A stretch of DNA of 24,000 nucleotides, taken from the NCBI GenBank assembly GCA_003649205.1, contig QMRC01000009.1, positions 1-24,000 of the forward strand. The letters are read 5' to 3'. This document shows, piece after piece, positions 1-24,000 of the stretch. The number at the start of each line of letters is the position of its first letter. Within the stretch, counting starts at the first letter, position 1. Origin of the DNA: Thermoprotei archaeon (GTDB lineage Archaea > Thermoproteota > Thermoprotei > Thermoproteales > B15-G16). The notes beneath the pieces were generated by a model. It was not told the origin of the DNA and did no database searches. It saw only the letters and a program-made list of their open reading frames with translations. A program made the translations under genes and the position numbers.

Positions 1-368
1 AGGTACCTAGCTACTCTAATGGATTCTGGACTAATCTCAACTACTCTATCGTATATGACGACGTAGTGTTTTCTAGGTATTGGGTTACTGAGTATGTATA
101 CTGCTTCATTAACTGCTGCGTGTATTTGGAAGCAGTGTGGACTACCATCGATTGTAACTACCGTTATTGACTTTGGTTGACTACTCCTTATGATTGATGC
201 TATCTTCCCATAGAATGCTTGATTCTCATTCTCTGGACAGTGCTCTAGAACAACGTCGTGCTCCTCAAGTACTTTTCTGTAGAATGCCTCGTTGACGTGC
301 TTTAGACAAGCCGACACTATGGCTAATCTAGCTCCTTTTAGAGCTGGTGCCTTGACCCAGATCTCCAT
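1..368 (-). CDS. Conserved hypothetical protein; start is in the window and the 3' end runs off the left edge (partial)
   Basis: Not in the supplied ORF track because no stop lies in the window. Hand reverse-complement translation from ATG (complement of 366-368) is open to position 1: MEIWVKAPALKGARLAIVSACLKHVNEAFYRKVLEEHDVVLEHCPENENQAFYGKIASIIRSSQPKSITVVTIDGSPHCFQIHAAVNEAVYILSNPIPRKHYVVIYDRVVEISPESIRVARY. Same strand as thiC, starting 17 nt after its stop. No family recognised. Confidence 0.5.
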   Translation of the reverse strand, partial: MEIWVKAPALKGARLAIVSACLKHVNEAFYRKVLEEHDVVLEHCPENENQAFYGKIASIIRSSQPKSITVVTIDGSPHCFQIHAAVNEAVYILSNPIPRKHYVVIYDRVVEISPESIRVARY

Positions 369-385
369 CAACTTACTCACTACAG

Positions 386-1675
386 TCAAGGTAGGGACCC
401 ACCTCCAAGATACTTTGAGAGAATTAGGTATACACACAATTCACCACACATACTACACGGACCTGTAGCCTCTTCACCATATTGTTTACGTATTTGACTA
501 GCTCTCTCAGGGTCGATACTTAGCTTTATTACGCGTTCCCAATCAAGCTTAGCTCTAGCTATGGACATCTCTAGATCCCACTTCCTAGCTTTCTCACCTA
601 ATTTAACAATATCACCTATATGAGCACCAATCTTAGCAGCTATCAAGCCTTCTCTAACCTGTTCAGGTGTTGGTAGTGAGAGGTGTTCTGCTGGCGTTAC
701 ATAGCATATTAAGTCAGCACCCGCCGCAGCAGCTATCGCGGCTCCGACCGCAGATGCTATGTGGTCATAGCCTGCAGCTACATCAGTAGGTAATGGACCG
801 AGGACGTAGTATGGTGCTCCGTGACATAGCGATTTCTGTAGCTTAACATCAGCCTCTATCTTATCTAGAGGTACGTGTCCTGGTCCCTCAACCATTACCT
901 GAACACCCTTCTCCCAAGCTCTCTTAACTAACTCAGCGACATTCAGTAGCTCAGCTATCTGGAAGTAATCATGAGCATCGACTATAGCGCCGGGTCTCAG
1001 TGCATCACCTATACTTATCACAGCATCGTACTTAGCAAATAGCTCCAGTATGTAGTCCCAGTTCTTGTACAGTGGATTCTCCTCATCGTTATGTAGCATC
1101 CACGCAGCGAGTATAGCACCACCTCTACTCACTATACCAGCAATCCTACCAACTCTCTTCATCTTAAGCACGAGGTCTCTCGTTATACCTGCGTGTAGTG
1201 TCATGAAGTCAACTCCATCCTTAAGGTGCTTCTCTATGGTATTGAGCACATCATCTTCAGTCATGTGGACTCCAGCACCATGTCTCTTAGCAGCCTCTAT
1301 GAATGCCTGGTAGATAGGTACTGTACCGAAGGGTACTGGTGCAACTCTCATGAGCGTTCTCCTTATGGTGTCTAAGTCACCACCTGTACTCAAGTCCATG
1401 ATTGTGTCAGTACCGTACTTAACAGCTACCTTAGCCTTCTCAACCTCCATATCGAGATTGACGACTAGAGTCGATGTACCGACATTGACGTTGACCTTAG
1501 TGCTCAGACCTTCACCAACACCAACAATCTTAACCTCTCCTCTCCTCTCAACATTCCTCGGAACAATAACTACACCACGAGCAACCCTATCTCTAAGCTT
1601 CTCAGGACTAATACCCTCAATCTCAGCAACCTTCCTCACAACATCGGGAACTGAACCACTCCTAGCAATCCTCAT
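386..1675 (-). CDS. thiC: Phosphomethylpyrimidine synthase ThiC (radical-SAM thiamine pyrimidine synthase)
   Basis: The ORF 386-1750 translation carries ThiC-typical blocks ([72 protein letters not shown]; C-terminal CSMCGELC). I place the start at Met26 (MRIARSG, 1675). The preceding 25 codons ([21 protein letters not shown]...) are low-complexity and overlap an AT-rich TTTAAA-type element at about 1719-1731. Confidence 0.9.
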
Positions 1676-1763
1676 GACAGTAGTCACGAAGTACCACCGC
1701 ACGAAAAGTACCGTACTAAACTTTAAACTTTGTAGTTTGTACCAGAGCAACCTTCACTCAACC

Positions 1764-1769
1764 TTATAA
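1764..1769 (+). promoter_or_regulatory. TATA-like box (TTATAA) about 27 nt upstream of the C box of the 1792-1846 sRNA
   Basis: TTATAA at 1764-1769; the C box starts at 1794. The spacing matches the archaeal TATA-to-TSS distance of about 26 nt. Confidence 0.35.
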
Positions 1770-1791
1770 CCCCTCACACCACTAGTCATCT

Positions 1792-1846
1792 CGGTGATGA
1801 GTACTCCCCAGCATGATAGATGAAGAGAATTCCTTTAGCTGACCCA
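1792..1846 (+). ncRNA. C/D-box sRNA (dual guide); both guides complementary to conserved 16S rRNA segments
   Basis: C box GTGATGA 1794-1800. 12-nt spacer GTACTCCCCAGC 1801-1812. D' ATGA 1813-1816. 3-nt linker. C' ATGAAGA 1820-1826. 12-nt spacer GAATTCCTTTAG 1827-1838. D box CTGA 1839-1842. The region is intergenic. Guide 1 is antisense to CUGGGGAGUAC and guide 2 to UAAAGGAAUU, both recalled conserved SSU rRNA strings lying about 25 nt apart. Confidence 0.8.
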
Positions 1847-1928
1847 TAAATAGTGCTAATCACAGTCTACTCCTCACCTAGTGGGAATTTGAATACGTAA
1901 AGAAGTTATAAAGCTGTGGGGGTTCTCA

Positions 1929-2156
1929 ATGTCTCCTCCACTTTTAGTCACTACTGGAATGTACGTAGGTCTCATAGCGGGTGTAGTAGGTACTGTGCTC
2001 CTCCTAATCTTTAGGAGAAAGCTCATTGAAAAGATGAGGTTATCCTACTGGGCTTCTCTATCTATGCTTTCATTACCTCTCCTTCTCCTACTGCAGTATG
2101 AAGCTAAGCTAATGTACGTACTTGGATTACCGATATCGTACTTCTTCGGTATTTGA
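1929..2156 (+). CDS. Small hypothetical membrane protein (about 2 TM segments)
   Basis: 75-aa ORF with two hydrophobic stretches (GMYVGLIAGVVGTVLLLIF; LSMLSLPLLLLL). No family recognised and the start is uncertain. Confidence 0.35.
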   Translation: MSPPLLVTTGMYVGLIAGVVGTVLLLIFRRKLIEKMRLSYWASLSMLSLPLLLLLQYEAKLMYVLGLPISYFFGI

Positions 2157-2185
2157 TATATTCCTCCTAATTGTGGTGGTGTTGC

Positions 2186-2845
2186 ATGAGTTCAGTTGAT
2201 TACTGGTCATGTATACAGGTCTCTAACCGTGTTGTCCTTGATGTTGGCATTGGGAATTCAACTAGGAAGGTTCTTGATCTTGGTGCTAAGTACGTTGTTG
2301 GTCTCGATGTTGATCGTCGTAAGATTAGGGGTTCTATACGTGATGTGAGGCTTGATTTAGTTCTTGGTGATTGCTCTCGATTACCATTTAGGTGTGATGT
2401 ATTTGAACTTGTTCTCTTTCACTTTACTCTACATGAGGTAGCTCCGTATCTGCATGAGGATACTATACGTGAAGCTGGTAGAGTTGGTCGTGGGGTTGCT
2501 ATTGTTGAGATACTACCTGATGATCGTGGTGCGTATGGTCTCTATGCTAGGTTGTGGCATGAAGCGATGCACAGTGTTGGTAGGTATGAGGATTATAGGG
2601 ATGTTGATTACTGGGTGTCTTTGGTTGAGAGATGTGGTTTGAGAGTTGAGTTAGTTCGTGTACTTCCTGGTTCTATGGTTTCTCTTAGTGAGTTGGAGAA
2701 GGTCATCGAGAATGATATTGTTGAGTGGAGGAGGTTAGGTGTGTCTGAGGTGTATGTGCAGGAACTTCGTAGAGTTCTCGAGTGTGCTAGGGTTTGTGGT
2801 TTTCGTTGGTCTAATACTGTTCTTGTTGTTGGTGTGAGGATGTAG
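2186..2845 (+). CDS. Class I SAM-dependent methyltransferase
   Basis: The ORF 2171-2845 contains motif I VLDVGIGNSTRKVLDLGAKYVVGLDVD, followed by LVLGDCSRLPF and FELVLFHFTLHEV. ATG at 2186 (MSSVDYW) is preferred over the TTG at 2171. The protein is Arg-rich and Lys-poor. Confidence 0.75.
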   Translation: MSSVDYWSCIQVSNRVVLDVGIGNSTRKVLDLGAKYVVGLDVDRRKIRGSIRDVRLDLVLGDCSRLPFRCDVFELVLFHFTLHEVAPYLHEDTIREAGRVGRGVAIVEILPDDRGAYGLYARLWHEAMHSVGRYEDYRDVDYWVSLVERCGLRVELVRVLPGSMVSLSELEKVIENDIVEWRRLGVSEVYVQELRRVLECARVCGFRWSNTVLVVGVRM

Positions 2846-2864
2846 TCAGTATCGGGGTAGTTCT

Positions 2865-3668
2865 TCATCCTGGTGTCCGTTGCTGAGGCGCCATCATCAC
2901 TTCCAGTACCTTGTCCCAGAACCTCCGTATCTCTCTAGCTACTTCTGTGTTAAGTAGTTTATCTGGTGATCCTATTGCGTTCTCGAGCTCACTATCGTAC
3001 GGTAGTGTAGCCACGTTTTCAATACCCCACTTACGTACTTCTTCCTCAACAGCTTTAATCTCATTTATGTTTCTCACCATGTTGATTACGAGACCTAGGG
3101 TAGGTACGTTTAGTTTTTTCAGTACCTCCCACAACTTCCTGACACCTGCTATCGATAGCCTTGAGGGTGTTGTAACTAGTATCGTCTTGAGCTTGTGTTT
3201 GAGTAATCTAGCTACTTCCAGTACCTCATCACTTGTTCCTGGTGGTAAGTCGATTAGTAGTAGATCGAGTTTGCTCCAACGTGTTATAGCTAGGATCTCT
3301 ATCATTGCATTGACTATGTCTACTCCTCTCATCGGTACCTCTTTATCACCTACGAACATTGCTATGGACATGAACTCTACACCGTATACCTTCGGCGGTA
3401 CGAGACCGTACTCTTCTCTAGGTTTAGCATCTTGAGCACCGAGAACTATGTGGCATGCCGGACAATTGAAGTCTAGATCGAGTAAACCAACTCTAAGCCC
3501 TCTTTTTGACAGTACTAGTGCACTCAAGGTAGCTAACGTGGTCTTGCCGACACCCCCCTTACCACTCGCTATAGCAACTACATTACCTACGTGTTCTACC
3601 CTATGTCGAATAATTGCTACTCTAGGATCTAGGTACTTGACTTCTCTAGGAGTATCGACTTCAGGCAA
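2865..3668 (-). CDS. Mrp/MinD (NBP35/ApbC) family P-loop ATPase; likely Mrp/MinD-type HypB partner of HypA
   Basis: Deviant Walker A VAIASGKGGVGKTTLA, Walker B LLLIDLPPGTSDE and a paired-Cys segment DFNCPACH. It lies immediately downstream of hypA on the same strand and overlaps it by 40 nt. An Mrp/MinD-type HypB has been described in Thermococcus. Confidence 0.8.
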   Translation of the reverse strand: MPEVDTPREVKYLDPRVAIIRHRVEHVGNVVAIASGKGGVGKTTLATLSALVLSKRGLRVGLLDLDFNCPACHIVLGAQDAKPREEYGLVPPKVYGVEFMSIAMFVGDKEVPMRGVDIVNAMIEILAITRWSKLDLLLIDLPPGTSDEVLEVARLLKHKLKTILVTTPSRLSIAGVRKLWEVLKKLNVPTLGLVINMVRNINEIKAVEEEVRKWGIENVATLPYDSELENAIGSPDKLLNTEVAREIRRFWDKVLEVMMAPQQRTPG

Positions 3669-4048
3669 ACTCCTCTACCTCTAACAATCTCGTAGTCAGG
3701 GGATCCACATCTAGGGCATTGAATGAATGTGTGTACTATATCAGGTACGAAGTGAATAGCTTCTCTAGTAGCTTCATCCAGCTTCTTACGCACATCACTT
3801 AACTTCCAAGTGAAACCACATGAACGGCATCTGAACTCAGCTTCAGTAACCTCTACTCTAAACAATACATCCTCTAAGCCCAGGGATTTCGCTAACTCTT
3901 TCAGAGCAAACTTCAGTACCTCGAGATCTATACCCTGTAACTCACCAACCTCAATAACTACCTCCTTTATCTTGTGATCACTATACTTCTTAGTCACATC
4001 GAGTAGTGAGTACAGTACTGCCTCTGCAAGAGCCCACTCATGAACCAC
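3629..4048 (-). CDS. hypA: Hydrogenase nickel-insertion protein HypA
   Basis: N-terminal MVHEWALAEAVL (the MHE nickel-binding motif with an inserted Val) and two zinc CxxC pairs (CRSCG ... CPRCG). At 139 aa, both length and layout are typical of HypA. Confidence 0.85.
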   Translation of the reverse strand: MVHEWALAEAVLYSLLDVTKKYSDHKIKEVVIEVGELQGIDLEVLKFALKELAKSLGLEDVLFRVEVTEAEFRCRSCGFTWKLSDVRKKLDEATREAIHFVPDIVHTFIQCPRCGSPDYEIVRGRGVCLKSILLEKSST

Positions 4049-4060
4049 ATTACTGTAGTT

Positions 4061-4447
4061 CTACTTAAGGTAGTTTAAGTTTTTCCACAGAAACTCAACG
4101 ACTTTACTTCTGTCCTTAGTGAGGAAGATGTAGAGTTCGAGTACTAAGAGTACGTGCTTGCACAGTGCCTTCCTAAATTTATGGTGTGGACAACCGCAGC
4201 TAAATTCTCCAGTTCGTAGGTTTATGTAAACCCTGTACTCACCAGTCTTACCCTTCACGAAAGCATCAACGTGGTCTTGACTTAGTTCAACAACCTTAAA
4301 TCTCCCCTGATTTAGGTACACCATGAAGTCAACTAACTTCCTGTAAATAGCTCTACTCTGTACTGGTAAACCTAGCTCAGCTAGTATCTCAGGTACCTCA
4401 AGTCTTCTCTTCAGCTGTACATAGGCATTCAGTGTATTCAGCACCAT
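4061..4447 (-). CDS. SWIM zinc-finger domain protein
   Basis: CxCxnCxH signature: FSCGCPHHKFRKALCKHVLLV in a 128-aa ORF. Confidence 0.7.
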   Translation of the reverse strand: MVLNTLNAYVQLKRRLEVPEILAELGLPVQSRAIYRKLVDFMVYLNQGRFKVVELSQDHVDAFVKGKTGEYRVYINLRTGEFSCGCPHHKFRKALCKHVLLVLELYIFLTKDRSKVVEFLWKNLNYLK

Positions 4448-4474
4448 GTTAGGTAGTGCCTAAGGGAGAACCAC

Positions 4475-4482
4475 TTAATAAA
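4475..4482. promoter_or_regulatory. AT-rich TATA-like element (TTAATAAA) placed to serve the sRNA rightward and/or the SWIM gene leftward
   Basis: The centre is about 27 nt from the C box at 4506 and about 31 nt from the SWIM ATG at 4447. Confidence 0.35.
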
Positions 4483-4503
4483 CTCTGCTTCACTTAACTT
4501 ACT

Positions 4504-4559
4504 CAGTGATGAGGGTCGTCAGGGCTGAAGTAGTGATGTAGCTGTCGCCTCACTGATTG
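4504..4559 (+). ncRNA. C/D-box sRNA (dual guide), targets not identified
   Basis: C box GTGATGA 4506-4512. 12-nt spacer GGGTCGTCAGGG. D' CTGA 4525-4528. 4-nt linker. C' GTGATGT 4533-4539. 13-nt spacer AGCTGTCGCCTCA. D box CTGA 4553-4556. Intergenic, with a TATA-like box at the expected distance. Confidence 0.65.
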
Positions 4560-4630
4560 TCAGCAAACTTACAGAACTTGAATAGAGAGATGTCTAACAC
4601 TTAAATAGTTAAGGTAGAGAGTCTTGACTT

Positions 4631-5011
4631 GTGTGGATTGCAGTCATAGTTGATGACACGGTTAATGTAGCTGAGTTAGGTACTGAGTTCCGTGATGTAT
4701 TTACTAAGGCACTGTCAGATGGAGTGAAGGGTGTGCTGCTGTACTTAGTTGGTGGGTACTCACTGTCTAAGGTGCTACCAGCTATTAGAGATGTCTTACT
4801 GAACAATGTAGCTCTTGGAGTTGTGATGTACGTGATTGACCAGGATACGGCCCTAAATGTCGTTCGAGAAGCAATTGATAGGTCTGCTCGTGATCTTATT
4901 AAGGAGTTTATAGTCATTACATCCTCCTCTAACTCTCCTGTCTACAGAATTGCCGATTTTATTAGGTCTTCGTTACCGAATGCTAAGGTTGTTGTTAAGG
5001 TGAAAGCATGA
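4631..5011 (+). CDS. Hypothetical protein, translationally coupled to the downstream radical-SAM gene
   Basis: 126-aa ORF with a GTG start. Its stop overlaps the next start (ATGA at 5008-5011). A TATA-like TTAAATAG lies at about 4596-4603. No family recognised. Confidence 0.5.
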   Translation: MWIAVIVDDTVNVAELGTEFRDVFTKALSDGVKGVLLYLVGGYSLSKVLPAIRDVLLNNVALGVVMYVIDQDTALNVVREAIDRSARDLIKEFIVITSSSNSPVYRIADFIRSSLPNAKVVVKVKA

Positions 5012-6564
5012 AGTTAGACTTCGTAATTACTGTGGATAGGACCTTGATGACAAATCACCATGGTAGGGAATTTCTCGGTTTCATGACTACGAGCCCAGCT
5101 GTTGGTCTTCCAGAGTTTCTCTGGATGTGGATCTGTGCACCTAAACCTAAATGTGATAAATTTGGTAGACCCGTAGAAGCTCCATATGGTTTGAGGAAGA
5201 TAGAGGCCGCACTTGTGGGGGCAGGTTTCAAAGCTGCTATTATAGATCCCGATTACCTAGACAAGTACGTGGATGACTGCCTTGCTGTACTCATTGGTCA
5301 CCATGATTTCTTCGCTTTCTGTGCACCAAGTAATGTCTGGTGGGCAGTAACTAAGAGGGAACCCGTCAATAGGAAGTACTTCATGAAGTTGATGGAGAGT
5401 CCAGCAATGAGGAGATTGAAGAAGAGGGGTGGTAAGATAGTTGTTGGTGGTCCTGCTGCATGGCAGTGGCTTCACGTTGAGGATCTATGGGAGAGGTGGG
5501 GTGTTGACTGTGTTATTGATGGTGAAGCTGAGAAGGTTATTGTCGATATTGCTCAGAAGATTATTGAGGGTGAACCTCTACCTAAGTACATCTATGTTTC
5601 ACCGAGGGATAGTCCATCAATTGATGAAATACCGACTATAGTTGGTGCTAGTGTCAATGGTCTTATTGAAATTATGAGGGGTTGCCCGAGAGGTTGTAAG
5701 TTTTGTAGCGTTACTCTACGACCACTTAGGTTCATTCCACTTAGCAAGATAGAGGAGGAGATCAAGGTCAACGTAGGAGCTGGTGTTAGACACATACTAT
5801 ATCACTCCGAGGACGTTCTGCTCTATGGTGCTGATGGTATTAAACCGCGTGAAGAACCTCTAATGAAGCTACATAAGCTAGCTATCAAGTTCGTTAAGGA
5901 AGGTAAGGCAGAGTCTATTGGTTGGTCTCATGTAGCTCTTTCAACTGTAGTGTATGCTGAACGTGAGGGTAAGCTAGTAAGTAAGATTACTCAACTTATC
6001 TATAGTGAGACAGATCAGGACTGGATTGGTGTTCAGACAGGTATAGAGACAGGATCACCTAGGTTATCTAAGATAATTATGCCAGGTAAGTCAGCACCAT
6101 ACCCACCGGAGAAGTGGTCTGAAATTGTTGAGGAAGCTTTCGCTATAATGGCTGAGAACAGGATAGTACCAGCAGCTACGATAATACTTAATCTACCTGA
6201 AGAAACACCTGAGGACTGTATGAAGACTCTTGAGCTAATCGATAGGTTGAGGGATTACCCAAGCCTCATCGTACCAATGTACTTTGTACCAATGGGTGTA
6301 CTGAAGAGTAAGGAAGAACTCCTTAAATTCAGGATAAAGCCGGAGCATGTCGAAGTTATGTGGAAGTGTTTAGAGCACTCACTTAAATGGGCTCCAAAGC
6401 TCACAGATCTCTACCTGAAGGATCCAGCACTCTACCCAGTTAAACTAGGTATCAAGTTATTCCTGAAGTTTATTGAGTGGAAGAAGAAAGGCCTTGAGAG
6501 AAAGGTAAAGGAGTACATTATGAGGGCAGCTGAAGGCGTTTTTGAGCATAGGCCAAAGTCATAG
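5008..6564 (+). CDS. Radical SAM protein with a B12-binding-like N-terminal region
   Basis: CX3CX2C cluster motif in IEIMRGCPRGCKFCSV; downstream GVQTGIETGSPRLSKII resembles the Elp3/B12-rSAM core. 518 aa. Confidence 0.75.
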   Translation: MKLDFVITVDRTLMTNHHGREFLGFMTTSPAVGLPEFLWMWICAPKPKCDKFGRPVEAPYGLRKIEAALVGAGFKAAIIDPDYLDKYVDDCLAVLIGHHDFFAFCAPSNVWWAVTKREPVNRKYFMKLMESPAMRRLKKRGGKIVVGGPAAWQWLHVEDLWERWGVDCVIDGEAEKVIVDIAQKIIEGEPLPKYIYVSPRDSPSIDEIPTIVGASVNGLIEIMRGCPRGCKFCSVTLRPLRFIPLSKIEEEIKVNVGAGVRHILYHSEDVLLYGADGIKPREEPLMKLHKLAIKFVKEGKAESIGWSHVALSTVVYAEREGKLVSKITQLIYSETDQDWIGVQTGIETGSPRLSKIIMPGKSAPYPPEKWSEIVEEAFAIMAENRIVPAATIILNLPEETPEDCMKTLELIDRLRDYPSLIVPMYFVPMGVLKSKEELLKFRIKPEHVEVMWKCLEHSLKWAPKLTDLYLKDPALYPVKLGIKLFLKFIEWKKKGLERKVKEYIMRAAEGVFEHRPKS

Positions 6565-6566
6565 CG

Positions 6567-7997
6567 TCAAATACTGAAGACCTTACCTATTCTACTTACT
6601 ATAACTAATTTGATGTAATTACTTAATTCCTTGAATACTCCATAGAATGCTTTCCACAGTATTTTCATTTCGGCTTTACCACGTCTCTTAAGTATCTTGG
6701 CTATGAAGTTGAAACTACCGTAGAATGCTATGTAGGCTTTTGCTAGGGCTTTAGCTAAATCCCTAGCACTAAGGTAGAATGTCTTCATTACTGGATGTAG
6801 TGTATCGTAGTGCTCTAGATTCCAATCGACAATTAGGTTGTTTTTCCTTGCAAATTCCCATAGATAGGTTCCAGGGTACGGCGTAAGTAGTGTGAACTGT
6901 GCGTAGTCTGGATTTAGTTTCTTGGCGAACTCAATGGTCTTCCCTATGGTGTACCAGTTATCGTATGGTGCTCCTAGTATAAATGACGTTACGGTGATGA
7001 ACCCTAGGTCCTTACACATCTTCAGTACCTCTGGTACCTTCTCAAGACGAATACCTTTACCATACCAATCAACTATTTCCTGGCAACCACTTTCGACTCC
7101 GAAGTAGATTGTGGCGCATCCTGCTTCTCTGAGCTTTACCAAGGTCTCGTGATCTACTGTATCGACTCTACTTGAACAAGCCCACGTTACCTCGAGTCCC
7201 CTCTCAATTATTTCCTCAGCTATCCTCTTAGCTCTCCTCCTATCTAGTGTAAATATGTCATCGATGATACCGAATTGTCTTATACCAAATCTCCTGTAGA
7301 GGTACTCCACTTCATCAACAACATTCTTTGGTGACCTAGCTCTGTACTTCTTACCAAATAATTTTGAGGACGAGCAGAATACACAGGAGTAAGGACAGCC
7401 TCTACTAGTTAATATTGGTACAGCGACTTCACCTGCAACACCGTACTTAGCTAGATCAAGTAGATCCCATGCAGGAAAAGGTAACTTGTCAAGATCCGTA
7501 ATAGGTTCTCTATCAGGATTAACAAACACTTCTCCTCGAATTCTAAATGTGATACCACGTATTTCCCTAAGTGGTATTTCACCGAAGAAGTAGTGAGTAC
7601 ATAGCTCCTTAAACGTAATCTCTCCCTCACCACGGACGATGACATCTACCTCTGGTACCTCCTCCATAACCTCTAGGTGAGTGAAGGTAACATGAGGACC
7701 ACCCATGATAGTGACTGTGTTCGGTTTAACCCTCTTAACGTACTTAATGAGCGATATTGCCCTAGGATAGGAAGGTGTTGTACAGGTAACACCAAGGATG
7801 AGGGGGTCCTCTCTTGAGATTATTTCAACAGCATCATCTATACTTAACTTCTCCACATTCATGTCCAATATTCGAACCTTAAGTCCTAGGTCTCTAGCTA
7901 CTGCAGCTAGATATGCAAGTCCAAGTGGTGGTGCAGAACCTACGTACTTTTGGACAGCAGATGGGTATGGAGGATTCACCAGTATGATGTCAACCAC
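6567..7997 (-). CDS. B12-binding domain-containing radical SAM protein (class B)
   Basis: N-terminal B12-like domain (IILVNPPYP ... LGLAYLAAV ... ILGVTCTTPSY ... TIMGGPHVTF) followed by CX3CX2C in LTSRGCPYSCVFCSS. GTG start. Convergent with the previous gene; the two ORFs, stop codons included, are 2 nt apart (6564 and 6567). Confidence 0.8.
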   Translation of the reverse strand: MVDIILVNPPYPSAVQKYVGSAPPLGLAYLAAVARDLGLKVRILDMNVEKLSIDDAVEIISREDPLILGVTCTTPSYPRAISLIKYVKRVKPNTVTIMGGPHVTFTHLEVMEEVPEVDVIVRGEGEITFKELCTHYFFGEIPLREIRGITFRIRGEVFVNPDREPITDLDKLPFPAWDLLDLAKYGVAGEVAVPILTSRGCPYSCVFCSSSKLFGKKYRARSPKNVVDEVEYLYRRFGIRQFGIIDDIFTLDRRRAKRIAEEIIERGLEVTWACSSRVDTVDHETLVKLREAGCATIYFGVESGCQEIVDWYGKGIRLEKVPEVLKMCKDLGFITVTSFILGAPYDNWYTIGKTIEFAKKLNPDYAQFTLLTPYPGTYLWEFARKNNLIVDWNLEHYDTLHPVMKTFYLSARDLAKALAKAYIAFYGSFNFIAKILKRRGKAEMKILWKAFYGVFKELSNYIKLVIVSRIGKVFSI

Positions 7998-8110
7998 TAT
8001 GAATCCCCATGGATGGAGTATCCTACATAACTAATACGGATTTCTCATCAGGAGGATCGTGACTAAGTACACAGAAGAAATATATCGTGGAATTACTCAT
8101 GTTAAACGTA

Positions 8111-8173
8111 GCCCCCACCCGCGATAGCTCCCGCGTCACGGGAGTAGATGAAACGGGTGGGCTTGCCCCCCGC
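8111..8173. ncRNA. GC-rich nested hairpin; candidate structured RNA of unknown class
   Basis: 8-bp stem 8114-8121 (CCCACCCG) with 8154-8161 (CGGGTGGG) encloses a 6-bp stem 8128-8133 (CTCCCG) with 8139-8144 (CGGGAG). Apical loop CGTCA; internal loops CGATAG and TAGATGAAA. It is markedly more GC-rich than its intergenic surroundings. Strand undetermined. Confidence 0.3.
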
Positions 8174-8180
8174 TTCCTAC

Positions 8181-9305
8181 TTAAATAACCTCAATTACGA
8201 ATCTACCATTCTCGTACACTAGATCACCATCAGCGTACACCTTACCTCTCTTCATATCTGCTATCAAATCAACGTGTATTGCCGATGTATTCCTACCTCC
8301 TGTCTCTGGGTATGCTGATCCAAGAGCTATGTGTACTGTTCCACCTATCTTCTCATCAAATAGTATGTTCCTGGTGAACTGGGTAATGTCGTAGTTCAGT
8401 CCAAAAGCTACCTCACCTATTCTCTTAGCTCCTTCATCAACCTGTAGGAGTTTCTCAATAACTTCCCTACCTTTCTCTGCTGTGTACTCAATTACTTGAC
8501 CTCTATGGAACTTAATACGTAGACCAATTATCTCATACCCACCCCACAAGACTGGGTAAGTAGCTGTGTACGTACCTTCTGCACTGTCCTCTATTGGTGC
8601 TGAGAACACCTCGCCACCTGGCATGTTCTTCTTTCCATCATCATTTATCCACGTTCTACCACTGACCTTTAGAGTTAGGTCCACGCCATCACCAATGAAC
8701 CTCAACTCATTCACCTTCATTAGAAAGTTCTTGATCTTCTCTTGGTACTCAGCTTGTTTTCTCCACTCATCAACTGGATCATCTTTATCTACCTTACAGG
8801 CTCTAAATACGAACTCCTCATAGTCTGTATACGACATCCCCGCTTCTTGAGCAAGTGCTGGAGTTGGAAATGCCGTTACACACCACCTCAATTTACCTTC
8901 AGAACTCCTCTTGAGAAAGATCTCAGTTAACGGTCTACGACCCTTAGCTAGTAGCTGTAGCTTTCTCGGATCAACTGTTACGAAGGGTTTGGTGTGTTGT
9001 GGTGCATCTACCTGTATCATGACATCGACATTCTCGAGAATTAGCTTGGATATCTTAGGTGTGTAGGTGAGTACTTCATCAGGTGCGTACCTTAGGAAGA
9101 CCTCTCGTGTAACTTCATCAGATAGGGATACGATAACTGGGTAACCACCTGAAGCGACGATGTACTTCACTAACTCCCTTATGAGTGGTACTGCTTGTAA
9201 ACCAGCTGATACAACTACCTCATCTCCCTTCCTAACTTCTGTTGAGTACTTGACGAGTACCTCCGCCAACTTAGATACTCTGGGATCAACCACGAGGATC
9301 ACCAC
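8181..9305 (-). CDS. Aminopeptidase, peptidase family M29 (AmpS/PepS/aminopeptidase T type)
   Basis: 374-aa ORF with the M29-like C-terminal region IGEVAFGLN ... GGTVHIALGSAYPETGGRNTSAIHVDLI and an N-terminal region typical of thermophilic metalloaminopeptidases. Confidence 0.75.
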   Translation of the reverse strand: MVILVVDPRVSKLAEVLVKYSTEVRKGDEVVVSAGLQAVPLIRELVKYIVASGGYPVIVSLSDEVTREVFLRYAPDEVLTYTPKISKLILENVDVMIQVDAPQHTKPFVTVDPRKLQLLAKGRRPLTEIFLKRSSEGKLRWCVTAFPTPALAQEAGMSYTDYEEFVFRACKVDKDDPVDEWRKQAEYQEKIKNFLMKVNELRFIGDGVDLTLKVSGRTWINDDGKKNMPGGEVFSAPIEDSAEGTYTATYPVLWGGYEIIGLRIKFHRGQVIEYTAEKGREVIEKLLQVDEGAKRIGEVAFGLNYDITQFTRNILFDEKIGGTVHIALGSAYPETGGRNTSAIHVDLIADMKRGKVYADGDLVYENGRFVIEVI

Positions 9306-9428
9306 TCTACCTCACAAAAATTCACAAATATATAGATCGTTTCAGCTAGCACAGCTAGTTAAGGGCTCAACTACATACGTCAGGGAAATAGCAAAATGGC
9401 TATTAACAACTTGGTCTCGCGATGATGT

Positions 9429-10227
9429 ATGAACCAGAGAATTGTCTCACCAGAGGTTTTTGTTGAAGAGGCTCTCGCATACAGGTACGGTGGTAGGGTT
9501 AAGCTAGAGGACATAAGGTATAGTGACCTTGCATTACTCACGATACCTACCATCATCAAGGTACTGAGCGAGATTGTGCCCGGCATTAAGCAGGTTAGTG
9601 CTTGGTACCGAAGTACACTACCTTACTTGATTGAGGTATCAGGTAAGCGTCTACTCATTGTTGAAACTCTACCAGGTGCTCCTTCAGCAGCCGCCGTACT
9701 TGAGGAGTTAAAGGTGTGTGGTGTAAAGTAATGTCATCTATTGTGGTTATGTCGGTAGTCTATGTGATGATTTGAGGCCTGGTGATGTGGTTGTTGTTGA
9801 GGAAGCTATTGTGGATGAAGGGGTTTCGAGAATTTATAGACCAGGTGCAACGAGATCTTTTGCATCGAGGAAGTTGCTTAACATGGTGCGTGAGGTTCTT
9901 AACAAGCTCCATGCTGATTACAGGGTAGTTCGTGTGTGGACTACGGATGCTCCTTACATGGAGACAGTTGAGAGGGTTCAGTGGTTTAGGGATGTCTATG
10001 GGTGTAGTTGTGTCGATATGGAGACTTCAGCACTGTACACCGTAGGCACTTACCTAGGTCTTGAGGTATGTGCTGTTCACCTGGTTAGTGATCAAGTTAC
10101 TGAACGTGGTTGGTACGTATTATTCTTCAAGGAGGAATTTAAAGAGATGAGAAGGAGGTTCTGTGAAATCCTCCGTAATCTATGTGTTGAGCTGTTGACT
10201 AGGTTTAAGTCCCTTTCTGCCCTCTAG
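9429..10227 (+). pseudogene. Nucleoside phosphorylase (PNP/UDP family 1) split into two ORFs by a +1 frameshift at a TAA
   Basis: ORF 9429-9731 ends ...LPGAPSAAAVLEELKVCGVK*. The +1 frame is open from 9727 and reads SNVIYCGYVGSLCDDLRPGDVVVV ... VDMETSALYTVG ... VSDQV. Skipping T9729 gives a protein colinear with DeoD-type enzymes (...GVKKIIRVGSCGAV...RDVVI...). Confidence 0.75.
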
Positions 10228-10869
10228 TAACTCACTAGGTTTACCCTCAAACACCACTCTACTACTGACTAGTACGTAGATTATTAGCAAGCTCTAGTGT
10301 AACTTCACATTCTGTTCTAAGGGACCATACTATCCTGAGTAAATCACGTAGCTTCCTTATGCTACTAAGTACCTCTTTAGCTATCTTCGGTGCTGATTGT
10401 GATGCATGTTCATCTAGTAGCAGAAGCTTCGTTTTCCTCAATATAGGCATAGCCAGGGCTAATATCAAGACTAAGGTCTTGGTGATTAGCGATGCTGTAT
10501 CAACTGCAGCTAGTACATTTCATGCACTATGTATTGGTGTTGTGCGTGTTGTTACTTACGAGAATACCACCTGGAGTTTCTATCCGTGGCTAATGATAAT
10601 TCTTTGTGGAATAGCAAGTGACATTGGATGTACTCTAGGAACATTACTCAATATCCCGACTAGGAAGCTAGTTGTGCTACCCAAGTGTGAAATAGCGAGA
10701 CTAGTCCCTTAATCCTGGTGTAACCTGGTACATACTCTTCAGTACTGTACTCATACTCGTGTTCATGTTTAGACCACAGGACCTAACACCGGAACGGGTT
10801 AGGCCACTTGCATCACTAAGTTTCAGCCCAAGCCGATTTCGTCATTGATCTGACCATCAGGTTGCTCAT
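10180..10869 (-). pseudogene. Decayed ABC-transporter ATPase (multiple stops and frameshifts)
   Basis: Hand translation of the minus strand in shifting frames gives: MSNLMVRSMTKSAWAET* (N-terminal L.V.NLTKS-like); PVPVLGPVV* (Walker A remnant); VGILSNVPRVHPMSLAIPQR (Q-loop region); ILALAMPILRKTKLLLLDE (Walker B); and, after a shift, VLVSSRVVFEGKPSELLEG (typical C-terminus). At least five in-frame stops. Confidence 0.55.
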
Positions 10870-10904
10870 CACCAGAGCTAACTAATGTAGGTACCGAATA
10901 TACC

Positions 10905-12170
10905 CTACTCTCCATTCTTCTTGAGTCTCCTCAAGTACCTTTCCTCTTCTACGTCAGTTATGCACCCTCTCTCAAGAGTTGGTACTGTCAGCCCTATTCT
11001 CGGTGGACAACCAGGTATGAATAGACCCAACTCCCTATACCTCGCAGTGCAATTACCGAAGAGAATTAACTGCTTACCAGCAACTCTGGGTATTTCACTC
11101 TCCTCTATAGGACCAGCAATAATTATGTACTTCCTAAGTAGCTCTAGCTCCCCACTCTTCTCAAATATCTTCAAAACATTCATTATAGTACCGACACAGC
11201 CACTGCACGCTCTAGGCATGTAGATCTCAACGCACTTGAGGTACTTCTCTAGATCAACTTCAGGTCTCTTGAAACTCCTCCTAACCCTCTCAATAGGTTC
11301 CCCTAAGACCTCAATCTGCTCTAACTTAGGTGCTAATCCCCTCTCAATAGCTACTCTGAGAGGAGGTACATCCTCTACCCTAAACCCCATTACCTGTGCG
11401 GCCACCACATCAACAGCCAATGGGTCATCACCAGCCATCACAATACCCATCTCTACAGGATCACCATCAACAGGTCCAAGACCTTCCATAGCAATAACCC
11501 CATCCACAACATTGAGCTTCGGCTTAACAACGGTCACTAAGTCAACAAGAGCTTCGTAGAGACCTAGTCTATGTAGTTCCCTCTTACTAGCATCACTCAG
11601 CACACCCTTGATGTTCTTCATAGCGCATGTAATTAGGCAGGTACAGTGCGTCTTCAGCTTCGGTACGTTGATGAGGGTATCAGCCTCAAGTACAGGTTTA
11701 GCAACTTCAATTCTCTTCAACATCCTACCACTAGGTACTTCAACAATAACCTGTGGACACTTCTTTAGATTAAGTACTTCAGCACCCTCTTCTTCAGCAC
11801 CCTTCTTCATTCCCGTGACCTCAAACGCCTTCTCAGTATCAACACCAACAGGTGAGGACTCACCAATAATGACCCTAGACGCTCCAGCTCTCCAGCACAG
11901 CCTTATCACAGCACGTACAACATCTGGACTAGTGCAGACATGTGGTTCAGAAGTAACTCTCGTGAGATTCGGCTTAATGAGAACAGTATCTCCTTTCTTG
12001 ACGAACTTAGTGATACCACCGATCAACTCAATAGCTCTCTCAACAGCTAAATCTATAGAAACATCAACACGAGTAATGGATACTCTATAGCTCACAGAAA
12101 AACCCCTGAGGTAACTCATGATGGAGATCATTGAAAAAAGTTTGTTTCTTGCTAACCTAAACAAGAGCAT
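10905..12170 (-). CDS. DUF362 domain-containing protein (putative Fe-S binding)
   Basis: DUF362-like blocks KKGDTVLIKPNLT, VIIGESS, KLKTHCTCLITCAMKNIKG and IAMEGLGP, plus C-terminal Cys motifs (CSGCVG, FGNCTARY, IPGCPP). The start is uncertain: Met1 at 12170, or internal Met at 12131 or 12119. Confidence 0.7.
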   Translation of the reverse strand: MLLFRLARNKLFSMISIMSYLRGFSVSYRVSITRVDVSIDLAVERAIELIGGITKFVKKGDTVLIKPNLTRVTSEPHVCTSPDVVRAVIRLCWRAGASRVIIGESSPVGVDTEKAFEVTGMKKGAEEEGAEVLNLKKCPQVIVEVPSGRMLKRIEVAKPVLEADTLINVPKLKTHCTCLITCAMKNIKGVLSDASKRELHRLGLYEALVDLVTVVKPKLNVVDGVIAMEGLGPVDGDPVEMGIVMAGDDPLAVDVVAAQVMGFRVEDVPPLRVAIERGLAPKLEQIEVLGEPIERVRRSFKRPEVDLEKYLKCVEIYMPRACSGCVGTIMNVLKIFEKSGELELLRKYIIIAGPIEESEIPRVAGKQLILFGNCTARYRELGLFIPGCPPRIGLTVPTLERGCITDVEEERYLRRLKKNGE

Positions 12171-12447
12171 GGAGAACCTGAACCTTCGCTTACTACCTCA
12201 ATTCTGAACTAAAGCTTCATTCCCACTAGCTCACACTAGTGAAGGCTATCATTGATACATCTAAGCTAGCCACGGTCTTCTGAAGGATTGAAGTTAGGGG
12301 CTATGAGCTAGAGCTGCTTTAGGTAGGATTTAGAGCAGTTACCATGCTAATGATAGAGCCTTGCGTTAGTGACGAAGCTTAACCTAAGCAATCACTTAGA
12401 GAAACTGATATATTCGATATCTAATTGCCGATACCGGTGGTTTCCAC

Positions 12448-13488
12448 GTGAAGAAGCTCACACTGCTTATAGTGACAGCTGCCGTGCTGTGTTTAGTGGT
12501 AGCTTTGTACCTACTCTACTACATACCTTCACGTACTCAAGTTGTGAGATTGAAGGTCTTCTGTGCTGGTTCTCTGAAGGGAATTCTCGATGAATTTAGT
12601 GAAATCTTTGAGAAGAAGCACTCAAATGTTGTGGTTGAGATTGAGGCTAGTGGTAGTGTTGTTGCTGTGAGAAAGGTTACAGAGCTGGGTAAGTTAGCTG
12701 ATGTGGTTGCTGTTGCTGACTACACACTGATTCCAGAACTAATGATGCCTAAGTACGCTAGCTGGTACGTAGTGTTTGCTACTAATGAGATAGTGCTAAC
12801 CTACACCGATAAGAGTAAGTATGCTAACGAGATCTCGAGTAGTAACTGGCTTGAGATACTCTTGAGACCTGGTGTCAGATTTGGGTTCTCAAATCCAAAT
12901 GATGATCCCTGTGGCTACAGGGCCGTCATGGTGCTTACATTAGCCTCGAAGTACTACAGTGCTCCTCAGATACTTGACCTCCTTCAGGAGAAGACAAACC
13001 TTAGGATCGAGTACGTGAATGGTACATACCACATATACGTACCACCGAACTTCAAAAGCCTAGATCCAGATAGGATAGTTATCAGGGGCAAGAGCATTGA
13101 GCTAGTTGCATTGCTTCAAGCAGGTGTATTGGACTATGCATTTGAGTACAGGAGCGTTGCTATTCAGAAGGGCCTTAAGTACATTGAGTTACCTCCTGAA
13201 ATTAATTTAGGTTCACCTAAATTGAGAAGTAAGTACGGTAAAGTTATCGTTCACCTATTTGCTGGTAGCGAGAAGGAGAAGGTCATTATAGGTAAGCCCA
13301 TAATTTACGGAATTACTGTACCTCTAAACGCACCCCACAGGGAGTTAGCTCTGAAGTTTGTTGAGTTACTGATCAGTGATGTGGGTAGGGAAGTATTTGA
13401 GAGAAATGGTCAACCACCTTTAGTACCACCTCTTGGTTTTGGTGAGGTACCTGAGGACTTGAGGAGATTGGTCGTGATTGGGGGGTAG
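12448..13488 (+). CDS. wtpA: Tungstate/molybdate ABC transporter substrate-binding protein WtpA
   Basis: Signal/TM-like N-terminus, then strong recalled similarity to Pyrococcus WtpA: KVFCAGSL ... ASGSVVAVRKVTELGKLADVVAVADYTLI ... VRFGFSNPNDDPCGYRAV ... KPIIYGITVP. GTG start with GGTGG about 8 nt upstream. Confidence 0.85.
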   Translation: MKKLTLLIVTAAVLCLVVALYLLYYIPSRTQVVRLKVFCAGSLKGILDEFSEIFEKKHSNVVVEIEASGSVVAVRKVTELGKLADVVAVADYTLIPELMMPKYASWYVVFATNEIVLTYTDKSKYANEISSSNWLEILLRPGVRFGFSNPNDDPCGYRAVMVLTLASKYYSAPQILDLLQEKTNLRIEYVNGTYHIYVPPNFKSLDPDRIVIRGKSIELVALLQAGVLDYAFEYRSVAIQKGLKYIELPPEINLGSPKLRSKYGKVIVHLFAGSEKEKVIIGKPIIYGITVPLNAPHRELALKFVELLISDVGREVFERNGQPPLVPPLGFGEVPEDLRRLVVIGG

Positions 13489-13490
13489 CT

Positions 13491-14255
13491 ATGTCTCGAC
13501 TAGCTACTGTATTCTATGCTATTGGTGGGGTGCTCATATTCTTCTTACTAGCCCCACTCCTCATCTTCGTAGCTACCACAGATTTAAACTATGTACTTAA
13601 GTATGGTTTTGATGAAGAAGCCACCTCGGCTATGTACATAGGTATGTTAGCTGCAACAACTTCTACATTGATTCTCCTCATCCTTGGTACACCTCTAGCG
13701 TATGCACTTGCTAGGTATAGGTTTCCGGGCAAGGGTTTGATTGAAGCTGTGATAGATCTACCACTGGCAATACCTCATGGAGTTGTTGGCATCATGGTTC
13801 TCCTAGCGTATAGCTCTAGAGCACCTCTCGGTACTTTACTCGCTAACTTAGGTATGAGGATTGAGGATTCCTTCTGGGGTATTGTATTTGCTATGGTATT
13901 TGTCTCTGTACCTCTTGCTGTTGATACTATTAAGGAGGGCTTCGATATGGTTGATCCAGAGATTGAGTACGTAGCTAGAAGCTTAGGGGCTTCTGAGCTC
14001 ATGACCTTCATGAAGATCTCTCTACCCTTAGTTACTAAGCACATAATTACAGCAGCACTACTATCTTGGGCTCGTGCTATGAGTGAAGTTGGTGCTATAC
14101 TCGTAGTTGCTTACTTCCCTAAGTCAATAAATGTCTTAGTCATGGAGAGATTCTGGACTTACGGTCTTGAGGTAGCTAAGGCAACTGCTTTCCCACTACT
14201 AATCACCACACTAACTGCATTCACCGTAGTGAGAGTACTTGGGGGTAGAAAGTAA
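13491..14255 (+). CDS. wtpB: Tungstate/molybdate ABC transporter permease WtpB
   Basis: 254-aa polytopic membrane protein with an ABC permease EAA-like loop (EYVARSLGASELMTFMKISLPL). Sits between wtpA and the ATPase with 2-nt and 0-nt gaps. Confidence 0.85.
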   Translation: MSRLATVFYAIGGVLIFFLLAPLLIFVATTDLNYVLKYGFDEEATSAMYIGMLAATTSTLILLILGTPLAYALARYRFPGKGLIEAVIDLPLAIPHGVVGIMVLLAYSSRAPLGTLLANLGMRIEDSFWGIVFAMVFVSVPLAVDTIKEGFDMVDPEIEYVARSLGASELMTFMKISLPLVTKHIITAALLSWARAMSEVGAILVVAYFPKSINVLVMERFWTYGLEVAKATAFPLLITTLTAFTVVRVLGGRK

Positions 14256-15317
14256 TTGATTTTCCTCGAAGATGTGTGGGTTAATCTCAGGGATTTTGAG
14301 CTAAGAGGTATCACATTGAGTGTGAGTAAGGGTGAGTACTTTATCGTAATGGGTCCTTCAGGTGCTGGGAAGACAGTCTTACTTCAAACTATCTTAGGTA
14401 TTTACAAGCCGTGGAGAGGTAAGATTTTCATCGATGGTGTTGACGTGACTGATTACCCACCTGAGAAGAGAGGTCTTAGCTACGTGCCTCAGAACTATGG
14501 TCTTTTCCCACATATGACTGTTGAGGAGAATATAGCTTTCGGTCTCAAGGTAAGGGGCTACAGTAGACGTGAGGTTAAGAGGAGAGTACGTGAGATAGCT
14601 GATGTACTGGGTATCAGTCACCTACTACATAGAAATCCAAAGACCTTAAGTGGTGGTGAACAGCAGAGAGTTGCTCTAGCTAGAGCCCTAGTTGTTGAAC
14701 CTAAAGCTATACTCCTAGACGAACCCTTATCAGCTCTAGACTACAGAACTCGTGAAGAGGTAATTAAATTCCTTCAGAAACTTCACAGCTCACTGAAGTT
14801 TACAGCAATACACGTAACTCATGACATTGTTGAAGCACTTGAGCTAGGTACTCGGGTTGCACTAATGTTCAACGGTAAAGTAGTTTACTCTGGCCAACTA
14901 ACTGAAATCCTCTGTAATCCACACTACGTAGGACTACTCAGTAGTCAAGGACTGGTAAACTTCCTCGAAGGTAAAGTAGTTGGTTTCATTAATGGAGTTC
15001 TCTTAGTTGACCTGTGTGGAGTAGTAATTAAGGTTAAGTCAACTACCAAGATAGGTGCTGGATCTCGAGTTTTATTAGCAGTAAATTCAGGTGACTTAGA
15101 AATCCATAAGGACAGTACTGGTGCTGGTAACGTGCTGAGGTGTAGAGTTGAGAAGATGAAGTACCGACTAAGTTACTATGAAGTCCTCGTCAGGTATAAC
15201 GGCATCAAGCTGAAGGTATGTGCATCCACTCGTGAAGTTAAGAAACTCAATCTAAAACCTGGTGATAGTGTTTGGGTTAGGATTCCCGAAGATTGCGTCA
15301 AGGTCGTTTACTCTTAA
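14256..15317 (+). CDS. wtpC: Tungstate/molybdate ABC transporter ATPase WtpC
   Basis: Walker A GPSGAGKT, Q-loop YVPQNYGLFPHMTV, signature LSGGEQQRVALARAL, Walker B ILLDEPLSALD, H-loop HVTHD, and a C-terminal TOBE-like domain. TTG start directly after the wtpB stop. Confidence 0.9.
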   Translation: MIFLEDVWVNLRDFELRGITLSVSKGEYFIVMGPSGAGKTVLLQTILGIYKPWRGKIFIDGVDVTDYPPEKRGLSYVPQNYGLFPHMTVEENIAFGLKVRGYSRREVKRRVREIADVLGISHLLHRNPKTLSGGEQQRVALARALVVEPKAILLDEPLSALDYRTREEVIKFLQKLHSSLKFTAIHVTHDIVEALELGTRVALMFNGKVVYSGQLTEILCNPHYVGLLSSQGLVNFLEGKVVGFINGVLLVDLCGVVIKVKSTTKIGAGSRVLLAVNSGDLEIHKDSTGAGNVLRCRVEKMKYRLSYYEVLVRYNGIKLKVCASTREVKKLNLKPGDSVWVRIPEDCVKVVYS

Positions 15318-15413
15318 TCAACAATGTTGAGTAAGGTTCTATCTCCTTTCCATTGGGTAGGCTGTAGATTGGTAACATGTACTACACTCACTTAAGTGTA
15401 AAAACTTAAAATT

Positions 15414-16799
15414 ATGACAGTAAATTATGACAGTCCCTTGTGCTTGCAAGAGGATGAGAAGGTGATTAGCGAGTTAGTTGGTAAAGTTGTGGTTGGATCA
15501 GCTTACTTAGGTCTAGTCATCGCTATAGCATTTAATGCTGATAGGCTTAAGACAGCAGCCACGGCAGCTATAATCGTTACAGCATTAGCGCTCGCACTTG
15601 GGTTCATGGATCCAGTAAAGGCACTACCGTACGTAGATCTCGATGTTATTGGGCTTATAGTACTTGCATCAGCGCTCTCTTGGGCTATTGAAGATAGTGG
15701 ATTAGCTATGTGGATAGTAGCTAAGTCACTTAAGTTAACAGGTGGTTCAATTCGTCTAGTCGTGATAGTCATTGGTATGGTGAGCCTCCTCCTCAGTCTA
15801 TGGCTAGAGAACATTACTGTCGTCATAATAATGGCGCCAATAGTCTTTGCAGTCTCGAGAGCGCTTGGAGTGAACCCCATACCACTTCTAATAGTTTCAG
15901 CACTTGGCTCAAACCTAAGTGGATCAGCACTACTATGTGGGGATCCACAGGCAGCGATCGTAGCATCAGCATATGGTTTAACCTTCACTGACTTCATAAT
16001 ATATAACTGGAGACCATCAATGTTCTTCATAGTGATAGCTAGCTCGATAGCAGGTCTCCTACTCATGCCAACAATCATTAAGATAGCTGATAGGGAGTTC
16101 TACACAGGTGTAGGAGGTGAGGCTAGAGCATGTGTACAGGAACCTAGATTCAGTAACTACATGATGGCTACACTACTAGCTATGGCAGTTAAGGCTACAC
16201 TGCTAAGCTTAAGACGTGAACTTGGCTTCAACCTAACTACATGCGCAGCACTAGCGGTAATCCCACTACTGCTGATTTACTGGAGGAGGGTTGCTAGGAA
16301 TTTGAGGGAATTCTTCGAGAAGGTTGTTGATATTAAGTTAGTTGGATTCTACATAGCGATGTTCTACCTAGTCGGTTTCCTAGATGGTGTTGGACTTACT
16401 GGTGACATAGCTAAAGCCATAGAGCACCTTAGTGGCGGCAGTAGTCTCCTAGTGCCTCTAGTCCTTATTGGGATAGGCGCAGCATCATCATCGTTCATCG
16501 ATAACGTACCGCTTGTAGCAGCGTTTGTCCCTGTAGTGACGAAATTAAGTACAATGCTTGGTATAGACAAGGTGGTACTAGCTTGGGCAATGCTCCTCGG
16601 AGTAACCATTGGTGGAGGTGGGTCATTCATAGGCTGTATGGCAGCTTACGCAGCTGTTAGAATTGGTGAAAGAGAAACAGGTAGGAGAATTACCTTCGCT
16701 TACTACGCTAAGATGGCTATACCCTTCACAATAGTTGCACTACTAGCAGGAACAGCAACATACTACGCAACATACCTCAGCTACCTAACCAAGACTTGA
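15414..16799 (+). CDS. ArsB/NhaD-superfamily (citrate-transporter-like) anion permease
   Basis: 461-aa highly hydrophobic protein with about 10-12 TM segments and a central hydrophilic loop; resembles the ArsB/NhaD permease fold. The start is uncertain (see the 13-bp duplication finding). Confidence 0.65.
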   Translation: MTVNYDSPLCLQEDEKVISELVGKVVVGSAYLGLVIAIAFNADRLKTAATAAIIVTALALALGFMDPVKALPYVDLDVIGLIVLASALSWAIEDSGLAMWIVAKSLKLTGGSIRLVVIVIGMVSLLLSLWLENITVVIIMAPIVFAVSRALGVNPIPLLIVSALGSNLSGSALLCGDPQAAIVASAYGLTFTDFIIYNWRPSMFFIVIASSIAGLLLMPTIIKIADREFYTGVGGEARACVQEPRFSNYMMATLLAMAVKATLLSLRRELGFNLTTCAALAVIPLLLIYWRRVARNLREFFEKVVDIKLVGFYIAMFYLVGFLDGVGLTGDIAKAIEHLSGGSSLLVPLVLIGIGAASSSFIDNVPLVAAFVPVVTKLSTMLGIDKVVLAWAMLLGVTIGGGGSFIGCMAAYAAVRIGERETGRRITFAYYAKMAIPFTIVALLAGTATYYATYLSYLTKT

Positions 16800-16867
16800 G
16801 GTGAATACAGCTGCATGGAGTAGAGCTACTACTAGGCATAGCTCTAGGATTTGTACTTCACGAACTA

Positions 16868-17140
16868 TTGCATTTAGTCATGGCACTAGCACTTGGTACG
16901 AAACCATGTCTCAGGTTCATTGAGCACAGGTTCGTACGAAGGAAAGTAGTATCCATAACCGTAGTACCCACAACAGAGAACAAGTTAGCCAGAGCACTAA
17001 TAGCGCTTTCACCTCATACTTTAACACCAATACTAGCAGTACACTATATAGCAACAGGTAATGTACTACCGTTGATAATTATGGTCGTGAACCTTATAGC
17101 GCTCCCTCAAGACGTAGCATTTGCACTAAGACACAAGTGA
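16868..17140 (+). CDS. Small membrane protein with an HExxH zincin-like motif; true start unclear
   Basis: The track ORF starts at TTG 16868, but the frame is open from 16805 and reads ...HGVELLLGIALGFVLHELLHLVMALALG. The TTG is the second Leu of HELLH, so the track ORF retains only LH of the motif. No canonical start codon lies upstream in frame. Confidence 0.4.
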   Translation: MHLVMALALGTKPCLRFIEHRFVRRKVVSITVVPTTENKLARALIALSPHTLTPILAVHYIATGNVLPLIIMVVNLIALPQDVAFALRHK

Positions 17141-17250
17141 TCATGAGCAGAAACCAGCGGATAATGAAGTTGATAATCAGATTTTTCACACTTTAATTAA
17201 TGAGCCCACCTATTCCTTTGTAGGATCTAGCATGAAACCGTGTTCACGAG

Positions 17251-18048
17251 GTGTTGTCATTGTCTACATGGAAGCTCCATAGGTTTATAGGTGAGAAGCT
17301 CCTGGGGTACTCAAATCCTGAAATTGACAAACTGGTAGATTGTGTTACCTTACATGACGTAACTAGATACAATATTGAAGCTCTCGTAAAGGTTGTAGAA
17401 GGTATTGTGTACCCAAGATATGGAGAAATTGGTCTGAAGTACTTCACCCTACATCACTTTCTGGATAGGATAATCGAAATTGAAGTCAAGAAGTACAAAG
17501 ACTACCTCATCTTAAGCTACTACGCTTCTCACATATCAAACTTACCCTTCTCCTTCACTACCTATACTCCTCCCATCTACAGCAGGCCAGAGTACTCTGC
17601 TTGCGGGCTGGTAGAAGATATTATGCTTCGAATTGGTAGGGACCCATGCAACGTATTAACTCTCTTTGTTGCCCGCCCTGAGGAAATTAAGCACATAATC
17701 TACCTTGATTACAGAGGAAGGGTACGTAAGATGAAGCTAACTCGACTAAAGGAAGCTATTGAAAAGCTAAAGCAGCTAGGGTGTTCTCATGGAGATACGG
17801 TCGTGCTGTTAAGAAGAATTATTCGTGAGGTTTTAAGCCTAGTCTGTGGACATATCGTGGCCCTTACGTATCTGACTTTAGTTGACAAGTCGTTCAATGC
17901 GAAGATTCAGAGTAGCTTCATCAAGCACTATCAGCAATACACGCAATATCATGAGCACTTTCGTAGCTCACTACTTCAAGTGCTTTATGCTTTAGCTTCG
18001 TTGTCTGAGAGGGAGATTATGGATGAGTATTGTGGTAAGGATCAGTAG
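17251..18048 (+). CDS. Hypothetical protein
   Basis: 265-aa ORF with ordinary protein-like composition (WKLHRFIGEKLLGYSNPEIDKLVDCVTLHD...). No family recognised with confidence. Confidence 0.5.
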   Translation: MLSLSTWKLHRFIGEKLLGYSNPEIDKLVDCVTLHDVTRYNIEALVKVVEGIVYPRYGEIGLKYFTLHHFLDRIIEIEVKKYKDYLILSYYASHISNLPFSFTTYTPPIYSRPEYSACGLVEDIMLRIGRDPCNVLTLFVARPEEIKHIIYLDYRGRVRKMKLTRLKEAIEKLKQLGCSHGDTVVLLRRIIREVLSLVCGHIVALTYLTLVDKSFNAKIQSSFIKHYQQYTQYHEHFRSSLLQVLYALASLSEREIMDEYCGKDQ

Positions 18049-18566
18049 CTCAGTCTCCTGGAGTACTCTTGAGTTTCACATAAGGACAAGTGAAACTTAC
18101 TGTCTGTAAATACCACGCTCTAGCCACTAAGAGGTAAACTTATCCCCCTTACACACAAGATTAGTAGTAACTTCCTTGAATTGCTTATTTCGAAGATATT
18201 TCTTGGATTAGCTATGGAGCTGAATGTGATTTCTTGGTCGTGCTCTAGTACACAGGAGATTGTCAAGTAGTCAATTGCTATAGCGCTAGTTATCTTGCTT
18301 CCTTTCTTAACTTCACCCTTAGAAATTGACGCAGTCCAAGTAGGGAGTAGTCTTCTACTGAAGTTCTTCACATACCTATGTTGGCTGGAGAATGGAACTG
18401 TGTTTTCACGACAGATTTCAAGTCCTAGGGATGACATTATCAGTACTCTCAGGATAGTAGCTTGCACATACGAAGGCCTTAGTGCTTCCATTAGCTCTTG
18501 CCTCGAATAGGGTATTCTGTTTGAGTTCTTCAGGCACTACATGCGTGTTAGGGAGGTGCTGTGGTT

Positions 18567-18635
<69 letters not shown>

Positions 18636-18646
18636 ACCGTGTCTGT

Positions 18647-18679
18647 ATGCATGTGCAACGTAATGCATATATGCATGTG
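18647..18679. repeat. ATGCAT-based repeat cluster next to the att copy
   Basis: ATGCATGTG at 18647-18655 and again at 18671-18679. Perfect 14-bp palindrome ATGCATATATGCAT at 18663-18676. Confidence 0.6.
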
Positions 18680-18694
18680 ATTCAGGTTGGAATT

Positions 18695-18718
18695 CCTGTT
18701 GGAGTTACTGTTGGAGTT
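18695..18718 (+). repeat. 12-bp tandem direct repeat x2 (CTGTTGGAGTTA / CTGTTGGAGTTC) upstream of the recombinase fragment
   Basis: Read directly: 18695-18706 and 18707-18718 differ only at the last base. Confidence 0.6.
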
Positions 18719-18723
18719 CAGGT

Positions 18724-19287
18724 ATGTGGGGTATTGTGGAGGTGTTGCATGTTATGGATCCTAGCTTAGTGAATATCTCCCTCATTCCTCAGGATGTTAG
18801 GAGGAGGTTGCTTGAGTACGTACTTGCTAAAGGTGTTAGACCTAGTGACCTAGGTTACGATAGGACCTACATCTACAGGGTGAGGAAGGGGTTGAGACCT
18901 GTTACCGATGAGTTGCTTAGAGCTGTACTCAAGTACTTGACAGTTGATGAGTATGTTGAGGTTGTTGGTGAGAAACCACCTGTAGAGGAGGCTACCGTCA
19001 ACGACATAATCAAGGTGATCTCTAAGGCACTTAGAGATCCAGAGTTCAGGAAGATCTTGATCACGTACCTAGAGCGTTACCTAGGTGACTACATTAGGGC
19101 TTGCTCAAGTACGTACACGGTCAGTGAGGAGGATATTGAGTACTTCGTGAAGGTACTTAGGAGTGAAGGTAGGTCGGAGAAGACAATTAGGGAACACCTT
19201 AGGTACCTACGTAGAGCACTCAGCGACTTAGACTTCACACTATCTCCAGAGCCTGTTGAAGATGGCTTTAACCTCCTCGAGGGTTAG
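18724..19287 (+). pseudogene. Tyrosine recombinase/integrase, N-terminal fragment only (HTH-like region plus SAM-like core-binding domain); no catalytic domain
   Basis: VSEEDIEYFVKVLRSEGRSEKTIREHLRYLRRALSDL fits the phage-integrase N-terminal SAM-like pattern. After about residue 177 the ORF reads antisense to the opposing fragment and stops. It lies directly beside the att copy. Confidence 0.6.
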
Positions 19288-19488
19288 TGGTCTGTAGTTT
19301 ACCTTCTCCTGCTCAGGTCTGTACATTCTGAAGCTCTCGTACAGTTGCTTACCTAGGTACGGCTCTCTAGGAGTGATGACTACCTTGATGAACTTCTTAA
19401 GCGCCTTAGTGATGTCCCTAATCACGTACGGACTCTCACCACTGTTAATGAGCCCAGCAACGTACTCCCTAATGTCTTCTGGATACAC
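19240..19488 (-). pseudogene. Second tyrosine recombinase fragment (core-binding domain plus linker), truncated before the catalytic domain
   Basis: EDIREYVAGLINSGESPYVIRDITKALKKFIKVV ... NYRPLTLEEVKAIFN: a SAM-like domain followed by the LT.EEV entry into the catalytic domain, then a stop after NRLWR. The frame is closed 21 nt upstream of its GTG. Confidence 0.55.
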
Positions 19489-19506
19489 ACGCCAGAGAGA
19501 GGAGTT

Positions 19507-20088
19507 ATGTTACTCATGACCAGGCTATACAGCTACCAGGTAGTAATTACGTCGGTAACTGAGATCTTACTAGCAATATACCTACTTAGAGACCTTGGTA
19601 TTAGATTGAGCGACCTATATAGGGATGATGTGAGGAACGTAAGGTGTATTGGGTGGATTGCTCTGCTAGTACTCTTCTGTGAAGGTCTCTTCTTCTTGGA
19701 ATCACTGATCAGTGCTAACCTGTACTATAGTGGTGATGTAGGTAAATACTGGTCATGGTGGTATGACATGATTAAGCACGTACCTCTCTGGGCTAGGTAC
19801 TTCAACGCACTTGCCATACCATTCATATCAGGTGTATGTGAGGAAGTGATTTACAGAGCATATGGAGTAACAGCATTGGAGAAACTGGTAGGATTTAAGA
19901 AGGCAGTAATAATACAGGCAATAGCGTTCGGAGTTTTCCACGTATGGCCACTCCACATATTAATAACATTCACCATAGGACTAGTCTTTGGACTAGTGTA
20001 CGTTAGAAGAAGAAAACTAACAGTACTCACAGTAGCACACACCCTAGTTGACTTAATAGGCTTCTCAACCTTCATAGTACCTAGGTAA
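19507..20088 (+). CDS. CPBP family intramembrane glutamic endopeptidase (CAAX protease / Abi domain)
   Basis: The three CPBP motifs are present: EEVIYRAYG (EExxxR), FGVFHVW (FxxxH) and AHTLVD (HxxxD/N), in a multi-TM 193-aa protein. Confidence 0.8.
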   Translation: MLLMTRLYSYQVVITSVTEILLAIYLLRDLGIRLSDLYRDDVRNVRCIGWIALLVLFCEGLFFLESLISANLYYSGDVGKYWSWWYDMIKHVPLWARYFNALAIPFISGVCEEVIYRAYGVTALEKLVGFKKAVIIQAIAFGVFHVWPLHILITFTIGLVFGLVYVRRRKLTVLTVAHTLVDLIGFSTFIVPR

Positions 20089-20099
20089 GGAGTAGGGAG

Positions 20100-21209
20100 C
20101 TATCTCTTTAATCCCCTCATCGAGAGAATAGGGACCCTACCAAAGAATCCCATAGCAACCTCACTACCTGGTTCTTCAGGAACGAGAATCAACCTAAGAG
20201 CTTTAGGTCTACGAAATCTAGACACTAAAACCGCATAGTCGCGAATTAACATGAAAGTAGCTTCAAACCCCTCACTCATCGATATCGGTACCATATCTAG
20301 ACCAGCAACAGAGATAGAGGAGTAAAACATTAGATCATAAATATTGAGTACACCAGACCTAACGTACTCCTTAAGTACATCATCCTCAGCAAGAGGGAGC
20401 ATCACCTCACAGTAACCAAGACCACCCATGTTCTCAGCAACAGACCTCAAAACCTCATTAAGGAAATGAAGCAAGTAAACACAACCAACACTACCCAACG
20501 GACAACCCCACCACTCAAAAACTCTAGCAACACTCTCACTCAACCAAGGAGAGAGCGAGTAATCAATACCGAAGTGAGGGAAACCAATAGCATTAGCTAA
20601 CCTACTCAAGAACTTCAAAAACCTCTCACCTAACCCCTTAAGGAAACTCTCAAGAGATGAGTAACTAGGTTCAACAAATCGTAAATCACCTGGATAGAGA
20701 AGAGATAGAGAAACAGTATCACGAACATACTTAGTAGCTGGAAAGTACGGAGTTTCATACACATCACCAAACACAATAGCAAATCTCGTACAACCCCGCC
20801 AACCAAGCTCCTCACTAATCCTCCACACAATCTTAGCTACATGAGATAGAGCATCATGAGATAGAGCAAACTCCCACGGAACAAGAACCGAAGTAAAGAA
20901 CTTCTCACTAACAGAAAGACCCTCAACAACCTCACGAACATCAGCACTAGAGAACGAACCCCAGTAAACAGCAAAGTAATCAGCACCCACATCATCACAT
21001 ACCTCAGCTAACCTACTAATCCAATCAACACCACCTAAACCACTAGGAAAGACAACACGATAGGAGAGACACCTAATACCAAACTCACGAACGAACTCAC
21101 GAGCAACATCAATAACCTCACCCAACCTAGACAACAACCTCAAATCACAGTGGAAGCAGAGAGCCCTAATACAGACCATAGAGACCACACCCAAATACTC
21201 AAGGATCAA
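20100..21209 (-). CDS. DUF711 / UPF0210 family protein (short, divergent)
   Basis: Blocks colinear with recalled UPF0210 proteins: CIRALCFH (IRTITL-like), FGIDYSLSPWLSESVARVFEWWG (GIVDLSLAPTP...), GGLGYCEVMLPLAEDDVL (GGLSGAFIPVSEDAGM), SISVAGLDMVPISMS (CSVGLDMIAIPGD), ALRLILVPEEPGSEVAMGFFGRVPIL (AVRLIPV..VGD.VEFGGLLG). The start may instead be Met11 (21179). Confidence 0.65.
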   Translation of the reverse strand: MILEYLGVVSMVCIRALCFHCDLRLLSRLGEVIDVAREFVREFGIRCLSYRVVFPSGLGGVDWISRLAEVCDDVGADYFAVYWGSFSSADVREVVEGLSVSEKFFTSVLVPWEFALSHDALSHVAKIVWRISEELGWRGCTRFAIVFGDVYETPYFPATKYVRDTVSLSLLYPGDLRFVEPSYSSLESFLKGLGERFLKFLSRLANAIGFPHFGIDYSLSPWLSESVARVFEWWGCPLGSVGCVYLLHFLNEVLRSVAENMGGLGYCEVMLPLAEDDVLKEYVRSGVLNIYDLMFYSSISVAGLDMVPISMSEGFEATFMLIRDYAVLVSRFRRPKALRLILVPEEPGSEVAMGFFGRVPILSMRGLKR

Positions 21210-21630
21210 TACCCCTACACTTCATAAACTCAAGAAACCTACCCATAACATTAATAAGTATGTCACACAACGAAGACAACTTCCCATGAATATCAGTAGG
21301 TGAGACATAGACGTAGTTATGAATCAAGATATTACGTAGCTTAACCAACTCAATACATCTACCAACAACATCAGGAGGTAAGACACCATACCTACTCAAG
21401 ATCCTGAAGATGTCAGTATACGACTTAGGAACCTCACAACAGACCCTAGCAACCAAGAACTCACCAACGTCAATCAAGGCCTCAATAGCGACCTCAAGAT
21501 TACGTTCACAAGCATCAACCCTATCCTCACTACTGAGAAACTCCTCAAGAGAAAGCTGGGAAAAGAACCTCAACCTACCAACAGCACGCCAAAACCTCTC
21601 AACTCTAACCCTCACACCTGGAGTAGGCAT
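21199..21630 (-). CDS. hepT: HEPN-domain (DUF86) toxin of an MNT-HEPN pair
   Basis: RxxxxH motif in LVKLRNILIHNYVYV. I place the start at MPTPGVRV (21630); the track extension to 21774 lies inside the MNT gene. Overlaps the MNT 3' end by 26 nt. Confidence 0.75.
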   Translation of the reverse strand: MPTPGVRVRVERFWRAVGRLRFFSQLSLEEFLSSEDRVDACERNLEVAIEALIDVGEFLVARVCCEVPKSYTDIFRILSRYGVLPPDVVGRCIELVKLRNILIHNYVYVSPTDIHGKLSSLCDILINVMGRFLEFMKCRGIDP

Positions 21631-22037
21631 CAAGAACCTCCTCAATAACCCTATTCGAAAACCTCCTAAAAACAGGTTCAAAATCGAGAAACTGATCAAT
21701 AGCATTGAGATAATCATCCCAGAAAACCCCCTCATCCCTACAGAAAACCAACTTACCACAAGAGAAGATCTCATACCTAAGCACAGTATCAGCTAGATCA
21801 ACCGGAATAGCATCTACGTGAACACCAAGAACATCCTCAATAGCAAGACCAATATCCAAAACCCTACTCAAACAATCACCACCACAGTACCTCAACTTAA
21901 TAGCAACATCGACATCACTGTACGGCCTAGCAACACCAAGAGCCCAAGAACCAAAGAGAACAGCATACACAACATCCTCAAACCTAGAACAAACCTCCCT
22001 AATCACAGACACAACACGCTCAAGATCAAGAACCACA
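21605..22037 (-). CDS. mntA: Minimal nucleotidyltransferase (MNT) antitoxin
   Basis: GSxxxGxxxxxSDxD motif: LFGSWALGVARPYSDVDVAI. GTG at 22037 (VVLDLERVV) is preferred. The track start at 22099 would lie 7 nt from the tRNA and run through its putative promoter. Confidence 0.75.
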
Positions 22038-22071
22038 GAGAACCCACCAAAAAGCAGAGAAAGACAAAAAC

Positions 22072-22078
22072 ATAAAAA
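22072..22078 (+). promoter_or_regulatory. TATA-like box (ATAAAAA) upstream of tRNA-Thr
   Basis: Centre is about 32 nt upstream of the mature tRNA 5' end at 22107, compatible with a short leader. Confidence 0.3.
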
Positions 22079-22106
22079 CTCAACCAAAGAACACACCAAC
22101 AGAGAA

Positions 22107-22207
<101 letters not shown>

Positions 22208-22373
22208 CAGGCGTGCAGTTGCTGAACATGTATATGTTGATGAGGATTCATGCAACGTCTCTTAACCCAACCTGAGTTCCTGGACGAGTTCAAAATTGAA
22301 CAGCAATAGAGACGAAGTCGGTAGTCTCGGCACTACAAACCAATAGGAGTGCTGTTCAGAGTTCACAGGGTGA

Positions 22374-22556
22374 TTGGATGTGATTGAGGAGTTTCTTCGG
22401 GAGCTGTTGAGGAGGGGCGCCATAGTACTAGGTACTAGAACGATTGCACGGCAAGGTAAGCGGTACGTCATATACGTGCCTCAGGACCAGAGCACCATAG
22501 CTGAAGCACTTAGAGGTAGCAAGTTCTTACTGGTGCTCATACCGCTAGAAGGATAA
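22374..22556 (+). CDS. Small hypothetical protein (60 aa)
   Basis: ORF MDVIEEFLRELLRRGAIVLGTRTIARQGKRYVIYVPQDQSTIAEALRGSKFLLVLIPLEG, with a TTG start or the GTG at 22380. Small basic protein of the kind common in archaeal extrachromosomal elements; no family recognised. Confidence 0.4.
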   Translation: MDVIEEFLRELLRRGAIVLGTRTIARQGKRYVIYVPQDQSTIAEALRGSKFLLVLIPLEG

Positions 22557-22735
22557 AGAGAGGCGTGAGGGTGAGGGGCTTGGGTACCCGAGGTGTATAT
22601 GGAGACGATACCTTAAAAAGCGTTTATTCGAACTAGCCGAGGTAATTCAAGAGCTTGCTGAAGCACTACTTGAAGGTGATCCTTTAGCAAATGAACTGAG
22701 GCTATGTGCTAGAGAGCTAGCAACCATCCTAAGAG

Positions 22736-23080
22736 GTGTGGGAAATGAAGCAAATGAAACTCAGCAATAACTACCTTAAACGAGCAAATGCTAAGGAGGT
22801 GGCTGAGCATGCCAAGAGCGAGAAACAAGAGAGACCAAGGGTTATCTGGTGCGGACAGGTGATGGCTAGAGATGGGCGAGTATTTAGGTATAGGATACAG
22901 CTAGGAACCAGTAGAAACCTAAGCGCTAACACACTATACCTGCTAATCCAAGAACTGGTGAGGAACGACGATGGTACACAATGGAGCACCATAGCACCGC
23001 CGGTGCGCCTCGACCTTGAGCTCCTACTCAAACTTCACGCCATAATTCACGAGAAGGTGAGAGCCTTGGGATTGAGTTGA
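22736..23080 (+). CDS. Hypothetical protein (element-borne)
   Basis: 114-aa ORF. The start may be ATG 22745 or 22754 rather than GTG 22736. Its stop lies 1 nt before the next start. Confidence 0.45.
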   Translation: MWEMKQMKLSNNYLKRANAKEVAEHAKSEKQERPRVIWCGQVMARDGRVFRYRIQLGTSRNLSANTLYLLIQELVRNDDGTQWSTIAPPVRLDLELLLKLHAIIHEKVRALGLS

Positions 23081-23081
23081 G

Positions 23082-23357
23082 GTGAGTAGGAGAACCAAGC
23101 CCCTATCCTGTCGAGTCTCAGTTGAGGATTTCGAGAGGATATCGAGGATATGCGATGAGCTGGAAATCACTAGGAGTGATTTCGTCAAGCTGGCAATCAT
23201 GAGGTACCTAGCAGATGTACAGGTAGAGAAACCAGAAGTCATGAGGGACCTACTACTAATTAAGTTAGAGCACTTGAGAAGAGAGGAAGAGAAGATATAC
23301 AGAGTATTCAAGATGTTAGTGATGATGAACTTAGGTACAGGGTTGCACCATCTCTAG
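23082..23357 (+). CDS. Ribbon-helix-helix (CopG/Arc/MetJ-type) DNA-binding protein
   Basis: N-terminal RHH pattern: KPLSCRVSVEDFERISRICDELEITRSDFVKLAIMRYL. GTG start. Confidence 0.65.
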   Translation: MSRRTKPLSCRVSVEDFERISRICDELEITRSDFVKLAIMRYLADVQVEKPEVMRDLLLIKLEHLRREEEKIYRVFKMLVMMNLGTGLHHL

Positions 23358-23571
23358 GACTTAGCTATAGCGATATCGCTAGACATGACGTAGTAGCTCA
23401 ATCACCAAGTGGTGAGTTAGTGATTGTTGAGGTTCAGAGGAATGAACAAGTTATTGAAGCTAAAAAGAAAGTTAAGAAAGTAATCATAGTTATTCCAGAT
23501 CTAGGCTCAGGGAAATACGTTGAAGTATGGGGTGAAGAAGAACTTAGAGAATACCTTAGAGGATCTACTTA

Positions 23572-23709
23572 ATGCCTAAGCACATAGTTCATGAGTATTT
23601 AGCTGAGAAGTTCTGTAGATTACCAGCAGACATCATGAAGGACATTAATAACTTCAGAGATGTTATTGGTAAGTGTGAAGAACAATTCAAGCGCTTAATG
23701 CGCCTCTAA
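23572..23709 (+). CDS. Small hypothetical protein (45 aa)
   Basis: Hand-translated as MPKHIVHEYLAEKFCRLPADIMKDINNFRDVIGKCEEQFKRLMRL*. Its ATG overlaps the TAA of the preceding open frame (TAATG). Below the track length cut-off. Confidence 0.35.
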   Translation: MPKHIVHEYLAEKFCRLPADIMKDINNFRDVIGKCEEQFKRLMRL

Positions 23710-23763
23710 GGGCATTTCACAATATTAACAGGATCAGCAGCTCTTAACTTTTCAGTTCAAATC

Positions 23764-23770
23764 TTTATAT
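23764..23770 (+). promoter_or_regulatory. TATA box (TTTATAT) for the glycosyltransferase gene
   Basis: The centre is 27 nt upstream of GTG 23794, consistent with a leaderless transcript. Confidence 0.4.
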
Positions 23771-23793
23771 TGCCCACACTACCTACCAGCTTA

Positions 23794-24000
23794 GTGAAGG
23801 TAAAACTGATCGGTGATTACATGGAGAAGGTAGATGTTGTATTACTTACTTACAATTGCGTAAGCCATTGGCCTGGTAGGAGAGTTCTTGAACTTTGCCT
23901 TCAATCCATAGTAAGTAATATACCGATTAATAAGATCATCATAGTGGATGGTGGTTCTACTGATGGAACTCTAGAAGTTATCTGTAGGTACTTAGATTCT
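23794..24000 (+). CDS. Family 2 glycosyltransferase, N-terminal part (runs off the right edge)
   Basis: Hand translation ...MEKVDVVLLTYNCVSHWPGRRVLELCLQSIVSNIPINKIIIVDGGSTDGTLEVICRYL matches the GT2 N-terminal pattern (V.LTYN ... IIVDGGSTDGT). Start is GTG 23794 or ATG 23821. Confidence 0.7.
   Translation, partial: MKVKLIGDYMEKVDVVLLTYNCVSHWPGRRVLELCLQSIVSNIPINKIIIVDGGSTDGTLEVICRYLDS

Follow-up and report, generated by a model that had tools for sequence, protein, structure and literature searches.

The window analysed here comprises the first 24,000 nt of contig C9 (C9:1-24000) from a 2.07-Mb metagenome-derived draft genome (31 contigs, completeness 93.8%), and positions beyond 24,000 refer to the same contig. 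Two open reading frames, ORF1 and ORF2, converge between a partial copy of tRNA-Thr(CGT) and a block of chromosomal genes that is followed by the intact tRNA gene and by the cargo of a mobile element. Further integrase sequence, a TnpB-like pseudogene and a pyruvate-oxidoreductase region are found downstream of the window (Table 1).

Table 1. Features of the tRNA-Thr(CGT) locus; positions are those of contig C9
Feature	Position	Strand	Description
265-aa ORF in left flank	17251-18048		no family match
Partial tRNA-Thr(CGT) copy, attR-like	18567-18635	-	3' half from anticodon loop plus 24 nt downstream
Spacer, att copy to integrase start	18636-18723	+	repeated ATGCATG motifs
ORF1	18724-19287	+	187 aa; ORF listing
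Integrase piece N	18724-19250	+	residues 1-175; HTH-like N-terminus and first half of core-binding domain
tblastn match, L005 residues 2-173	18751-19263	+	
ORF2	19240-19488	-	82 aa; 3' end overlaps that of ORF1; ORF listing
Junction J1	19245-19250		hexamer TCCAGA; end of N joined to reverse complement of end of M
Integrase piece M	19251-19477	-	residues 176-250, inverted relative to N
tblastn match, L005 residues 164-243	19494-19249	-	
Junction J2	19478-19483		hexamer TCTGGA; reverse complement of start of M joined to DNA upstream of CAAX-protease gene
Chromosomal block carried by large inversion	19484-22106		90% identical in G001, there directly beside pyruvate-oxidoreductase region
CAAX/Rce1-like protease	19507-20088	+	Pfam
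DUF711	20100-21209	-	Pfam
HepT-like RNase	21199-21774	-	Pfam
MNT nucleotidyltransferase	21605-22099	-	Pfam
Intact tRNA-Thr(CGT) gene	22107-22183	+	ARAGORN; Rfam tRNA 71.5 bits
Second att copy, attL-like	22139-22207	+	tRNA 3' half plus 24 nt
Start of element cargo	22208-24000, on to 28011	+	
Cargo genes			small ORFs, RHH/CopG protein, family-2 glycosyltransferase, then piece C, TnpB-like pseudogene and J3; ORFs, Pfam
Integrase piece C	26860-27261, outside window	-	residues ~304-end; adjoins TnpB-like pseudogene
tblastn match, L005 residues 299-427	27249-26863	-	
TnpB-like pseudogene	27262-28011, outside window (as TnpB-related family copy 27243-27964 = L016 9243-9964)	+	between piece C and J3
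Junction J3	28012-28017, outside window		TCCAGA; 3' flank of TnpB-like pseudogene joined to pyruvate-oxidoreductase region

Searched alone against Pfam, ORF1 gave sub-threshold matches to Phage_int_SAM families (E 0.1-0.2) and ORF2 gave no match. Therefore, the family had to be assigned with the help of full-length homologues from related genomes. When ORF1 was searched against 40 of these, its residues ~10-180 matched many open frames of ~410-490 aa with 39-49% identity; piece N is 48-50% identical to full-length homologues. Full-length homologues scored 40.7 and 29.5 bits against PF00589 (cut-off 27.1) and also matched PF16795, and residues 135-204 of the homologue L006 matched PF02899 (25.5 bits, cut-off 22.3). 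The best solved relative is XerA of Pyrococcus abyssi (4a8e), whose core-binding domain aligns to residues 126-226 of the 429-aa full-length homologue L005; the core-binding and catalytic layout as a whole aligns to residues 126-402 of the full-length homologue (E 0.0015). In contrast to XerA, the family carries an additional HTH-like N-terminal region of ~125 residues, is element-borne and targets tRNA genes, and its 40.7 bits lie far below the equivalog cut-off of 220 bits. From these profile matches the family is one of tyrosine recombinases with an extra HTH-like N-terminal region.

We built a family HMM from nine full-length homologues and applied it to six-frame translations of contig 18000-29000. 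It detected piece N in the plus frame 18664-19284 (E 7e-67, profile positions 3-176), piece M in the minus frame 19509-19243 (E 1.2e-16, positions 166-245) and piece C (E 3e-37, positions 300-429), which in addition passed the PF16795 cut-off (28.4 bits, cut-off 27). Similarly, tblastn of L005 against the whole genome returned these three pieces only, and in alignment A1 they occupy columns 7-172 (N), 174-249 (M) and 304-440 (C). The initial annotation had taken both ORFs to be derived from recombinases, and the profile searches agree, since both match one tyrosine-recombinase HMM. It was also right that neither ORF carries a catalytic domain (Pfam search) and that both lose homology at the same point, which we place at TCCAGA 19245-19250, inside the interval 19243-19254 that it had claimed.

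If 18724-19250 is followed by the reverse complement of 19251-19477, a single open frame results that is colinear with the homologues. The boundary lies between residues 175 and 176, where nothing is lost or duplicated. ORF1 ends with ...LSDLDFTLSPE and ORF2 begins with (Y)PEDIREYVAGL..., the read-through from N to M gives ...LSPEDIREY... against ...LEPEGIREY... in a homologue, and the L005 protein reads ...LSELNWVLEPEGIREYIAGL... at this boundary. The last 37 nt of ORF1 (19251-19287) are the antisense of piece M and not integrase sequence, whereas the 82-aa ORF2 is the frame of piece M with a few flanking codons; the true start of piece N is likely the ATG at 18754 (MDPSL...). The SAM-like core-binding domain is shared between the two pieces, N holding its first half and M its second; M also contains the linker and the beginning of the catalytic domain. 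Wherever a related genome has both parts, they are colinear, with M directly downstream on the same strand. Judged by these comparisons, ORF1 and ORF2 are consecutive pieces of one integrase gene, not two genes.

Between the end of M and piece C about 54 residues are absent. Profile positions 246-299, which contain the first catalytic-arginine box (Arg-I, LAExGLRPxE), had no match to the family HMM in contig 18000-29000, the missing residues ~251-303 were not found by tblastn in the whole genome, and when the 118 nt beside J3 were locally aligned as DNA to three homologues, with shuffles as control, nothing emerged. The string VLETVLISEPA, noticed by eye as a candidate for the missing residues by comparison with VLAECGLRPSEPF, was dropped after these three null searches. 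The motifs LRKFFAT and RHY are kept in piece C. No single frame holds a complete catalytic set (Arg-I...Arg-II...Tyr), and the pieces are distributed over both strands. Each of N, M and C is still an open frame; therefore, the rearrangement events are probably recent. The closest homologue of N is L023 with 59% identity in an exhaustive protein search, the relatives of piece C in a metagenome scan reached only 46-53%, and neither search revealed a near-identical intact element with the gene as it was before rearrangement. The only two other integrase genes of this genome (contig C9 at ~66-67 kb, contig C6 at ~48 kb) are intact and belong to other families.

The two att copies form a perfect inverted repeat of 69 nt, the left arm at 18567-18635 being 100% complementary to the right arm at 22139-22207. 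ARAGORN and Rfam missed the partial tRNA copy, which was recognised by eye and through the repeat search. An antisense tRNA 3' half followed by ATGCATG repeats and then by the integrase gene is a geometry shared with the homologous loci L023 and L009, and it is how elements of this family canonically appear when integrated. The ATGCATG-containing repeats, TGTATGCATG / ATCATGCATGG, occupy the same position in the three elements (window 18640-18700, L023 5846-5890, L009 60-110) and are candidate arm-type Int binding sites or shared promoter/operator elements. Neither the same-genus genome G001, which we used for synteny, nor sequencing run X3 contains a counterpart of the cargo, and its depth is almost nil in runs X2 and X3. 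A different route of truncation at a tRNA was seen for another copy of this integrase family, L008 (G012:C14), in which an antisense 3' fragment of a tRNA (…AGPGFEPGSMGPKPSELGYDK…, ~350-410 nt into the upstream stretch) is joined in frame to a gene whose first ~35 codons are missing.

The arrangement of the chromosome before the rearrangement is preserved in relatives. In G001, a single contig covers the sequence corresponding to contig 34688-28012 (92% identity, in descending order) and passes without a break into that of 19478-21335 (90%), with the joint sequence ...GGGAGATCTGGATACATAC..., and homology to G001 starts at 19478. A contig of run X3, from a different metagenome with a relative of ~90% identity, likewise has this joint, connecting contig positions 19484 and 28012 on opposite strands through six shared letters. 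It follows that the present genome has the ~8.5 kb from J2 to J3 in inverted orientation. The inverted segment comprises the CAAX-protease/DUF711/HepT-MNT block, tRNA-Thr and most of the element, and as a consequence the perfect 69-nt att repeat is now inverted. When the inversion is undone, the att copies stand as direct repeats around ~6.6 kb (18636-19477 plus contig 22208-28011), and the order from the partial tRNA copy is integrase start, N, M, TnpB-like pseudogene, C, cargo and tRNA-Thr.

Some details of the flanks were noted as well. The HepT-like RNase and MNT genes (21199-22099) form a toxin-antitoxin pair immediately upstream of tRNA-Thr within the inverted block. The first ATG of the CAAX-protease gene (19507) is ACG in G001, so the real start is probably the ATG at 19516. 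With J2 a mere ~25-35 nt before the start of this gene, integrase DNA has taken the place of the sequence that originally preceded it. For the left flank (17122-18566) nothing comparable exists in G001, where the sequence departs at contig 17122 and an RHH/PIN-like pair occupies the position; this flank may be further mobile DNA rather than the native flank of tRNA-Thr.

The hexamer TCCAGA/TCTGGA is present at all three novel junctions. It has only five copies in 11 kb and a genome-wide frequency of 0.53 per kb; therefore, the position of three breakpoints in this hexamer is not due to chance. Every exchange was conservative, with one hexamer left per junction and no base lost or gained.

Taken as a whole, what remains here is the scrambled integrase pseudogene of a tRNA-Thr element that is itself a locked-in fossil. 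With high confidence we favour a history in which an element entered tRNA-Thr(CGT), its integrase gene was damaged and the gene was then scrambled by two conservative inversions. A mobile element of ~6.6 kb would have integrated into the 3' half of tRNA-Thr(CGT), carrying a tyrosine integrase of ~430 aa with HTH, core-binding and catalytic domains that started ~90-120 nt from att and read inward. The first damage would have been a TnpB-like insertion together with a deletion that removed residues ~251-303. One inversion, between TCTCCAGA (codons 173-175) and the inverted copy TCTGGAGA (codon ~250), would have flipped the 227 bp of piece M, and another, between the site at codon ~250 and an intergenic TCTGGA between the pyruvate-oxidoreductase genes and the CAAX-protease gene, would have flipped ~8.5 kb. 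Either order of the two would give the observed arrangement, and illegitimate insertion at the hexamer followed by an attP x attB inversion would be a topologically equivalent route. Together, the two inversions would explain why N and M converge on one junction, why piece C lies 8 kb away on the other strand and why the att copies are inverted. Since the att copies are inverted, the element cannot excise. Two ancestral adjacencies are established: the end of N bordered the start of M, and the chromosome was joined as in G001. The end of M, by elimination, would formerly have adjoined the flank of the TnpB-like pseudogene; no integrase-like sequence was detected in the 47 nt next to J3. As mechanism we consider recombination or replication template switching at a microhomology of 6-8 bp most likely.

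Alternatively, a recombinase could have catalysed secondary-site recombination at three pseudo-core sites that share the 6-bp overlap TCCAGA, one of them inside the integrase's own gene. The enzyme would have been the element's own integrase before its death or one of the two other tyrosine recombinases of the genome. Three conservative exchanges are what staggered cleavage within a shared overlap would leave behind, and the site bordering the end of M (CTCCAGAGCC) agrees in 9 of 10 positions with the 3' end of the tRNA in att (CTCCAAAGCC). A precedent exists in the low-specificity integrase Int-pTN3 (PMC5495485, PMC8371274), which inverts Thermococcus chromosomes (PMC5495485; PMC8371274, section 'Chromosomal inversions'). 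However, the reported activity of Int-pTN3 needs identical segments of at least 104 bp and not 6 bp. Moreover, the flanks of the three sites lack convincing inverted binding-site symmetry, the likeness to att was noticed post hoc, is weak for two of the three sites and was estimated not to be significant after multiple comparisons, and the Arg-I box would already have been gone if the TnpB-like insertion came first. We therefore regard catalysis by a recombinase as unlikely.

Much less credit is due to the proposal of the initial annotation that an inversion had cut two different co-oriented integrase genes, so that their N-terminal halves converge here and their C-terminal halves diverge elsewhere. 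A rearrangement breakpoint and an inversion are indeed present, and both ORFs end at the same point; yet what meets there is residues 175 and 176 of one protein, and N and M are exactly complementary. ORF1 has the HTH-like region ascribed to it and only the first half of the core-binding domain (alignment A1), and ORF2, which had been taken for a second, different copy of this domain, is its other half (A1, PF02899, 4a8e). The similar motif in helix-rich segments of both ORFs (EDIEYFVKVLRSEGRSEKTI / EDIREYVAGLINSGESPYVI), which could suggest two genes, turned out to be an internal pseudo-repeat that is arranged in tandem in every full-length homologue. In place of the expected reciprocal junction of divergent C-terminal halves, the genome search found a single C-terminal piece of this family, beside the TnpB-like pseudogene and without an abutting integrase half. 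Short stand-alone proteins are not a conserved form either: the matches in the 40 genomes are mostly frames of ~410-490 aa with N and M colinear, and the short proteins in the database that match N are scattered in length, as fragments would be.

Run X1 is probably the source sample of the genome, and its Logan contigs would then represent the same data processed by another assembler. They span J1 and J2 (contig 18606-22168, 3563 nt) and J3 (contig 27663-29589, 1927 nt) with 0 differences and at an even depth of ~20x; they end at both 69-nt arms, and the orientation of the 3.5 kb between the arms is that of the original assembly alone. Although the genome is a metagenome-derived draft in 31 contigs and assemblers can turn a segment around at a 69-nt inverted repeat, it is hardly conceivable that chimeric reads, amplification or a misassembled bin created the inverted joints, as k-mer assemblers are not misled by 6-bp repeats, all three junctions recur in these long contigs, no contig with the ancestral joint was seen among the Logan contigs of X1, which drop rare variants, and the large inversion has left both of its reciprocal products.

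We also considered a programmed invertible switch of the Hin/Fim/shufflon type and rejected it. The X1 contigs, which drop rare variants, show one form only, the inverted repeats measure 6-8 bp, and M is colinear with N wherever related genomes have both parts. A role of the TnpB-like neighbour as a multicopy active IS that drives inversions was rejected as well. The copy on contig C9 is 5'-truncated and frameshifted, and its one paralogue is distant (30-37% aa identity). The latter is full-length (363 aa; contig C20:10045-11133, L022 1048-2133, minus strand), scores below the cut-offs of TIGR01765 (40 bits, cut-off 47.25) and TIGR01766 (22 bits, cut-off 32) and has no Pfam match. This family is not known to make inversions, which we also counted against such a role. 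Read by eye, the paralogue contains the RuvC-like motifs GLDLN, FENL and DRHMASA; the family appears as a TnpB-related family of ~360 aa with RuvC-like motifs and without the zinc finger.

The scrambled element can be compared with known integrative elements of archaea. Like the non-partitioning elements of the pNOB8 type, it targets the 3' half of a tRNA gene, has a duplicated att of tens of nucleotides with the integrase gene beside one copy and att outside the reading frame, and carries small ORFs, an RHH protein and similar genes as cargo. This likeness is one of organisation; the best profiles here are the generic Phage_integrase, PF16795 and XerA-like ones. In contrast to the pNOB8 type, the integrase gene has been broken into three pieces and lacks ~54 residues, the att copies form an inverted and not a direct repeat, and the element is a fossil.

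For the 'suicidal' integrases of the SSV type it was described that integration splits the gene into int(N) and int(C) (PMC7253208, PMC8371274). Separated N- and C-terminal integrase pseudogene pieces at an integrated element are found here too, and piece C matches PF16795, the archaeal phage integrase family. We considered such a partition, as piece N adjoins the tRNA fragment, and rejected it with att lying outside the reading frame, 88-118 nt upstream of the start codon (18724/18754). Unlike in SSV-type partition, the split points are at TCCAGA microhomologies and not at att, one piece is inverted, and close homologues beside att copies (L009, L023) have intact N-termini. The breakpoints 19245-19250 and 19478-19483 contain no tRNA-derived sequence.

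The inversions of TKV2/TKV3 and of Int-pTN3 (PMC5495485) share with the present case that one inversion end lies in the integrase gene of an integrated element and that neighbouring chromosomal genes were rearranged. Those events involve paralogous elements (TKV2/TKV3, homologous) or identical segments of at least 104 bp (Int-pTN3), whereas here 6-8 bp were used, the inverted segments measure 0.23 kb and 8.5 kb and a second copy of the element is absent.

For annotation, these results mean that the ORFs 18724-19287 and 19240-19488 are pieces of one pseudogene and not two genes. The locus is a case of ordinary genome decay with unusually clean breakpoints. If secondary-site recombination were nevertheless true, a second archaeal lineage, outside the Thermococcales, would have an element-borne integrase that reshuffles host DNA away from att, and the enzyme would also have destroyed its own gene. 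On the preferred history of two microhomology-mediated inversions, the locus illustrates in fully resolved form the way in which an integrated archaeal element is fixed: its integrase gene was cut at repeats of 6-8 bp, its att sites were inverted and excision became impossible, and a block of host genes and a tRNA gene were flipped along with it. Moreover, its base-perfect reciprocal junctions offer a test case for the contributions of host repair, template switching and recombinases at very short homologies in hyperthermophilic archaea.

Follow-up and report, generated by a model that had tools for sequence, protein, structure and literature searches.

The A+C-rich block beside tRNA-Thr in this archaeal contig is, in the reading that we favor (probability about 0.6), resident DNA in which a toxin-antitoxin pair adjoins an unrelated gene by chance, and its composition would be part of a genome-wide mutation footprint anchored at tRNA genes. 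The window, that is, the whole stretch analyzed, comprises 24,000 nucleotides of Thermoprotei archaeon contig QMRC01000009.1, and higher positions mentioned below lie on the same contig. The features are collected in Table 1.

Table 1. Features of the block and its surroundings in the window
Feature	Position	Strand	Details and basis
Partial tRNA-Thr copy (3' 45 nt + 24 nt flank), second att copy	18567-18635	-	blastn
187-aa ORF, putative N-terminal fragment of the element's tyrosine integrase	18724-19287	+	ORF listing; inferred
Left breakpoint of inversion	19478-19483		blastn against sister contig; sequence of both junctions
CPBP (Rce1-like) intramembrane protease remnant, 5'-truncated, 193 aa	19507-20088	+	PF02517, E 2e-16
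Short DUF711/UPF0210-like protein, 362-369 aa	20100-21209	-	Pfam PF05167, E 2.8e-29
HepT-type HEPN RNase toxin (predicted)	21199-21630	-	143 aa from ATG 21630; PF01934; NCBIfam HepT_toxin
MntA-type minimal nucleotidyltransferase antitoxin (predicted)	21605-22036	-	143 aa from GTG 22036; PF18765/PF01909; NCBIfam MntA_antitoxin
TATA-like A/T-rich element CATAAAAAC	22071-22079		Read from sequence
tRNA-Thr (anticodon CGU)	22107-22183	+	ARAGORN; Rfam RF00005, 71.5 bits
att copy within and just past intact tRNA-Thr	22139-22207	+	blastn

The first-pass annotation had identified MNT, HEPN, DUF711 and CPBP genes and placed the first three together on the minus strand in one direction, and Pfam searches confirmed both points. 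A Polbeta/NTP_transf_2 domain lies within ORF 21605-22099(-) (E 2.9e-14) and a HepT-like domain within ORF 21199-21774(-) (E 1.2e-20). The starts adopted for mntA and hepT are those placed by the gene caller on independent contigs (143 aa each) and are likely the real ones. The two genes form a bicistron with the antitoxin gene first and a 26-nt overlap, and they scored 63.7 bits (MntA_antitoxin) and 83.4 bits (HepT_toxin) against an NCBIfam equivalog cut-off of 60. The G-S-x10-D-x-D motif of MntA is kept (FGSWALGVARPYSDVDV) and aligns with FGSYSQGTQHRNSDIDI of Shewanella MntA 5YEP_A. HepT was aligned to the HEPN toxins 7AE9 and 5YEP_B; its R-x4-H-x-Y motif (RNILIHNY) is intact and aligns with LRNRLVHEY of 7AE9, and R99, N100, H104 and Y106 are invariant across an alignment of 18 homologues. 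Gene order, profile scores and motifs make mntA-hepT a canonical type VII toxin-antitoxin pair. If it works like the characterized systems, HepT would be an RNase that uses the R-x4-H site, and MntA would neutralize it via AMPylation of the tyrosine in R-x4-H-x-Y. The CATAAAAAC element precedes the tRNA 5' end by 28 to 36 nt and, on the opposite strand, the MntA GTG by 35 to 43 nt; it is possibly a bidirectional promoter element common to the tRNA and mntA.

The third gene starts at either TTG 21209, which gives an 11-nt overlap with hepT, or GTG 21188, which leaves a 10-nt gap; the three genes are thus packed closely enough that they may be co-transcribed. The DUF711 gene is present as a single copy in the genome, and its product scored 102.6 bits against PF05167 (gathering cut-off, 25). 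It belongs to a subfamily of approximately 320 to 380 aa that is spread through the Thermoproteota (176 confirmed loci among GTDB species) and occurs in 27 of the 31 genomes of the order, and in the genomes of one family this short form accompanies a separate form of 453 to 526 aa. Against the UPF0210 equivalog PRK05313 it reached 61.1 bits, in the C-terminal region only and below the NCBIfam cut-off of 440. The short DUF711 gene is a stand-alone gene across the Thermoproteota, and the copy in the block is this lineage's copy of it. In the DUF711 tree the genus sits on a branch of 1.42 substitutions, a length to be expected given its compositional shift, and its composition was flagged as odd by the tree tool. 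Our literature search found no functional studies of DUF711.

A sister genome shows what the locus looked like before it was rearranged. There, HEPN, DUF711, CPBP and POR are contiguous at 88 to 92% identity, and the CPBP gene is intact (235 aa) and adjoins the POR operon. In our contig, an 8.5-kb inversion spanning 19478-28011 has cut CPBP exactly at codon 34, as established by matching the protein pieces across the break, and has left the first 34 codons inverted at 28012-28114, beyond the window. The breakpoints share a 6-nt microhomology, TCTGGA, which is mirrored as TCCAGA at 28012-28017. Both junctions are contiguous in unitigs of the source metagenome run, and another run (X3) has the joint in its un-inverted form. 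The metagenome runs with this locus come from hydrothermal vents and sediment, and the habitat is presumably hot. The two att copies are 69 nt long, 100% identical and inverted, since the inversion flipped one of two originally direct copies relative to the other. When it is undone, they lie in direct orientation around 18636-19477 plus the reverse complement of 22208-28011, and the MNT-HEPN-DUF711 block consequently falls 5' of the tRNA and beyond the limits of a decayed integrated element of 6.7 kb. The earlier placement of the block inside an att-bracketed segment is therefore not supported. The element's putative integrase appears to be split: its N-terminal candidate, the 187-aa ORF, had no family match, while the putative C-terminal catalytic part at 26857-27258(-) has a weak Phage_integr_3 match and is adjoined by RuvC-like (TnpB/IscB-type) fragments with a weak RuvC-I match. 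On this reconstruction the block is not element cargo but probably resident chromosomal DNA 5' of tRNA-Thr.

The composition of the block is extreme. Maximum-likelihood change points fell at 20112 and 22110, and between them the plus strand is 69.8% A+C, while the G+C content equals that of the genome. The A+C fraction is 0.84 next to the tRNA and declines to 0.60 at the 3' end of DUF711. At 4-fold sites of the three genes, T makes up 0.69 to 0.73 and A 0.03 to 0.10, compared with 0.39 and 0.35 in the genome; on the minus strand, T runs from 0.73, 0.73 and 0.69 in the three genes to 0.53 in the opposite-strand CPBP gene. On the right, the skewed zone ends at the tRNA-Thr, the sole match in an Rfam search of 43 kb, which is proposed as the anchor of the zone. 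The hand counts of the first-pass annotation (49, 47 and 47 A+C in three 60-nt lines) were exact, and the amino acid bias that it reported was also real, with V+G+F+C+L+W making up 39 to 44% of the three proteins compared with 34% genome-wide; its two lysines in MntA were correct as well, whereas the length of that protein is 143 aa rather than 144. In an unpolarized comparison of this genome with its sister, the identity of the block (91.9%) was within the range found elsewhere (88.4 to 92.3%), which gives no indication that the block is currently hypermutating more than its neighbors. Substitution counts between the two genomes were symmetric, as expected of a comparison that carries no direction.

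Similar skews are scattered over the 2.07-Mb genome. A deviation of 0.10 or more occurs in 10% of the 2-kb windows, and third-position G+T is off by 0.15 or more in 397 of 1877 ORFs (approximately 21%). The genome-wide comparison proposed in the first-pass annotation thus gave a mixed outcome: skew does recur, Dph2 included, while a skew as strong as that of the block is rare (the top 0.75% of 2-kb windows). Skewed ORFs were almost equally divided between those with G+T-rich (192) and A+C-rich (205) coding strands, also when only singletons were counted (74 and 66, respectively). The 23 mixed pairs of skewed ORFs have one common DNA polarity, and the plus-strand skew of opposite-strand neighbors correlates (r = 0.54). 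Skew is a property of the DNA strand, whatever the orientation of the gene. A hidden Markov model patch caller run on raw keto content gave mostly G+T-rich coding strands (142 versus 20); this result was rejected as biased by the coding-strand baseline, which is approximately 0.53, and the classes based on third positions gave the 192 and 205 cited above. In the strongly skewed ORFs, 4-fold sites contained T at 0.72, A at 0.06, C at 0.08 and G at 0.14, and the opposite class mirrored these values. No contig was uniformly skewed, as an extrachromosomal skewed donor might have been, and we found no description of such skew in Crenarchaeota in the literature.

The polarity of the skew is tied to tRNA genes. 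Across 37 tRNAs, mean G+T of the tRNA-sense strand over 1 kb of upstream DNA was 0.427, compared with 0.500 ± 0.0117 at random positions, a value matched by none of 5000 permutations; 11 of the 37 had an upstream value of 0.38 or less, where 1.8 were expected. The nearest gene upstream had the same DNA polarity whether it was co-oriented with the tRNA (n = 24, -0.134) or divergent from it (n = 10, -0.151). Within 3 kb upstream of tRNA or signal recognition particle (SRP) RNA genes, 35 of 38 skewed ORFs have this polarity. The SRP RNA gene has the same upstream pattern as the tRNAs, the RNase P RNA gene shows skew downstream only, and 23 C/D-box sRNA candidates (none in controls) showed a weak effect (0.48 upstream, 0.52 downstream); the rRNA operon is absent from the metagenome-assembled genome. 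Polarity switch points gave a weak result (22 of the -/+ type versus 9 of the +/- type). Dph2, a single-copy gene found throughout the order, and DUF711 are skewed in this genus only, and there each lies upstream of a tRNA. The skew thus has a fixed polarity relative to its anchor, decays with distance and is independent of gene orientation, the behavior of a site-anchored footprint. The 38 ORFs amount to approximately 10% of the 397, so other anchors must exist.

Three other accounts of the block were weighed. The first-pass annotation favored a horizontally acquired cassette, a 2-kb unit from a strand-skewed donor replicon that displaced or supplied DUF711. The sharp composition boundary at the tRNA fits such an origin, as do the mobility of toxin-antitoxin genes (approximately 25 MNT and 8 HepT genes are present in this genome) and the integrase-bearing element at the same tRNA. 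The DUF711 protein of the genus is also at most 41% identical to any other copy, and an AU test of whether it groups with the remaining Thermoproteales copies yielded a p-AU of 0.03, although this group was chosen after the tree had been viewed; a foreign replacement of this one gene is therefore conceivable. However, the block lies outside the element, the real element (22208-28011) has no keto skew, and the block does not differ from the genome in G+C. Its skew continues with the same polarity into CPBP at 4-fold sites, both polarities recur genome-wide, and the polarity rule tied to tRNAs extends to order-wide single-copy genes such as Dph2. The closest HepT outside the genus is 51% identical, which gives no sign of a recent donor, and the long DUF711 branch is what a compositional shift would predict. 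A foreign origin is consequently unlikely. The same annotation raised an undescribed three-gene module as a possibility, with DUF711 as an accessory or effector partner of HepT-MntA, co-expressed and functionally coupled to it. The tight packing agrees with this, as does retention of the arrangement in two species whose proteins are 88 to 91% identical; nucleotidyltransferase genes also occur near DUF711 elsewhere, as a 240-aa NTP_transf_2 protein convergent with it in 4 to 5 Thermofilaceae loci and as a divergent HepT-MNT fusion at 1 of 79 short-DUF711 loci outside the genus. At 2 of these 79 loci an MNT-HEPN pair lies 2 to 3.5 kb away. Since MNT genes make up approximately 1% of genes in this genome, occasional proximity to DUF711 is expected. 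The neighborhood survey that was to reveal recurrent linkage found none: no co-directional MNT-HEPN pair was upstream of DUF711 at any of the 79 loci, no neighbor family occurred at more than 12 of them, and the neighbors in other lineages were assorted housekeeping genes. None of 60 other loci had tRNA-Thr next to DUF711. PADLOC returned MNT-like PDC-S09 matches only, with no match to DUF711, and a predicted MntA-HepT-DUF711 complex had an ipSAE of 0.00, a value that counts neither for nor against an interface. A functional module is therefore very improbable. The gene neighborhoods instead bear out the other option in the first-pass annotation, mere adjacency: the pair sits between DUF711 and the tRNA in this genus alone, and it does so by chance.

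Alternatively, the skew could stem from the genes' own expression, either because transcription mutates their nontemplate strand or because a highly expressed operon is under codon selection. The coding strand here is G+T-rich and the skew is strongest where the operon begins, which is the direction classically seen in transcription-associated asymmetry. Against this stand the genome-wide parity of the two classes, the A+C-rich coding strands of co-oriented genes upstream of tRNAs and the shared DNA polarity of the opposite-strand CPBP gene. Additionally, a Pfam scan of the 20 longest G+T-rich ORFs, which included Dph2, MoeA, Cas6 and an MFS transporter, contained no ribosomal or elongation factor genes. 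We regard an origin in the genes' own expression as distinctly improbable.

In the footprint, the outward strand, which runs 5' to 3' away from a tRNA or SRP RNA gene, has turned T-rich for approximately 2 kb upstream, with G favored over A and T over C at 2-fold sites and with the effect fading with distance. This pattern might arise as follows. We infer that the outward strand is repeatedly left single-stranded as a polymerase travels away from the tRNA gene. The candidates are RNA polymerase, by divergent transcription with R-loops, and DNA polymerase, by strand-displacement synthesis; as the cause, divergent transcription would need to exceed the sense transcription of those upstream genes that are co-oriented with the tRNA (n = 24). 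At high temperature, hydrolytic damage could then push every base of the exposed strand toward T: C would become U, and purine-to-T changes would result when purines are lost and the gaps are bypassed by the A-rule. Such a process would have recoded the three genes, altering their codons and amino acid makeup. We propose tentatively, and with somewhat less than even confidence, that the tRNA and SRP RNA genes of the genus are fixed sources of kilobase-scale exposure of one strand that drives it toward T and recodes resident genes, Dph2 among them, and that other anchors explain the remaining mosaic, which affects approximately one-fifth of genes.

For annotation, these results mean that extreme composition is not a marker of foreign DNA in this lineage and that a toxin-antitoxin pair adjoining a conserved gene should not count as a new defense module. 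If a mutation process is responsible, the tRNA-anchored footprint would serve as a natural record, showing which of the two DNA strands becomes single-stranded near the heavily used RNA genes of this genus, and it is strong enough to remodel proteins, as in the 143-residue MntA with its two lysines. It would also inflate apparent divergence and distort gene trees; the DUF711 and Dph2 proteins of the genus look 30 to 40% identical to those of order-mates. Such a process would have implications for thermal DNA damage, for archaeal R-loops or origin-independent DNA synthesis, and also for spurious inferences of horizontal transfer from composition.

The toxin-antitoxin pair resembles the type VII systems of Shewanella oneidensis (HepT/MntA, SO_3166/SO_3165; PDB 5YEP and 6M6U) and Aphanizomenon flos-aquae (HEPN/MNT; PDB 7AE2 to 7AE9) in having the MNT gene first, an overlapping HEPN gene, proteins of approximately 140 aa and the R-x4-H-x-Y and G-S-x10-D-x-D motifs. 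However, its sequences are distant from the solved chains (phmmer E of 2e-9 and 7e-3), and it differs from known HepT/MntA systems in its archaeal host, its strongly shifted composition and the third gene tightly downstream. The DUF711 protein is similar to UPF0210/DUF711 of Streptococcus pneumoniae (SP0239; PDB 2HA9), with a PF05167 match well above the cut-off and a profile match to 2HA9 (E 3.2e-27, residues 49 to 422 aligned), and ECOD groups this family with PFL and RNR among the ten-stranded beta/alpha barrels (PMC4390871). Unlike the canonical 446-aa form, it is approximately 80 aa shorter, and where both forms co-occur the short one is a separate paralogue.

As for the skew, G+T enrichment of the leading strand is familiar from bacterial replication. 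Mutagenesis associated with transcription at tRNA loci is reportedly limited to the gene and short flanks. Such mutagenesis has been described (PMC6130373), as have bidirectional strand asymmetries that start at promoters and CpG islands (PMC2817419). The footprint resembles these asymmetries in its fixed, heavily transcribed anchor, in the G+T enrichment of the outward strand and in the mirrored sign on the two sides. In contrast to them, it extends over approximately 2 kb of protein-coding sequence, where T at 4-fold sites climbs to 70%, and it ignores gene orientation, is far stronger upstream than downstream and is strong in this genus only.

Pfam matches bore out the identities that the first-pass annotation had assigned to all four protein genes of the block. 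According to gene calls on independent contigs from the same organism, MntA (143 amino acids) starts at GTG 22036, HepT (143 amino acids) starts at ATG 21630 and overlaps mntA by 26 nt, and DUF711 is 362 to 369 amino acids long. HepT scored 83.4 bits and MntA 63.7 bits against the NCBI type VII toxin-antitoxin equivalog cutoff of 60. The R-x4-H-x-Y motif is kept in HepT (as RNILIHNY); the motif does not vary among 18 homologues and can be aligned to HEPN toxins of solved structure. G-S-x10-D-x-D is present in MntA. Judged by sequence, MntA and HepT form a canonical type VII toxin-antitoxin pair that is apparently intact. In total, MNT-type genes number about 25 and HepT genes 8 in the genome (G000).

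Features of the block and of the adjacent decayed element on contig QMRC01000009.1 (C9)
Feature	Coordinates	Strand	Basis
Rce1-like/CPBP protease	19507-20088	+	Pfam
DUF711	20100-21209	-	Pfam
ORF with HepT-like HEPN domain	21199-21774	-	Pfam
ORF with minimal nucleotidyltransferase	21605-22099	-	Pfam
tRNA-Thr(CGU)	22107-22183	+	
RHH protein of element	23082-23357		
Family-2 glycosyltransferase of element	23770-24666		
RuvC-like (TnpB/IscB-type) fragments of element	C9 27282-27967		

The block has an A+C content of 69.8%, and only 0.75% of the 2-kb windows across the 2.07-Mb genome reach that skew. The earlier hand counts of A+C in three 60-nt lines (49, 47, and 47) were exact on recounting. Maximum-likelihood change points in composition fell at 20112 and 22110, and A+C was 0.84 in the 100 nt adjoining the tRNA and 0.60 at the 3' end of DUF711. 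At 4-fold sites, the three block genes had T at 0.69 to 0.73 and A at 0.03 to 0.10, compared with 0.39 and 0.35 for the genome, and only 2 of the 143 MntA residues are Lys. Minus-strand T at these sites was 0.73, 0.73, and 0.69 along the three genes and 0.53 in CPBP, although CPBP is encoded on the opposite strand; the gradient agrees with the tRNA-anchored pattern, and the skew runs past any cassette boundary.

This composition, which the first-pass annotation had proposed comparing with the whole genome, recurs in both polarities: with a third-position deviation of at least 0.15 counted as skewed, 192 of the 1877 ORFs of at least 100 amino acids were G+T rich and 205 were A+C rich. Isolated skewed ORFs were divided 74 to 66 between the two classes, G+C content was alike in both, and 23 adjacent opposite-strand pairs had one member of each class and hence one shared DNA polarity. 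Plus-strand skew was correlated almost equally between opposite-strand (r = 0.54) and same-strand (0.58) neighbors. Since opposite-strand neighbors share polarity and the classes are balanced, the skew is a property of the DNA strand, and an origin in the gene's own transcription or in codon selection was rejected because the skew does not track the coding strand. A Pfam scan of the 20 longest G+T-rich ORFs identified, among others, aIF2-gamma, Dph2, MoeA, a MiaB-like enzyme, and NFACT, as well as Cas6, Csa3, and transporters. The sister species has the same degree of skew in DUF711 and Dph2, which no other genus of the order shows. Weaker patches of either sign may occur outside this genus; the coding strand of the DUF711 orthologue at locus L017 (genome G024, another genus) is A+C rich, with a third-position G+T of 0.32.

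Two other contigs have features of their own. From ORF translations, the region at about 65 to 150 kb of contig C2 reads as a large island rich in MNT/HEPN pairs, PF01637-like ATPase motifs, and glycosyltransferase-like ORFs; its plus strand is A+C rich to about 117 kb and G+T rich from about 124 kb, an origin-like (-|+) switch. Contig C3 (291,428 nt) is a near-perfect palindrome with a mirror point near 145,700, the ORFs and tRNAs of 1 to 145.7 kb being mirrored in 145.7 to 291 kb [for example, tRNA-His at 145646-145719(+) and 145710-145783(-)]. It is probably an assembly artifact, and only its first half entered the statistics.

With the sequence around each of the 37 tRNA genes read in the tRNA's own direction, sense-strand G+T in successive 500-nt upstream bins was 0.41, 0.445, 0.451, and 0.47, versus 0.52 to 0.54 downstream. 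The upstream 1-kb mean was 0.427, a value reached by none of 5000 permutations, compared with 0.500 ± 0.0117 at random sites. The upstream 1 kb was at or below 0.38 for 11 tRNAs (1.8 expected) and at or above 0.62 for a single one. The nearest upstream gene was shifted in one and the same DNA polarity in either orientation relative to the tRNA, by a mean of -0.134 when co-oriented (n = 24) and of -0.151 when divergent (n = 10). Skewed ORFs made up 38 of 102 within 3 kb upstream of tRNA/SRP genes, 35 of the 38 with the same polarity, while downstream the split was 15 versus 6, the opposite way. Upstream of the SRP RNA (C5:71620-71954), G+T was 0.36, 0.35, and 0.40, with 0.54 to 0.62 downstream. 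The Dph2 gene lies upstream of a tRNA-Met (both in C10:6357-9391) with the same A+C-rich upstream and G+T-rich downstream pattern as at tRNA-Thr; its third-position G+T is 86%, and its identity is 30 to 44% to order-mates and 95% to the sister species. Other genera showed a weak version at most, one with values of 0.452 (upstream) and 0.535 (downstream) and a second with no effect, and at 60 other DUF711 loci no tRNA-Thr adjoined the gene and DUF711 was unskewed. The present result is a rule in the statistical sense, drawn from the full set of tRNA genes in one genome, and our literature search found no published description of this skew.

The block had been regarded as a horizontally acquired cassette inside a segment bracketed by att sites. 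The att copies, each 69 nt long (18567-18635 and 22139-22207), however, form an inverted and not a direct repeat. In the sister genome (GCA_964647155.1; same genus), HEPN, DUF711, CPBP (235 amino acids), and the POR operon lie in one contiguous run, and the sister contig aligns to C9 from 21335 to 19478 and then jumps to 28012-34688, from which it follows that 19478-28011 underwent an 8.5-kb inversion in G000. The inversion cut CPBP after codon 34, with both protein halves recognizable, one per site, and both junctions are marked by the 6-nt microhomology TCTGGA/TCCAGA. Source-run unitigs span both junctions contiguously, an independent assembly has the G000 order, and the un-inverted joint is present in a related population (metagenomic run X3). 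With the inversion undone, the att copies become direct and flank a decayed 6.7-kb element (18636-19477 joined to reverse-complemented 22208-28011) that lacks keto (G+T) skew and contains a split integrase, RuvC-like fragments, a glycosyltransferase, and an RHH protein. The element is 3' of tRNA-Thr; outside it, 5' of the tRNA, is the MNT-HEPN-DUF711-CPBP block. The integrase is in separate N- and C-terminal parts, and the later inversion scrambled the element. Horizontal acquisition of the block keeps some probability, since the DUF711 tree places the genus on a long branch, apart from the rest of its order (AU P = 0.03, with compositional bias flagged). It is nevertheless the weaker reading because of the position outside the element, the context conserved in the sister species, the absence of close foreign homologues (HepT identity of at most 51%), the unchanged G+C content, the gradient that continues into CPBP, and the genome-wide polarity rule combined.

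The suggestion of a three-gene module was not supported. DUF711 is present in one copy in G000, and its short subfamily (about 320 to 380 amino acids) occurs in 27 of the 31 genomes of the order and at 176 confirmed loci among GTDB species of Thermoproteota. Sulfolobales and Thermoproteus are among the carriers of homologues. A profile search matched DUF711 to 2HA9, a UPF0210 structure; the protein scores far under the canonical UPF0210 equivalog cutoff, and our literature search found no functional study. The neighborhood survey that had been proposed as a check, covering 5-kb flanks of 79 DUF711-short loci outside the genus, found neither co-directional MNT-HEPN genes upstream of DUF711 nor a CPBP gene nearby at any locus; one locus had a divergent HepT-MNT fusion, and two had a pair 2 to 3.5 kb away. 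The commonest neighbor family occurred at 12 or fewer of the 79 loci, and the neighbors were mixed housekeeping genes (disulfide oxidoreductase, amino-acid kinase, NurA, thioredoxin, and PNP). The arrangement is common to G000 and the sister species only, and DUF711-short stands alone elsewhere. A predicted MntA-HepT-DUF711 complex had no interface in the model and carries no weight either way. Given the tight spacing of the genes, the trio is likely co-transcribed in this genus, and the arrangement looks as if a toxin-antitoxin pair had come to lie between tRNA-Thr and DUF711.

The fusion at L127:4109-4876(-), from an uncultured Thermofilaceae MAG, is a single 255-amino-acid protein, divergent from DUF711, with HepT N-terminal and the MNT nucleotidyltransferase C-terminal. 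In four other Thermofilaceae MAG loci (L084, L091, L094, and L106), DUF711-short shares a conserved convergent neighbor at about 6.1 to 7.2 kb within each locus, a protein of about 240 amino acids (359 in L106) whose NTP_transf_2 domain is weak. This is lineage-specific synteny, and the close G000 homologue is located elsewhere, at C10:12866.

T accumulates on the strand that runs 5' to 3' away from the tRNA gene. In strongly skewed ORFs, 4-fold sites had T at 0.72, A at 0.06, C at 0.08, and G at 0.14, the opposite class being the exact mirror, and at 2-fold sites T/(C+T) was 0.79 and G/(A+G) was 0.87. To our knowledge, thymine alone escapes both hydrolytic deamination and depurination, and single strands exposed at high temperature should thus drift to T. 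The drift would proceed via C-to-U changes and via purine loss with A-rule bypass, and A-to-G changes would be visible where transitions alone are tolerated. On these grounds, we infer that damage chemistry may lie behind the gain of T. The exposed strand would be the one displaced by a polymerase moving outward from the tRNA, either RNA polymerase (divergent, R-loop-forming transcription) or DNA polymerase (strand-displacement synthesis). Simple divergent transcription from the tRNA could expose it, and a TATA-like element read at 22071-22079, between tRNA-Thr and mntA, could fire both ways. Yet this version needs dominant antisense transcription over co-oriented upstream genes, candidate C/D-box sRNA genes give only a weak effect, and no more than about 10% of the skewed ORFs lie close to a tRNA. 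The strict C/D-box candidates (C, D', C', and D boxes with 9- to 14-nt spacers) number 23 in G000, among them C9:56087-56135, C9:64006-64055, and C9:64115-64164; reversed or complemented controls gave 0, and none within the 43 kb scanned matched Rfam at gathering score.

Overall, the block is resident DNA, and its composition represents one local case of a footprint that is strand specific and anchored at tRNA genes; this footprint, rather than the gene trio, is the part of interest; the genes themselves are an ordinary type VII toxin-antitoxin pair and a stand-alone DUF711-short gene.
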